DNA of 64,000 nt, taken from Carpediemonas membranifera BICM (lineage: Eukaryota; Protista; Fornicata). The notes below the pieces were generated by a model. That model was not told the DNA's origin. It did not search any database and saw nothing but the letters and a program-made list of their open reading frames with translations. This document shows positions 1-64,000 of the stretch, piece by piece; position 1 is the stretch's first letter; every line of letters begins with the position of its first letter. Position numbers and translations under genes: made by a program. The stretch covers positions 186,001 to 250,000 of the forward strand of contig JAHDYR010000004.1 in NCBI GenBank assembly GCA_019828565.1, written 5' to 3'.

Positions 1-196
1 CGTCGGCCTCCCCATTGCTCTCAGTGACATCGGTCTGACTCATGCCTCTGACGAGGCCCTCATGAAGGTCGCCGCTGTCGCCGCTGCACCCCACGACACC
101 GCCGTCAACTTGCCCTTCCACGTCTCTGCAGAGACTGTATTTGCCGCACTCAAGGCCACCGACGCCTACGGCCGCATGAAACACACCCAGCGTTAA
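1..196 (+). CDS. gldA: Glycerol dehydrogenase (iron-containing ADH family), 3' end only
   Basis: Not in the ORF track. Frame +2 reads VGLPIALSDIGLTHASDEALMKVAAVAAAPHDTAVNLPFHVSAETVFAALKATDAYGRMKHTQR* (TAA 194-196), matching the bacterial GldA C-terminal pattern GLP.TL...N.P...V.AAL..AD.YG. Confidence 0.8.
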   Translation, partial: VGLPIALSDIGLTHASDEALMKVAAVAAAPHDTAVNLPFHVSAETVFAALKATDAYGRMKHTQR

Positions 197-327
197 CCTG
201 GGAGTGTTATAAATCGAGCATTTAAACGTTTCCTGCTTGGTGTCTAGTTGTGGCACTAGACAAGATAAGACTGTCCCAGCGCCTTGGTCATCCCCATTCT
301 CATTGACATTATGAGGACCCAGCAGCC

Positions 328-855
328 TTAGGCGACCCGCCTCCGTCCGCCGTCGGACTGACCAGACTCATGCGCCGCGACCATGTTACGGAACCGCCTG
401 CTCTGCTGCTGCTCTCGCTGCAGTGCGGAAAACGAATCGGCAGGGTCAGGGTCGAACGAGTCGATCAAGGCGTCCGTCATCCCGGGGGGGAGCCCACCTC
501 GGCCCACAAAGATGAGGTCTAGTATTTCCTCCGCACTAAGCTGGCCGTGGAGAGCAAGGTTCTCGATCTCCTCGGGGGTGAGACGCTGCCGAGGTCCCCG
601 GTTGTTACGGACGTCCTGGCCAGGCAAAGAATGGCCGGCGGGGCGGGGGGCCGGGATCGGCAAGTCTATGAGATTACCAGTGCTACGATCGGATATTTGG
701 AAGCTGATGTCGTCCCCAGCTTGAGAAATGCGAAGACGAGTCACGTGAATGCCATGAGCGCTACGTGGCGGCAAAACATTAGCATCTCCGGCCTGATAGT
801 TATAGATATGCCGTTGAATATCCTTCCGATTCATGTTTGGTGAGACAAGTCCCAT
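328..855 (-). CDS. Hypothetical protein
   Basis: ORF from ATG 855 fills the gap between gldA and Tam41; no recognisable motif. Confidence 0.4.
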   Translation of the reverse strand: MGLVSPNMNRKDIQRHIYNYQAGDANVLPPRSAHGIHVTRLRISQAGDDISFQISDRSTGNLIDLPIPAPRPAGHSLPGQDVRNNRGPRQRLTPEEIENLALHGQLSAEEILDLIFVGRGGLPPGMTDALIDSFDPDPADSFSALQREQQQSRRFRNMVAAHESGQSDGGRRRVA

Positions 856-921
856 TCTTGCTCCGTTTGCTTGTTTCGGAAACGCTGTACAACTTTTACA
901 AAGACCTATCCAACCATCTGC

Positions 922-1944
922 ATGCCGCTCGATCCTCACGTTACAGAGCAACTCATCAACCGTTTCAGCTATAGTGGGCTACGCGTCGTCATTGGCTACG
1001 GCTCGCAGGTGATTAAGCAAGCTTCCGAGCTGAAATCGTCTCTCATCGATGTTCTCGTCGTTGTCGACGATGCTCACCTTGCCAACTGGCATACGCAGAA
1101 CATGCAGATGCATGGATCCGATTACTCTCTCCTTTGCCGTGTTCTCCCCCGCAACTGGCTCATTAAGGTACAAAACGCCGCTGGCGGTGTCCTCTTCAAC
1201 CCCGACGTCGCTCTGACCGAGGGCTCCGAGACGCACATCAAATACGGCGTCATCTCGTGGAAAACACTCCTCTCCGACCTCGGAGGCTGGTCCAAGGGTA
1301 TGTACCTTGCCGGCCGTCTCCAGAAGCCCGTCGATCTCCTCTACGTCGAGGACTCGGTCAAGGACGAGCTCGACCATGCCATCAGGGTCAACAGACGTGC
1401 TGCCGCTTGCACTTCCCTCCTCAAACGGGACTCGCTCCTCACGGACCGGCAGCTGCTCACGGACATCATGGGCCTCAGCTACCTCGGAGATCCCCGTATG
1501 AAGTTCGCTGAGAACCCCATGAAGGTGACCAACATTGTCACCGCCCAGATTGAGTATCTCAGACAGATTTACCACCCGATTTTGAAGGAGGATCTCGGCC
1601 TCACCGTTTTGGCAGCCGGTGAAGATTTTGAGATCGACCAGAGCAGTGCCTCTGGTACTATGCTGGCCCAACAGTGCCCCCACTTCACCTCCCGTCTTGT
1701 GAAGGGCTCGACCGTCACGGTCGGGTCGACCATTGTCAGGGACGGGTCGGCGTTCGGGGACGTGACACAGCGCCAGGCGGTCATTGATGCGGCGATCTCG
1801 AACATCGTAGGGCCGGTGGCGGGGCGTCAGACCCTCAAGGGGGGCATAACCTCCCCTATTCTGAGGATGATCCCATATATCTGGGCGAAGATCAAGAAGA
1901 GCCGCGAGGGCCGGCGTGAGGCGGGCAGGGTGAAACTGAACTAA
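922..1944 (+). CDS. TAM41: Tam41/Mmp37 mitochondrial phosphatidate cytidylyltransferase
   Basis: Motifs GYGSQVIKQ, IDVLVVVDD, IKYGVIS, YLAGRLQKPV, LSYLGDPRMKFAENPMKVTNIV; first ATG at 922. Confidence 0.9.
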   Translation: MPLDPHVTEQLINRFSYSGLRVVIGYGSQVIKQASELKSSLIDVLVVVDDAHLANWHTQNMQMHGSDYSLLCRVLPRNWLIKVQNAAGGVLFNPDVALTEGSETHIKYGVISWKTLLSDLGGWSKGMYLAGRLQKPVDLLYVEDSVKDELDHAIRVNRRAAACTSLLKRDSLLTDRQLLTDIMGLSYLGDPRMKFAENPMKVTNIVTAQIEYLRQIYHPILKEDLGLTVLAAGEDFEIDQSSASGTMLAQQCPHFTSRLVKGSTVTVGSTIVRDGSAFGDVTQRQAVIDAAISNIVGPVAGRQTLKGGITSPILRMIPYIWAKIKKSREGRREAGRVKLN

Positions 1945-2235
1945 ATGAATGTACGCTTGGTTCGACGAGAAGTGGTGCTATGGGGTGGGCAACTGAGGGC
2001 AAGACCATCGATGGCTTGGAACGATCATCCCCTTCGAAGTGACGTGACGCTGGCTCGTGATGTGCTGGATTATTGTTGTTGACGTCGACCCATGGACCAA
2101 GGACGCCGAGTGATGAGACTACTGAAGCTGCTGAGTCGACTCAATTGTGGACCTTTGTGGCGTCGCGCTGACAAGACTTCAGGTACAGTCGGATGACCAG
2201 ACCATAATTGTTTATAAAAGGGTTATAACACATAT

Positions 2236-2979
2236 TTAAACGGATTGGTAGACGTAAGAGGGTACCTGGGTGTACATCGAGGGCGGGGCAGGCACCTGGG
2301 CCTGGGCCTGCGGGACGACGTATGACGGGGCAGGGTACGACTTGGGAATTCCGTCCATCAGACCGTAGTTGTACTGGCCGAGACGGGCCTTGCGGGTGGA
2401 GGACGCACTGCCGCAGCAAAGGCGGATGAAGATCACTGCGATTGCAAAGATGCACGTGACCTTTGCGAAAATAACGCAGCAACAGACGCAGGGGCCAAGG
2501 AGCATGATAGTGAACCACAGGATGGGGATGAGGAGATTGGCATAGTTGAAATACGTTGGGTCCCCGAGGACGAAAGTGTCGCTCGAGCATCCAAAGAGTT
2601 CATCGCTGTCTGGGCCCAACCCGACGCAGAGGTACAGCTTCTCTGTCGTGTAGTTCGGGAGGTCCAGCGTGAGTGAGCCGGCATCTGGGAAGCCCGAGCG
2701 GTCAACGAACTTGATACGGGAAGAGATGTCAACAGGCGCGGTATCCCATTCGGGGTCGGTGTGTTTGATGTACAGCCGGATGCTGGTGGTGTACCAGTCG
2801 TGAATAACGAACTCGCATGCTCTATTGACGTTGAATGTGACGAGTCTGGTGTCAGTGGACCTGTCGTACGACGATACGGTCCAAGCACCCTCAATTCCGT
2901 TTGTTGCGCAGTCAATGGAGAGTGAAAACGAAACAAATACTGATAGTACTACAAGATATACCAGGGAGAAGTGCCGCAT
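2236..2979 (-). CDS. Type I membrane protein (signal peptide, 4-Cys ectodomain, Cys-rich TM region, Pro/Tyr/Gln tail); paralog of 42764-43501
   Basis: Hydrophobic N-terminus MRHFSLVYLVVLSVFVSFSLS, TM segment with CVCCC, tail PAPSYVVPQAQ. Confidence 0.7.
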   Translation of the reverse strand: MRHFSLVYLVVLSVFVSFSLSIDCATNGIEGAWTVSSYDRSTDTRLVTFNVNRACEFVIHDWYTTSIRLYIKHTDPEWDTAPVDISSRIKFVDRSGFPDAGSLTLDLPNYTTEKLYLCVGLGPDSDELFGCSSDTFVLGDPTYFNYANLLIPILWFTIMLLGPCVCCCVIFAKVTCIFAIAVIFIRLCCGSASSTRKARLGQYNYGLMDGIPKSYPAPSYVVPQAQAQVPAPPSMYTQVPSYVYQSV

Positions 2980-3284
2980 CGTTTGTATGACGCTGGATGT
3001 GGATCCCGATCTCAAGCCTGAAAAGGCGCAGTTTAGTGATGTACGACCGTGCGTTGGCCATGCCGCACAAACACCCGGCCTGAGACAATCTGGATAACTG
3101 GAGACCAGCTTGGCCTCGTTCTAGATGGCTGTTCGCGGTTGGCCAATTGAGTAGGGGCTGAGCCTCCCCAATGGCCAATGGAACAGAGGTGATAGTTGCT
3201 TCTCAGAATAGTGCATGCAGCACCCCATACCGGCCAAACGCGCATTTATCGCAGCCAATGTAACATGTAATTCTCTGGAGCACG

Positions 3285-5147
3285 ATGTCTACCACCGAGA
3301 ACACGTACACAGCAACGGTTATCGCGGAGATAACGTCCTCATATCTCAAATTCAATACATCAGACAAGTTATCGCCACAGCAGATGCACCTTCTGGTTGC
3401 TCATCGGCGAGATACAGATGTCGGGCGTGGCCTGGACCTCTCGTGCGCATTCATGCCTGATCAGACAGCCAGCAAGACCCCTGAGATCCTGAAGAACTAC
3501 ACTCCCCTTCTTCTCGAGACCAAAGAAGACTTTGAACTGAAGAACTCTGCCATCAGAACGATTGAGGAGGACACCATGCACCAGGAGTACGATCGGAGCC
3601 AGTATACATGGCTCGGACCCGCTGACGATATGTCCGGTATGCCCTCCCGTGTTGTAGGCGACGAGGTTCGGCGGCTAACACCCGACGCGCCGTACAACGT
3701 GCACCGCCCCATCGTAGACGGCCGCATGAACCTCACCGACGTCACCACCACCACCACCGCCGCTGGGGACGCGTACATGACTCTGGACGACGCCATGCTC
3801 GACCTGCAACTCCTGCTCGAGAGCGCCCTCACGCGCCTCACCATCGGCCCCGCAGATTATGACAAGACCCGGCTTGTCCTCATAGTACCGCCCAGCCTGT
3901 CCATGAGAGAGGTCAAGGAGCTCGTCCACATGGCGCTGGTCCCCATGGGCCTCCACAGCGTCCTCGTCCAAGGCGGGATGATGGCCGCCCTGTACGGCGC
4001 CGGCCTCGGTACCGGGGTTGTTGTGATGTCCGACGAGACCGCGACACACGTCCAGGTGGTCTATGAGGGCATCCCCGCGCCGCTGTCACTCAGACTCGGA
4101 TACGGGTCAAACGTCCTCGCCAACGCCTTCCAGACCCTCATCATAGCCCATGGCCCAACTCTTGCCCCCGCCCTGGGTCTGGCGACGGACTTGGAATCGC
4201 ACAGCCTACTCAGATACTACACACTGGAGACAACCGCGCTCATGTTCTCATCACTGGTCCGGGATGTATCAGTCAAGCGAGAGGTCGTCCCGGTCCCGTC
4301 GCTCCCGGAAGAGGGGCCCCGGGCAGGATCAGGGCTGCTGGCCCTCCCCTCGGCAAAGTACGAAGGCATACTCATCGCCTGCCCCCAGGTGAGGCACTCC
4401 CTTGGGCTCGCCATGATATGCCCGGATGACACGATCAGGCGGCTGTGCACGGGCGCCGACGTCAACGCGCAGTTTAGGGAGAGGATGAGTCAATGTGCAG
4501 TTTTAGCCGGTTTTGCGGAGGACGAAAGCCTCGACTTCCAGCAGTGGGACAGGCTGAAGAGCAAGGACCCGGACAGCAAGAAGCGCAGCCACAAAAAGAA
4601 GAAGGAAGCGAAGGAGGAGACCGACGACGGCAAGAAGGAGAAGGAGGAGGAGACCCAGCGTGCCGAGAGCCAGAAGACCCAGACCGAGGGCGACGGCAAG
4701 GACGGCGAGGGCGAGAAGAAGAAGAAGCGGACGCCTCGCAAGCCGCTGCGGCACATCCCGGATGTGGTTGAGGACGCCGGCTTCCTAAGCATCCCAGATG
4801 CAATCGTGAAGGCGGTTGACTCATCAATCCCGTGGCTCGATGAGATCGGCGAGCGGGCCCAAGACCGCAAGGCCAAGCTGCTGGGGAAGCTCCTGCTGTG
4901 TGGCAACGTCTTCCACATGGATGGGCTCTCGCAGACGGTGGCGAAGGCCGTGGGGCGCAGGACGAGCGTGAAGGCCGAGCCCGAGACTGCGACGAACGAG
5001 CACATTGCCGGGTGCGACCATGCCTGGCGCGGGGGCCTGGCTGTCAGCGATATACTTTACAGCAAGGACCTGTTCGTGACCAAGGCGGTGTGGCAGAAGG
5101 CCGGGAGTCGGGTGCTCAGAGACCAGCCGACGTTCAAGCTGGACTAA
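3285..5147 (+). CDS. Nuclear actin-related protein, Arp8-like (INO80 complex)
   Basis: Actin-fold motifs VVGDE, HRPIVDGRMN, ALYGAGLGTGVVV, LLLCGN, AWRGGL; charged insertion typical of Arp8. Confidence 0.7.
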   Translation: MSTTENTYTATVIAEITSSYLKFNTSDKLSPQQMHLLVAHRRDTDVGRGLDLSCAFMPDQTASKTPEILKNYTPLLLETKEDFELKNSAIRTIEEDTMHQEYDRSQYTWLGPADDMSGMPSRVVGDEVRRLTPDAPYNVHRPIVDGRMNLTDVTTTTTAAGDAYMTLDDAMLDLQLLLESALTRLTIGPADYDKTRLVLIVPPSLSMREVKELVHMALVPMGLHSVLVQGGMMAALYGAGLGTGVVVMSDETATHVQVVYEGIPAPLSLRLGYGSNVLANAFQTLIIAHGPTLAPALGLATDLESHSLLRYYTLETTALMFSSLVRDVSVKREVVPVPSLPEEGPRAGSGLLALPSAKYEGILIACPQVRHSLGLAMICPDDTIRRLCTGADVNAQFRERMSQCAVLAGFAEDESLDFQQWDRLKSKDPDSKKRSHKKKKEAKEETDDGKKEKEEETQRAESQKTQTEGDGKDGEGEKKKKRTPRKPLRHIPDVVEDAGFLSIPDAIVKAVDSSIPWLDEIGERAQDRKAKLLGKLLLCGNVFHMDGLSQTVAKAVGRRTSVKAEPETATNEHIAGCDHAWRGGLAVSDILYSKDLFVTKAVWQKAGSRVLRDQPTFKLD

Positions 5148-5547
5148 CGGTAAATAGAGGGCTTGTGGGGCATGCTGTATGGTGCAGCGCTTGGGCTCAA
5201 GTCTGTCCTGCATTGTCGGACAGGCCTCATTGACCACCCAAGACAGCCCCAATGACACTGCACCGCGCGTTACCATCAGAGGTTCATGGTTTCATGTCAC
5301 GATGGCCGACTGCGCTCAAAGTCGCAAACTGCCCTTCCAAAGTGAGATTCATTCAGCGATATGAATGAGCGACGATGCATAAAGTTCGTTCCGCGCCTCC
5401 CACTTACGCAGCTGGTACGTTCCCTATCCCGTTGGTGCAGAGATGCAGCCCGCGGCGAGTTCAAGAGCACTAACACAGTGGATCTCAACAATGGTGCGTC
5501 CTCCCCGAGAATCTCACGCAGCAGCGAGTGCAGAGCAGTAGATCACA

Positions 5548-8500
5548 TGATCAGAGACGCCACGACGCGCATCTTCGCCCCAGATAGCAAGCTCCACCTC
5601 AAGCCCGTCGGATCCTCGCCCCTCACTGCTACAGACCTCAGCCGCGTCCTCGACCACCTCTCGACATTGGCCGTGCTGCCCAGAGAGTTCAGCATGAGGC
5701 TGACTGAGCCCGACCTCACTGTCACGATGAGGTATGGCAAGCTGGCCGCCGACAAGCCCGACAGCGCCGTCGACGATCTGCTCGCTGCCTGGAATGCGAG
5801 GATGGCTGAGTGCATCCAGACGATGAAGGGTCACACCAACTGGGTGTTCAGCGTCGCCTTCCTCCCTGACGGCACCATGCTCACTGGGTCATGGGATGGG
5901 ACGACCAAGCTGTGGGACAAGCGCGGCGCCTGCAAAATGTCGATGAAGCATGGTGGAAATGTTTTGTGCATCGCCGTCTCCCCGGACGGGTCAACCATCG
6001 CATCGGGCAGGACTGACCGCAAGATCAAGCTGTGGGACCAGTCCGGCAGACTCGTCAAGACACCAATAATGTGAGAAGCCTCGCCTTCTCCCCAGACGGC
6101 AAGACGCTGGTGTCCGGATCCGATGACAAGACAGTCAGGTCGTGGGACGTCGCCACCGGCGAGTGCAGGACGTTGGAAGGGCACTCAGATTGGGTGCTCT
6201 CCGTCGCCATCTCCCCCGACGGCAAGACCATCGTCTCTGGATCAAAGGACAAGACAATCAAGGTGTGGGTCGCTGAGTCGGGCAGACTCGAGCAGACTCT
6301 GGAGGGCCACACTGATTCTGTCTTCTCCGTCGCCATCTCCCCGGACGGCGCTCTGCTGGCCTCTGGGTCATTGGACAAGACCATCAGACTCTGGGACACC
6401 AGGACCTGGGAGTGCGTCGCCGTCCTCAGGGGGCACACGCACTTTGTCTTCAGCGTCGCCTTCTCGCCCGACGGCAGGACCCTCGCCTCTGGGTCTGGTG
6501 ACAACACCATCAAGCTCTGGAGCATCGACAGCGGCGAGTGCTTCGAGACGCTCAGGGATCATGCCGATAAGGTGTGGAGCGTCGCATTCTCCCCAGACGG
6601 GTCGACCCTGCTCTCTGGGTCTGATGACAACACCGCCAAGCAGTGGTCACTTGGTCGCTCTCCCGAGCTCACCGCCCTCGACCAGACCCTCGCCGAGCCT
6701 GTCCCGGCCGCGGCCATCGTCCGCCTCGAGGGCACCGCTACAGACCTCAGCCGCGTCCTCAACCACCTCTCGACGCGGCCCAGAGAGTTCAGCATGAGGC
6801 TGACTGAGCCCGACCTCACTGTCACGATGAGGTATGGCAAGCTGGCCGCCAACAAGCCCGACAGCGCCGTCGACGCCATGCTCGCTGCCTGGCATGCGAG
6901 GATGGCTGAGTGCATCCACACGATGAAGGGTCACACCGATGAGGTGTTCAGCGTCGCCTTCCTCCCTGACGGCGCCATGGTCACTGGGTCATGGGATGGG
7001 ACGACCAAGCTGTGGGACAAGCGCGGCGCCTGCAAGACGACGATGGAGCATGGCGGGTCTGTTCGGTGCATCGCCGTCTCCCCGGACGGGTCAACCATCG
7101 CCTCGGGCGGGACTGACCACAAGATCAAGCTGTGGGACCAGACCGGCAGACTCGTCAAGACGCTCGAGGGGCACACCGATGATGTGAACAGCCTCGCCTT
7201 CTCCCCAGACGGCAAGACGCTGGTGTCCGGATCCGATGACAAGACAGTCAGGTCGTGGGACGTCGCCACCGGCGAGTGCAGGACGATGGAAGGGCACTCA
7301 GATTTGGTGCTCTCCGTCGCCATCTCCCCCGACGGCAAGACCATCGTCTCTGGATCGTCTGATAGGACGATCAAGGTGTGGATCGCTGAGTCGGGCAGAC
7401 TCGAGCAGACTCTGGAGGGCCACACTGATTCTGCCGTCTCCGTCGCCATCTCCCCGGACGGCGCTCTTCTGGCCTCTGGGTCTTGCGACAACACCATCAG
7501 ACTCTGGGACACCAGGACCTGGGAGTGCGTCGCCGTCCTCAGGGGGCACGCGAGTTCTGTCCGCAGTGTCGCCTTCTCGCCCGACGGCAGGACCCTCGCC
7601 TCTGGGTCTGGTGACAACACCATCAAGCTCTGGAGCATCGACAGCGGCGAGTGCTTCGCGACGCTCAGGGGTCATGACAATATTGTGCGCTGCGTCGTCT
7701 TCTCCCCAGACGGGTCGACGCTGCTCTCTGGATCTTCCGACAACACCGCCAAGCAGTGGCCCTCCACTAACTCACCAGAAATCAAGGAGGTCTGCGCCCA
7801 ACCCACGCTCGGCGCCGACATCCGCCTGCCGTCCGACGACTCGCCCCTCTACCTCGCCGACCTGGCGCGGGTCGTCATCCACATCCTCGCCACGGGCCTG
7901 CCCCGCTCCTTCAAGATGAGGCTGGCCCACCCCGAATGCACCGTCTCTCTTGGTCCTACCGGATTCACGTCGAGCCAAGCCGCCGATGTTGAAGCCCTTC
8001 TCGAGCTACTCAACCGCCACCCTATGTTACTGACACTGTTGGCTGAAACACGTGCTCTCGACGCCGTTGACGAAGCGCTGTACGTGGCCGCGGATCTGAG
8101 CGACGCCAAGCGCCTGCTGGCCGCCGCCGGCCCGCACGCGGAGCAGCACGAGGCGCGAGTGCTCGCGCTGAGGACCGACCTCGCCCGCCTCCAGCCCGTG
8201 CAGGCGCTCGCCAAGGACCCGATGCCCGCGCTCAGGGGCCGCGTCAAGGAGGCGCTGGAGAGGAGCGACGAGCTCCACGCGCACATCATCAGCGGCGACG
8301 TCGCCAAAATGCGCTCGAAGAAGCTCCGGAGTGTCAAGTTCAGCCCCGTCGTCCTCAACTGCCTCGATCGCGAGCGCCGGTCGCCGCTGCACAGCGCGTT
8401 CGTGCACGACCAGCCGCAGGCCTTCGCGGCGCTGCTCAAGGCCGGCTGCCTGCTCGACGACGCCTTCCCGGACGGCCACCCGCTGCTGGCCGCCGTCGCC

Positions 8501-10003
8501 AAGCCGCCGATGCTGGCCGCGATGCTGGCCGCGAGGGTTGACATCGACACCGTCAGCCGGAACACGACTGCGCTCGTGGTCGCCATCCAGGGCGGCCACT
8601 GGGACTCCGCGACGAAGCTGCTCGCCCGCGGCGCCGACCCCCTCCTCCCGCCGGTCGGCGTCAACGCGCTGCAGGTCGTCAAGGGCGTGGCCGACCCGCT
8701 CATGGCCGGCGTGATCCGGGCCGCCATCAACGACGCCCTGACGAAGCAGCTCAGCGACGCCATCACGCAGGGCGACACCGCTGCCGTGAAGCGGCTGCTC
8801 GCGGCGGGCGTGTCCGCGAACGGCGTGGACGGCAAGATGCCGCCGCTCTTCGCTGCCGTCAAGGCGGGCAACTTCGACATCGTCAGCCTGCTGCTGAAGC
8901 ACGGCGCCGACCGGGCCGCGACGTACAAGGGCAAGACAGCTGCCCAACGCGTGAAGAAGGGCAGCAACCTGCAGTTCTTGCTGCAGAGCCAAGCAGAACC
9001 CGCTCGTGTGAACTATGACCTCAACGCGGACATCACGAAGCCGGCGGGCAGCATCGCGTTCAGCCAGGCCGACCGCATCGGCGAGGGCGGCATGGCGGCC
9101 GTCTTCCGCGGCACGTACGGCGGCACCGACTGCGCCGTCAAGGTCGTCGCGCAGGCCGACCTGAACGCGGTGCAGGCCAGTCGGCTGCAGAACGAGATCT
9201 TCGTCCACAAGCAGCTGCGCCACAGCAACGTCGTCGCGCTCTACGCGCTCGAGCAGGACGACCGGGAGATCCGGCTCGCGCTCGAGCTCGCGTCGGGGTC
9301 GCTCTCTGCGCTGCTGCTCTCGAAGGCCGACCTGCCCTGGGACGCGCGGCTGAAGTTCGCGCGCGACATCGCGGCGGCCATGGCGTTCATCGTGGGCGAG
9401 GGCTACGAGCACAGGGACCTCAAGTCGCTCAACGTCCTCATCACTGGCTCCACAGCAAACCTTAGCGACTTCGGGCTGACCGCGAGGCTCGACGATCATG
9501 TGAATTTCGTCGAGGGCTCGTGGCCGTGGATGGCGCCCGAGCGCTTCGACGGCGTGGGCGGCGAGAAGGCCGACGTCTACGCCTTCGGCATCACGCTCTG
9601 GGAGATCGCCGCGCGCGACATCCCGTACCGCCAGGAGCGCCTCGGGCTCGACGCCATCCGCGCGCACGTGCGGGCTGGCTACCGGCCGACGATCCCCGCG
9701 GGCACGCCGGCGGCCGTGGGCGAGCTGATCCGCCGCTGCGTGGCGCCCGACCCGCGCGACCGCCCCACCTTCGCGGAGGTCGTCGCCGCGCTGCCCGACA
9801 GCGCCTCGACCGAGATGTACACGGAGAGCGCCGTGCGCAACCACGAGGTCGGCACCTTCGCGAACGCCAGCGCGCCCTGGATGACGCTGTCCGAAGACGA
9901 GAGAGCAGCCGCGCTCGCCGCGATGGGCACGGTCACCGCGACATACCGCACGAACGCGCCCAGCGCCCCGGGCCTGCGCACGCTGAACGACATGTATAGG
10001 TAA
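5548..10003 (+). pseudogene. WD40 (2 propeller modules)-ankyrin-TKL protein kinase, copy 1; frameshifted near 6061
   Basis: ORFs 5361-6074 and 6032-10003 join after restoring a 13-nt deletion (gctcgaggggcac) present in the paralogous modules. GH..WD repeats, ankyrin motifs (SPLHSAF, TALVVAI, PPLFAAVKAGNFDIVSLLLKHGAD), kinase GEGGMA/AVK/HRDLKSLN/DFG/WMAPE. Confidence 0.85.
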
Positions 10004-10039
10004 AGAGATTGGCTCAGCATTTTCACCCGCCCCGACCCA

Positions 10040-10396
10040 TCACCAGTCCTCCTCCGTCACAGGCCCGGGCCGGACCTCCGTCGCCCGCCTGAACGCGGCC
10101 GTCTCCCACGTCGCCCTCATCGGGGCGGTGACCATCTCGGGGCCGACGAGCCCGAGCTCCTCGTGCGTGTTGCGGCCCAGGCCGTACCAGCCGAAGGCTG
10201 TGGCCAGCCAGTAGCGGTCGTTCGAGTCTGCCCGGACGGCCGTGACGACCTCGGGGAAGTCCCACTCGACGTACTCGCTCTCGTTGTGGACGAAGATGCC
10301 GTAGGACCCGCCGCCGTCCGCCCGCACGAGCACCCACAGGAACTCACGGTGGGCGAGATTGCGACTAAGATCATTTACAACGCTACCATATATCAC
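10040..10396 (-). pseudogene. Short RCC1-like repeat fragment
   Basis: YWLATAFGWYGLGRNTHEELGL resembles an RCC1 blade and the GVTPSGLWTWGANEQNQLGI motif in the 20030-23023 protein; no ATG start. Confidence 0.4.
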
Positions 10397-10702
10397 AACC
10401 TTGCCCTCAGTAGTCGAAACCGGTCCTGGTTTTGGGCCGCCGCACCGTCTTCTTGGGCAGCCCAGGCGCTTCCCGTTTCACCCGCGTGGTGCCCGTCCCG
10501 GCGGTCGCAGTGGCCGGGCGACGGGTCGACACGGGCCGGCGGAGGCCCTCGCCGGCGATGGATCGGACTCGGTCGACTCGTCCAGACTCAGTCTCCCGTA
10601 GTCAGAGTCGTATCTGACTCTATGGCCCCGTCAGTCGCGTGGCACACGCTACCGCACGCCAATTTATTCCTGAAAGCCAAGGCAAGCACACCTCGCTCAT
10701 AC

Positions 10703-11599
10703 CTACATCGTTCCAACAGCGCAGGCCGCCGCTACAGCGAGCAGCCCGACTATGGCGAGGTCTATAGCCGACGCGTGCCGCACCACTGTAGCAGCGGGGA
10801 CACTGATCAGCGCGAGTGCCGGGGCGAAGAATCCGGCGAGAGAGCAGACCGCAGTGAGGGTGGTGAGGTCCCCAATCACGAGCACGGCGGCGGCGAGGTA
10901 GGGAATCGAGCAGCATAGCCTGTAGGCCACGGCTGCCGGGACTGACTCCACTCGGGTCATGCTCGCGGGCGGGTACATCAAGAAGGTCAGCCGGGGTCCC
11001 AGGCCGAAGGCAGCGAGAAGGTGGGGCAGCGCGGTCATCATAGCGACACCTGTGGCAGCGACAGGCAAGAATTCCACGACAAAGGGGGGCAGGAGGGTGT
11101 GCATGGCGACAGAGACCCACATTACCGCAATCAGCGCGAGCATGATGGGTACCGCTGCGAGTATGTCGAGCTTCTTGAGCGACACCAACGAGAGGGCGAG
11201 GTTCGGTCCATGGAGCCCCGCAATGAGGAAGAAGAGAGCTGGGATCAGCTGCTTGACAATTCGAATGAGCTGGGCGTGCTGCTCTTGCCACAAAAGGAGC
11301 ATGATTCGGTATTCGATGATGAAAGCAGGACCGGGAATGACCTCGCCGTCAACAAAGACTGCGGGGGCCTGGTGAAGAAAGGAAGGAAGCTGTACGATAT
11401 TAAAGCGCTTCACCATTTCAGCACGCTCAGAAACCTCCGCAAGGTCGTGTTTCGCGACTTCGATGCCATGGTGCTCTTTGAGGAAGTTGTTCATCCATTG
11501 GTTGAAAGATACGCACTGCATACACCGTTTATCGGAGTATACATCGATCTTTAGCGCCAGGCATGCCGCCACGAGCAAAACAACAAGGACAACACGCAT
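10703..11599 (-). CDS. Signal peptide + thioredoxin/glutaredoxin-like CxxC domain + multi-pass TM domain
   Basis: MRVVLVVLLVAACLA signal, KIDVYSDKRCMQC, PAVFVDGEVI, then several hydrophobic helices. Confidence 0.65.
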   Translation of the reverse strand: MRVVLVVLLVAACLALKIDVYSDKRCMQCVSFNQWMNNFLKEHHGIEVAKHDLAEVSERAEMVKRFNIVQLPSFLHQAPAVFVDGEVIPGPAFIIEYRIMLLLWQEQHAQLIRIVKQLIPALFFLIAGLHGPNLALSLVSLKKLDILAAVPIMLALIAVMWVSVAMHTLLPPFVVEFLPVAATGVAMMTALPHLLAAFGLGPRLTFLMYPPASMTRVESVPAAVAYRLCCSIPYLAAAVLVIGDLTTLTAVCSLAGFFAPALALISVPAATVVRHASAIDLAIVGLLAVAAACAVGTM

Positions 11600-11677
11600 T
11601 CCGACTTCACGCACGACTGACGGCAACGACAACCCTCGAACCCCATCACCATCACCCATCACTGCTCTAGAGTTAGT

Positions 11678-12364
11678 TTACAGCTTATCGTGGTCGACCT
11701 CGGTATACTGGTCAAGCCAGTCATCCCCATCATCGATGAGGTCCTCAGGATGCACCTCCCACGCCAAGTTCATGACATAGTCGCCGTTAGGGTTCTTAGT
11801 GTCGGCCTGGGATTCTGTGAGAAGGGCTAGGGCCTGGGTAATGTCGTTGGAGCAGAGCAGGAGGTCCGAGGCGACATGAGTGATCCGGATGGACACATCC
11901 CCGGGTAGACCGCGGAACGGCCCGACCTGGGTGAACCGGAAGATGGCGGCGTCCTCCTCGGACTCGGCCATGGTTAGATTGTCCGTGAGCCAGCACGCCT
12001 TGTCAGTTTCAATGCACTTCAGAGAGAACGCGGTGGAGAATGTCTCGCGTGGGATAAATTGCCAGAGGACACCGAACTCGCTGTCGACGTTTGAGAGGCA
12101 TGCGGCGTTCTTCGCGCCGTTGAGGCATTGAGGGAAACGGTTGGGGTCAAATGGACAACGCCTCCAGGTTGTAAGAAGATAGGAATGCTTATCGGGGAAA
12201 ACGGTGGCTGTGTTGATTGTAAGATCGGGCTTTTCCAGCTTCTTCTCAATTTCATCTTCAGTGATTGCTTCCGCGTTTTCTACTTTCTTCGGAAACATGG
12301 TTTCTTCATCAACCTCTTTCATAGGAGTGAGAGGATCTTGCAGCTCCTGCGGATCTGCCTCCAT
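11678..12364 (-). CDS. Hypothetical protein
   Basis: 228-aa ATG-initiated ORF with host-like codon usage. Confidence 0.6.
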   Translation of the reverse strand: MEADPQELQDPLTPMKEVDEETMFPKKVENAEAITEDEIEKKLEKPDLTINTATVFPDKHSYLLTTWRRCPFDPNRFPQCLNGAKNAACLSNVDSEFGVLWQFIPRETFSTAFSLKCIETDKACWLTDNLTMAESEEDAAIFRFTQVGPFRGLPGDVSIRITHVASDLLLCSNDITQALALLTESQADTKNPNGDYVMNLAWEVHPEDLIDDGDDWLDQYTEVDHDKL

Positions 12365-12669
12365 TCAGCGCTGCGTTTTTCGCGATGCATTAAACTGCCC
12401 GACTGTAATATCGTGGCCCAGAGGCCAGCCGCGAGAGGCATGATGCAAGGCAGGTGCTGGAGTACGTATAAGGGTGAATTATGTCCTTCGAATCCTCCCA
12501 ATCTCAAAGCAGGCCGACGGTACAAGGGTGCTAGGGGAAGGGGCTGAGGTGAGATTCAGTGGATAGATCCGAAACCATGGGTGACAACCGCATGTTTATC
12601 GTAAAATGGCACATATATACATGACATGTATCATACCAGGCAACTCTGACAAGTTCGTTCAAGCCTCAT

Positions 12670-12954
12670 TCACTCAAAGTTCGGCATGTTGACCTGGACA
12701 TGGCCTTGGAACGGCACAGGGCCCATTATACCACTCTGTTGCCCGCCGTCCCCAGATGCAGCCGCGTCGAGCAGGGCCTCGAGTTCGTGGGTTCTGCCGC
12801 TCGAAAGGGCAAGCTGGATGGCATTCCAGCTGTATTGGAATAGCATCTGCTTGCGAACAGCGGTGGCCTTTTCCTGGTCGGTGACGTTGTATATCTCGTC
12901 GGACTTAGCAGGCAGGATCTGGCCTGGAAGAACTGGCTCGTCCTTGGGCAGCAC
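12670..12954 (-). CDS. Probable terminal exon of a small hypothetical gene
   Basis: Preceded on - strand by intron-like gtccgtttgtgctaac...acccag (~12957-12990); no ATG found for the upstream exon. Confidence 0.35.
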   Translation of the reverse strand: MLPKDEPVLPGQILPAKSDEIYNVTDQEKATAVRKQMLFQYSWNAIQLALSSGRTHELEALLDAAASGDGGQQSGIMGPVPFQGHVQVNMPNFE

Positions 12955-13085
12955 TGCTGGGTAAAAAGGTGGATGTTAGCACAAACGGACAGTGGCAGAT
13001 GAATACGAATGTGAATATGAGCTCATAACAGTACTTGGATGAAGCATTTGGGCAGTTGGTAGCATTATTCCAACCGACGGACGAT

Positions 13086-13167
13086 CAGTGTTGCGCAGTA
13101 TAAACACATTGTTCGAACCTCCAGACAGGGCCTGAAAGGAACGATCAAAGTGCCAAACTGCACAACA
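13086..13167 (-). ncRNA. Putative Fanzor omegaRNA scaffold, copy 1 (immediately 3' of the Fanzor stop codon)
   Basis: - strand tgttgtgcagt...actgcgcaacactg forms a long stem with an inner hairpin; homologous to 15130-15198; its position is the canonical TnpB/Fanzor omegaRNA site. Confidence 0.65.
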
Positions 13168-14880
13168 TCATCCGTCCGTAGACGAATGTTGGCGGTTAGC
13201 CAATTGATGATACTGGAATGATGTTTGAAGACGTGGGATCAATGTGCGACTGAACGGAGAGCCGCTGAGCTCATCTTCCGCGGCAAGAGAACGCCACAGG
13301 ATGTTCTCTGCAGCACTCTTGTCCCGATGATCAACATTCAGAGCATCAGGAACTGTTGCGCGCCACTGAGCACCACGGCACTGTCGATTTTCGCAGAGCA
13401 TCACACGATGTGGGTGAAAGTGCTGGTCATCACGCGGACGAACTCGCTTGTAGGGGGCGTGGCAGTGAGGGCAGACGACGGTGGTGCGATCCTCGTTAAC
13501 CATGTTGATCGACGACAGTGTTATACCCCTTGAGAAGGGGTACTATCTCTCTCGCGAACTTTCGATATGGCGCGCAAGGAATGAACATACCAGCAGGCGT
13601 GGTGAATCCCGAGCTCCCGTAGAAGACTTTCAGGCGAATGGGGGTGGCGATGGGATGGTGGCGACCGAACTCCCGAGCCAACTGTTGGCCGCAGCGGGCG
13701 AAGTGCTTCTGGCGAAGGATGTGGTTCGCAAAGCGCACTCGGCGGAAAGACTTACGCATTCCAGCCTCGAAAATGTCGTTCGCGTTGTCCAGCACAAACC
13801 TAATAGAGTTGTTGATACTCACTAGTCTTGTGCTCTTGAACGACGCGGCCGTCATATCAAAGCCGAAACTTGGCGTCTTAGTGTATCCGCACTTTGGAAG
13901 GACGCCGGAGCTGGTGGTGCCATCGGGGTGCCTGATGTAATACCCTCTGATGGACCTTGCGCCCGGGTCGAACCCCATGAGGTGGGCATCAGGATCCGGC
14001 GCGGGCGGAGCCTCGGCATTATTGGTCCCGAGTCGGGGGCGCTCTTTCTCCCGCCCTTTCGCTCGCTTTCGAACAGGCATGCTCGCATCATGTTGTGGCC
14101 GATAGCGGCCGAATCCTCTCTTAATAGTCACCGCCACACAGACCCCATCGGTGCTCAGGCTGAGCAGACGGCCCATTGACCTGGGGTTGTCCCGGTAGCG
14201 TCTTTTCTGCTCTTCCACTCCGTCAGCAATTGCCCAGACGCAAGAGAGAATGCGTGGGGCAGCCTGGGAGACTGGGAGCCCGTCGTTCTCACCCATGTGA
14301 GTCGCCCAGAACAGCGAGGGGAGACACGCAAGGATCTCAGGGTTGACCATGTTGAGGATGGCGTGAACGCCGGCCAACTCCTGCTCGAAGAAGGCCGGAG
14401 AGCCAACACCTGCGAGAGCTTCTTCGAGTCGGGCGAGGGTGCCCTGTAGCCTGTCACGGTACGTCGTCACCGTGCGGGCGAGCCACAGCTTCACAGAGTT
14501 GGCGTATCGGATGAACCACTTCCGGAGACTGGGACTCACTCCATGCGACTCCGCACGACCTTCGAGCTGCGCGACCAGATCCTGCGTGGTAGGCTCCCGC
14601 CACATCGGCACAGTGTCGAGTGTCGAGTGTCGAGTGACTGCACGATGGCCGCGTAGGCCTGACCCGGCTGACCGCCGCGTAGATGAGTGAGCAGTCCGTT
14701 GTGGAAGTCGGCGTCATGTAGGGGGAGTTGCCGGCGCTGCGCATAGCATTCAACCGCGAGCCGGGCCAGCAGGCATGAGTAGAGATATTTTGCTGCGGCG
14801 TAATCCCCCACTCTCCGTTCTTCGGTGTAGTTCTGTCTGAAAGCTTGCTTGATGGAGGCTTTGATCGTATATACCTCCAT
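13168..14880 (-). mobile_element. Fanzor (eukaryotic TnpB-family RNA-guided endonuclease), split into three frames
   Basis: ORFs 14536-14967 (from MEVYTIKASIKQAF, ATG 14880), 13496-14611 and 13168-13503 concatenate to ~565 aa. Motifs: LSTDGVCVAV (WED-like), HLMGFDPG (RuvC-I D), VFYGSSGF..PCAPYRKF, VNEDRTTVVCPHC (RuvC-II E + Zn finger), LCENRQC, HRDKSAAENIL (RuvC-III D). Confidence 0.85.
14612..14636. repeat. 7-bp tandem repeat (agtgtcg) x3.5 causing the first Fanzor frameshift
   Basis: agtgtcg agtgtcg agtgtcg agtg; removing two units gives in-frame QSLDTVPMWREP. Confidence 0.85.
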
Positions 14881-15129
14881 CTTGTTGCGCACTACAGGTG
14901 TGCAGCTGGTCATTGATGAAGATGACATATAAGAGCCGACGATGAACACCATTACCAGCATATACAAGTGTAGAAGTGAATTTAATGTGGAATAGAAGAC
15001 AATGAGACGACGTGTGAGCGATTGTGATGTTTGCAGCTGTGCTGATGTCCACGAAGAAGACGCTTTGTGGAAGCCCTGGAGAAGACGATCTCCCTACCGA
15101 CTTAAGACGTGAGTAGGAGGGAGACAGGG

Positions 15130-15198
15130 CAGTGTTGCGCAGTATAAACACATTGTTGAACCCTTCAATAGCACGATCAGAAAGTGCTTAAACTGCAC
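15130..15198 (-). ncRNA. Putative omegaRNA scaffold, copy 2 (upstream of Fanzor, same orientation)
   Basis: 28-nt exact match cagtgttgcgcagtataaacacattgtt (15130-15157 = 13086-13113) plus shared acgatc..aaagtgc..aaactgcac; different inner hairpin. Confidence 0.6.
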
Positions 15199-15331
15199 CG
15201 ATCATGGTGAGGCAGGGCTGTATCATGCGTGTAGATGACCGGACACGCTAGGCGGGGGATCCTGGCTCATTACCTAGTTCGTCTTATCCTGCAATGCCGT
15301 TCCTTTCTCTTGAGCGAAAAGTCGATCAAGA

Positions 15332-16975
15332 ATGGGTGCGAAGAAGCAGGAGAAAAGGCATTCGTCGTACATGACCCGTAACCAGGCGCTTAAGTACTTG
15401 CAGCTCTCTCTTTCGGATTTCCGCCGCCTCTGTATCCTCAAGGGCATATTCCCCAGAGATCCGCCTCACATCAAGGAGAAGGTCATCGGGAAGACCTACT
15501 ATCTTACCACTGACATCCAGTGGCTTGCCAACGAGCCTCTTATGGACAGGTTCCGCTCGATCAAGGCTCATCTCAAGAAGGTCGCCCGCTTTGACGCCCG
15601 CAAGGAGACTGAGCACGCTGATCAGCTTGCCGATGCGATGCCTCGCTACACTCTCGACCACCTCATCCGCGAGCGCTACCCGTCCTTCCACGACGCCCTC
15701 CGCGACATGTCGGACGCGCTCAACATGGTGCACCTCTTCGCCACTATGTACTCGAGCGACAACGTCCAGAACAAGATGATCATGACCTGCCAGCGCCTTA
15801 GCCGCGAGTGGCAGGCGTATGTCGCCTCCACCAAGATCCTGACCAAGTCCTTTGTGTCCATCCGCGGCGTGTACATGCAGGTCGACCTCGACGGGACACC
15901 CATCACGTGGGTCATGCCCCACGAGTTCTCCCAGGAGCAGACAGACGAGGTTGACTACCGGGTGATGGAGACGTTCCTCGAGTTCTACACCACCCTCGCG
16001 GGCTTCGTGCTCTACAGACTCTTCACCCGCCGCGGCGTGGCCTACCCCCCGGCCGTGGACGCGGAGAAGGACAAGAACGGCGCCTGGCTCGACGCCATCA
16101 CCCTCGCTGCGCCAACCGACTCGGCCGATGACGACGCCACGGACGCCGAGGCCGACCGCACTAGGACGGTCGAGCTGCTCGGAAGCATGGACCCCGAGGA
16201 CCCCCAGTACGCCCCGCAGCTGCTGCAGTTGCTCGAGAATGAGGACACGGTCCAGCTGCCCGGCCTGCTCAACGGCATGGAGTTCTTCCTCTCGAGGGGC
16301 GTCCCGACCAAGCCTGTTGCACTCGCTATCAGGGCGTGCGGCGGGATTGTTGTCTCAGAGCCTACTGAGCGGTCAACGGTGGTCAGCGAACGCCCAGACA
16401 CGCCAGAGTCGATCCTCCCCCAGTGGGTCTTTGATTCAATCAATTTCCGCATGAGGATGCCGTTCGACGAGTACAGCAACGGCCAGGCCGCCCCGCCGCA
16501 CCTCTCGCCGTTCGAGGACTTCACCTCCGGCACGAGCATCACCCACGTTCCTGAGAGGTTCAAGGAGGTCCGCGCCCGGTGGGCCACCGCCTGGGCCGAG
16601 CGGCTCAAGGAGGCTCGCTACCGCACCTCGGACGGTGTGGCGCTCGTCGTTCCTGAGGAAGATCTCGAGGCAGACGTCGGGGACATCGACTCCGAAGAGG
16701 AGGAGGCGCGTCTCGCGCTGGCGACCAAGCGGGTCCGGAACCGGTACGCACACGTCAAGGCCGCGCACGAGGAGAAGACGGGCCGGGTGAAGAGGCTCCT
16801 GATGAAGGCTACGGGGAAGACAGACGAGGCCGACGACGAGGAGGAGGCGTCTGGCCTGGGGCTGCTGGCCAAGCCCAAGGGCAAGGCAAAGACCGGGAAG
16901 AGCGAGAAGAAGCACAAGCCGAAGAAGGTCGTGAACAAGACAGTGAAGACCAGCGTGCTCATCAAGAGGAAGTAA
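15332..16975 (+). CDS. PES1: Pescadillo/Nop7 ribosome biogenesis protein
   Basis: YMTRNQALKYLQLSLSDFRRLCILKGIFPRDP, HLIRERYPSF, VDYRVMETFLEFY, BRCT-like PQWVFDSIN, PPHLSPF. Confidence 0.97.
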   Translation: MGAKKQEKRHSSYMTRNQALKYLQLSLSDFRRLCILKGIFPRDPPHIKEKVIGKTYYLTTDIQWLANEPLMDRFRSIKAHLKKVARFDARKETEHADQLADAMPRYTLDHLIRERYPSFHDALRDMSDALNMVHLFATMYSSDNVQNKMIMTCQRLSREWQAYVASTKILTKSFVSIRGVYMQVDLDGTPITWVMPHEFSQEQTDEVDYRVMETFLEFYTTLAGFVLYRLFTRRGVAYPPAVDAEKDKNGAWLDAITLAAPTDSADDDATDAEADRTRTVELLGSMDPEDPQYAPQLLQLLENEDTVQLPGLLNGMEFFLSRGVPTKPVALAIRACGGIVVSEPTERSTVVSERPDTPESILPQWVFDSINFRMRMPFDEYSNGQAAPPHLSPFEDFTSGTSITHVPERFKEVRARWATAWAERLKEARYRTSDGVALVVPEEDLEADVGDIDSEEEEARLALATKRVRNRYAHVKAAHEEKTGRVKRLLMKATGKTDEADDEEEASGLGLLAKPKGKAKTGKSEKKHKPKKVVNKTVKTSVLIKRK

Positions 16976-17210
16976 ACTTGCGGATTAGTGGCGGTGGTGG
17001 TGGCTTAAGATATGCTGGTTGACAAAGGCGATCGGCCAGCCTGACTAAGCCCCGATAAGATGATGTACAGCACAGGGACCGTGGTACCAGGTAGATGTCG
17101 CTCGTTCTCCCATCCTCGCGTCAGCATTTCAAATGACAGATTTGACACAAGTACTTATTTGGGGCGTTAACTCAGCAGCCGTTGCATTCTATGAACGTTT
17201 TCAATCGTAA

Positions 17211-18003
17211 TTCGACGATTGAACGTAAAGGAGGGCGCAGCCATTCAAAACAGCCCTTCGCAACCTCTTTTCGCCGAGCAAATGCGGTATATCGCTCGAA
17301 CGAGCCCTGCTACAACAATTCATCCACGTTTTCACCAAACTTCCATCCCCGCAGCACCTTCCTCCCTTCCTCGCGGACCATTTCCCGTGTAGTCCCGCTG
17401 AACGGCCCCAGTCCCATCGCTTTCCTCACGGAGCCCCCGCCATTCCAGCCATACCAAACAGCCCCCCAACGCCGCAAGCGTCACTCAGTAACACCCAAGA
17501 CGCCGACAGTGGAGGGCCGCTCGATGTTTCCCAAGGTCCGGCCCGCCAAGCTCCCCCAGCCACAGTCACTGCCATTCCTGCAGACGAAGCCAAAGCGGGG
17601 GCACGCCAAGGTGAAGAGGGACAATGGCACTGCGTCCACACCGGCGATCCAGACGATGGACGTTATGGCTGGTCGTAACGGTCCAATGGTCAACATCCGA
17701 TCAAAGTCCGTTGAGCCCCGGGCTCTGAAGATCGCACGCACCCCGCCAGCAGCTAGGCCAAGGACGAACAGGTCCAAGATGAGACCGGCCGCCCCGCCCA
17801 ACCCCACAGCACTCCCCAAGCATGTCGGACGGCTGGCCACAGGTCGTGTGGTGCAGAGGGATGCGGTGATGAATGCAGTCATCCAGGCCGGCATGGACGA
17901 CTTAGAAAGCGTAGTTGTGCTCGTGGATGACCTACCGCCGTCCCGAGTCGGCTATGACCCACCCCGACTCCAGGATACCCCGACCATGCAGCCCATGTGG
18001 TGA
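17211..18003 (+). CDS. Hypothetical Pro/Arg-rich protein
   Basis: Long low-complexity ORF between PES1 and OSBP. Confidence 0.5.
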
Positions 18004-18429
18004 ACTCCACAGTTTGTACAATAGAGCAGCGTTTAAACTACCGTAACTGTACTGGCAGTGAATCGTGCTGAGGACCATGACGCTGGTCAGTGTTACATGG
18101 CTGAGGAGTTGTTACCTGTTGGTACCAATGGTGCCCGGAGTCCAGTGCTGCGACGTCGGTGTCGCCAGCGAACTCGGACGCGCTCTTACGCTATTGCGAA
18201 TTTTCTGGTGATTTTTGTGATATCTTTAGATCTCGATACGAATTGAGCAATGAACCGAGAAATTGGATGCGTATTGACCGAAAAATCTACAGATACGAGA
18301 GTTTATCCTACCCTGATATTTACCGGTAGATTTACTGCCCGCTATGCCGCTATCCGCGCGATCATTACCGATCAGTTCCCACTTGACGACTTCATTTTTT
18401 TCTCTTGCAATTCGCCTGCGGTGTCTCTT

Positions 18430-19854
18430 ATGAGCTCAGAAGACGTTCCTCAGCAGATTGAGCAGATGGAGATCGCTCAGAACCAGGAAAAAACAAAGAT
18501 GACTGTTGCTGATGAGGCGCAGGCAACTGTTTCCAACGAAGAGAACGCCGACGCTGCCGTTACGGTCAACCAGACGAATTTCGTGACCCCTGATGACGAC
18601 CTTCACGATATTCACCCTTATCGTGACCGCCACTTCAACGAGGAGAAGATCCCCAACCTTCTTGTGAACGTTTTGAAGCAGTTGAAGCCCGGTGTCGACC
18701 TGACCCGCGTTACCCTCCCCACATTCATCCTGGAGCCCCGCTCCCTGCTTGAGAAGTGGGGCGACTTCGTCGCATTTCCCCTTGACGTTTTCTGTGCGGC
18801 CAACGAGCCCGACAAGGACCGTCGTTTCCTCTTTACCTGCGCGTGGTTCATGTCCGGTTTCTCTCTCCTCCCCAAACACGTCCGCAAGCCCTACAACCCC
18901 ATCCTCGGCGAGATGTTCCGCTTCTATCTTGACCATGAGGCACACCCCTTCCCCCAGGCCCACCCCCATGACGCTGAGTACGACATGAGCCAGATCGCCG
19001 GCGTCAAGCACAACCCGACCGTCTACATCGCCGAGCAGGTCTCCCACCACCCTCCGATCAGCGCCTTCTACATTTCCAACCGCAAGGCCGGCTTTGTGGC
19101 GGAGGGATGGGTCTACACGCGCTCCAAGTTTACTGGCAACAGCGCAGGGTCGATCATGGAAGGCCGCGCCCGCCTCCACCTCCTGAAGTTCGGCGATGTC
19201 TACGAGTGCACTTTCCCAAGCGCTTTTATGAGGAACGTCATTGTCGGCAACTACCACATGGAAATAACTGGAAGCATGGACTGCTGCTGCGTCGAACAGA
19301 ACCTCAGAGCGCACCTGGAGTTCAAGCCGAAGCCTATCCTCGGCGGCAAGAAGGGCAACCTCAGGGGGTCACTCAAGAGAGACGGCCGCGTGCTCTATAA
19401 CATCGATGGCAACTACCTCGACAAGACATACGCGTCTAAGCCCTCCGCGCCCAAGGACAAGATCGTACTCTCCGACTCTGCCAACGTCAACGCTTGGACG
19501 GCCAAGACTGTCGGCCGTGTAGCGAACCTCGAGCCGAACGAGTCCCGCCGTCTCTGGAGCGGCGTCACCCGCGCCCTCAACGCATGCCCCGCGGACTACG
19601 ATGCCGCTACTGTTGACAAGACCCGTCTCGAGGATGAGCAACGTGCTGCTGCTGCCGAGAGGCAGAAGACGAACAGCGCATGGGTCCCCAAGCTTTTCTC
19701 CGAGGGTGCTTGGGAGTCTTCGAGCGACGGGTTGTCCGCCCCTTGCCGCGCCGACTGGACGTACATCCACCGTGACGTGTCTCCTTACACTGAGGGCGAC
19801 GACGGCGACGCGGCTCTGGCAACTGCGGCGATCATTGACCGCCAGAGAGTTTAG
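18430..19854 (+). CDS. Oxysterol-binding protein (ORD-only ORP/Osh type)
   Basis: DLTRVTLPTFILEPRSLLE, KPYNPILGE, signature EQVSHHPPISAF, LEDEQR; ATG 18430. Confidence 0.95.
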   Translation: MSSEDVPQQIEQMEIAQNQEKTKMTVADEAQATVSNEENADAAVTVNQTNFVTPDDDLHDIHPYRDRHFNEEKIPNLLVNVLKQLKPGVDLTRVTLPTFILEPRSLLEKWGDFVAFPLDVFCAANEPDKDRRFLFTCAWFMSGFSLLPKHVRKPYNPILGEMFRFYLDHEAHPFPQAHPHDAEYDMSQIAGVKHNPTVYIAEQVSHHPPISAFYISNRKAGFVAEGWVYTRSKFTGNSAGSIMEGRARLHLLKFGDVYECTFPSAFMRNVIVGNYHMEITGSMDCCCVEQNLRAHLEFKPKPILGGKKGNLRGSLKRDGRVLYNIDGNYLDKTYASKPSAPKDKIVLSDSANVNAWTAKTVGRVANLEPNESRRLWSGVTRALNACPADYDAATVDKTRLEDEQRAAAAERQKTNSAWVPKLFSEGAWESSSDGLSAPCRADWTYIHRDVSPYTEGDDGDAALATAAIIDRQRV

Positions 19855-20029
19855 TTTATTTCAGTCGGCTGCAGTTTGGTGTATAAATGGCTTTAAAAGA
19901 ACCCCCAATGGCGGGGGCGGCTGTTGTGATGTCCGCGATTATACGGACATCGTGACACCGACTGTCGATGGAGTCACCACCAATTTCTTTCCCACCAAGC
20001 TTGCAAGCAAACCTCTTTATCAAAACACC

Positions 20030-23023
20030 ATGAGCACCGCTGGAAACGATCCCGATGAAAGTGTTCAAACTTCTGTCTCCATGAACGGCGATGCCCGAGA
20101 ACGATTAGGAAGTCGGTCGTTTGAAGGCCAAGAAGCATCGCAAAGCCGCTGTGGGGAGCAGAGTTTTGATTTGGAAGCTATAGACCATCAGAACCCAGAT
20201 AATTCTCAGTTTGTGAGATCCGAGGACGATTCAGCACTTGATCGCATGATCTCGAAGTATCTCGCGCAGGAAGGCTGCCACCCCGAGTTCTCGCTCAGCA
20301 TCGCGTCCCAACAAGTGCCCGCGCCCTCCGAGCATGAGCCCGAGCCAACTCGAAACCATACCAACACTGGCACTGAAGGCGTGCCCACTGACGTCCAACC
20401 CTTGGAAGCACGACGCCCCTTGAAGTTGGCGATGACGACACCGGCTGACACTCCGCTCCCGAGTAGAAACGAGTCGAAAATCAAGGAGCTTTTGCCCGAG
20501 AAGCTGAAGCGTGTCAAGGCCTGCAGCTTCAGAAAGGGCCTGCTCAACGGTCTTCTTGCCATCCAGTCAGCCCTGCGTCACTGTGCCCCCGACATGCCCA
20601 AGAAGAGCACCCGAACCACCAACCCCCTGCCCAGAAGACTGAGCGGAGTACCGCCCACCAGGAAGAAGTCTGCCAAATCTAACAAGACTATCAATCTGGG
20701 AAAGAATGAGAAGAATCGGGTGGCCAAAAAGAACCGTGACCAGAGGATTGACAAGTTCCGTGGTGAGCTCGGTGCTATCTCTGAGGAGGCCAGTGCAACC
20801 TTGGAAGACATTCGCCAGGTCGAAGAGGTTGTGTCAGAGTTCCTCCCTCTCTGTCAGACATGCCAAGTGAAAGAACCCGAGTGGACCACTACTACGTCTG
20901 ATAGCACCAACAACGACAGTCCCGCCACTCACGACAAGACAATTGTGGTAGAAATCAACTATCACCTTCACATGGAGAACCAGGGTTTGTGGGGTAAGCT
21001 CCTCGTCCTCGTCTGGGCACTGTCCCTGCTTGGTTTCGCGGGCCCGGGCGTGCACCGTGACTTTAAGATGGAGTCGTTGGCGCAGACACCTGATTCGGAT
21101 GCTGAGTCTGGCCATCAGGCGATTAGCAATGAAGCTGCGCGTCAGCGCAAGTGCAGGAAGGAGATGGCCCAACTTGTGGTCGAGAACGCGGGGCTCAGAA
21201 AACAGAACAACGTCCTCCAGGCGCTGATAGATCAGATGCTTCAATTTCTTCGTGATCTGCTCAAAAAGAAAAGCACTCATGGCGGCAGTACTGCCAATGG
21301 AGACAACAGCGACGACGGCGAGACGCCGGGTGGTGATGATGTCGACGACGGTTGCTCCGGAAGAAGGGATGGAGGACGTGTGCCACAGCATCAGGCTACA
21401 GGAGGTAGGAAGGCGAAGCAGGCTCGGGCCATGTCAGACGAGGTCATCGCCCAGGCCATGACCTGGCTCATGGCGATGGAGGTCGTGGTCGACGTGAAGC
21501 AGGCACTCGTTGATGCCTATCGCCGCTCTCTGTCAGTGGCGGCTGACGTCCCCGGGGACATCCCCACGCTGCTGAGGCACGTCTACTCGAGGCACGTCGG
21601 CGGGGTCATGCCGTCAGTGCAGAAGCCGGAGGTCATCGAGGCCACACCAGCCGATCTCGACGAGCTCAGTGCCATGCTCGATGCCATTCCCGAGCTCAAG
21701 CCTGAGGCCCAGACCCTCCTCGACCGCGCCCGCTCGATCCTCACAGACGGCCCCTCGCTGTCCAAGAACGCCGAGCTTGTGGATGGCGAGGACCTCCCAG
21801 TCGCCCTGCACACCCTGCTCCAGGGGACACTGTGGAGCATTCTCATGCAGGCTGGTGCTGACCCGGACCTGGCCCGCTCTGCCGAGGATGCCGTCGCTCA
21901 ACAAGTCGCCTACACAGCAGCAGACAAGCTCCTTTGGTTCCTCTGCCGCAAGTTCTTGTTCACCCACCACGTTGCAGCGAAGGACGGCCTCTTTTCTCAG
22001 GAGTCTTCCTGGAACTTCTACGCTGCCCACGTCCTCTACGTCGGCCGTCTCTTCAAGCTCGCCCCCGTCCCCACCCACGGACCTCAGCTCACCCGGAAGC
22101 TCAGAAGAGTGGTTATGCCCCCTATTGTCGCACTATACACCAACACGAGCAAGAGCAGCTTCATCGGGGTCACCCCGAGCGGACTCTGGACATGGGGCGC
22201 TAACGAGCAGAACCAGCTTGGTATCGCGTCCCACGGCGAGCCAGTCCACCCAGCTCGCGTATCTTTCACTGCATGCAGGGATCTCGCCGAGTACGAAAGC
22301 ACCCTGCCTGCCTGGAGGAAGGCCAGGCTTGTTGATAAGGTCTGGATGCTGCCCGAGAGGACTTTCATCCTCACACCAGTAGGAATGATCATGGCGGGCT
22401 ATGACCGTCGCTGGTACATCGGACCCAACCGTCACCACGCGACATTCAAGCCGGTTCCCCTCCCCGCCGGTTTCTCGGTCGCCCATCTTATGGATACGGA
22501 AGATATGACTGTCATCACGAGTCAGGATGCTCGGCAAGTGATCTCGGGCTCGAACGGGTCTGGCGAGCTCGGCCTTGGCCACCAGAGAACGATGACGTTG
22601 TTCGCCGAGCTTCCGTTCTGGGTAGACAAGATTGTCGTCCGGTCGAGCCAGTTCGCCGTCTTCCTCAGCGACAGTCGGCTGCTGTTCGCTGGAAGAGTTC
22701 CGACTCCCATCGCCCAGTCGGGCCTTCTCGACATGAGCGAGGGCACAGTCTGCTCGACGGCTACCCTGCTTCATCTGCCACCCGGTGTGAAGGCCTTCGT
22801 ATGCACGGCCACGTGTGTCGCGTGGGTGGTTGCTAACAAGACGTTCTGCTGGACACGAAAGCACTGCCTACAGGGCGTTCCTTTCGAGTCGACCTTGGTG
22901 GCGCAGGGCCGTTTCTGTGACAAAGACGGTCAGTGGCATCGTGTGTGTGTGTCGGATGACGGGGCCAGTCTTGAGCTGTGTGACGCGGCATCAGTGTCTG
23001 TCGAACTCATGCCGTTGTTTTGA
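20030..23023 (+). CDS. Protein with N-terminal basic/leucine-zipper-like segments and C-terminal RCC1-like repeats
   Basis: NEAARQRKCRKEMAQLVVENAGLRKQNNVL; RCC1-like LWTWGANEQNQLG and SGSNGSGELGLGH. Could be two genes (second ATG 21431). Confidence 0.6.
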   Translation: MSTAGNDPDESVQTSVSMNGDARERLGSRSFEGQEASQSRCGEQSFDLEAIDHQNPDNSQFVRSEDDSALDRMISKYLAQEGCHPEFSLSIASQQVPAPSEHEPEPTRNHTNTGTEGVPTDVQPLEARRPLKLAMTTPADTPLPSRNESKIKELLPEKLKRVKACSFRKGLLNGLLAIQSALRHCAPDMPKKSTRTTNPLPRRLSGVPPTRKKSAKSNKTINLGKNEKNRVAKKNRDQRIDKFRGELGAISEEASATLEDIRQVEEVVSEFLPLCQTCQVKEPEWTTTTSDSTNNDSPATHDKTIVVEINYHLHMENQGLWGKLLVLVWALSLLGFAGPGVHRDFKMESLAQTPDSDAESGHQAISNEAARQRKCRKEMAQLVVENAGLRKQNNVLQALIDQMLQFLRDLLKKKSTHGGSTANGDNSDDGETPGGDDVDDGCSGRRDGGRVPQHQATGGRKAKQARAMSDEVIAQAMTWLMAMEVVVDVKQALVDAYRRSLSVAADVPGDIPTLLRHVYSRHVGGVMPSVQKPEVIEATPADLDELSAMLDAIPELKPEAQTLLDRARSILTDGPSLSKNAELVDGEDLPVALHTLLQGTLWSILMQAGADPDLARSAEDAVAQQVAYTAADKLLWFLCRKFLFTHHVAAKDGLFSQESSWNFYAAHVLYVGRLFKLAPVPTHGPQLTRKLRRVVMPPIVALYTNTSKSSFIGVTPSGLWTWGANEQNQLGIASHGEPVHPARVSFTACRDLAEYESTLPAWRKARLVDKVWMLPERTFILTPVGMIMAGYDRRWYIGPNRHHATFKPVPLPAGFSVAHLMDTEDMTVITSQDARQVISGSNGSGELGLGHQRTMTLFAELPFWVDKIVVRSSQFAVFLSDSRLLFAGRVPTPIAQSGLLDMSEGTVCSTATLLHLPPGVKAFVCTATCVAWVVANKTFCWTRKHCLQGVPFESTLVAQGRFCDKDGQWHRVCVSDDGASLELCDAASVSVELMPLF

Positions 23024-23973
23024 TAAAAGTGGATTGTGAGAAGTGGTGTTTCTGAAAGGACGTCTGTGAGCTTACCCTAAGTAAAATTCTAGGTCTACTA
23101 TGATGCGGTGGGCGTCTACTACCATGTGGATGCCCCATCAGTCGTCGTAGAGGTTCCTGACATAAACTGCACACTTCTCCTTCTGGCGATGTCACGCGTT
23201 ACTCCAGCGCACAACTCTTGAGATGCCGCGAAGTTGTCCAAAGTACGCTAAATCATAGCTCGAGGACGACGAGACGCGCCGCCGCTTCGCCTTCCACATG
23301 TTCGGCGGTCAGCTCCCCCAGCCCGGCTCTGTCGGCGTGACCCTCCACAGCCACCACCGCGTGTACGCCGACTGCGCGGGCAGAGCCCGCCACCCTCGTC
23401 TGGATGACGCCGGTCAGATGCGCCAGGCGATGCACGACTCATTCTCCACCGCCGGAGACATGGTTATGGACTTTAACCGACCCGAGGGCGTCGCAAGTCA
23501 GCGCGAACAAGAGACTGAGGCGAGTGCTGCGAAAAAGCGTTGTTTACTTCGTTCCTTCCAGGTCATATGGCACTACTCTTGCTCGCAGTCAATCATCTTC
23601 AGGTCACCCGCGAGGCGCCCTAATCACCATTCAGAAATTGCGGCAGTTTTGTCTGCAGGATGCAGCCAACCATTGGCTGATCAGCAAAGGTTCTGCCCGA
23701 CCGCACGCGCCCCAGCCCGAGCCCGGGCTGGTATCTCGCCCGTTACTTCGGGCGAATATCAGCCGTACCCATCGAGATGACGCACCCGCACAGCTGACAA
23801 TTAGTATGCACTGCCGGGCGTGAATTATCCCTGACAGCGGCACCTGATGCAGCGCGTTGTCGACGGAAGGTAAGGTAAGCATCGGTTCTGGCATATTCCT
23901 GGCTTGCCGAGGCGATGAGGTCGGCACCTGACCTCGCCATAAATATCCACAGCATAGCTCTACACTTTACTAT

Positions 23974-24669
23974 CTACCGCCCCAGGAGCCGGCCGAACAG
24001 ACCCATGCATCCCCCGTCACTGGACCTCGCTTGTGTGAGTTCGATATGGTCGTCATCGTCGGAATGAATCAAGCCTCTGTCCTTGTAGAAATGCCACGCA
24101 TAGGCTACCATCTGGTCGAAGGCGTCGCTCACGCCCTTGTTTAGCCGGGCGGAAGTCTTGAAATGACCAGCAACGCCAAGATCTCTCATCTTGGAAGAGA
24201 TTTCTTCATCAGTCACATAGGTGCCGTTCTTGACGAGATCAGTCTTGTTAGCAATGCAGAAGATGGGAATGTCCTCCTCGACCTCGTCATCACGTTGAAC
24301 CCATGTCTGTTGCCGAATGCTGCCAACAAGCTCCTCAAGCTGGTCAAAGGACTCGCGGCCCTCAGGGCTGATGTCGTACATCAGAATGGCGATGTGAGCT
24401 CCCTTGAAGAACGTTGGGTATAGCCCCACGAACCGGGACTGGCCCGCAATATCCCACAGGTAGATGGAGACGGGCTCGCCGTCAACAGTGGTGGATACCG
24501 CGGTCATATCGGCACCTACAGTGAGCTTGTATTGGTCTGATACTTCTTGGTGCATCATACTGCGAATAAAACTTGTCTTCCCTGCGTTAGAAGAAGGAAA
24601 GGGATACAAACCCACAGCCCAGCGGCCGACGAGGATGAACTTCAATGCTACAGAGTTATCCATGGACAT
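23974..24669 (-). CDS. Rab-family small GTPase (Rab32/38/29-like WDIAGQ), with one 30-nt intron at 24582-24611
   Basis: Removing gtttgt...ctaacgcag yields P-loop GRWAVGKT; YKLTVGAD, WDIAGQSRF, NKTD, TSAR. Confidence 0.88.
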   Translation of the reverse strand: MSMDNSVALKFILVGRWAVGLYPFPSSNAGKTSFIRSMMHQEVSDQYKLTVGADMTAVSTTVDGEPVSIYLWDIAGQSRFVGLYPTFFKGAHIAILMYDISPEGRESFDQLEELVGSIRQQTWVQRDDEVEEDIPIFCIANKTDLVKNGTYVTDEEISSKMRDLGVAGHFKTSARLNKGVSDAFDQMVAYAWHFYKDRGLIHSDDDDHIELTQARSSDGGCMGLFGRLLGR

Positions 24670-24853
24670 ATGTGTTGTGTGATGTTCTTTGAGCTCTTTG
24701 AGAAACCCCTGAGAGTGGCGATTCTCTCTTCGCGTTGTCAACCCCCAATACATGCTACATAGGCTCACATAAATCCCCCAAACAACACAACACCGTTTAA
24801 ATAACAACTAACACCACCATCCCCACATATAATCATCATCCCATGATCACTCA

Positions 24854-27800
24854 TCATCCCTCCATCGCAGCAATAAGCGCCGCCGAGTACGGCAAACCAG
24901 ACCCCCATAGTTCCACTACAAGCTCCCTCAGCGGCCCAAGATGGTATTCCCGGACTGGTCCTACGACAGACCCGCTCGCCAAGCTGGCTATCCCTGCGAG
25001 AGCGGCCATGATATTCCTGGGGAAAAGAGGGTTATCTCTATCACCGCCTGACGCAGTCATGGCGGGCAGTTTAGCGCTCAGAAGCCTCATTACTGCGGCA
25101 GGGAGCACGGGAGAGGCGTGTCTAGCTGCAAGGGCTGCTGGGACTGGGATAGCCTTCGCACTCCTGACCGCCGACACCCAGGCCGGATGGTGTGTCGCGT
25201 CCAGTGTCATCGCCCCATGCCCCTCGGACTGTGACTCCTCGATCTCAATGGACGCGATCCTGTTGTGGAAAGGAATGGCGCATGGCGACTTGACCTCCAG
25301 CACCGTCCCGTCGGTCAGCACGACTCGGGCGTCGACTCTGTGGGGCTCGCCGTCGAGTGTGAACGAAAGGTAGGAGGTCTCCACGCACCGGTGGAAGAGG
25401 TGGCGCAGGGGCTGTAGCAGGGTGGTCATGTCGTCGGTGGTGATGTGCTCTCCAGGCATGATCGACACCAACAGGGCCGCCTTTCGATGGGCGTCGTCTG
25501 CTCTCAGCGTGGCCTTTCCCCCAGCGAGACCGAGGAACCCGAGTGCCATGTTCAGCCGCATGTGGTGGCCGTAGTTGTAGGGTACGATCCTCATCTGGGT
25601 CAACCCGCTCTCGACCATCGTCTTGGCCTGGAGAAGGAGGGTGACGGCACCGACATCGCCAGTGCCCGATAGGATTGCGCCAATGGCAAGACCCACGTCC
25701 GCAACGAGGCAGGCATACGCACCCACGGGTACGCCGCTGAGAACGAGGCCGGGCAGGATGAGGTTGCCGGACGTGCCGGCTGCCAGCGCCGCAGTCATCG
25801 TCGGCTTCAACATGCTGTCCACAAGGTCGGTCTTGTGCGTACCGGCGTGTTCAATGCCCATAGCGAGGGCAAGGCCGGCTAGTGCGTGGATCGTGTGAAG
25901 ACAGAGGGAGATATAATCGAATCCTGGATATATCGGATCTGGTTCAGATTTGACAAATCTATATAGATTCGGTGAGATACAGTATGATACAAATTCATCC
26001 CAGTTCTTCGGGAGATTCTCCGGATCAATCACGCCCCTGCCCAATGTCTTGAACTCAGTGAGGAACGGCAACTGGTCGATGACGTCTTCGGGTGTCTTCG
26101 GGTTTCCGAGGAGGCCCTTAAGAACATACTGAGCCGTGTTAGTTGTGTTTCCGCGGTCCATCATGATGAGTGTGAGAGCCGTGATCGCCCCTGGAGCGGT
26201 GGACGCAGGTGAGATCTTGGCGCCCTCCCAAGCAGTCGGGGCGACCCTGTAAGACACCGTGTGGCCCTGCTCGACCTGATAGAACCCAGCCCCGGGCTCG
26301 ACAAAGTGGCCGTTCTTCCGGGCAGCCCGCTCCGGTACTGTGGCGTTGGGGTGGACGTCTCCGTTGATACAGGCGGCGAGCACGGCGAGAATGTCCCCCC
26401 CCCTGACGTCAAACACGCCCTCTCCGCCTGACTCGAGGCCGATCAGACCCAGGGCAATGCCACACGACGTGCACCGTGCCTGCTGGGTGAAGAACTCCTG
26501 CTGCGTCGCGTCGGCCATGAGCACCGAGTCGGCCCGCACCTTAAACTGCCCGTTACACCACCAGCCGGGCCACAGCGTGATCTCCGTGGCGAGTGCGGCC
26601 GAGATGTTCCTGTCGCGGGTCCCTGCGAAGACCATGCCTACTGCTACGATAGCAGTGGCCTGCACCGTCGTGTTGATGGCGGGGTTGAGGTCTGCGGGGT
26701 AGCACAGCGACGGGATGTGAAGGGAGAGCAGCTTCTTCGCCTGGACGTCCTCGGAGCCGTAGTATGAGCACCCCAGGGCCAGTAGAAGGCCGGTGGGGAG
26801 CTCGGCGCGACCAGCAGTGATCGACAGGTTGAGCAGCTCGACAATGTTTCGCCAGTGGACAACCCGGAGCGCTGCACTGTTGAGGCCTAGGCCGAAGAGG
26901 AGCCCGCCCCGCACGGCCTGCATCAGCTTGCTGTCCTCGTCGTCCTCTGGTGGTATCGGCCGCTCTTTGGGCAGGGTCGGGGTGACGCCCGCCCCGCCGT
27001 CGAGATCGGCCGCGGTGACCGCAGGAGTGTAAGTGAGCGCCTCCCCAGCCCCAGCCCGGCCCTGGTTCGACCCAGTACGGGATCTGATGACTGCATGTCG
27101 CGTGGCGTGATAGACCACCCATTGGGCTGTAACATTGAGATTCCTCAACTCAATCGAGGTCACTCTGGCGACGGCGAGGTGGAAGTAGGGTTGTAGTAGG
27201 AATGAGGAGGTGATCCCAGCAGTATCAAGCGCCACGTGTGCGGCTCGACGGGCTCCTAAACCTGCGCGCTTGAACACGCCACTGATGACGACCCGTTCGA
27301 TGTCTAGCAGGGTAGATGGGGCAAAGTGGCGGTCGGTCTTTGCCATAGCAGCGCCCTGCCCGACGCCCTTGCTCAGGTGAGCCTGGGCGTGCTCGAAGAG
27401 GTCGCATTGGCGGACGTCCGCAGCCTGGGGCTCAGGCTCGATTATCTCACACGGCTCGGTAATATCCAGCATCTTTGAGATCAGGGAGTATCTGTTGTCG
27501 ATGCGGTCATCCCTCGTCTTGCGGCCATCCGACAGCGGGAGGAGGAAGCCCTCCATCGGGCCAGAGAGCAGGGGCGACGGCACCATCTTCTTGGTCCTAT
27601 GGGTCGGCTGGAGTATCCCGAGCACGCTGACTATGAACTGGACTGGGGCGGGTGCTAGGGGCAGCAGGGCGGGGTCGGGGGCCGGTCTCATGAGAAGCAG
27701 GACAGCCGCAACCTCGGGGAAGAGTGTTTTGAACGCCGTGGGAAGTTCTGTGCGGAACAGGCCGTTGTGTATGCGGTTGATTAGGATGTGTGGCAGGCTG

Positions 27801-28084
27801 AAGGGCACGGGGTCGCGGATGAGGGGGCCGAAGACGTCGCGATTGACGACACGGGGGAGTGCGACGGGTTCACGGGCTGTATCAAGCTCTACACCGGTAA
27901 TATACGGCTCTAGATACTGTCTATAAAGCTCTCTATTGATGTTTTCATCCTCTTTGATTGTCATCAGCGCCATGTTCGCCGAAATCGCATACCGAAGGAC
28001 ATCTGAGAACCGATCCGTGCGTAGAAGCGCTCTCTCAAGCATAATATTGCTGTATACCAGCCGAAGCAGCTGGTCCTCTGGCAT
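24854..28084 (-). CDS. APC1: Anaphase-promoting complex subunit 1 (shortened; PC repeats and C-terminus)
   Basis: GGLLFGLGLN, GLLLALGCSYYGS, LLSLHIPSL, VQATAIVAVGMVFAGT, YGHHMRLNMALGFLGLAGG, LQPLRHL. Confidence 0.85.
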   Translation of the reverse strand: MPEDQLLRLVYSNIMLERALLRTDRFSDVLRYAISANMALMTIKEDENINRELYRQYLEPYITGVELDTAREPVALPRVVNRDVFGPLIRDPVPFSLPHILINRIHNGLFRTELPTAFKTLFPEVAAVLLLMRPAPDPALLPLAPAPVQFIVSVLGILQPTHRTKKMVPSPLLSGPMEGFLLPLSDGRKTRDDRIDNRYSLISKMLDITEPCEIIEPEPQAADVRQCDLFEHAQAHLSKGVGQGAAMAKTDRHFAPSTLLDIERVVISGVFKRAGLGARRAAHVALDTAGITSSFLLQPYFHLAVARVTSIELRNLNVTAQWVVYHATRHAVIRSRTGSNQGRAGAGEALTYTPAVTAADLDGGAGVTPTLPKERPIPPEDDEDSKLMQAVRGGLLFGLGLNSAALRVVHWRNIVELLNLSITAGRAELPTGLLLALGCSYYGSEDVQAKKLLSLHIPSLCYPADLNPAINTTVQATAIVAVGMVFAGTRDRNISAALATEITLWPGWWCNGQFKVRADSVLMADATQQEFFTQQARCTSCGIALGLIGLESGGEGVFDVRGGDILAVLAACINGDVHPNATVPERAARKNGHFVEPGAGFYQVEQGHTVSYRVAPTAWEGAKISPASTAPGAITALTLIMMDRGNTTNTAQYVLKGLLGNPKTPEDVIDQLPFLTEFKTLGRGVIDPENLPKNWDEFVSYCISPNLYRFVKSEPDPIYPGFDYISLCLHTIHALAGLALAMGIEHAGTHKTDLVDSMLKPTMTAALAAGTSGNLILPGLVLSGVPVGAYACLVADVGLAIGAILSGTGDVGAVTLLLQAKTMVESGLTQMRIVPYNYGHHMRLNMALGFLGLAGGKATLRADDAHRKAALLVSIMPGEHITTDDMTTLLQPLRHLFHRCVETSYLSFTLDGEPHRVDARVVLTDGTVLEVKSPCAIPFHNRIASIEIEESQSEGHGAMTLDATHHPAWVSAVRSAKAIPVPAALAARHASPVLPAAVMRLLSAKLPAMTASGGDRDNPLFPRNIMAALAGIASLASGSVVGPVREYHLGPLRELVVELWGSGLPYSAALIAAMEG

Positions 28085-28255
28085 CCGAGCGTCGCACCAA
28101 TGGAAGGACCTATGCTCCGCAGTTTATGTTTTTCTGTCCGGTACGTCGTAGTACGTCGTTCAAGACCATGCTAGGCGACTCATAGTTGCATCCCAGGCCA
28201 ATACACGTTTTTTCGACAAAACTTCTTGGCGCGCAGAGTCCGGTGCTTTTCGAGA

Positions 28256-30109
28256 ATGGCTGATTCTTGGGGAGATTTTGGAGATAGCAACACCGCAACT
28301 ACCGCAGCACCATCCTCGGGGATCGCTGGCGGTGATTCCTGGACCACCGGGCCATCCACCGGTGGCTCCGGTGATTCCTGGAATGGTGGTGCCTCTGGGA
28401 ACGCTGGCGGCTTCGGCGGCGACGATGGCTGCAACCTTGGTGAAGGTCTCAATGATATAGACTTTGCCAACGAGAGTCTGACGGAGATCCCGAAGAACTT
28501 CTACCATGAAGATCCCATCGTCTCAGCTCGTCCTGACCACGAGATACAGCGCATCTTGCGGGACTACGACATCACCACAGCGGGTACGGACGTTCCTCGC
28601 CCGGTTACTACATTCAAGGAGGCTGGGTTCGTCGGCGACATTCAGGCCATTATTGATGACGCAGGATTCACTAAGCCCACTCCCATCCAGGCCCAGGGCT
28701 TCCCTGTCGCTCTCTCTGGCCGCAATGTGGTCGGTATTGCCGCCACTGGCTCTGGCAAGACCCTTGCCTTCCTCCTTCCCGCGACGTCCCACATCCGTGC
28801 TCAGCCCCCGTCCGAGGCCGGCCAGGGTCCCATCGCACTCATCCTCACCCCCACGCGCGAGCTTGCCCTTCAGATCCAGAAGGAGTCCGAGCGTTTCGTT
28901 GAGACTGGCTTTAAGATCAAGTCTGTCTGCGTCTACGGCGGTGCGCCCAAGAACTACCAGGCCGGCGTCCTCCGCAACGGTATCGACATCGTCATCGCCA
29001 CCCCCGGCCGCCTCATCGACTTCCTCCAGTCAGGCGTCACCAACCTCAAGCGGGTGACCTACCTTGTTCTCGACGAAGCCGACCGTATGCTCGATATGGG
29101 CTTCATGCCCCAGGTCCGCAAGATCGTCGGCCAGGTCCGGCCTGATCGTCAGGTGCTGATGTGGTCTGCTACGTGGCCCAAGGAGGTTGAGACGCTGGCC
29201 AAGGACTTCATCGGAGACTATGTCCGCATCAACGTCGGCGACCCCGGCCTCAAGGCATGCCACGATGTCATGCAGGAGTTCATCTTCGACTGCTTCGACA
29301 TGCGCAGCAAGGTACGCCGCATGAATGACATTCTCCGCGACCTGCGCCAGAGGGACGGCGAGGGCGTGCGGGCCCTCGTCTTCACGCAGACTAAGCGCAC
29401 TGTCGACGAACTCGTCGAAGACATCTGCCGCATGGGCTTCAAGGCTGGCGGCATCCACGGCGACAAGTCCCAGCGCGACCGTGACGCCGTCCTCCAGGCC
29501 TTTAAGCGCGGTTTCTGCGAGGTGCTCGTCGCCACAGATGTTGCCCAGCGCGGTCTCGACATCAAGAACCTTAACTATGTCATCAACTTCGACATGCCGA
29601 ACAATGCAGAGGACTATGTCCACCGCATCGGCCGTACGGGAAGAGCTGGCCAGAGAGGCACCGCCATCTCGTTCTTCAACGACGCCAGCGCCAGGCTTGC
29701 AGGCCCCATCATCAACGTCCTCCGCGAGGCCAACCAGCCTGTTCCTGACCAGCTTTCCCAGATGAAGAGCTCTGGCGGCGGGTTTGGCGGAAACGACCGC
29801 CGCACCCAGTACTCTGATAGGTGGCGTGACATGCCAATTGCTGACTCCTGGAAGTCCCGGCCCCCCCGCGACAGAGACGCCGGCCGCGGCGGCTTCGGTG
29901 GTGATCGCGGCTCTCGCGGCGGTGATTCTTGGGCCTCTGGTGGCTCTCGCGGCGGCGACAGCGGCTCTCGCGGCGGTGATTCTTGGGCCTCTGGTGGCTC
30001 TCGCGGCGGCGACAGCGGCTCTCGCGGCGGTGATTCTTGGGCCTCTGGTGGCGATAGCAAGCCTGCCCCTGCCTCCACTGGCAATTCCGGTGGCGACTCC
30101 TGGTTCTAA
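28256..30109 (+). CDS. DBP2: DEAD-box RNA helicase DBP2/DDX5 type
   Basis: KNFYHE, PTPIQAQG, AATGSGKT, PTRELA, TPGRLID, VTYLVLDEADRMLDMGF, QVRPDRQVLMWSATWPKEV, HRIGRTGRAG. Confidence 0.95.
   Translation: MADSWGDFGDSNTATTAAPSSGIAGGDSWTTGPSTGGSGDSWNGGASGNAGGFGGDDGCNLGEGLNDIDFANESLTEIPKNFYHEDPIVSARPDHEIQRILRDYDITTAGTDVPRPVTTFKEAGFVGDIQAIIDDAGFTKPTPIQAQGFPVALSGRNVVGIAATGSGKTLAFLLPATSHIRAQPPSEAGQGPIALILTPTRELALQIQKESERFVETGFKIKSVCVYGGAPKNYQAGVLRNGIDIVIATPGRLIDFLQSGVTNLKRVTYLVLDEADRMLDMGFMPQVRKIVGQVRPDRQVLMWSATWPKEVETLAKDFIGDYVRINVGDPGLKACHDVMQEFIFDCFDMRSKVRRMNDILRDLRQRDGEGVRALVFTQTKRTVDELVEDICRMGFKAGGIHGDKSQRDRDAVLQAFKRGFCEVLVATDVAQRGLDIKNLNYVINFDMPNNAEDYVHRIGRTGRAGQRGTAISFFNDASARLAGPIINVLREANQPVPDQLSQMKSSGGGFGGNDRRTQYSDRWRDMPIADSWKSRPPRDRDAGRGGFGGDRGSRGGDSWASGGSRGGDSGSRGGDSWASGGSRGGDSGSRGGDSWASGGDSKPAPASTGNSGGDSWF
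29907..30052 (+). repeat. 54-bp coding tandem repeat (~2.7 units; GSRGGDSWASGGSRGGDS)
   Basis: Units start at 29907, 29961 and 30015. Confidence 0.9.
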
Positions 30110-30167
30110 ACGTCCTTCTGTGTGACTCGACAAAGCTTTGCGCAAATCTGGCAAAACCTTGATCCGT

Positions 30168-31841
30168 ATGAGCGGTATTTCTGCACAGGAGATCGCCAAC
30201 TGGCGTTTTGTGAACGTTTCCTCATATAACAAGAACGTTCCCTGCGACCCAATTGACGGCAACGAGTTTCCGGCGACGTACTCCGAATTCCGTCCGTTTG
30301 ACAACGCTGATCCTGTTGCAGCGCTGAAGAACATCAAAGAGCTAGGATTCAATGGTATACGTCTGATGCTGTTCTGGGAATGCATCGAGCCTCAGCAGAA
30401 CACGTATTCCAAGCGCTACCTCGACCAGGTGGCTTCATTCATCGAACTCTGTGAGGCCCATGACGTTCTTGTACTCATAGACTTCCATCAGGACCTCTTC
30501 TCCCGCCGTCTGGCTGGTTCTGGGGCGCCAGACTGGGCTCTCCCGCCGATTCTCCGCAATGCCATTGATAAGAAGCTACTCGGCCCCAAGGGGGGTTACG
30601 ACCATGTCATGCCGTGTGACAAGACCTGGGGCGGCAAGTACGCCACGGACAAGTGCCAGGAGGTCGTCTGGGAGCACTGGTGGTCAACTTCCGAGCTCCG
30701 TCGTGCTTACATCAACATGACAAAATCGGTTGTGTCACACGATGGACTCATGAGGGAGAACGTCATCGGTGTCGACATATTCAACGAACCATCGTTCGCT
30801 GAGCTGTTCCACGCGCATATCCTTGCCAAACCGTGGCTCTTTAAGAAGGTGAGAACTCAACTCGCAGATTTCTACTCTGACGCTATTCAGTCTCTCAGCG
30901 GTGTGGTCCCGTCCCGCGTGCTCTTCTTTATTGAGCCATATGGCTATGACGTGTCCCAGATGGCCTGGATGACAGTGGGAATGGCTCAGCTTTCAGTGCC
31001 AGACACTCTTTTGCAGCGCACTGTGTACGCTGCTCATATCTACCAGCCGATCCCAAAGATATGGCGGGCAGCGAATCGTATCTTGCGGTCACACTATATC
31101 CAAGCCAACTCCCTCGGAGTCAAGGCAGTTTGGGTTGGGGAGTTTGGTGATCTCACTTTCAACTCGGGAACCCCAGCCGCATTCAAGGTCATCAAGCAGC
31201 AGACGACTTTACTAGAGGCCACAGGGACAGGCTGGGCGTACTACAACTACTCACCCTCTACTTTGGTATGGAATGAGGAGGATATGAGCGTTGTCACTCC
31301 AGCGTTTGAGCCCAAGCCCTGCCTTGCCGGGCTCTCTCGGGCACTTGACAGCAGGGCTGGGGTGACGATCGCTCAACTCGGGGCGACCAACCCTCTGTGC
31401 GAAGTATTCCGGGAGATTCCGGGCGTTAGAGTGGATCCGCTCATGAAGAGCTCTGACACGCTCCTTGTCATCCCGGGCGACGCTGGAGAGGCTCTGGAGA
31501 CGGCGATGATGGCCATACACACCCAGGGCCCAGCCGAGGAGCTGCATGCGCTGGGGAAGGCAGCGAGGCACCCAGCCTTCCCTTTGAGGCACTGCATCAT
31601 CGTCCCCACAAGCTTCGTGGATCTCGACATGACAGCGCAGGCGCTGTTCCGTCGTTCGTTCGCGGGTATTCTTCACTGCCACGGCTGCTCCGTTGTCTCA
31701 TTCCGCAAGCTGGCGGATGCTCATTCATTCGGCTTCAAGTGGGGGGCCAAGAGTGCAAATTTCCGGCCGTTCCCGTATGTAGACCTCAGCTGGGTCGGGA
31801 ATGAAGGACAGGAGACAGAGGCTAAGAGCAAAACTGATTGA
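30168..31841 (+). CDS. Glycoside hydrolase family 5, endoglycoceramidase/glucosylceramidase-like
   Basis: GFNGIRL..FWECIEP, IDFHQDLFSR..GSGAPDWA, DIFNEP (acid/base), VYAAHIY, WVGEFG (nucleophile). Confidence 0.85.
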   Translation: MSGISAQEIANWRFVNVSSYNKNVPCDPIDGNEFPATYSEFRPFDNADPVAALKNIKELGFNGIRLMLFWECIEPQQNTYSKRYLDQVASFIELCEAHDVLVLIDFHQDLFSRRLAGSGAPDWALPPILRNAIDKKLLGPKGGYDHVMPCDKTWGGKYATDKCQEVVWEHWWSTSELRRAYINMTKSVVSHDGLMRENVIGVDIFNEPSFAELFHAHILAKPWLFKKVRTQLADFYSDAIQSLSGVVPSRVLFFIEPYGYDVSQMAWMTVGMAQLSVPDTLLQRTVYAAHIYQPIPKIWRAANRILRSHYIQANSLGVKAVWVGEFGDLTFNSGTPAAFKVIKQQTTLLEATGTGWAYYNYSPSTLVWNEEDMSVVTPAFEPKPCLAGLSRALDSRAGVTIAQLGATNPLCEVFREIPGVRVDPLMKSSDTLLVIPGDAGEALETAMMAIHTQGPAEELHALGKAARHPAFPLRHCIIVPTSFVDLDMTAQALFRRSFAGILHCHGCSVVSFRKLADAHSFGFKWGAKSANFRPFPYVDLSWVGNEGQETEAKSKTD

Positions 31842-31910
31842 CGTTAAAGTGCGAAATGATTGGTGACAAAGCGCTTAGTCAGCCTCACCTGGTGCCGCAC
31901 AAACGAACTA

Positions 31911-32993
31911 ATGAACGGAATTAGCGGTATCAACCATCTACAAAGCCAATTGAACCAATATGCGTTCAATCCTTCTTCTTCCTCATGCACCAGCGGCCTC
32001 TCGCTGCTGTACACGCTCCTCCTGCTCTTCACGTCTGTTGAGGAGACATCTCCTGTGTATTCCAACCTCTGCAACGTTCTCGATCTCAACGATGTTTCTC
32101 TAGAAGCTTTCAAGGCACTCCTCTCCAATCTTGACGACGCCGGCGTGCACACTGCTGCTAGCTCATTCGTGCGAGACTTCTCGGGTCTCAATCCAGTGAT
32201 TGAATCGATCCAACGAACGTACCTCAACTCCAAGTGCCAGCCGCTGACGACAGCCGAGGCCATCAACCAATGGGCATCGGAGCATACCAACGGGACCATT
32301 CGGGAGATTATTCCCGAGCTCACCGGGGACATCGAGGCGGTGCTCATAAGCGCCCTGTACTTCAAAGCCAAGTGGCTGCACGAGTTTGACCCTGCCGGCA
32401 CCCGACCCCAGACTTTTACCACTTTGTCTGGCGAAGAGAAGGAAGTCAGCACCATGCACATGCGGAAGACGCATAGGAGGGTGTGGGACAGCGCCGTGTC
32501 GAGCGGGTTCGTCAATGAATACATTGGGTCGGCGAATGGGGTCGAGGCGCTCTTCAGCCTGCCCACAGAGCCTGGCGAGCCCGGGCTAAGGGCAGCCCTT
32601 GCAGAGCTCACCACTCAGACGCCGGAGAAAGACGCCAAGATCACTGGCATCAACATCAGCCTGCCCAGGTTCAAGATCGAGACAACCACCCTCGCCGACC
32701 CGTTCCTCAAGCAGCTGGGGCTTACCGAGCTGTACAACTCATTCCAGTACGCGGCTGTGGCGTCAAACCCGTACGTCTCGGTCAGCTCCACTGTTCAGAA
32801 GACTTTCCTCGCAGTCGACGAGGAGGGAACAGAGGCATCCGCTGTGACTGCCATGTTCATCGCGTCCGGCATATTCATGGACCCTAAGGTGGATAGGGAC
32901 CTCGAGTTCGACAGGCCGTTCGTGTTTGCCCTGGTGGATAAGGCTAGCGGGTCCAGGCTGCTGACCGCTGTAGTCATCGATCCGAGCTCATAA
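31911..32993 (+). CDS. Serpin (inhibitory-type hinge)
   Basis: INQWASEHTNGTI, SALYFKAKW, LPRFKIE, VDEEGTEASAVT hinge, FDRPFVFAL. Confidence 0.92.
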   Translation: MNGISGINHLQSQLNQYAFNPSSSSCTSGLSLLYTLLLLFTSVEETSPVYSNLCNVLDLNDVSLEAFKALLSNLDDAGVHTAASSFVRDFSGLNPVIESIQRTYLNSKCQPLTTAEAINQWASEHTNGTIREIIPELTGDIEAVLISALYFKAKWLHEFDPAGTRPQTFTTLSGEEKEVSTMHMRKTHRRVWDSAVSSGFVNEYIGSANGVEALFSLPTEPGEPGLRAALAELTTQTPEKDAKITGINISLPRFKIETTTLADPFLKQLGLTELYNSFQYAAVASNPYVSVSSTVQKTFLAVDEEGTEASAVTAMFIASGIFMDPKVDRDLEFDRPFVFALVDKASGSRLLTAVVIDPSS

Positions 32994-33201
32994 AGTGGAC
33001 TAGTGAATGGAGCATGGGGATGCTGTGCAACAGAGTGTGCCTTTGACCCGACAGGGCGTGCAATTGCAAGCTGAGCCCAAGTATATATGCCTGCCGTCAT
33101 GCGGAGTGGGGCTGGGTCAGGCAACTCCCCCGTGTCATCTTGGGATGCGTCGCTAGCTTATGGGCAACGAGCAGGGGAGGCGATGCGTCTCGCGGGCCTC
33201 C

Positions 33202-33964
33202 GCTCTCGAAGGCCGACCTGCCCTGGGACGCGCGGCTGAAGTTCGCGCGCGACATCGCGGCGGCCATGGCGTTCATCGTGGGCGAGGGCTACGAGCACAG
33301 GGACCTCAAGTCGCTCAACGTCCTCATCACTGGCTCCACAGCAAACCTTAGCGACTTCGGGCTGACCGCGCGGCTCGACGATCATGTGAATTTCGTCGAG
33401 GGCTCGTGGCCGTGGATGGCGCCCGAGCGCTTCGACGGCGTGGGCGGCGAGAAGGCCGACGTCTTCGCCTTCGGCATCACGCTCTGGGAGATCGCCGCGC
33501 GCGACATCCCGTACCGCCAGGAGCGCCTCGGGCTCGACGCCATCCGCGCGCACGTGCGGGCTGGCTACCGGCCGATGACCCCCGCGGGCACGCCGGCGGC
33601 CGTGGGCGAGCTGATCCGCCGCTGCGTGGCGCCCGACCCGCGCGACCGCCCCACCTTCGCGGAGGTCGTCGCCGCGCTGCCCGACAGCGCCTCGACCGAG
33701 ATGTACACGGAGAGCGCCGTGCGCAACCACGAGGTCGGCACCTTCGCGAACGCCAGCGCCCCCGGCATGATGACGCTCGGCGAGGGCCAGCCCGCGATCA
33801 TCGGAACCGTCGGGCAGACGTTTGGTAACGCCAGCGCGCCCTGGATGACACTGTCCGAAGACGAGAGAGCAGCCGCGCTCGCCGCGATGGGCACGGTCAC
33901 CGCGACATACCGCACGAACGCGCCCAGCGCCCCGGGTCTGCGCACGCTGAACGGGGCATATTGA
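33202..33964 (+). pseudogene. 5'-truncated kinase fragment of the WD40-ANK-kinase family
   Basis: Near-identical to 40544-41306; begins mid-kinase and lacks the Gly loop and AVK lysine. Confidence 0.85.
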
Positions 33965-34197
33965 TAATGAGACCTCGACTTGGCCTTGGACGCTAGAGAC
34001 TGGCGTACCCAGTAAAATGGCCATTCTTGGCTTTCTATGCTTCTTCCATGATGGCAGTTTCGTCCAAATATGTTGACCATTTTTGACCTTCTCAAAAATG
34101 GGCTGAGTGAAGAATAAGAAAGTTTCGAACAATTCATGTTGCCGACCGTGCAGCTCCCGCGTATCCACCCAGCGCCGGCCATGCGAGCCGGCTTACT
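33202..34197 (+). repeat. 996-bp direct repeat, copy A (copy B 40544-41539)
   Basis: Homology runs from gctctcgaagg to gcttact at a constant offset of 7342. Confidence 0.9.
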
Positions 34198-35141
34198 TAT
34201 GGAGCAGGGACGGGCTGCAGCAGGTGCGGTCACACTACCAGCTGCCGCCCGTCGCACCGAGAAAGAAGGAGGGCATGCGATACGACTATCCCTCGGACAT
34301 GACGGTCGACTCGTTCGCATCATCTGATGAGGCGGCTGGAATTCGGATGCGGGCGTCTGCTGCGACGCTTCGGGAGGGTGGTTTGAGTCCGCGGGGCAGG
34401 GCTGGCGCGGTGCTAGCGATCGGACGGCACCCGGCCGAGATCCGCGACCGTCGTGGGAAGGAGAAGCTGACACCCGTGTTTGCCCCGGTCGACAACGACG
34501 CGACCACTGTGGTGCTCGAGCACAACGTGGAGCAGACCATACCCTCGCTCGGCCCAGCCCCATCGGTGCCGATGACGCCGAACCGGCCGGCCATCATGAC
34601 GTCTGCAGCCTTCCAGACGGTGCTGAACGCCGCTCCCAGGGTGTTTACGGCGGCACCGGCTAACCTGCTCTATTCAGACCAGACGCACGGGCGGTCACTC
34701 GCCACGCTTTACCGCAACCGTGAGGGGTTCGACGCCACTGTCCTGTGCATTGAGACCGAGCTCGGCGGGGTCATCGGCGCCTTCGTCACGAGCGAGTGGA
34801 GACCGCACCAGCACCGCACGTACTACGGGACCGGCGAGAGCTTCGTGTTCAGGGCCAAGGGAAAGCAGTGCACGCTCTTCCCATGGTCGGGCGCCAACAA
34901 CTCGTTCCAACTCTGCTGTAACGACATCCTCGCAGTCGGCGGGGGCAGGCCAGGATTAGGAGCGGCAATTTATTTAACGTCTGATTTGGTGAAGGGGGAG
35001 TCAAATCAATGCCCCACATTCGGCTCGCCATGCCTCAGCCACACCGTGATCGACACTGACAGAACCCATGGCGAGTTCGCAGTGGCGTCCATTGAAGTGT
35101 GGGGCTTTAGACGCAAGACCGGTCGGCTGCTGGCCGTGTGA
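34107..35141 (+). CDS. TLDc-domain protein (Oxr1/NCOA7-like); start uncertain
   Basis: LLYSDQTHGRSLATLY, GGVIGAF, YYGTGESFVF, WSGANNSFQ, AVGGG, CPTFGSPCL, IEVWGF. Confidence 0.88.
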   Translation: MKNKKVSNNSCCRPCSSRVSTQRRPCEPAYLWSRDGLQQVRSHYQLPPVAPRKKEGMRYDYPSDMTVDSFASSDEAAGIRMRASAATLREGGLSPRGRAGAVLAIGRHPAEIRDRRGKEKLTPVFAPVDNDATTVVLEHNVEQTIPSLGPAPSVPMTPNRPAIMTSAAFQTVLNAAPRVFTAAPANLLYSDQTHGRSLATLYRNREGFDATVLCIETELGGVIGAFVTSEWRPHQHRTYYGTGESFVFRAKGKQCTLFPWSGANNSFQLCCNDILAVGGGRPGLGAAIYLTSDLVKGESNQCPTFGSPCLSHTVIDTDRTHGEFAVASIEVWGFRRKTGRLLAV

Positions 35142-35658
35142 GATTTTGTTGAAGCGGTGGATTTGTTTTTAGGGGTATGTATTCATATATTTGTCATAAA
35201 TAGATTTAATGCCGGCCATCCAACCTCATGAGACACGCTAGTCTCCATCGCTTCACCATGCCATCGCTTCACAAACAGCTGCGAGCGCCGCGAGGCCCAT
35301 GAAGCCGGGCCGGCCAGCACTGGAACCTGCCACGGCCAGCCTGCCAACCTGCATTTGACAGCGCAGACGATCTGTGGACATAAAACACACACATCTGTGG
35401 CGCTGGATGTCGATCTCCCGAAACCGCTTCGACTTCCAAGAAGTCACCACAGAATGTCCGAAACAGCGCGATCAGTGCAGAGACGGTGCACAAAGTACGC
35501 TTTTGACGGCAAATTTACACAGCTGGTACGTTCCCCGCCACTTTGGCGCAGAGATGCAGCCCGCGGCGAGTTCAAGAGCACTAACACAGTGGATCTCAAC
35601 AATGGTGCGTCCTCCCCGAGAATCTCACGCAGCAGCGAGTGCAGAGCAGTAGATGACA

Positions 35659-38600
35659 TGATCAGAGACGCCACTACGCGCGTCTTCGCCCCAGAGGACA
35701 AGCTCCACCTCAATCCCATCGGATCCTCGCCCCTCACCGCTACAGACCTCAGCCGCGTCCTCAACCACCTCTCGACGCGGCCCAGAGAGTTCAGCATGAG
35801 GCTGACTGAGCCCGACCTCACTGTCACGATGAGGCATGGCAAGCTGGCCGCCAACAAGCCCGACAGCGCCATCGACGATCTGCTCGCTGCCTGGCATGCG
35901 AGGATGGCTGAGTGCATCCAGACGATGAAGGGTCACACCAGTGGCGTGATCAGCGTCGCCTTCCTCCCTGACGGCACCATGCTCACTGGGTCATGGGATG
36001 GGACGACCAAGCTGTGGGACAAGCGCGGCGCCTGCAAAATGTCGATGAAGCATGGTGGAAATGTTTTGTGCATCGCCGTCTCCCCGAACGGGTCGACTAT
36101 CGCCTCGGGCGGGAGTGACCGCAAGATCAAGCTGTGGGACCAGACCGGCAGACTCGGCAAGACGCTCGAGGGGCACACCAATAATGTGAGAAGCCTCGCC
36201 TTCTCCCGAGACGGCAAGACGCTGGTGTCCGGATCCGATGACAAGACAGTCAGGACGTGGGACGTCGCCACCGGCGTGTGCAGGACGATGGAAGGGCACT
36301 CCCATTTGGTGCTCTCCGTCGCCATCTCCCCCGACGGCAAGACCATCGTCTCTGGATCATGGGATTATACCATCAAGGTGTGGATCGCTGAGTCGGGCAG
36401 ACTCGAGCAGACTCTGGCGCGCTACAAGAATTCTGTCACCACCGTCGCCATCTCCCCGGACGGCGCCCTGCTGGCCTCTGGGTCTTGCAACCACACCATC
36501 AGACTCTGGGACACCAGGACCTGGGAGTGCGTCACCGTCCTCAGGGGGCACGCGAGTTCTGTCCGCAGCGTCGCCTTCTCGCCCGACGGCAGGACCCTTG
36601 CCTCTGGGTCTTGGGACAACACCACCAAGCTCTGGAGCATCGACAGCGGCGAGTGCTTCAAAACGCTCAGAGGTCACACAGATTGGGCGAACAGTGTCGT
36701 CTTCTCGCCAGACGGGTCGACCCTGCTCTCTGGGTCAAAGGACAAGACCGCCAAGCAGTGGTCCCTCAGTCGCTCTCCCGAGCTCACCGCCCTCGACCAG
36801 ACCCTCGTCCAGCCTGTCCCGGCCGCGGCCATCGTCCGCCTCGAGGGCACCGTCGCCGACCTCACCCGCGTCCTCAACCACCTCTCGACGCGGCCCAGAG
36901 AGTTCAGCATGAGGCTGACTGAGCCCGACCTCACTGTCACGATGAGGCATGGCAAGCTGGCCGCCAACAAGCCCGACAGCGCCATCGACGATCTGCTCGC
37001 TGCCTGGCATGCGAGGATGGCTGAGTGCATCCAGACGATGAAGGGTCACACCAGTGGCGTGATCAGCGTCGCCTTCCTCCCTGACGGCACCATGCTCACT
37101 GGGTCATGGGATGGGACGACCAAGCTGTGGGACAAGCGCGGCGCCTGCAAAATGTCGATGAAGCATGGTGGAAATGTTTTGTGCATCGCCGTCTCCCCGA
37201 ACGGGTCGACTATCGCCTCGGGCGGGAGTGACCGCAAGATCAAGCTGTGGGACCAGACCGGCAGACTCGGCAAGACGCTCGAGGGGCACACCAATAATGT
37301 GAGAAGCCTCGCCTTCTCCCGAGACGGCAAGACGCTGGTGTCCGGATCCGATGACAAGACAGTCAGGACGTGGGACGTCGCCACCGGCGTGTGCAGGACG
37401 ATGGAAGGGCACTCCCATTTGGTGCTCTCCGTCGCCATCTCCCCCGACGGCAAGACCATCGTCTCTGGATCATGGGATTATACCATCAAGGTGTGGATCG
37501 CTGAGTCGGGCAGACTCGAGCAGACTCTGGCGCGCTACAAGAATTCTGTCACCACCGTCGCCATCTCCCCGGACGGCGCCCTGCTGGCCTCTGGGTCTTG
37601 CAACCACACCATCAGACTCTGGGACACCAGGACCTGGGAGTGCGTCACCGTCCTCAGGGGGCACGCGAGTTCTGTCCGCAGCGTCGCCTTCTCGCCCGAC
37701 GGCAGGACCCTTGCCTCTGGGTCTTGGGACAACACCACCAAGCTCTGGAGCATCGACAGCGGCGAGTGCTTCAAAACGCTCAGAGGTCACACAGATTGGG
37801 CGAACAGTGTCGTCTTCTCGCCAGACGGGTCGACCCTGCTCTCTGGGTCAAAGGACAAGACCGCCAAGCAGTGGTCCCTCAGTCGCTCTCCCGAGCTCAC
37901 CGCCCTCGACCAGACCCTCGTCCAGCCTGTCCCGGCCGCGGCCATCGTCCGCCTCGAGGGCACCGTCGCCGACCTCACCCGCGTCCTCGACCACCTCTCG
38001 ACGCGGCCCAGAGAGTTCAGCATGAGGCTGACTGAGCCCGACCTCACTGTCACGATGAGGTATGGCAAGCTGGCCGCCAACAAGCCCGACAGCGCCATCG
38101 ACGATCTGCTCGCTGCCTGGCATGCGAGGATGGCTGAGTGCATCCAGACGATGAAGGGTCACACCAGTGGCGTGATCAGCGTCGCCTTCCTCCCTGACGG
38201 CGCCATGGTCACTGGGTCATGGGATGGGACGACCAAGCTGTGGGGCAAGCGCGGCGTGTGCAAGATAACGATGAAGCATGGCGGGAAGGTTCGGTGCATC
38301 GCCGTCTCCCCGAACGGGTCGACCATCGCCTCGGGCGGGAGTGACCGCAAGATCAAGCTGTGGAGGCGCGGCAGACTCGTCAAGACGCTCAAGGGTCACA
38401 CCAGGGATGTGAGAAGCGTCGCTTTCTCCTCAGACGGCAAGACGCTGGTGTCCGGATCCGATGACAAGACAGTCAGGTCGTGGGACGTCGCCACCGGCGA
38501 GTGCAGGACGATGGAAGGGCACTCCCATTGTGTCAAGTCCGTCGCCGTCTCCCCCGACGGAAAGGCCATCGTCTCTGGGTCTGATGATGAGACGATCAAG

Positions 38601-41306
38601 GTGTGGATCGCTGAGTCGGGCAGACTCGAGCAGACTCTGGAGGGCCACACTGATTCTGTCAACGCCGTCGCCATCTCCCCGGACGGCGCTCTGCTGGCCT
38701 CTGGGTCTTGCGACAACACCATCAGACTCTGGGACACCAGGACCTGGGAGTGCGTCACCGTCCTCAGGGGGCACGCGAGACCTGTCTTCAGCGTCGCCTT
38801 CTCGCCCGACGGCAAGACCCTCGCCTCTGGGTCTTGGGACAACACCATCAAGTTCTGGAGCATCGACAGCGGCGAGTGCTTCGCGACGCTCAGGGGTCAT
38901 GACAATATTGTGCGCTGCGTCGCCTTCTCCCCAGACGGGTCGACCCTGCTCTCTGGATCTGACGACAAGACCGCCAAGCAGTGGCCCTCCACTAACTCAC
39001 CAGAGATCGAGGAGGTCTGCGCCCAACCCACACTCGGCGCCGACATCCGCCTGCCGTCCGACGACTCGCCCCTCAACATCCGCGACCTGGCGTGGGTCGT
39101 CATCCACATCCTCGCCACGGGGCTGCCCCGCTCCTTCGAGATGAGGCTGGCCCACCCCGAATGCACCGTCTCTCTTGGTCCTACCGGTTTCACGACGAGC
39201 CAAGCCGCCGATGTTGAAGCCCTTCTCGAGCTACTCAACCGCCACCTCGTGATGCAGAAACTGTTGGCTGAAACACGTGCTCTCAACGCTGTTGACGAAG
39301 CGCTTTACGTGGCCGCGGATCTGAGCGACGCCAAGCGCCTGCTGGCCGCCGCCGGCCCGCACGCGACGCAGCACGAGGCGCGAGTGCTCGCGCTGAGGAC
39401 CGGCCTCGCCCGCCTCCAGCCCGTGCAGGCGCTCGCCAAGGACCCGATGCCCGCGCTCAAGGGCCGCGTCAAGGAGGCGCTGGAGAGGAGCGACGAGCTC
39501 CACGCGCACATCATCAGCGGCGACGTCGCCAAGATGCGCTCGAAGAAGCTGCTCAGAGACAAGCTGTTCGGCCCCGTCGTCCTCAACTGCCTCGACCGCG
39601 AGCGCCGGTCGCCGCTGCACAGCGCGTTCGTGCACGACCAGCCGCAGGCCTTCGCGGCGCTGCTCAAGGCCGGCTGCCTGCTCGACGACGCCTTCCCGGA
39701 CGGCCACCCGCTGCTGGCCGCCGTCGCCAAGCCGCCGATGCTGGCCGCGATGCTGGCCGCGAGGGTTGACATCGACACCGTCAGCCGGAACACGACTGCG
39801 CTCGTGGTCGCCATCCAGGGCGGCCACTGGGACTCCGCGACGAAGCTGCTCGCCTGCGGCGCCGACCCCCTCCTCCCGCCGGTCGGCGTCAACGCGCTGC
39901 AGGCCGTCAAGGGCGTGGCCGACCCGCTCATGGCCGGCGTGATCCGGGCCGCCATCAACGACGCCCTGACGAAGCAGCTCAGCGACGCCATCACGCAGGG
40001 CGACACCGCTGCCGTGAAGCGGCTGCTCGCGGCGGGCGTGTCCGCGAACGGCGTGGACGGCAAGATGCCGCCGCTCTTCGCTGCCGTCAAGGCGGGCAAC
40101 TTCGACATCGTCAGCCTGCTGCTGAAGCACGGCGCCGACCGGGCCGCGACGTACAAGGGCAAGACAGCTGCCCAACACGTGAAGAAGGGCAGCAACCTGC
40201 AGTTCTTGCTGCAGAGCCAAGCAGAACCCGCTCGTGTGAACTATGACCTCAACGCGGACATCACGAAGCCGGCGGGCAGCATCGCGTTCAGCCAGGCCGA
40301 CCGCATCGGCGAGGGCGGCATGGCGGCCGTCTTCCGCGGCACGTACGGCGGCAGCGAGTGCGCCGTCAAGGTCGTCGCGCGGGCTGACCTGAACGCGATG
40401 CAGGCCGACCGACTCCAGAGCGAGATCTTCATCCACAAGCAGCTGCGCCACAACAACGTCATCGCGCTCTACGCGCTCGAGCAGGACGACCGGGAGATCC
40501 GGCTCGCGCTCGAGCTCGCGTCGGGGTCGCTCTCGGCGCTGCTGCTCTCGAAGGCCGACCTGCCCTGGGACGCGCGGCTGAAGTTCGCGCGCGACATCGC
40601 GGCGGCCATGGCGTTCATCGTGGGCGAGGGCTACGAGCACAGGGACCTCAAGTCGCTCAACGTCCTCATCACTGGCTCCACAGCAAACCTTAGCGACTTC
40701 GGGCTGACCGCGGGGCTCGACGATCATGTGAATTTCGTCGAGGGCTCGTGGCCGTGGATGGCGCCCGAGCGCTTCGACGGCGTGGGCGGCGAGAAGGCCG
40801 ACGTCTACGCCTTCGGCATCACGCTCTGGGAGATCGCCGCGCGCGACATCCCGTACCGCCAGGAGCGCCTCGGGCTCGACGCCATCCGCGCGCACGTGCG
40901 GGCTGGCTACCGGCCGATGACCCCCGCGGGCACGCCGGCGGCCGTGGGCGAGCTGATCCGCCGCTGCGTGGCGCCCGACCCGCGCGACCGCCCCACCTTC
41001 GCGGAGGTCGTCGCCGCGCTGCCCAACAGCGCCGCGACCGAGATGTACACGGAGAGCGCCGTGCACAACCACGAGGTCGGCACCTTCGCGAACGCCAGCG
41101 CCCCCGGCATGATGACGCTCGGCGAGGGCCAGCCCGCGATCATCGGAACCGTCGGGCAGACGTTTGGTAACGCCAGCGCGCCCTGGATGACACTGTCCGA
41201 AGACGAGAGAGCAGCCGCGCTCGCCGCGATGGGCACGGTCACCGCGACATACCGCACGAACGCGCCCAGCGCCCCGGGCCTGCGCACGCTGAACGGGGCA
41301 TATTGA
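35659..41306 (+). CDS. WD40 (3 propeller modules)-ankyrin-TKL protein kinase, intact copy
   Basis: Open 1983-codon frame; likely start MIRDATTRVF; same architecture as 5548-10003 with one extra module. Confidence 0.9.
35754..37988 (+). repeat. Apparently perfect 1113-bp tandem duplication (linker + 7 WD40 blades); diverged third unit follows to ~38985
   Basis: Identical shadow ORFs at offset 1113 (35933/37046, 36238/37351); first visible mismatch at 37989. Confidence 0.9.
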
Positions 41307-41539
41307 TAATGAGACCTCGACTTGGCCTTGGACGCTAGAGACTGGCGTACCCAGTAAAATGGCCATTCTTGGCTTTCTATGCTTCTTCCATGATGGCAGT
41401 TTCGTCCAAACATGTTGACCATTTTTGACCTTCTCAAAAATGGGCTGAGTGAAGAATAAGAAAGTTTCGAACAATTCATGTTGCCGACCGTGCAGCTCCC
41501 GCGTATCCACCCAGCGCCGGCCATGCGAGCCGGCTTACT
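40544..41539 (+). repeat. 996-bp direct repeat, copy B
   Basis: Contains the kinase 3' half, the spacer and the first ~90 nt of the TLDc ORF. Confidence 0.9.
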
Positions 41540-41604
41540 AATCTCAATCCTGCTCGGTCGTCGCAGCTTCCGCAAACGCACCGGCCTGCTGGCTGAAGTC
41601 CTGT

Positions 41605-42571
41605 ATGAGTGCTATACTCAGTGCTACATTGTCCCAAAAGACAGATGAAGTCACCGATCTTCCCTTAAGCATGCTAAATCCCTTCACTCGCCGGTATGTG
41701 AAGCACGACATATTCTGGTTCATCAAGGTCCTTCTGATCCCCGTCATATGGCTCATTCACACCGGCTGCTTCTTCACTCTCATGCTATCCTTCGCCCCTT
41801 TCTACGTCCTCCTTCTCGGCAAGGACCACACCCGGCCCATGCCCCTGTGGCGCCAACGGGTCAGCCATGCCATCTCACTCCCCGCACTGACCATATTCCT
41901 AGCTAGCTTCGGCGTTTTTGTCCGTGAGCGCGGGCTGGAGAACATCCAGGGACGGCCCCGCGTGATTGTGTCGAACCACGTGTCGGCACTCGACATCATG
42001 GCCATCTGGCGGCGATTCCAGAACTCATTCGTGAGCAAGGCCGAGGTCCAGGATATCTTCGCGATGGGCACGTACGCCAAGTGCCTCCGCTGCGTCTTTG
42101 TGAACAGGGGTAGCGGCAACTCTGGCATCCATGAAGTGATCAAGACGCGGGTAGAAGACCCTCGTCTGTGGCCCCCGATCACATTCTTCCCCGAAGGAAC
42201 CACCACCAACGGGAGCGCAGTCATCCGCTTCCACGTCGGCGCATTGTCAGTCTCCTAACCCCGACTTACACAGCAAACCCGGCGTCCCAGTCCAACCGGT
42301 CGCGATCAAGTACCACTGGCGCCACACAGACCCGTCGGACACCTGCATCGGCACGTGGAAGCACCTCTCTGTCATTTGGTGGTCGATGTTTACTCTCATC
42401 GAGGTTACTTACCTTCCCCTCTACACCCCCAGTGAAGAAGAGAAGGCAGACCCCATGCTGTTCGCAGAGAACGTCAGGATGGAGATTGCGAAGACCTTGG
42501 ACGTGCCACTGAGCAGCGGCACGTTCAAGGCGAAGATGGCCTTCCTCGGGGCGGGCCGGAAAGAGGAGTAG
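41605..42571 (+). CDS. Lysophospholipid acyltransferase (LPCAT/PlsC family), with a 28-nt intron at 42246-42273
   Basis: NHVSALD, FVSKAE, FFPEGTTTNG; splicing gtcagt..ctaac..acag gives GAFKPGVPVQPVAIKY and continues to EEEKADPMLFAENVR. Confidence 0.92.
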
Positions 42572-42763
42572 GTTTTCCGGGTCTTGCTATTGAATAAAAC
42601 TTGCGGTTAGGCGCCCCTTGATGAATCTAACATCAAGTTCCAAGTCCAGGAATCCGTCGCCATCGCTGACAGGATCTGATCGCGACACGTTGCATATCGC
42701 AGGTTAAGGTTCCATCATTCCATCATTCGCCACACAACTTTCTATCAACCAACTATCAACTTC

Positions 42764-43501
42764 ATGCACATTAGATTGCTGTTAGCTCTCTTACTGACAC
42801 TTATCTCATTCTGCTCTTGTGATTTCTGCCGTGATTCAGGAATTTCTGTGACGGTGGAGAAGCAGCCGGACCTTTCGACACAGAAGATCACCTTCACTGT
42901 AACTAACGAATGCCAATACCACATTGGCGCTGCAAGTTACGCGAACGTTGAACTTCTCGAGCGGCCAGCCGATAAGACAAACGATGGCCAGACGAGTCTC
43001 TCCCCCGACAACATCAAGAGCAAGGCCCTCAGCCTGCCCCATAGCGGATACTACGTCTACGACTTCAGCAACTTTTCCAACGATCAATCGGTCGTCTGCG
43101 TGCACATCGACGCCGCTGATCTGTCGGCTTTTGTCGAGGGATGCAGCCAACCGGTCACCCTTGGCGAGGACGACGGCTCCTCCGCCATCGCCAAGTTCCT
43201 CACTGATGCCTTCATCTTCATCGTTGTGGCTTTCGTCGTGCTCCTCATCATCATCTGCCTCATTGCAGTGTGCGTCGCCCTTCTTCTTCTGGGCGTGGTG
43301 TGGGCGGCCGTCAAGCACTTCTTCCCCGGGCTCGACATGAGCGACATGTTCGACTTCTGGCGTGCCTCTATGGGGCTGGGGGGAGATGGTTACGATCATC
43401 TCGACGACGATTACGATGACTACGACGACACCGACTACGGCACCACCTTCCCCGGCCCCATGCTGCCCGGTATGGATGGATTCGGGTACAACAGCTACTG
43501 A
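42764..43501 (+). CDS. Type I membrane protein, paralog of 2236-2979
   Basis: Signal peptide, same 4-Cys spacing, long TM, acidic Tyr-rich tail. Confidence 0.7.
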   Translation: MHIRLLLALLLTLISFCSCDFCRDSGISVTVEKQPDLSTQKITFTVTNECQYHIGAASYANVELLERPADKTNDGQTSLSPDNIKSKALSLPHSGYYVYDFSNFSNDQSVVCVHIDAADLSAFVEGCSQPVTLGEDDGSSAIAKFLTDAFIFIVVAFVVLLIIICLIAVCVALLLLGVVWAAVKHFFPGLDMSDMFDFWRASMGLGGDGYDHLDDDYDDYDDTDYGTTFPGPMLPGMDGFGYNSY

Positions 43502-43752
43502 TAAAGTGTTGAGACAAGGCACGGGCGGGTCGGGGTGACAGGGGCAACGTGATTGCGTCGGATGTGATTGGAATTATTGAGATTTAGCTTGGCGTCTGAA
43601 TATACTACTGTTGATTTGAGTGAGATGCGTTGATGATCGTCTCGATTGATACATTTATGAGCTGACACACGTTAAGGGCGTGGGGGCTTTGTAGTCGACC
43701 CACTTCCCAGAAATACCTCCAGCGTCATGCTACAATTTATAAACACCACTTT

Positions 43753-45135
43753 TCAAGCGAAGAAATCGTTGTTACACAGCTCCTCGACGGCATCCTTCTT
43801 TGTCGTCCGCGTCCGCTTCTCCTTCTTCGGCAGGTAGGACCGCGGCATCGGCGGCTTTGTTGTTCGCTTAAACGGCGGCTGCTGAGCCCGTTCGAGAGCT
43901 CGCTGGAGTCTCTCCTCCTGTTGGGCCTTCTGGGCCTGAAGCTTGGCCTCACGGACAGCCTGGCGCCTCTCACGTTCCCTCTGGCCCTCTGCCTCCACCA
44001 GGATCTTCTCGGGTAGAGTAGTCGCCGTCTTAATGAGCCCCTCGAGCCTGTCCTCGAGCTTGGCCATCAGCTCGACCGCGCCAGAGTTACCGACCTCAAT
44101 GCCCACACTCCGACACGCCTCAGCGACCACCTCGTGCAGTGCGGAGAGGTCCTGCTCGACTGAGGCCGTCGGGGACCAGTCCTGGGACGCAGACCCTGCT
44201 CTGTGGATCATGGCCTCGAGCCCGGCCACCTGCTCTGTCAGGGCCGCCTTCTCCTCTTCGTACTCTCGGCGGGCAACCTCAAGCTGACTGGTGAGGAGCT
44301 CGAGACTCTCCTCAGCCTCCTGCGACGTTTGAATGAGGAAGAGGTTGCTCTCCTCGAGGGTGGAGAACGTGTCCAGCAACTGCTGGGGCTGTGTGAAGTA
44401 TAGCTCGTTCGATCCCTTGTGTTCATCAAGCCACTCAGCTGGTGCGAGGGACTCGAGGAAAGCCTTATACCGGTTGCAGTCGTTGAGCTGGTCCTGCGAC
44501 TTGCTGATGTCAGATTTCACTGCTAGAACCTGCATGTTCAGGCGTTTGATCTCTGCTTGCTTCTCGAGGCGGCGCTTGGTTTCCATCTCTGCCTTTTTGA
44601 TGGCTTGGACGGCCTCGAGGTCGTTGGCCTTCAGGAATTCGTCGAAGCGGACAGAATCCTGTTCAAGGAGTGTCTCTGCATCAGCCAGCTCCTTCTCGCG
44701 CTTGGCGGCCTTCTCCTCAAGTTGTCTGATCTCCTCCCTCTTGAGGTCAAGGCTCATTTGAACGAGGAACAGCTCACGCTTCTTCACGAGGAGATCACGT
44801 GTAGAAAGACGATCCTGGCGCTTGGTCGCACGGAGCTGAGAGAGAGCTTCCGTCAGTTCGGCCTTGGCTATGCCCTCCTTGGCATGAAGCTCCGATGGTT
44901 GCTTTAGCCCCTTGTCGAAGGCAGGACGCTTCATCACTGGCTTCTTGGCACGTACTACTTCTCGCGGACCGTGCTCATCCATGTACGCCTCGGCCTTCTC
45001 GACGATGTTCATAGAGAGAAGCTTCTGGCGCTTCTCCTGGCGCTGGCGACGCTCCAGCTCACGCAGATGAAATACTTCTTGATCTAACGGCATTTTGAAC
45101 GGATTCTCATCATCGGTGGTGTGGTTTGATGGCAT
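43753..45135 (-). CDS. CFAP100: CFAP100/CCDC37-like axonemal coiled-coil protein (DUF4200)
   Basis: NPFKMP, KKRELFLVQMSL, LEQDSVRFDEFLKAND, YKAFLESLAPAEW, LYFTQPQQLLDTFSTLEESNLFLIQ, KPPMPRS. Confidence 0.85.
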   Translation of the reverse strand: MPSNHTTDDENPFKMPLDQEVFHLRELERRQRQEKRQKLLSMNIVEKAEAYMDEHGPREVVRAKKPVMKRPAFDKGLKQPSELHAKEGIAKAELTEALSQLRATKRQDRLSTRDLLVKKRELFLVQMSLDLKREEIRQLEEKAAKREKELADAETLLEQDSVRFDEFLKANDLEAVQAIKKAEMETKRRLEKQAEIKRLNMQVLAVKSDISKSQDQLNDCNRYKAFLESLAPAEWLDEHKGSNELYFTQPQQLLDTFSTLEESNLFLIQTSQEAEESLELLTSQLEVARREYEEEKAALTEQVAGLEAMIHRAGSASQDWSPTASVEQDLSALHEVVAEACRSVGIEVGNSGAVELMAKLEDRLEGLIKTATTLPEKILVEAEGQRERERRQAVREAKLQAQKAQQEERLQRALERAQQPPFKRTTKPPMPRSYLPKKEKRTRTTKKDAVEELCNNDFFA

Positions 45136-45411
45136 ATTGGATTTTTCGTCGTGAGTGCCGATCAGCCGCGCGAAATGATTAGGCCGCCCTGCATGCCTCA
45201 GAGTGCGGAAGAAGGTAGGGAAGGTAGGGTACCACGCGCTGTGTGGTGTATCGACACTGTTCTCCAACCAGGCCAGGGGCTTTGAACAGGCCCGACTAGA
45301 GATATAAACTGCCCCTGCCCAGGCAGAAACCCATGCAGTGAGCCTTGGCGCTGCTTAACGCGCCACGGTGCGCTGTTATCGGATGACGATTTCATTTCGT
45401 CGAAATCTGAG

Positions 45412-46668
45412 ATGGAAAATTCCGCTCGTATGCGCCCGGGAACGTCCCCTGCGGCATCACAGCGTAATACAACAATGAGACAGAGCACAGCAAGCTCGAA
45501 TACGCAACCAAAACCAGCTAAGATCAGGAGCTTGCGGAGTTCTGGATATGGGCAGGTCAACAAGACGTATCTAACCAACAGGAACAGGTACCACCACGCC
45601 TCTCACTCCATATTCCCGAATGCTCTTCACAAGACCGACCGTTTCCTCCCTCCCGAGCCTGTACACCGCAAGTCACCACCACGGCGCCCGTCATCGAGCG
45701 GGCCAGCCCCAAGAATGATCAGCAGGTCAGTAGAGGCCACGCCCACCAGACCGGCACCGCAGAGGCAGTCTCCTTCGCCTCGAGTCGTGTCTGCCCGCAA
45801 GGCTGAGTCGCTACAAACCACCAATCAAGCGATGACCCTCAAATATGTTAATGCAGAGGCCCAGGCCGTCCCACAGGTCACTGTAGGCGTGCAGATGTCT
45901 CCCCCGCCTGTCTCTGCTGCTACATCCCCCATGACTGTCCCGGACGACGAGCCCCGCTCAGCGGGACAGCCCGTCTCTGTGAGTGATGCCAGCACCGAGG
46001 TCGACCAGGTCATGCAGCTGTGGGCATCGCTGTTTGAAACACTGCTGGATGACGCGGCACGTGAGGTTCACGGCAGTCTTGCCAGACGGGGTGAGGCTTC
46101 AGTGTCAGTCCTTCAGGCCCTACAGACGTCACTGTCGCCGCAGAAGCGCTCATCAAACGGAATTAAGAGATCCGATTCGCAGGCTATGCGCCGTAGTGAC
46201 TCCGTTGACTCGCTACTAACCCAACCGACCGGGATACCTCGGGGCAGGGGCATCGAGGCGGCCGGACTCAACGCCAAGTCCACCATTGCCTCGAGGCAGG
46301 AGTTCCTCGCAGCCATAGCAGACGCCCAGGCCGAGCTGGCTAACGCCCGGTCAGTCCTCTCCAAACCACCGGCCGGCGACGTCGACACCGTGGCCAAGAG
46401 CCTCCCCGAGCCGACCAAGAACACCCCCACTCGCCGGGAGACCCTGCTCGCGGACATGTCAGCCCTAGCGTGGTCATGCCGAGTGAACGCCACGATGTCC
46501 CGGCAGTACCAGGATTTCAGGGCTGGGGGAGGGGGCATGGGCCCGGGGAACCTGCTCAACATAGTGACCGGGCGCATGGTAGAGGGGTTCGTGGAGGAGG
46601 TGGCTAGGAGTCTGGAGACAATATGGGGGGAGACTGTCATTGACGTTGTTGACGGTGAGATTTCTTGA
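45412..46668 (+). CDS. Hypothetical protein
   Basis: 418-aa Ser/Pro-rich ORF. Confidence 0.6.
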   Translation: MENSARMRPGTSPAASQRNTTMRQSTASSNTQPKPAKIRSLRSSGYGQVNKTYLTNRNRYHHASHSIFPNALHKTDRFLPPEPVHRKSPPRRPSSSGPAPRMISRSVEATPTRPAPQRQSPSPRVVSARKAESLQTTNQAMTLKYVNAEAQAVPQVTVGVQMSPPPVSAATSPMTVPDDEPRSAGQPVSVSDASTEVDQVMQLWASLFETLLDDAAREVHGSLARRGEASVSVLQALQTSLSPQKRSSNGIKRSDSQAMRRSDSVDSLLTQPTGIPRGRGIEAAGLNAKSTIASRQEFLAAIADAQAELANARSVLSKPPAGDVDTVAKSLPEPTKNTPTRRETLLADMSALAWSCRVNATMSRQYQDFRAGGGGMGPGNLLNIVTGRMVEGFVEEVARSLETIWGETVIDVVDGEIS

Positions 46669-46992
46669 GAGAGTAGAGGATGAGGAGCGAAGGGCATGGG
46701 CCGTGGAGGCCCGTGCCACCATAGTAAAGGTACTTGTAGACTGTTTGTTCAAAGGGGGATGGATGAAATCGGTATCTGGTGGCATCTGGCACAATTGTGC
46801 CGAATGGGCATTTTAAGGAGGAGGTCAATCGCGCCAAGTCGTAATCTCGAGAGTTAGAGGAGAACGGCCTGATGCAGTTCGACAATAGAGTTTTATCTGA
46901 CGATATCAAAGTGTATTTCTACCTTTGGCCTTGGCCTGACAAGAAACAGCATTGTTTGTGGCCCATGCTCCAATTCTCACATAGGCGGACGG

Positions 46993-47634
46993 ATGAAGTC
47001 CGAAACAATAGAGCAGCTTGATGTTCTGTGGGCATCTAACTGGTCTCGCCGGAAAGATTCCGAAAAGATCAAGCAGTGCAAACGTTGCGGCTCCTTCTTC
47101 GCCCCCGGCACTTCAAACGGTCAACTCATGCGCCATGCACAGCGCTGCAACGACCAAATACTCGAGGACCATCTAGCGTTCAAGGGCCCAATCACCCCAC
47201 CAGCGCAGGATTCGTTCACGATCTTCGACGCGCCAAGCATCCCTCCACCCATGCTGTCGACCGGAATCACAGCGACATACGCCGAGCTCACCGCCCACAT
47301 CGAGAGTGAGAGTCCTCTGGCAGAGAGGCAGGGCGAGCTTGAGTCCAGGGAGGCGGTGCTCGACCAGCTGATCCAGTCTCAGGTCGACGACAAGGGCAAC
47401 GGGCTAGGGAACGGCGAGGTGACGTTCAAACGGCTGCTGGACTTCTACCAGGCGATACAGTACTCGCTGACCGACATTGGCAGCCGTATCAGGCGAACTG
47501 AGGCCGAGGAGGCTTTGGCGACGATCGGGACGATGCCTAAGATCCCCAAGTTCGACCAGGACCCCATACCCGGGCCTGGGCATAACCTGCCGCTTCCACC
47601 TATCATACAACCGCCCGGAGACAAGCGGCTCTGA
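46993..47634 (+). CDS. Small protein with BED-type zinc-finger-like N-terminus
   Basis: W..W...CKRCGSFF..GTSNGQLMRHAQRC followed by a short coiled coil. Confidence 0.55.
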   Translation: MKSETIEQLDVLWASNWSRRKDSEKIKQCKRCGSFFAPGTSNGQLMRHAQRCNDQILEDHLAFKGPITPPAQDSFTIFDAPSIPPPMLSTGITATYAELTAHIESESPLAERQGELESREAVLDQLIQSQVDDKGNGLGNGEVTFKRLLDFYQAIQYSLTDIGSRIRRTEAEEALATIGTMPKIPKFDQDPIPGPGHNLPLPPIIQPPGDKRL

Positions 47635-47812
47635 CAATGGTCACTGTGTAAACCTGCCTCTCTTGACTCTGGTCTTCAGTACTCGGGAAGAAGGAAGCGA
47701 GCGGCGAAAAGCGGGGAGCGGAGTGGTTGGGTGGAGGGAAGCGTGTGTGGCGCGTTGTCACCGCTCGACGGTCTTGACTCGACAGAAGTCGCCAAAATTT
47801 TAGAACAACAGA

Positions 47813-48748
47813 ATGCAGCAGTCTCGCGAAGGAGCGGATCTTCTTCGTCCCAGGCGGCTTACTACCGCTGAAGAGCTAGAAATTGATGAAAATGAGACTA
47901 TATTGCAGAGCGTGCGGAAGTACCCGCTCGGCAAATCCTCTGGGACGAACCCCAAGGACAACGAGTTCGTCTACGGCAAGCCTAGCGATGATGTAGACGA
48001 GCACGTAGTTCAAGCAGTTCAGTCGAACGTCCTTTTCTCCACACAGTACGAAGACGAGCAGCAACGCCCCATCTCTAGGAACCGCGTCGGTCTGCCCATC
48101 AACCAGGCCGCCCTGCCACCTGGAAGAGCGCAGAAGCTCAACTATAAGTGGCCTGGTGGTGTCGACCCCGACTGTACCCGCTTCGGCGACTCTGTGCCCA
48201 AATCCGAACTGGATTCGGCCAAGGCTGCCCTAACCTTCGAGTCCGAGGACTTCAAGACTAATGAGCTGATCGCTATGGCTATGGAGCGGCAGATCGGCCG
48301 GCCTGTGGTGACACCCAAGGTCACCTCAGCGCCCGTCGGCAGGATTCCCGACGGGCCTGTGGCCGGAATCCCCACTATCGGCGACGGCCAGTCCGTGGGT
48401 CAACTCCTCGCACACGACAGCTGGATGCCGCACAAGGAGAAGCCCCGCAGAGACCCCACTGCCGCGCCTGTTGCTGGGGTACCATCTGTTCGAGGAGACC
48501 TCGCTGCGCCACAGAGCAGGAAGGTCACTGACGCCACGAACTACGGCACCGAGCTTGGTGTAGCAGGCGCAGTGCGGCCCCCGCCCGGCACTGAGGCGGG
48601 AGTCGATGAGGATCTCAGAATCGCCCAGCCCGTGGACAAGATCCTCGAGATCTTGGACAAGAGCGGCTGGAGCGCGGCTGATATCGAGAAGGTCGCGAAG
48701 AGCGGGCTCAGGGAGCTCTGTCTGCTCGATGCACTCGCAATGGTGTGA
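47813..48748 (+). CDS. EFHB/CFAP21-like ciliary protein
   Basis: FVYGKPS, YKWP..VDP..TRFG, GVPSVRGDLAAPQSRKVTDATNYGTE resemble the EFHB GVP..R.D..AP..R...D..NYG.E motif. Confidence 0.65.
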   Translation: MQQSREGADLLRPRRLTTAEELEIDENETILQSVRKYPLGKSSGTNPKDNEFVYGKPSDDVDEHVVQAVQSNVLFSTQYEDEQQRPISRNRVGLPINQAALPPGRAQKLNYKWPGGVDPDCTRFGDSVPKSELDSAKAALTFESEDFKTNELIAMAMERQIGRPVVTPKVTSAPVGRIPDGPVAGIPTIGDGQSVGQLLAHDSWMPHKEKPRRDPTAAPVAGVPSVRGDLAAPQSRKVTDATNYGTELGVAGAVRPPPGTEAGVDEDLRIAQPVDKILEILDKSGWSAADIEKVAKSGLRELCLLDALAMV

Positions 48749-48912
48749 TTTATAAATATGCTCGCTTGACTGGGCTGTGTCGTTGGGTCACGGGTGATAA
48801 CTTTACATATGCTCACATAAAGGATAGGCAGTCCCGCTCTACGCGGCAGGGAGTCTTGTTCATGAGACAGTGCCGCTCGCGCAGAATTGCGCATAAAGTG
48901 CGAGCATGCGCG

Positions 48913-50463
48913 ATGTCGAATTCCCAGCACTACGAGGCTATTCTGGGGCTATTCAAGCATGGGCTAATACAGAATAAGCCATTAGAACCCGAATCGGCAG
49001 ATGAAAAGCCTGAAAAGAGAGTAGATCGACAACATGTGGCCATTCAAGCCACGACTGTGCTTACTATTTCGTCAGGAACGATGACAGACACTGATCCAAG
49101 TGTTATTGCTTTATCCCATCTGAAGGCCGAGCTTATAGACCAAAAGAAGTCTCTTAACTCGAAAATTAGTGACCTCGAAGCTCGCCTTGCCGTCGCCACC
49201 GCAGACGTCGCCGAGTACCGAAAGAGCAGAGACGCAGACACAAAGTCCCACCAGGACGAGCTTTCCAAGCTCCGTGAGGCGATGAAGTCCCAGAAAGACC
49301 GCCACGCCGCCGAGCTCTCGCAGAGGGAGGATAAGCTGAGGCGTGCCATGGCCTCCTTGAAGGACGAGCACGCAGCCAAGATCAAGCGAGTGTCTGGTCT
49401 CCTCCGCGACCTGCAGGAGGCCGGAACCCGCTCTCGGAGCCTCCTCGACGAAGCCAGGGAGCAGGCGGCCGAGGTCAGCACAGCAAGGGAGTCACGGCCT
49501 CTCAAGGACAGGATAGCCGTGCTCGAGCGGGAGCTGGACGTGGTCCGGGGCGAGTGTCGGCAACAGGAGGCCACCATCGCCCGACTGTCGGAGGAGAGGA
49601 CTGAGCTCACACTCAAGGCGGGCGAGGCACGGCAGGGGGAGGCTGTGCTCAAGAATACCGCGGCCGACTTGGATGTCATGACCCAAGAGAGAGACGCCCT
49701 GGCCTCCAAGGTCAAGCGGCTCGAGATCGAGGCAAGAGACACGCGGCGACAGCTACATGCAGCCAATCAGAGGCTCGAGGAGGCTGAAGCAGAGGCTGCA
49801 GAGCTAATGAGTAACGCCGAGGCCCTCAGATACGAGTGCAGCGAGCTCAGGACCCAGGCCCGTGCCCACGGTGACGCCGCAGACATTGCCGAGCACAGGA
49901 ATAGGAGGATGGTGGCACTCGTCAGCGAGGTCGAGGGAATGCGGCACGCGCTCGAGGACAGGGATGCGGAGGTGCGGCGTCTCAAAGCTGAAGTTGAGGC
50001 AGCGGAGAAGAGGTGCAAGGAGACGGTGGAGGCAAAAAATGACGAGTTCAAGGCTAAGTTGAGTAGTTTTGAGACTCTTCTTGCCGGACAACGGGACTGG
50101 TCATCTCGTCTGAAGCACACGAAGCAGCAGCTCGAGGAGGAGCAGGCTGCAAGGGAGGAGGTCGAAGACAGGGTCTCAGAGCTTGAGGACGAGATTTATG
50201 AGACGAAAGAGGCGCTGACCAAGGCGACCAAGGCCCTCGCAGCGGTGTCTAGTGCGCAGGAGGAGGAGTTCAGGAAGCGGCTGGAGCCGGTGCAGGCCGA
50301 GCTCACCGCCCAGTTCCAGCAGGAGCGGCGGGAGCATATGGCAGAGTCCGAGCGGCTCAGGAAGCGGGTGCGAGAGCTCCAAGAGAAGCTTCGGGCAAAA
50401 ACTGCGGAGCTGCGGCAGAGGGATGAAACCCTGGAGAAAATCCGGGGGATCGGCGGGCTATGA
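48913..50463 (+). CDS. Long coiled-coil protein
   Basis: Continuous E/K/R/A/L-rich heptad sequence; start uncertain. Confidence 0.7.
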   Translation: MSNSQHYEAILGLFKHGLIQNKPLEPESADEKPEKRVDRQHVAIQATTVLTISSGTMTDTDPSVIALSHLKAELIDQKKSLNSKISDLEARLAVATADVAEYRKSRDADTKSHQDELSKLREAMKSQKDRHAAELSQREDKLRRAMASLKDEHAAKIKRVSGLLRDLQEAGTRSRSLLDEAREQAAEVSTARESRPLKDRIAVLERELDVVRGECRQQEATIARLSEERTELTLKAGEARQGEAVLKNTAADLDVMTQERDALASKVKRLEIEARDTRRQLHAANQRLEEAEAEAAELMSNAEALRYECSELRTQARAHGDAADIAEHRNRRMVALVSEVEGMRHALEDRDAEVRRLKAEVEAAEKRCKETVEAKNDEFKAKLSSFETLLAGQRDWSSRLKHTKQQLEEEQAAREEVEDRVSELEDEIYETKEALTKATKALAAVSSAQEEEFRKRLEPVQAELTAQFQQERREHMAESERLRKRVRELQEKLRAKTAELRQRDETLEKIRGIGGL

Positions 50464-50578
50464 GGAGATGCGTGTACAGTGTATTCTATAAGCACGGTTA
50501 ACGCTACATTTTTGCGTTACATGACTCACGTAAATGGAATCGACGAACACACCAGTCTAGAATCCCTCATCATATAGA

Positions 50579-53500
50579 ATGCCCGGCGCCAGCAAAGGCG
50601 ACGCGGAAATAACAAACGATGAACCAAAGAAGAGTGCAGATGGTCAAAAGAGGCACGGGAAGTCCAGAGACAGCAAGGGTCAGCACGGATCAAATAGGCC
50701 CGCGAGCAAGCACCCATTGGGAGCAGATAACGTCGATTTGGAGTACAATGCGACCAAACGAGCGTTCCGTTCCAAGCTTGTGGAGCTAGACCTTTCAGAG
50801 AAGCAAGTTCACGAGCGTGCCGCCAGGGTTTCAGACCGTTTCGCGGCGACGCTCGAGTCTTTCCGCACGGAGTTCAGGACCCGCACAGACGCCGCCAAGA
50901 AGCTCGACATGAACACGGTCAAGCCAGTTGTCGAGCTTGTCGACGGATGTTGCCAGACGCTTCGGCTTAATGACCAAGGGGATGAGTGCTCCGAGTCCGA
51001 GGAGGAGTTCGAGGACGGCGACGCTGCTCTGCATAGACTGGCGCCCAATTTCGCCACAATTCGGCGAGGCAGGCCTGTCCGCCAGCTTGGCGACATCGAG
51101 GCGTGGCTTTCTCAGCTCGCTGACAGCTCTGTCGACGAGTCGACCCTTTCCATACTCGAGAAGCAACTGACGCTCGAGGGGTACGAGCTGGACGCCCAGA
51201 AGGACGATTTACTGAGGCAAGAAAAGGAGGCCCAGTCAACCCGCAAGGCCAAAGCGTCTGATCTATGGAGCAAGATCGAGGAGGTTGTCAACGGCATCCT
51301 GGCCGAAGGCGGGTCTCCCGAGCCTGACGAGGAGACTGAGGAAGAATCGAACGCACCACCAACAGCGAACAAGCGGCTTCAGGCCCAACTCGACGCCGTC
51401 AGACGGCAACTTGACGTGGCAAACAGGAAAGCCCGGTCAGCAGCCATGGAGTGCAGCACATACAAGATGGACGCGACGAAATCCGGCCAGAGGATCGCCC
51501 AGATGGAGATCGAGCTCAACACGGCAGCCGCTCACTCGATGGACCTCGAGAACAGACTCGCCGTCGCTGAAAAAAGACTGGGCGAGAGTCAGGCCGACTC
51601 GCAGTCGATGCAGTCGGAGCTGTTGAACGTAAGACGCAGGCTTGAGCAGACGGAGAAGACGAGGGACAGTCTGCAGGCAATGAACGATGAAGCCCAGAGA
51701 GCCCTGCAGAAGATGAGACTGGACACGGCGATGGCAAGAGCGCAGACTCCACCGACCCCCAAGGCAAGGACCCCAGTGAGCTCCAGGAGTCGCCCCGGAT
51801 TCTCAGATCCGCCCCAGGTGGAAACTGTCAGCGAGGGGTGCCAGGCCAACCCCAAGGCGTTCGATACATGGGTCCAGGTCAACCCGACCCAGCCGACGAC
51901 GGCACGGAGGCCCGCGGATAAGAATGTGCAGGTGGAGCTGCTGGTGAGGCCCGAGACTGTCCAGGGCACGCAGACCCTACACCCACCCCGTCCGGCCACG
52001 GTCACGAGCTCAACCTCGACTGAGAACCTTGCAGTCGGCCTACCCCCGAGGCCACTGACTGTCACCATGGCCACGCCCTCCACCGAGTTGAGGTGGACCG
52101 GATTCCAGCCGACAGGCGGAGTGAACGACTCCGATGGTGACTCTGACTCTGGGAGTGAGTCGAGAGGCCATGGGATGGAGCACAGCTCAATCGACGCTGG
52201 CCGTTGTTCCAGTCAGACTCTCACTCGCCACGCACTCGCCACGTCGGGCGCCATGTCGCAGGATCCATTCACAGCATCGATAAGGTCGCTCGGGTCCAGG
52301 AACTCGTCGAGAGCATTGCTACCGCCAGGAATGGAGCGGCCAGTCGAGCGAGAGGAGGATAGAATTAGCGATGAGTCTGATATCCAGTCGGCACGGTCAG
52401 AGTCTGATTATGGATATGACTCAACCGGTGAGTCAGCCCACGTGACACCAGCCATTCCCCAGTTGAAGCACATCGCGTCCATGGATTTGCCGGAGACTCC
52501 CGTGTCCCAACAGACCCAGGAGTTCGGCAACAGCGACCTGGACGATAGCTCCTTCTCCCAAGACTCTCTGAGCGACGACATTCCCATCAGCCACCGCTCT
52601 ATTGAGCAGTTTGCTGGCGAGGCTGGGCCCGCGGGTCGACTTGTGGCGCTTCTCCAAGAGGAGCTGCGGGAGGAGCAGCGCAAGGTGGGGGATCTTACCG
52701 TCGAGGCCGAGCGACTGTCGATGGTGGAACCTGAGCTGTCCCGGCTCAGAGAGAGGCTGAATCGTGCCACGGCCGAGTTGAAGACAAAGGACATCGTCAT
52801 CGAGGAGTTGTCCGCCACACTCACAACTATCCAGAAGAAGGCCGGGGGCGAGGCACAGCAGCCTGGTGAGGAGACGGAGGGCACTGCGACCGAGGCGGGC
52901 GAGACCACCGGACCCCCTGCCGCGGGTGACTCAAAGCCCAAGTCTGTCCTGGCCGCCATCGCCGACGCCCCTCCCACACCCGCTGGCATCCCGCCCGAGC
53001 TCGCCTCCAGTCTCTGGGGCCGAGTCGCCCAGCTCGAGGCCAGCGCCTCACGAGTCGAGTCTCTCCTGTCCAGACCACTGGACCCGGCAGACGTCCAGCA
53101 GCGGTCACCCCATAACATGGCAGGGGCAGAAGCCGCAGCAGGACTCGGGGTTGAATCCTCCGGGCCCATGCGGGACGAGTTGGACGACCCGCCCGAGTAT
53201 GTGCTGGCCCTGGGTTCGAGGGACGGCAGGCGACCGAGCAGGGTTTTATTGGACAACGGCCAGCTGATTCGGGCCGAGCTGAGCAGGATGAGGGCAGTCT
53301 CGGCCTCACTCAGATCTGCCCTAGGGCTGGTCGGGTCGACTGACTGGAGTCTCGACTCCTCCAGAGTCAAGGCCGAGCCTGCAGTGGAAGAGTCTGCCGA
53401 GCCGGACACCCCCGTCTTCGCCCCCGTCGCGAGGAGGGACCGTGCCTGCTCTCCCATCGTCTTCCCCGCCCAGCGTGTGTCACTGCTCGACCGGGTAAGC

Positions 53501-54832
53501 TCAGAGGGCACGATCCAATATGTATCGCCCAGAGACAGGCTCAGACGTGAGCGAGATCCGCTCCGCCTCTCGAGTGCGACTCTGCCTGACCTAGCCGACA
53601 TCACGCCGCTCCACACTAAGGAGACAAGGGAGCGGGAGACACAGACCCCAGACCGCCAGGAAAGACCAGTGCCAACCCACAAGCTTGAGCCCCAGAAGCC
53701 CACGGACGAACCTGTGGTGGCCAAACCGCTGGTGCTGCAGGTGTCGGAGGCCGAGCAGACCGAGGCCGAGTCCGAGACCGGGTCGCCCCAACCACCAGCC
53801 CCGCCCCGACCGCTGACTCTGCCCAAGTCTCCGGCACTCCGGACAGTCGATGGCTCGACTGAGATTCCGCGAGTCGGTATGTCCTTCGTCTCCGGCCGGA
53901 CTATAAGCATGGACCCGCTCCCCGCCCCGATCATGGTCGACGAGACTACGTCCACCCCAAGACCTCCACCGCCTTCCACGACTACCACATCGCCGCCCCC
54001 GCTGATTAGACCAGCAGTGCAGTTTAAGGCAGTACAAGTTGGGGAGACGTACCAGGCGCCCCCGCCCCCGCCAGTAACCCTGAACAGGGGAACGTCACCC
54101 GGGGTGAAGGATACGGCAGGTGGACTGTGGCTGCCACCCATCAAGCGCGTCATCGATCCAGGCACTGGCGAACCCGTCGCTCAGGGTGTTAACGGCGAGA
54201 GCAGGAGGACGGGGCCCATCCCGAAGCCCTACCACGGTCTGGCTCACGGGGCAGTCGGCAGGACATCGGTTGTTGAGGATGACGGCACGCCCATTGAGAT
54301 CAACGGCCGCGGACAGACCATCACCCACCACTCTAAGCCTACCACACGGCAACAGGTCTCGCTTGGCAGGACGGCGCTAATGGCTCCAGCACCAGCCCCG
54401 GTCGCTGAGTTTGGTCAGGAGCTCGCCATCGATGTCAGGGGAGTCGGGTCAGACCGCAATAAGTCTGACAAATATAGGCCCAGGCGCCGGAGAACTGTGT
54501 CGCGTGTCACCCCGAGGAAATCTGATCATAGATTCGAGAGTCGATTGGATACGATATTGAATGAGTCACTTGAGCGGGCGGGCATCCCAACGCCAGCTAG
54601 CCATGCCTCAGAGACCCGTGTTCTCGTGCTAGAGCAGTATCTGAACCGCACACGGAATAAGATGCGTCGTATCCGAGATATGATCGATATGCAGGATATT
54701 CGCCGATCGACCAAGTTTGCTCACAGCACGCAGATTAAGACGCAGCTATCGCAGCAGCTCAGGCAGCTAGAGAGCAAGCAACGGCTGGTGCAAGGCTATT
54801 TGGAGAGGGCAGTTAGTCTGAGCTCACGCTGA
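50579..54832 (+). CDS. Large coiled-coil / disordered Pro-rich protein
   Basis: 1417-aa ORF with coiled-coil blocks and Ser/Pro/Thr-rich linkers. Confidence 0.7.
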   Translation: MPGASKGDAEITNDEPKKSADGQKRHGKSRDSKGQHGSNRPASKHPLGADNVDLEYNATKRAFRSKLVELDLSEKQVHERAARVSDRFAATLESFRTEFRTRTDAAKKLDMNTVKPVVELVDGCCQTLRLNDQGDECSESEEEFEDGDAALHRLAPNFATIRRGRPVRQLGDIEAWLSQLADSSVDESTLSILEKQLTLEGYELDAQKDDLLRQEKEAQSTRKAKASDLWSKIEEVVNGILAEGGSPEPDEETEEESNAPPTANKRLQAQLDAVRRQLDVANRKARSAAMECSTYKMDATKSGQRIAQMEIELNTAAAHSMDLENRLAVAEKRLGESQADSQSMQSELLNVRRRLEQTEKTRDSLQAMNDEAQRALQKMRLDTAMARAQTPPTPKARTPVSSRSRPGFSDPPQVETVSEGCQANPKAFDTWVQVNPTQPTTARRPADKNVQVELLVRPETVQGTQTLHPPRPATVTSSTSTENLAVGLPPRPLTVTMATPSTELRWTGFQPTGGVNDSDGDSDSGSESRGHGMEHSSIDAGRCSSQTLTRHALATSGAMSQDPFTASIRSLGSRNSSRALLPPGMERPVEREEDRISDESDIQSARSESDYGYDSTGESAHVTPAIPQLKHIASMDLPETPVSQQTQEFGNSDLDDSSFSQDSLSDDIPISHRSIEQFAGEAGPAGRLVALLQEELREEQRKVGDLTVEAERLSMVEPELSRLRERLNRATAELKTKDIVIEELSATLTTIQKKAGGEAQQPGEETEGTATEAGETTGPPAAGDSKPKSVLAAIADAPPTPAGIPPELASSLWGRVAQLEASASRVESLLSRPLDPADVQQRSPHNMAGAEAAAGLGVESSGPMRDELDDPPEYVLALGSRDGRRPSRVLLDNGQLIRAELSRMRAVSASLRSALGLVGSTDWSLDSSRVKAEPAVEESAEPDTPVFAPVARRDRACSPIVFPAQRVSLLDRVSSEGTIQYVSPRDRLRRERDPLRLSSATLPDLADITPLHTKETRERETQTPDRQERPVPTHKLEPQKPTDEPVVAKPLVLQVSEAEQTEAESETGSPQPPAPPRPLTLPKSPALRTVDGSTEIPRVGMSFVSGRTISMDPLPAPIMVDETTSTPRPPPPSTTTTSPPPLIRPAVQFKAVQVGETYQAPPPPPVTLNRGTSPGVKDTAGGLWLPPIKRVIDPGTGEPVAQGVNGESRRTGPIPKPYHGLAHGAVGRTSVVEDDGTPIEINGRGQTITHHSKPTTRQQVSLGRTALMAPAPAPVAEFGQELAIDVRGVGSDRNKSDKYRPRRRRTVSRVTPRKSDHRFESRLDTILNESLERAGIPTPASHASETRVLVLEQYLNRTRNKMRRIRDMIDMQDIRRSTKFAHSTQIKTQLSQQLRQLESKQRLVQGYLERAVSLSSR

Positions 54833-55785
54833 GTGTAGATATTTATGTTACTCGCTACTGGACATACATTACAACATGGTAAATGCATTACGATGGAGTT
54901 TCGACAGGAGTCGCTGCCGTGCTGGCCGTCTGCTTGATAATCGTTGCCAATCCGCGGTCCCCAGAGTGACTTCACCCGAACCTCTGCGTGTGAATAGGGC
55001 TTGATGCAGCCATCGGCCTGTGAGGTTGACAGAGCAGCGAGTCGAGGGGGCTGTGGGAAAATTGAATTGTAGGATGTGAACCAATGAGAGGCGTAGTTGG
55101 CAGCAGGAATGGCGGGAAAGCGCTTCTTAGTACATGAGCAAACCCAGGTTTGACGCAAGATGCCTTCAGAAACGCTCATTCATCCAGAAATCAATGCATC
55201 AGTTGTCTCCACGAAAAGACTGGCATTGTTCAGTCTCATCCTCGGTAGCCGAGCTTCTATCCACATTTATCGCCAAAAACGCTCTCGCATGTTTCCACAA
55301 GCTTCTTTTGCCGCGAGTTCATACCATCGTGCTCAAAGTTGTGACGCACAGACCGACGACGACTTTTCTGGGGCCGGTGAAGGGGAATGCTCACACCTAC
55401 TTTGACATAACATGGGCATATTCGGGGCGGGCGTGACGTCATACAGCGCTGTGGGCTTTCTTGTTCTCGAAGACCGGCTTGGGCGCGAAATACCGAAAAT
55501 AGTCGGAAATGAACTGGGTGTATACGCCTATAAGTTGACTATGCCGATGCCGATTTGAGCTTTATAGCTCTCAGTTTTTCCTGGTCGTCGTTTTCCCTGT
55601 TTCACCCATTTGGGGCCCGAAATTCGTCAAAAGCAACTCTGTACGGATCAAGCTATCTGCAGTGAAACGGTCCATTAATCGAACAAGGGTCGACAAAGCC
55701 TGGTCCCTGTTGATTCTGTTTGGCGGTCTTTCGATTTCCGACCGCGGTGACTTTGGCGGAGTCTTCGTCACACAGAAGCGCACGA

Positions 55786-57446
55786 ATGCTCGTCGATTCT
55801 TTCTCTGTTGCCGGTAAGGCCGATACTACTGATTATAAGACATCTAAGTATGTTGTTTGCCACGTTCAGGCTCCCAATTCTCTTACTCTAGGTTTGTCTA
55901 CAACAATACCGAGGTTGAGATGAAGGACGGCCACGCTGTTGTCACTCCTACTCACAAGGAGCTCGAGATCCGCATCAGCCAGCACGCCCCCAAGACCGGC
56001 CTCATGCTTGTCGGCTTCGGTGGCTCCAACGGCTCCACTCTTCTCGGCGGCCTTCTTGCCAACCAGCACAACATCACCTGGGAGCGCAAGGACGGCGTCT
56101 GCAACCCCAACTTCTTCGGCTCCATGATCGAGAGCTCCACTGTCCGTCTCGGCACCACCCACGCCGGCGAGGACGTCTATGCTCCCTTCCGCAGCCTCGT
56201 CCCCTTCGTTGACCCCAAGAACCCCGACCAGTTCATGCTCGGTGGCTGGGACATCAACAACGACAACATGTACGCCGCTATGCAGAAGGCCGCCGTCCTC
56301 GACGTGACCCTGCAGCACAAGCTCCGCCCCTACATGGAGAACATCACCCCCATGCCCTCCGTCTTCGACATCAACTTCGTCGCCGCCAACCAGGAGGACC
56401 GCGCCAACAACGTCATCACGGCTGAGTACGCCAAGGAGATGCTCGGCGAGGAGGTCGACACCACCGGCCGCCGCTGGTACGTCGAGGTCATCAAGGCCCA
56501 GATGCGCAAGTTCAAGGAGGAGAACAACCTCGAGAAGATCGTCGTCCTCTGGACCGCCAACACCGAGTGCTTCGCCCCCCATCATCGAGGGCGTCAACAC
56601 CACCGAGGCCGAGCTCCTCGCCTCCCTCAAGGACGCCGAGAAGAGCAAGCACATCGCCCCCTCCAGCCTCTTCGCCATCGCCGCCATCGAGGAGAAGGTC
56701 ACCTTCATCAACGGCTCCCCCCAGAACACCCTCGTCCCCGGCGTCATCGAGTACGCCGTCCGCAACCGCTCCATGATCGGCGGCGACGACTTCAAGTCTG
56801 GCCAGACCAAGATGAAGTCTGTCCTCACCGACTTCCTCGTCTCCTCGGGCATCAAGCCCACCTGCATCGCCTCCTACAACCACCTAGGCAACAACGACGG
56901 CCTCAACCTCTCCTCCCCCGCCCAGTTCCGCAGCAAGGAGATCACCAAGGCCAACGTCGTGACATCGTCGCCTCCAACGACATCCTTTACAAGCGCCCCG
57001 GCGAGATTGAGAAGCCCGACCACTGCATCGTCATCAAGTACCTCAAGTACGTCGGCGACTCCAAGCGCGCCATGGACGAGTACACCTCCGAGATCTTCAT
57101 GCGCGGCAAGAACACCATCGTCCTCCACAACACGTGCGAGGACTCCCTCCTGGCGGCCCCCATCATCATGGACATGGCCCTCTGCGGCGAGATGCTCGGC
57201 CGTCTCCAGATCCGCGAGCCCAACGGCGAGTGGGAGAACTTCCACCCCGTCATGAACACCATCTCCTTCTTCTGCAAGGCCCCCCGCGTCCCCGACCAGA
57301 CACCCATCATCAACGCCCTCCCCGCCCAGCGTGCCTGCCTCGAGAACATCCTCCGCTGCGTCGCCGGCCTCCCCATCGAGACCAACATGCGTCTTGAGAA
57401 CCGCGTCATGCCCATGATGCGCGAGCGCGGCTCCCTCAAGGAGTAG
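55786..57446 (+). CDS. INO1: Myo-inositol-1-phosphate synthase; intron 55848-55891; two apparent compensating frameshifts (~56580, ~56960)
   Basis: GFGGSNG, LWTANTE, then in the shifted frame [29 protein letters not shown], then back in frame [24 protein letters not shown]. Confidence 0.95.
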
Positions 57447-57653
57447 ACGACATAGTTTGCATAAAGTTTTGTGTTTTCGGTTCTTGAAGCGGATTGTCTG
57501 GGTCACTTGGCCGATGGCGAGGTCGCCTGGTCAAGCCTGCATTGCCATCGGGCAGTCCTCTCACCCCGCCCAGCACATGCCCCCAGCTCTACAACATCAC
57601 TGTGGCGCTGGAGCCCTTGAGCGATGGCCCTGGACCCACACGAGTGAGGCGGG

Positions 57654-59531
57654 ATGATGGGATCATTTCTCGGCGTGCAAATGACTACTAACGGCACGAG
57701 TACGGCAGCGAGCACCGCCCGCAAGCCAGTAACGCCTCGAAAGCGAGTTTGCGGCACGAGAACCGGGAAGACGCTTCCTCGACGCAAGGCCCCGCTGCCG
57801 ATGCACAAGCAGCTCACGAAACCCCGCATTGCACTGAAGCTGTTGAATGATAACAGTATTAGTGGCATGCCCGCACGTCCTAGAAGCCCTGGTATGGATA
57901 ATACTCTCGAGAAACAGACGTTCAGCACTTCAGGTCTAGAGAAGGAGGGTCTTCCTCCGAAAACACACGCATCGCCCGATATCATGGACATAGGTCTCGA
58001 CCTAGGCATCGCACCGAGCGCTACAGTCCACATCCACGGTGAGGAGGCCGTCGCCCTCTTCCGTGAATCACTGGCTGTCTCACCTTCCCAGCTGGGGCCC
58101 TTCGCCCACACTCTCGAGCCGCCCGAGCGGTCAGCCATCGGCATAGCGTCTGCCCTACGCTTCTCCACCTCAGTGTACGCCTTCCCCGTCTCCCGGCGCC
58201 TCCCCTCCGGCGTGTTGCCCGCCTACCTTCCAGGCATCGCCCGTGGAGTCCTCGCCCCAGACGGGGCCTCTGACGTGTTCAAGCAGACAGTCTACCTGCC
58301 GTTCATTGATGCCCTGCAGCAGACAGTTGCGGATGCCCGCCACGCCAAGACATCCAGGGTCAAGCAGGTTAGGGGCGTTGGGTCCTGGCCAGAGATGCCG
58401 GTGACATACGTGAGGTCTGGCCTCGGCGTCCTGGTGATACATGGCCTGACCATCCCCGCGGACGGATACGACCAAGACGTCGCTGTTCTCGAGGTCAACC
58501 CGAAGCACGCCGAGGAAGTTATGGCATACTTCAGAGAAACCACCCATAACACACAAATGAGCGGGACAGCAGTAACAGGCCGAGACCTAGCCCGGGAGCA
58601 TGCGGAGTACGTGCGGTGGCGGACCCGTAGTGACCAGTACGCCGGCCTCACGGAGTACACCACGGCTGGATCGTCCGAGACCGCCGCACGCAGGGCAGGG
58701 GACAACCACAGGGGGGCGAGGATGTGGACGGAGCTGTACGGAATGACTCAGGTGAACACGCTGCTGCCCGTTGTTAATAACGCGCTGGTCGAGGCCGTGG
58801 CAGGAGTGGGCGACCCTCTAGTCACCGGATGGGACTTGGCGCTGAGTCACCTTAATAGGATTGACCCGGGGCTGAATTTAGTGGTTATTAGTCTGGCACA
58901 GGTTGTTAATTTATTCCTTGACCCACCCGAAGTTTTAATTCCGATTATTTTTGAAAACATGCCCCAGATATTGTCAACCATGCCGTTCAGTCCATGTGTT
59001 ACCCACATAGCAGAGGATGCCATTGTCCCAGATCACAAGGGTCGGCTTGACGAGCTCGAGGTCGAGGTGCAAGTGGGTCTTGTACCCAACAGACGGTTCG
59101 TCCTCCTTGAGACGCTCAGGGTTTTATGCGGGGACACAGGAAAGTTCAGCGTCACCTTCCCCGCGCCATGCGGCGTCTACTTCAATGCGCGGACCTGCTT
59201 TAACCAATGGAAGAGCATCCTCGCCACCCGTGCCCGGCTGTACGAGGAGGAGACCTCTGTTCGACGCGACGTGGCCTCCAGCCAGGCCATCGCGAGGGTG
59301 ACTGGCGATGACTCACACGCTGGGTCGACTCACTCCATGGCGGCCCTGGATGTGGCGGGGCAGCTGAGGCATCGGCTGAGTCGTGCGGAGGATTTGGCGG
59401 TGAGGCCGAGCGGGGTCGCGGGAACGGCGTTGGAGAGTTACTACTGGTCGTTGGAGCAGCGCAGGCTGTTTCCGCAGAAGGAGGTAGGCTGGGAGGCCGG
59501 CGAGTGGTGGTGCGAGAGCCGGGTGGATTAA
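57654..59531 (+). CDS. Hypothetical protein
   Basis: 625-aa ORF, no family recognised. Confidence 0.6.
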   Translation: MMGSFLGVQMTTNGTSTAASTARKPVTPRKRVCGTRTGKTLPRRKAPLPMHKQLTKPRIALKLLNDNSISGMPARPRSPGMDNTLEKQTFSTSGLEKEGLPPKTHASPDIMDIGLDLGIAPSATVHIHGEEAVALFRESLAVSPSQLGPFAHTLEPPERSAIGIASALRFSTSVYAFPVSRRLPSGVLPAYLPGIARGVLAPDGASDVFKQTVYLPFIDALQQTVADARHAKTSRVKQVRGVGSWPEMPVTYVRSGLGVLVIHGLTIPADGYDQDVAVLEVNPKHAEEVMAYFRETTHNTQMSGTAVTGRDLAREHAEYVRWRTRSDQYAGLTEYTTAGSSETAARRAGDNHRGARMWTELYGMTQVNTLLPVVNNALVEAVAGVGDPLVTGWDLALSHLNRIDPGLNLVVISLAQVVNLFLDPPEVLIPIIFENMPQILSTMPFSPCVTHIAEDAIVPDHKGRLDELEVEVQVGLVPNRRFVLLETLRVLCGDTGKFSVTFPAPCGVYFNARTCFNQWKSILATRARLYEEETSVRRDVASSQAIARVTGDDSHAGSTHSMAALDVAGQLRHRLSRAEDLAVRPSGVAGTALESYYWSLEQRRLFPQKEVGWEAGEWWCESRVD

Positions 59532-59681
59532 AGTGCACCGGGAGCGGGGATATGAGCATGGCTGGGGGTGTAGCATTGGTGTCGTGTCTTCAGTATAGTC
59601 TATGCTGCTCTATGATCACTGTGCTATGGCCTCGGTGAGAGAGTGCAGTTTATGTTTCGCCATCGCAGCGACGGAACAAGA

Positions 59682-60896
59682 ATGGAAGTGGTGGACAAAA
59701 GCGACATTGCTTACTCGATTTTCAACGCAAACCTTGATGTTCTGGCTGTGATCGTCGACAAAAAGGACACTGCCAAGGCCAAGAAGGCTCTCCTCAGCAA
59801 CAAGACGCTCAAACTCATTCACAGAGTGAACGTTCCACCAATTAGACCAGATGAAAAGGATATCACTAAGAATCAGATCCTCATGTCGAAGGAGAGCACC
59901 GAGGAAGCCATCAACGCCGCGATGGAACCCATGGGCATCACCTTCACCGTCTCCAAGCGAACAGTAGCGCTGGACTACTCAAAGCACGACTACAAGCAAG
60001 CCCTTAAGAAGCTTCTCCCCGCCGGGCTCGAGCTCCCCCTGTCGTTCGAGACTGTTGGCCATCTCGCCCACGTGAACCTCCTGGATGCCCACGGGCCGCA
60101 CCGCTTCAACATAGCCAAGGTGTTTCTCGACAAGCACCCTAAGATCACAACAGTGGTGAACAAGACATCGGAGATCAGCAACGAGTTCCGGGTTTTCCCC
60201 ATGGAAGTCATCGGAGGTCGGCCCGACTTCGGGGTCGCAGTCAAGGAGGGCGGGTGCACGTTCCAGCTGGACTTCAGCAAGGTCTACTGGAACTCCCGAC
60301 TGGGCACCGAGCACCAGCGGCTGGCTGGGGAGATCACGGCCAGGTCCCCCGGCAAGGCGGTGGTAGCCGACCTGTTCTGCGGAGTCGGCCCATTCGTGGT
60401 CCCGCTGCTCAAGGCTGGGCACGAGGTCTACGGCAACGATCTCAACCCGGACAGTGTCAGCTACATGGAGATCAACGCCAAGAAGAATGCCCCGGAGGCC
60501 TTGGGCCGGCTCCACCCTCACCTGGGTGACGCCAGGGCTTACATGAAGGAGCTGATCGCCCAGAGAGTCCCAGTGACCGACGTCATCATGAACTTGCCTG
60601 CACTGTCGCACAAGTTCGTGGACGTCCATGTCGGGGCATACCAGAGGGGCGACCCCCTGCCTGTCATCCATGCTTACGTCTTCGCCAACATTGAGGCCGA
60701 TGACCCACACACTGACGAGAATTTCCAGAGAGTGGCCATCGATCTTGTCACGGCAGAGTTGGTCGGGTCAGATTCGACTGAATCTGTAGATATGACTGCC
60801 CGAGTCATCAGGGATGTTGCTCCCAACAAAAGGATGGTTCTCGTTGAGTTTATGGTGCCTTGCGGTGTCGGGTATTCCAACAAGAGAGCTGAATGA
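59682..60896 (+). CDS. TRM5: tRNA (guanine37-N1) methyltransferase Trm5
   Basis: SFETVGHLAHVNL, TVVNK, DFSKVYWNSRLGTEHQRL, DLFCGVGPF, NDLNP, VIMNLP, RDVAPNKRM. Confidence 0.95.
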   Translation: MEVVDKSDIAYSIFNANLDVLAVIVDKKDTAKAKKALLSNKTLKLIHRVNVPPIRPDEKDITKNQILMSKESTEEAINAAMEPMGITFTVSKRTVALDYSKHDYKQALKKLLPAGLELPLSFETVGHLAHVNLLDAHGPHRFNIAKVFLDKHPKITTVVNKTSEISNEFRVFPMEVIGGRPDFGVAVKEGGCTFQLDFSKVYWNSRLGTEHQRLAGEITARSPGKAVVADLFCGVGPFVVPLLKAGHEVYGNDLNPDSVSYMEINAKKNAPEALGRLHPHLGDARAYMKELIAQRVPVTDVIMNLPALSHKFVDVHVGAYQRGDPLPVIHAYVFANIEADDPHTDENFQRVAIDLVTAELVGSDSTESVDMTARVIRDVAPNKRMVLVEFMVPCGVGYSNKRAE

Positions 60897-61005
60897 TGCA
60901 ATGGAGGCGTATTAAAGTCAACGAAGTGAGGGACGAACGAACGAAGAAGAGTACAGTGGGGATGGCCTTGGAATTGGAATATTACCACATTATCATCAAT
61001 CAAGC

Positions 61006-61728
61006 ATGCTAGATAGTGAAGCTACGTTCAAATACATTGTCCTCGGTGAATACAACAGTGGAAAGACGGCAATGGTCGACGCCCTCCAAGACAAGCCTGT
61101 TTCCAGGCGATATACATTCACAATCGGTGCCAACATGGCCGTATTACAACGCACCGTCAGTAACCACGCCATTGGCATCCGTCTGTGGGACATTGCCGGA
61201 ACCCTGAACGACCTCTTCCTCCGATACCACCCAGCATACTTCAGGAACTCACACGCAGCCATCGTTGCCGTATCACTCGCCCCCGACGAGCAACAGGACC
61301 TGGACGAGGTGGCCCGGCTGGTCGACATCATTCGCGAAAGAACCAGACTCGATGGCAAGGGCGGCGCCATACCGGTGTTCGTGGTGGGAACGAAGGCAGA
61401 CCTGGCTGAAGGGTCGGCACGGAGCGAGGCGTACGATGTGGCGCTCAGAGAGAGACTGGCCGACCTTCACGTCTCGGGATACTTTACAACCACAGCCTTT
61501 GAGAGAGAGACAGTCGACAAGGCGCTTGGTGTGATCAATGAAATTGTCTACAACCACTATGCCCTGCTGGGCCAGGTGTCTTGCGAGCCAATCAGACGAC
61601 CCCGCCGGCCCATTATCAAGGAGGTGCAGCCGGCCAGACGGGAGAGCGTGTGCCTGCGGAAGGGGCGCCGGACTAAACCGGTTAAGCGAAGAGAGATGCC
61701 GGGGAGGATAGCTCGGAGCTGGTATTGA
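61006..61728 (+). CDS. Divergent Rab-like small GTPase
   Basis: FKYIVLGEYNSGKT, YTFTIGAN, LWDIAGT, GTKAD; polybasic tail. Confidence 0.8.
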   Translation: MLDSEATFKYIVLGEYNSGKTAMVDALQDKPVSRRYTFTIGANMAVLQRTVSNHAIGIRLWDIAGTLNDLFLRYHPAYFRNSHAAIVAVSLAPDEQQDLDEVARLVDIIRERTRLDGKGGAIPVFVVGTKADLAEGSARSEAYDVALRERLADLHVSGYFTTTAFERETVDKALGVINEIVYNHYALLGQVSCEPIRRPRRPIIKEVQPARRESVCLRKGRRTKPVKRREMPGRIARSWY

Positions 61729-61800
61729 CTTGAATTACGTATTTCTCCAATGTAAATACATGGAAAAAGCACAGGCCACACCCTGACAGACTGCTGTCCT

Positions 61801-62537
61801 TTACACAACTTTCGTCTTGACCAGGAACTTCTTCAGGTCCTTCATCTGCCACAGCCCGACGCCGATGAAGAACGCGATTTGGAACACGGCGAAGAAGACG
61901 ATACGAGACCCAATACCTGCGTACTTGGTGCTGAACTTCTCATCGCGAGACTTGCTGTTGCCTTGCTCCATCTGTGTTAGTATTCTCTGTGAGGACGAAC
62001 CTTGATGATGTTGACCTTGTCCCTCAGCCTCGAGACCTCGCGAGTGAGGAGTGCGATCTGCGCCTTGTCCGCCACAGTTTCCTCGGTCTTCTCGGGCTCG
62101 CTGCCGACGTCAGCGCCCACGGAAACGTCCATCGTCACGCGGGCCCGCATCTTGTTTCTTGCAAAGACGTGCGCGTTAGTCTGGGTGAAAATCACACGAT
62201 ACATGCCATCATGCTGTGAAGTAAAGCCGAAGTGCCCGCCGTTCTCCTTGGCTGCTGCCCTGTAGACCACCGCGTCCGTGGGGTCTCGGACTTCGATGTG
62301 AATGTTGTGGCTATCACTGGTCATGGGGATCACTTTGTTGCTGTTAAGCCCTTGTGTGACGGTGACAGTTCTATATGAGTATTCCACTAGCACAATCTCG
62401 TCCTGGAAGGCATCAACGTAGAATTCTTTTGATGATGCACCCTCCATGTACCAATAGAGGCAGTTCGCCTGAATAGCCATCAGTAGCAGGCAGAGTAGAC
62501 CTGTGCGTACGACAAATGCTGGCCTAATAGTCGCCAT
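61801..62537 (-). CDS. p24/emp24 GOLD-domain cargo receptor, with a 29-nt intron at 61972-62000
   Basis: Signal peptide, GOLD-like HIEVRDP..GHFGFTSQHDGMY; splicing gttcgt..actaacacag adds coiled coil, TM and tail WQMKDLKKFLVKTKVV*. Confidence 0.9.
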
Positions 62538-62681
62538 TACGCTGTTTGATCCCTTCCGACGTGTTTTGCCAGATTTGACACACGATGATGTCACCACAAA
62601 GTACAGCTGCAACAAGCCCACCTATGGCCTCCAATGCACACAATTCACAAAGAAAAAGCTATTTATACAGCTGCGACTATA

Positions 62682-64000
62682 TTATAAACCAGAGTCTGAT
62701 CCCGAGTCAGAGAAGTCTCTCGTGCCCGTGTCAGTGTACGAGTCATCGCTTGAGTCAGTCATTGAGTTGCTGAACTGAGCAAGCTCCTCGACCTGAGAGT
62801 CTGTCTGGTCCGAGTTGGCGCTCAGCACCGTGGGTACGTCGAGCTCCTCGTCGGGCGAGTGGTCGACGTTGTACCCAGTGAGCTCCGAGGCAGACACCGT
62901 CGTGGTTACATCGACTGTGCTGGAGAAGCGTACCATGGGAGGCTGGCCGGTGTTCTTGAGCTCCTCTCTGATGTGCTGGGGGACCATCTCTGTCCCCACA
63001 ATGCTCATGACCCCATCAAACATGAAGCCCGGGTCCTGGTCGACAGATGCGATGTTACTGACCATAGTAGAGGCCGACGAGGAGGTAAACTTGAGCGTGG
63101 GCACGGTGCTGTCCGACGTCCCCCGGGGTGTGTCTCCAGACCATGTAAACGGCTCCACCACCGACCCACGTCTGTCCACACCGCCGTAGGGGGGCCGGCC
63201 AGCGTCGTCACTGACGGGGACGGGCTCGGCGTGGGACGAGGTGATGTCCATGGGCCAGGGGTGCGCGGGGATGACGCCAGGTTGGGTCTGGGGCTTCGAT
63301 CCCCTGCGGTGGCGGTGGTGCTCGCCGTGGCTGTGGCTGTGGCGGCGCCCCTTCTCCTTCTCCTTGTCCTTCTCCTTCTTCTCGGACATCCGCCGGATGT
63401 TCTCCAGCTCGGTCTTCTCGAACTCGAGCATCTCATCAAAGTGACCGGCGTAGAAGAGATCAACCGCCTTCTTTGCCATCTCTTCCTTCGTAGCCCGCGC
63501 CTTGGCCTTGATGCGGTCGCGCCGCTCGATCTCATTCCTCTTGTCGGCGGCCTGGTGCCAACGCTTCTTGCTCCACTCGTCGTACTTGTCTTTCCATTCG
63601 TATAATTGGACCACTACCCAATCGCGCGCGTCCTCGAGGGTGATGATGATCTTTCGACCCCAAGCATAGTGTGTCATGCGCCGCTGAAGCATAGCCACCG
63701 CCCCCCTGATCAAGCTTGTTGGGAACAAGACAGTCAGGTCGACCAGCATGATCGGGAAGATGACAACGGCGAGGAATGCAAGGAGGGCAATAAACAGGGC
63801 GGTGAGGTGCGACGATGTGATCGTCTCGTTCGTGTGCGTGAACGCCAGCCAGAGGAGCACGCTGAACGCCATGTGGGACGTGGCCGAGCATAGGACGTGG
63901 TACCTCCGTCTGTACGCCCGTGTGGTGACGATCACGGCGAGATAGCCGACGGTAAAGACGGATATGAAGATCAGCTTCGTGATGACCGAATCTGACAGCA
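62682..64000 (-). CDS. Hypothetical membrane protein (5' end outside window)
   Basis: Frame open to the window edge; TM helices followed by a charged, His-rich and acidic tail. Confidence 0.6.
   Translation of the reverse strand, partial: LSDSVITKLIFISVFTVGYLAVIVTTRAYRRRYHVLCSATSHMAFSVLLWLAFTHTNETITSSHLTALFIALLAFLAVVIFPIMLVDLTVLFPTSLIRGAVAMLQRRMTHYAWGRKIIITLEDARDWVVVQLYEWKDKYDEWSKKRWHQAADKRNEIERRDRIKAKARATKEEMAKKAVDLFYAGHFDEMLEFEKTELENIRRMSEKKEKDKEKEKGRRHSHSHGEHHRHRRGSKPQTQPGVIPAHPWPMDITSSHAEPVPVSDDAGRPPYGGVDRRGSVVEPFTWSGDTPRGTSDSTVPTLKFTSSSASTMVSNIASVDQDPGFMFDGVMSIVGTEMVPQHIREELKNTGQPPMVRFSSTVDVTTTVSASELTGYNVDHSPDEELDVPTVLSANSDQTDSQVEELAQFSNSMTDSSDDSYTDTGTRDFSDSGSDSGL

Follow-up and report, generated by a model that had tools for sequence, protein, structure and literature searches.

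To our knowledge, hypervariable WD40 sensors have so far been documented within NLR-like (STAND) proteins of fungi and bacteria, and we know of no innate immunity described for metamonads. Plants carry non-NLR intracellular immune proteins that join a kinase to a recognition or decoy domain, namely the kinase-fusion and tandem-kinase resistance proteins. In the Podospora HNWD family, diversifying selection acts on repeat codons 7, 9, 25 and 27 (PMC1805685), and in brown algae LRR-ROCO proteins, which are shuffled through exons, have been proposed as candidate non-NLR receptors (PMC11378527). Here, we analyzed a 64,000-nucleotide stretch of the Carpediemonas membranifera genome ("the window"), for which a sequence-only reading had proposed a family of WD40-ankyrin-kinase receptors with hypervariable propeller top faces acting as immune sensors. 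We confirmed the underlying observation and consider the interpretation partly supported: every testable part of it holds, and the immune role is one that we infer.

Two propeller-kinase genes and their family

The window contains two members of one family, of which gene B is intact and gene A was recently broken (Table 1). In each module a 55-aa minidomain is joined to a 7-bladed WD40 propeller, and the modules are followed by ankyrin repeats and then by a kinase. Gene B, whose start is likely the ATG at 35454 or 35658, shares with gene A a conserved N-terminal leader (from ~35515 in gene B numbering) and matches PF00400 at 1.8e-243 with 21 repeats. The ankyrin-kinase halves of the two genes are separated by only 69 differences (dS 0.036), too few for their omega of 0.84 to be informative. 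An orphan kinase C-lobe, located between the two genes, is a remnant of a segmental duplication. Of four public runs, all of them contig sets, two (X1 and X2) look like one and the same DNA-like data set, and the other two barely touch the locus.

Table 1. Positions of the genes, modules and domains in the window.
Feature	Start	End	Strand	Description
Gene A	5361	10003	+	Gene B architecture, but two modules; split into two frames
Module A1	5634	6742	+	Gene A
Gene A break	6055	6074	+	13-nt deletion near 6058 removes blade-3 'LEGH' (relative to B1); TGA at 6072-6074
Module A2	6743	7855	+	Gene A
Gene A kinase	~9068	~9793	+	Gene A
Orphan kinase C-lobe and 3' flank	33203	34198	+	99.3% identity to 40544-41539
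Gene B	35355	41306	+	Intact 1983-codon open frame: three sensor modules, linker, ankyrin repeats, kinase
Module B1	35745	36857	+	~55-aa alpha-beta minidomain and 7-bladed WD40 propeller
Module B2	36858	37970	+	1113-bp tandem copy of B1, 1 nucleotide different
Module B3	37971	39080	+	Protein 85% identical to B1; module used for AlphaFold2 model
Extra diverged minidomain and long helices	38985	39596	+	Family-specific; 3' of last propeller of gene B
Ankyrin repeat region	39597	40226	+	Gene B; Ank_2 1e-14, weaker repeats upstream; paired helices in model
Protein kinase domain	40296	41021	+	Gene B; PF07714 1.8e-39, PF00069 2.5e-35

All five propeller modules (A1, A2, B1, B2 and B3) were found where the sequence-only reading had placed them; B1 and B2, however, are one nucleotide apart, so that the window holds four distinct modules rather than five. 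The motifs that it had quoted are likewise all present, for example NWVF/DEVF/SGVI in blade 1, and DWVL/DLVL/HLVL/HCVK with KDK/SDR/WDY/DDE in blade 4. An AlphaFold2 model of B3 (mean pLDDT 88) had 7 blades built from 28 strands, along with the N-terminal minidomain, and in a Foldseek search it reached a target-normalised TM-score of 0.95 against solved 7-bladed WD40 propellers. The model of the C-terminal half had a mean pLDDT of 58, with the kinase part below 50, and is usable for the layout of the minidomain, helices and ankyrin repeats only. A Pfam search of the diverged minidomain and helices of gene B (38985-39596) returned no match.

The proposed WD40-ankyrin-kinase order was borne out, the kinase scoring best with the Tyr/TKL-type Pfam model PF07714, ahead of PF00069 (Table 1). 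Its closest solved relatives are CSK, BRK, LCK, CTR1, MLK and ROCO4, and from these profile and structure matches the gene B kinase probably belongs to the TKL group. The translation contains the VAVK lysine as well as the HRDLKSLN, DFG and APE motifs, and this TKL-like Ser/Thr kinase looks catalytically competent. No transmembrane segment was detected, the highest 19-residue Kyte-Doolittle hydropathy (1.49) lying inside the ankyrin region, so that the proteins are soluble candidate sensors and not surface receptors; a membrane receptor kinase was rejected on these grounds. The protein had also been described as NACHT-less, and indeed NACHT/NB-ARC domains were found neither by Pfam in the non-WD parts of gene B, nor in gene A, nor in a genome-wide six-frame search with PF05729 and PF00931. 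Roc, COR and Ras domains gave no Pfam match in the N-terminal 192 aa and C-terminal 773 aa of gene B, and membership in the ROCO/LRRK family was rejected for want of a ROC-COR unit.

Genome-wide, we counted at least 123 module matches, mostly within ~320 kb of contig C5, and 30 modules of the genome were sampled for module analysis. Proteins of the family carry one to three modules. Long open frames (1300-2200 codons) have been retained, but, as in gene A, stop codons interrupt many members on C5, and such broken copies, together with gene fragments, point to turnover by birth and death. In other C. membranifera genes the same module is fused to a triple AAA+ ATPase, or to a kinase plus IBR; the output domains are swappable. 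Relatives of the family-specific linker domain occur almost only in C. membranifera, to which this multigene family so far appears restricted. Literature searches brought up no relevant work on this family in Carpediemonas.

Diversifying selection on the propeller top face and gene conversion between modules

To locate the variation, we used 35 positions preset from WD40 knowledge (GH+2, GH+3, GH+5, D-1 and D+1 in each blade). Among the five window modules, 77 of the 338 aligned residues vary, and these include 28 of the 35 preset positions (odds ratio 20.7, p=2e-14), in agreement with the claim that variation sits at fixed positions. The accompanying statement that the modules are almost identical elsewhere was overstated, as their proteins are 84-87% identical with 49 variable columns outside the hotspot set.

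For dN/dS estimates we compared 21-22 distinct modules of contig C5 at 21 canonical hotspot positions of the top face that had been selected in advance. These 21 sites had a dN of 0.62 and a dS of 0.17 (omega 3.6; dN-dS>0 in 2000 of 2000 bootstraps), while the propeller framework outside the hotspots had an omega of 0.40. Site models fitted on four separate segment trees favored M2a over M1a with a likelihood ratio of 190.7 (p ~4e-42), a statistic that recombination within the segments can inflate and with which the tree-free counts agree. The positively selected class (omega2 5.2) comprised 11% of sites, and 26 sites exceeded P>0.95, 16 of which fall within the 21-site set and 20 within the 35-site set. 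Variation is therefore not spread evenly, and dN/dS at the positions singled out by the sequence-only reading is far above 1.

The selected sites were placed on the surface using the secondary-structure elements of the model and the known WD40 topology. They cluster on a single surface, with 20 of the 23 selected propeller sites falling in a d-a loop, in a b-c turn or at position 2 of strand a (odds ratio 33, p=7e-12), and dN amounts to 0.22-0.24 in top loops versus 0.02-0.05 in bottom loops. W, R, F, N and Y are over-represented at the hotspots, and the 35-site signature is unique in 21 of 22 modules. The top face (d-a loop, second residue of strand a, b-c turn) is thus under strong diversifying selection and the scaffold under purifying selection; this face is the predicted ligand-binding face of each propeller. 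As a separate observation, the hypervariable codons show an odd T-ending usage.

The same modules exchange sequence. The PHI test was significant (p<=0.0005) with or without the hypervariable codons, at least 36 recombination events (Rm) were counted among modules, and in 42 of 190 module pairs the identical stretches are significantly long (median 109 bp). One such case is a 237-bp tract covering blades 5-6 of B1, which is identical to a module 44 kb away (C5:265811). The nearest relative of each blade is a different module, which bears out the mosaic sharing of variants between copies that had been described. These data show that gene conversion, in tracts the size of a blade, reshuffles variants among the copies, and as a result nearly every module ends up with a unique top face. 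Part of the mosaics in these near-identical repeats could be artefacts of assembly or polishing. The family represents a clean natural example of scaffold homogenisation and binding-face diversification coexisting in one repeat family.

A proposed sensor system and its alternatives

Rapid change confined to a binding face, combined with the swapping of pieces, is what receptors for foreign molecules typically show, and an immune-sensor role is the most plausible reading that the sequences of this family allow. On balance, we lean towards soluble intracellular propeller-kinase sensors, each propeller with its own fast-evolving ligand, that would trigger a defence response. According to this model, each propeller would bind a different, fast-evolving protein ligand, most likely of viral origin or derived from intracellular bacteria or ingested prey. 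Once bound, the ligand might switch the kinase on, either by relieving a block imposed by the ankyrin repeats or linker or by clustering the proteins, and the activated kinase would then start the response; given the poor model of the kinase part (pLDDT <50), this activation mechanism is pure inference. Selection on the binding face alone cannot separate immunity from allorecognition or from rapidly evolving internal partners. The break in gene A and the stop codons in many C5 members also count against the defence-sensor model.

The propellers may instead serve internal cell biology, targeting the kinase and other outputs to many endogenous substrates, with the variation reflecting repeated neofunctionalisation, in the manner of the large expansions of kinases and ankyrin proteins in related diplomonads. 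Many ankyrin and kinase proteins of C. membranifera carry the helical linker too, and the minidomain recurs in RhoGEF and small-GTPase proteins, which points to a signalling toolkit of general use; both are in favor of such a role. However, settled substrate specialisation should produce purifying selection in each lineage, whereas an omega of 3.6-5 limited to the binding face, near-unique faces, ongoing conversion and rapid pseudogenisation speak for open-ended diversification, and we regard the internal role as unlikely, albeit deserving attention. Still less probable, in our view, is allorecognition, mating or kin recognition, in which the propellers would read polymorphic proteins carried by other Carpediemonas cells and, once cells had fused, the kinase would signal incompatibility or cell death, modeled on Podospora HET-E/HET-D with HET-C. 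The selected positions and the shuffling do match Podospora, the sole experimentally characterised hypervariable WD40 family, which acts in allorecognition, but C. membranifera carries dozens of paralogues in one genome and not alleles at few loci, HET and NACHT domains are both absent, and a partner locus was not identified. We also know of no cell fusion or sexual cycle described for this species, which counts against the idea.

That no adaptive system exists at all, and that the pattern stems from relaxed constraint on the exposed loops of decaying repeats, local mutational bias, or mis-assembly and mis-polishing of near-identical repeats, strikes us as very improbable. Gene A and many copies are indeed broken, short-read contigs fragment over the locus, and the T-ending codons at hypervariable positions could hint at a mutational process. 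Yet relaxed constraint cannot yield dN/dS >1, and it was ruled out because omega exceeds 1 on the top face while the equally exposed bottom-face loops stay conserved. In addition, the framework evolves at an omega of 0.40, reading frames of 1300-2200 codons have stayed open, and the selected sites coincide with structural hotspots preset before the data.

A more far-reaching version of the immune reading, to which we give little credence, is a cassette-based repertoire in which C5 modules form a donor library and conversion builds new faces on few sensors. The donors would be the C5 propeller modules, intact or broken, which number in the dozens, and the recipients the few expressed kinase or ATPase sensors. 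Diversification would then be germline or even mitotic and would have evolved independently of both NLRs and antigen-receptor gene conversion, and the T-ending codons at hypervariable sites would reflect rapid mutational turnover or targeted mutational input.

Irrespective of this version, the locus displays an arms-race signature like that of NLR-type WD40 sensors in a deep-branching free-living protist, without any NOD domain, with the propeller coupled to outputs of the ankyrin-kinase, AAA+ or kinase-IBR type. Should the proteins indeed sense non-self, intracellular immune repertoires built from repeats would have had an independent origin on a kinase chassis, and the metamonads would gain a concrete, testable candidate immune system.

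Comparison with known systems

The plant kinase-fusion and tandem-kinase proteins belong to an unrelated lineage and have other fused domains than the Carpediemonas family, and we know of no hypervariable propeller repertoire among them. LRRK2 and other ROCO proteins resemble it as soluble multi-domain proteins with ankyrin repeats, WD40 repeats and a TKL-type kinase, ROCO4 being among the nearest solved kinases of gene B. They differ in domain order and in their ROC-COR GTPase, which is not detectable in the Carpediemonas proteins; in the brown-algal ROCO proteins, moreover, the variable part consists of LRR exons and not of the WD40 top face.

By sequence, the nearest propellers outside the species (40-57% identity) belong, as WD40 domains, to bacterial kinases and to fungal and bacterial NACHT, NB-ARC or nSTAND proteins, and the best solved propeller structures are 2ymu (Nostoc) and 5yzv (Thermomonospora). 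Some of the bacterial kinase-WD40 (PkwA-type) and STAND-WD40 proteins, whose propellers are 40-57% identical to ours, also pair a kinase with WD40 repeats. In PkwA-type proteins, however, the kinase is N-terminal to the propeller, and the bacterial proteins have no ankyrin repeats, minidomain or multi-propeller cassette; homology searches found no bacterial relatives of the family-specific minidomain and linker.

The closest parallel drawn by the sequence-only reading, with the HNWD/NWD proteins of Podospora (HET-E, HET-D, HET-R), holds, though not completely: the selected positions correspond to codons 7, 9, 25 and 27 of the HNWD repeat (PMC1805685), and in both families the selected pairs flank the d-a-loop Val and the b-c-turn Asp. 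Paralogues exchange sequence and pseudogenes occur in both, and the WD40 subtype is the same, the Carpediemonas propeller being 45-50% identical to fungal NACHT-WD40 proteins. The host, in contrast, is a metamonad protist and not a fungus, and the output consists of ankyrin repeats and a kinase, without NACHT or HET domain. The homogenised unit also differs: in HNWD it is the individual WD repeat (>~80% identical), whereas in Carpediemonas it is the whole 371-aa module, with blades within a module sharing on average 41% identity (range 18-55%) and whole modules 80-91%. Finally, diversity in Carpediemonas is achieved through whole propellers, of which each protein has one to three, and not through variable repeat number.

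Gene architecture and predicted products

Two long frames in the window, both intron-free, represent one family in which WD40 modules are followed by a linker, ankyrin repeats and a kinase. In gene A, 13 nt are missing at ~6058 relative to module B1, across the blade-3 'LEGH', and the frame consequently shifts into a TGA at 6072-6074. By Pfam, gene B contains 21 WD40 repeats and gene A 12 + 2; ankyrin repeats and a kinase domain (PF07714, 1.8e-39; PF00069, 2.5e-35) lie downstream of the last propeller. Because the catalytic motifs are kept (the catalytic Lys, HRDLKSLN, DFG and APE) and the closest solved structures are CSK, BRK and LCK, followed by CTR1, MLK and ROCO4, the kinase is probably an active enzyme of TK/TKL type whose catalytic loop is of the Ser/Thr kind. 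A hydropathy scan found no hydrophobic segment in the protein (maximum 1.49), which is therefore predicted to be soluble. Public protein records 56-88% identical to the genes studied all belonged to Carpediemonas membranifera. Genes A and B themselves were absent among the matches listed in three word-based protein searches, where paralogues reached at most 96% identity, and their models may be absent from public annotation.

Features of the window
Feature	Position	Remark
Gene A	5361-6074 + 6032-10003	frame split in two
Modules A1, A2	5634-6742, 6743-7855	gene A
Gene B	35355-41306	intact, 1983 codons
Modules B1, B2, B3	35745-36857, 36858-37970, 37971-39080	gene B
Minidomain (example)	37971-38138	~55 aa
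Hypervariable codons (examples)	5634-7855, 35745-39080	all modules
GC-rich ankyrin-kinase halves	8001-10000, 38001-41300	GC 0.66-0.70, GC3 0.90-0.94
996-bp direct repeat	33203-34198, 40544-41539	99.3% identical
TLDc-like gene	34107-35141	
54-bp tandem repeat	29907-30052	2.7 copies, 100% identity

The repeated unit is a module of 1113 bp (371 aa). AlphaFold2 modelled module B3 (mean pLDDT 88, pTM 0.78) with residues 1-55 as a minidomain (helix / three strands / helix), followed by a 7-bladed propeller whose Foldseek neighbours were designer and natural repetitive WD40 proteins (7big; 2ymu, Nostoc; 5yzv, Thermomonospora; 40-49% identity) and also WDR5 (34%). The minidomain, which matched no Pfam family, stands ahead of every propeller and also occurs in proteins P0194 and P0237; after the last propeller, a diverged copy of it leads into long helices and then the ankyrin repeats. 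Modules B1 and B2 differ by 1 nucleotide across 1113 bp, reflecting either a very recent intragenic unequal crossover/tandem duplication or a duplication introduced by assembly. The remaining module pairs of the window were 84-87% identical in protein sequence, and blade-to-blade identity inside one module averaged 41%.

The ankyrin-kinase halves were unusually GC-rich compared with neighbouring genes, a composition that GC-biased gene conversion could produce in a family that recombines often. The 996-bp direct repeat, comprising the kinase C-lobe and 3' flank, encloses the TLDc-like gene and gene B and is a remnant of either a ~7.3-kb segmental duplication or a deleted family member. The perfect 54-bp tandem repeat lies in an unrelated region.

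Variability and selection on the propeller surface

As test sites, chosen ahead of the variability analysis, we took the canonical WD40 top-face hotspots: GH+3 (before the conserved strand-a Val), GH+5 (after this Val) and D-1 (before the conserved b-c turn Asp) in each of the seven blades, giving 21 sites, or 35 when extended by GH+2 and D+1. Aligning the five modules of the window gave 338 columns, of which 77 were variable; these covered 28 sites of the 35-site set (odds ratio 20.7, p=2e-14). Trp accounted for 16% of hotspot residues, a 4.8-fold enrichment, Arg, Phe, Asn and Tyr were also abundant there, and the 35-site signature was unique in 21 of 22 modules.

Nei-Gojobori counts over all pairs among 21 distinct modules of contig C5, which carries the window at 186001-250000, yielded dN 0.62 and dS 0.17 at the 21 hotspots (omega 3.6; dN-dS>0 in 2000/2000 site bootstraps). 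Omega was 2.6 at the 35 extended sites, 0.40 at the other 241 propeller codons and about 1 in the minidomain, where divergence was very low. This test is tree-free and therefore unaffected by recombination. We also fitted a codon site-class model (GY94, F3x4) in which four segments each had their own maximum-likelihood tree and the remaining parameters were common to all. M2a was favoured over M1a (LRT 190.7, 2 d.f., p about 4e-42), with a selected class of omega2=5.2 comprising 11% of sites. Posteriors, which are naive empirical Bayes values subject to residual recombination inside segments, exceeded 0.95 at 26 sites, 16 of them within the 21-site set and 20 within the 35-site set.

When residues were classed by the secondary-structure elements of the AlphaFold2 model, 20 of 23 selected propeller sites fell in d-a loops, b-c turns or the strand-a second residue (odds ratio 33, p=7e-12); dN was 0.22-0.24 in top loops versus 0.02-0.05 in the opposite-face a-b and c-d loops. 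The sequence-only reading, which had described near-identical propellers varying at top-face positions, held: the motifs it quoted were all present in the window modules, dN/dS exceeded 1 at the variable positions, and the selected sites gathered on one face.

Third-position T was preferred in hypervariable codons of genes otherwise strongly GC3-biased. GC3 was 0.65 at hypervariable sites, compared with 0.69-0.78 for neighbouring genes and 0.85 for the propeller framework. GAT made up 85% of Asp codons at hypervariable sites versus 9% in the framework, and third-position T:C, with each column and codon box counted once, was 45:42 versus 32:171 (p=8e-10). This pattern fits young, mutation-driven codons escaping GC-biased gene conversion; a targeted mutational process is also possible.

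Shuffling between copies and extent of the family

A PHI-type test was significant with all sites and with the framework alone (p=0.0005 each), and also when framework codons were reduced to their third positions (p=0.03). Among informative-site pairs, a majority failed the four-gamete test, and the framework Hudson-Kaplan Rm was at least 36. In a GENECONV-like permutation, 42 of the 190 module pairs shared identical tracts of significant length, which ranged from 50 to 664 bp with a median of 109 bp, roughly the size of one blade (126 bp). For example, B1 shares 237 bp with a module 44 kb away from which it differs at 46 other sites. When A1, A2, B1 and B3 were compared blade by blade, the closest module changed with the blade. 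The mosaic sharing of variants proposed from sequence was thereby substantiated.

A six-frame search of the genome (24.2 Mb, 69 contigs) returned at least 123 matches to one module, many with internal stops or fragmentation, most of them within 6-325 kb of C5 and the rest on contigs C63, C26, C8, C9, C54, C49 and C2. Thirty full modules, 26 from C5, were retrieved for analysis. Public runs found in a search for expression were contig sets of DNA-like character. The nearest propellers outside the species (40-57% identity) were those of fungal NACHT-WD40 proteins, cyanobacterial/actinobacterial NACHT, NB-ARC or nSTAND proteins and bacterial kinase-WD40 proteins. Full-length relatives of the ankyrin-kinase half occurred only in C. 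membranifera, other matches covering the kinase domain alone at no more than 34% identity. The helical linker and minidomain likewise had relatives only in C. membranifera by word search, and when profiles were searched exhaustively against 1.84 billion representative proteins they were found almost only there; of 15 minidomain matches checked, 14 were from this species and one was a weak metagenomic match. Annotations of other C. membranifera proteins that contain the minidomain include RhoGEF, small GTPase and other kinases. One protein of the species joins three AAA+ ATPase domains to a module with 85% identity to B3, another combines a module with a kinase and an IBR half-RING, and further ones carry modules joined to unknown regions. 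Our literature search found no paper on this family.

Possible function and comparison with Podospora

Six-frame searches found neither NACHT nor NB-ARC domains in the genome, which excludes an NLR identity and agrees with the NACHT-less arrangement of sensor, ankyrin repeats and kinase put forward earlier. A ROCO kinase was rejected because Pfam recognised no ROC-COR tandem, and a membrane receptor kinase for want of a hydrophobic segment.

In this family a conserved scaffold carries a variable sensor, the outputs can be swapped, the genes are clustered and turn over by birth and death, and selection acts on a face known to bind proteins. Jointly, these features are consistent with an intracellular repertoire of recognition proteins. 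The propeller ligands may be foreign, and their binding may activate the kinase. The family could possibly serve allorecognition instead, or a diversified internal signalling role. In the NACHT-WD40 (NWD) family of Podospora anserina, which includes HET-E and HET-D, Paoletti et al. 2007 (PMC1805685) reported strong positive selection at codons 7, 9, 25 and 27, the first pair lying in the d-a loop on either side of conserved codon 8, the second in the b-c turn on either side of conserved codon 26, and both on the interaction surface. These positively selected repeat positions exactly match those of the C. membranifera modules.
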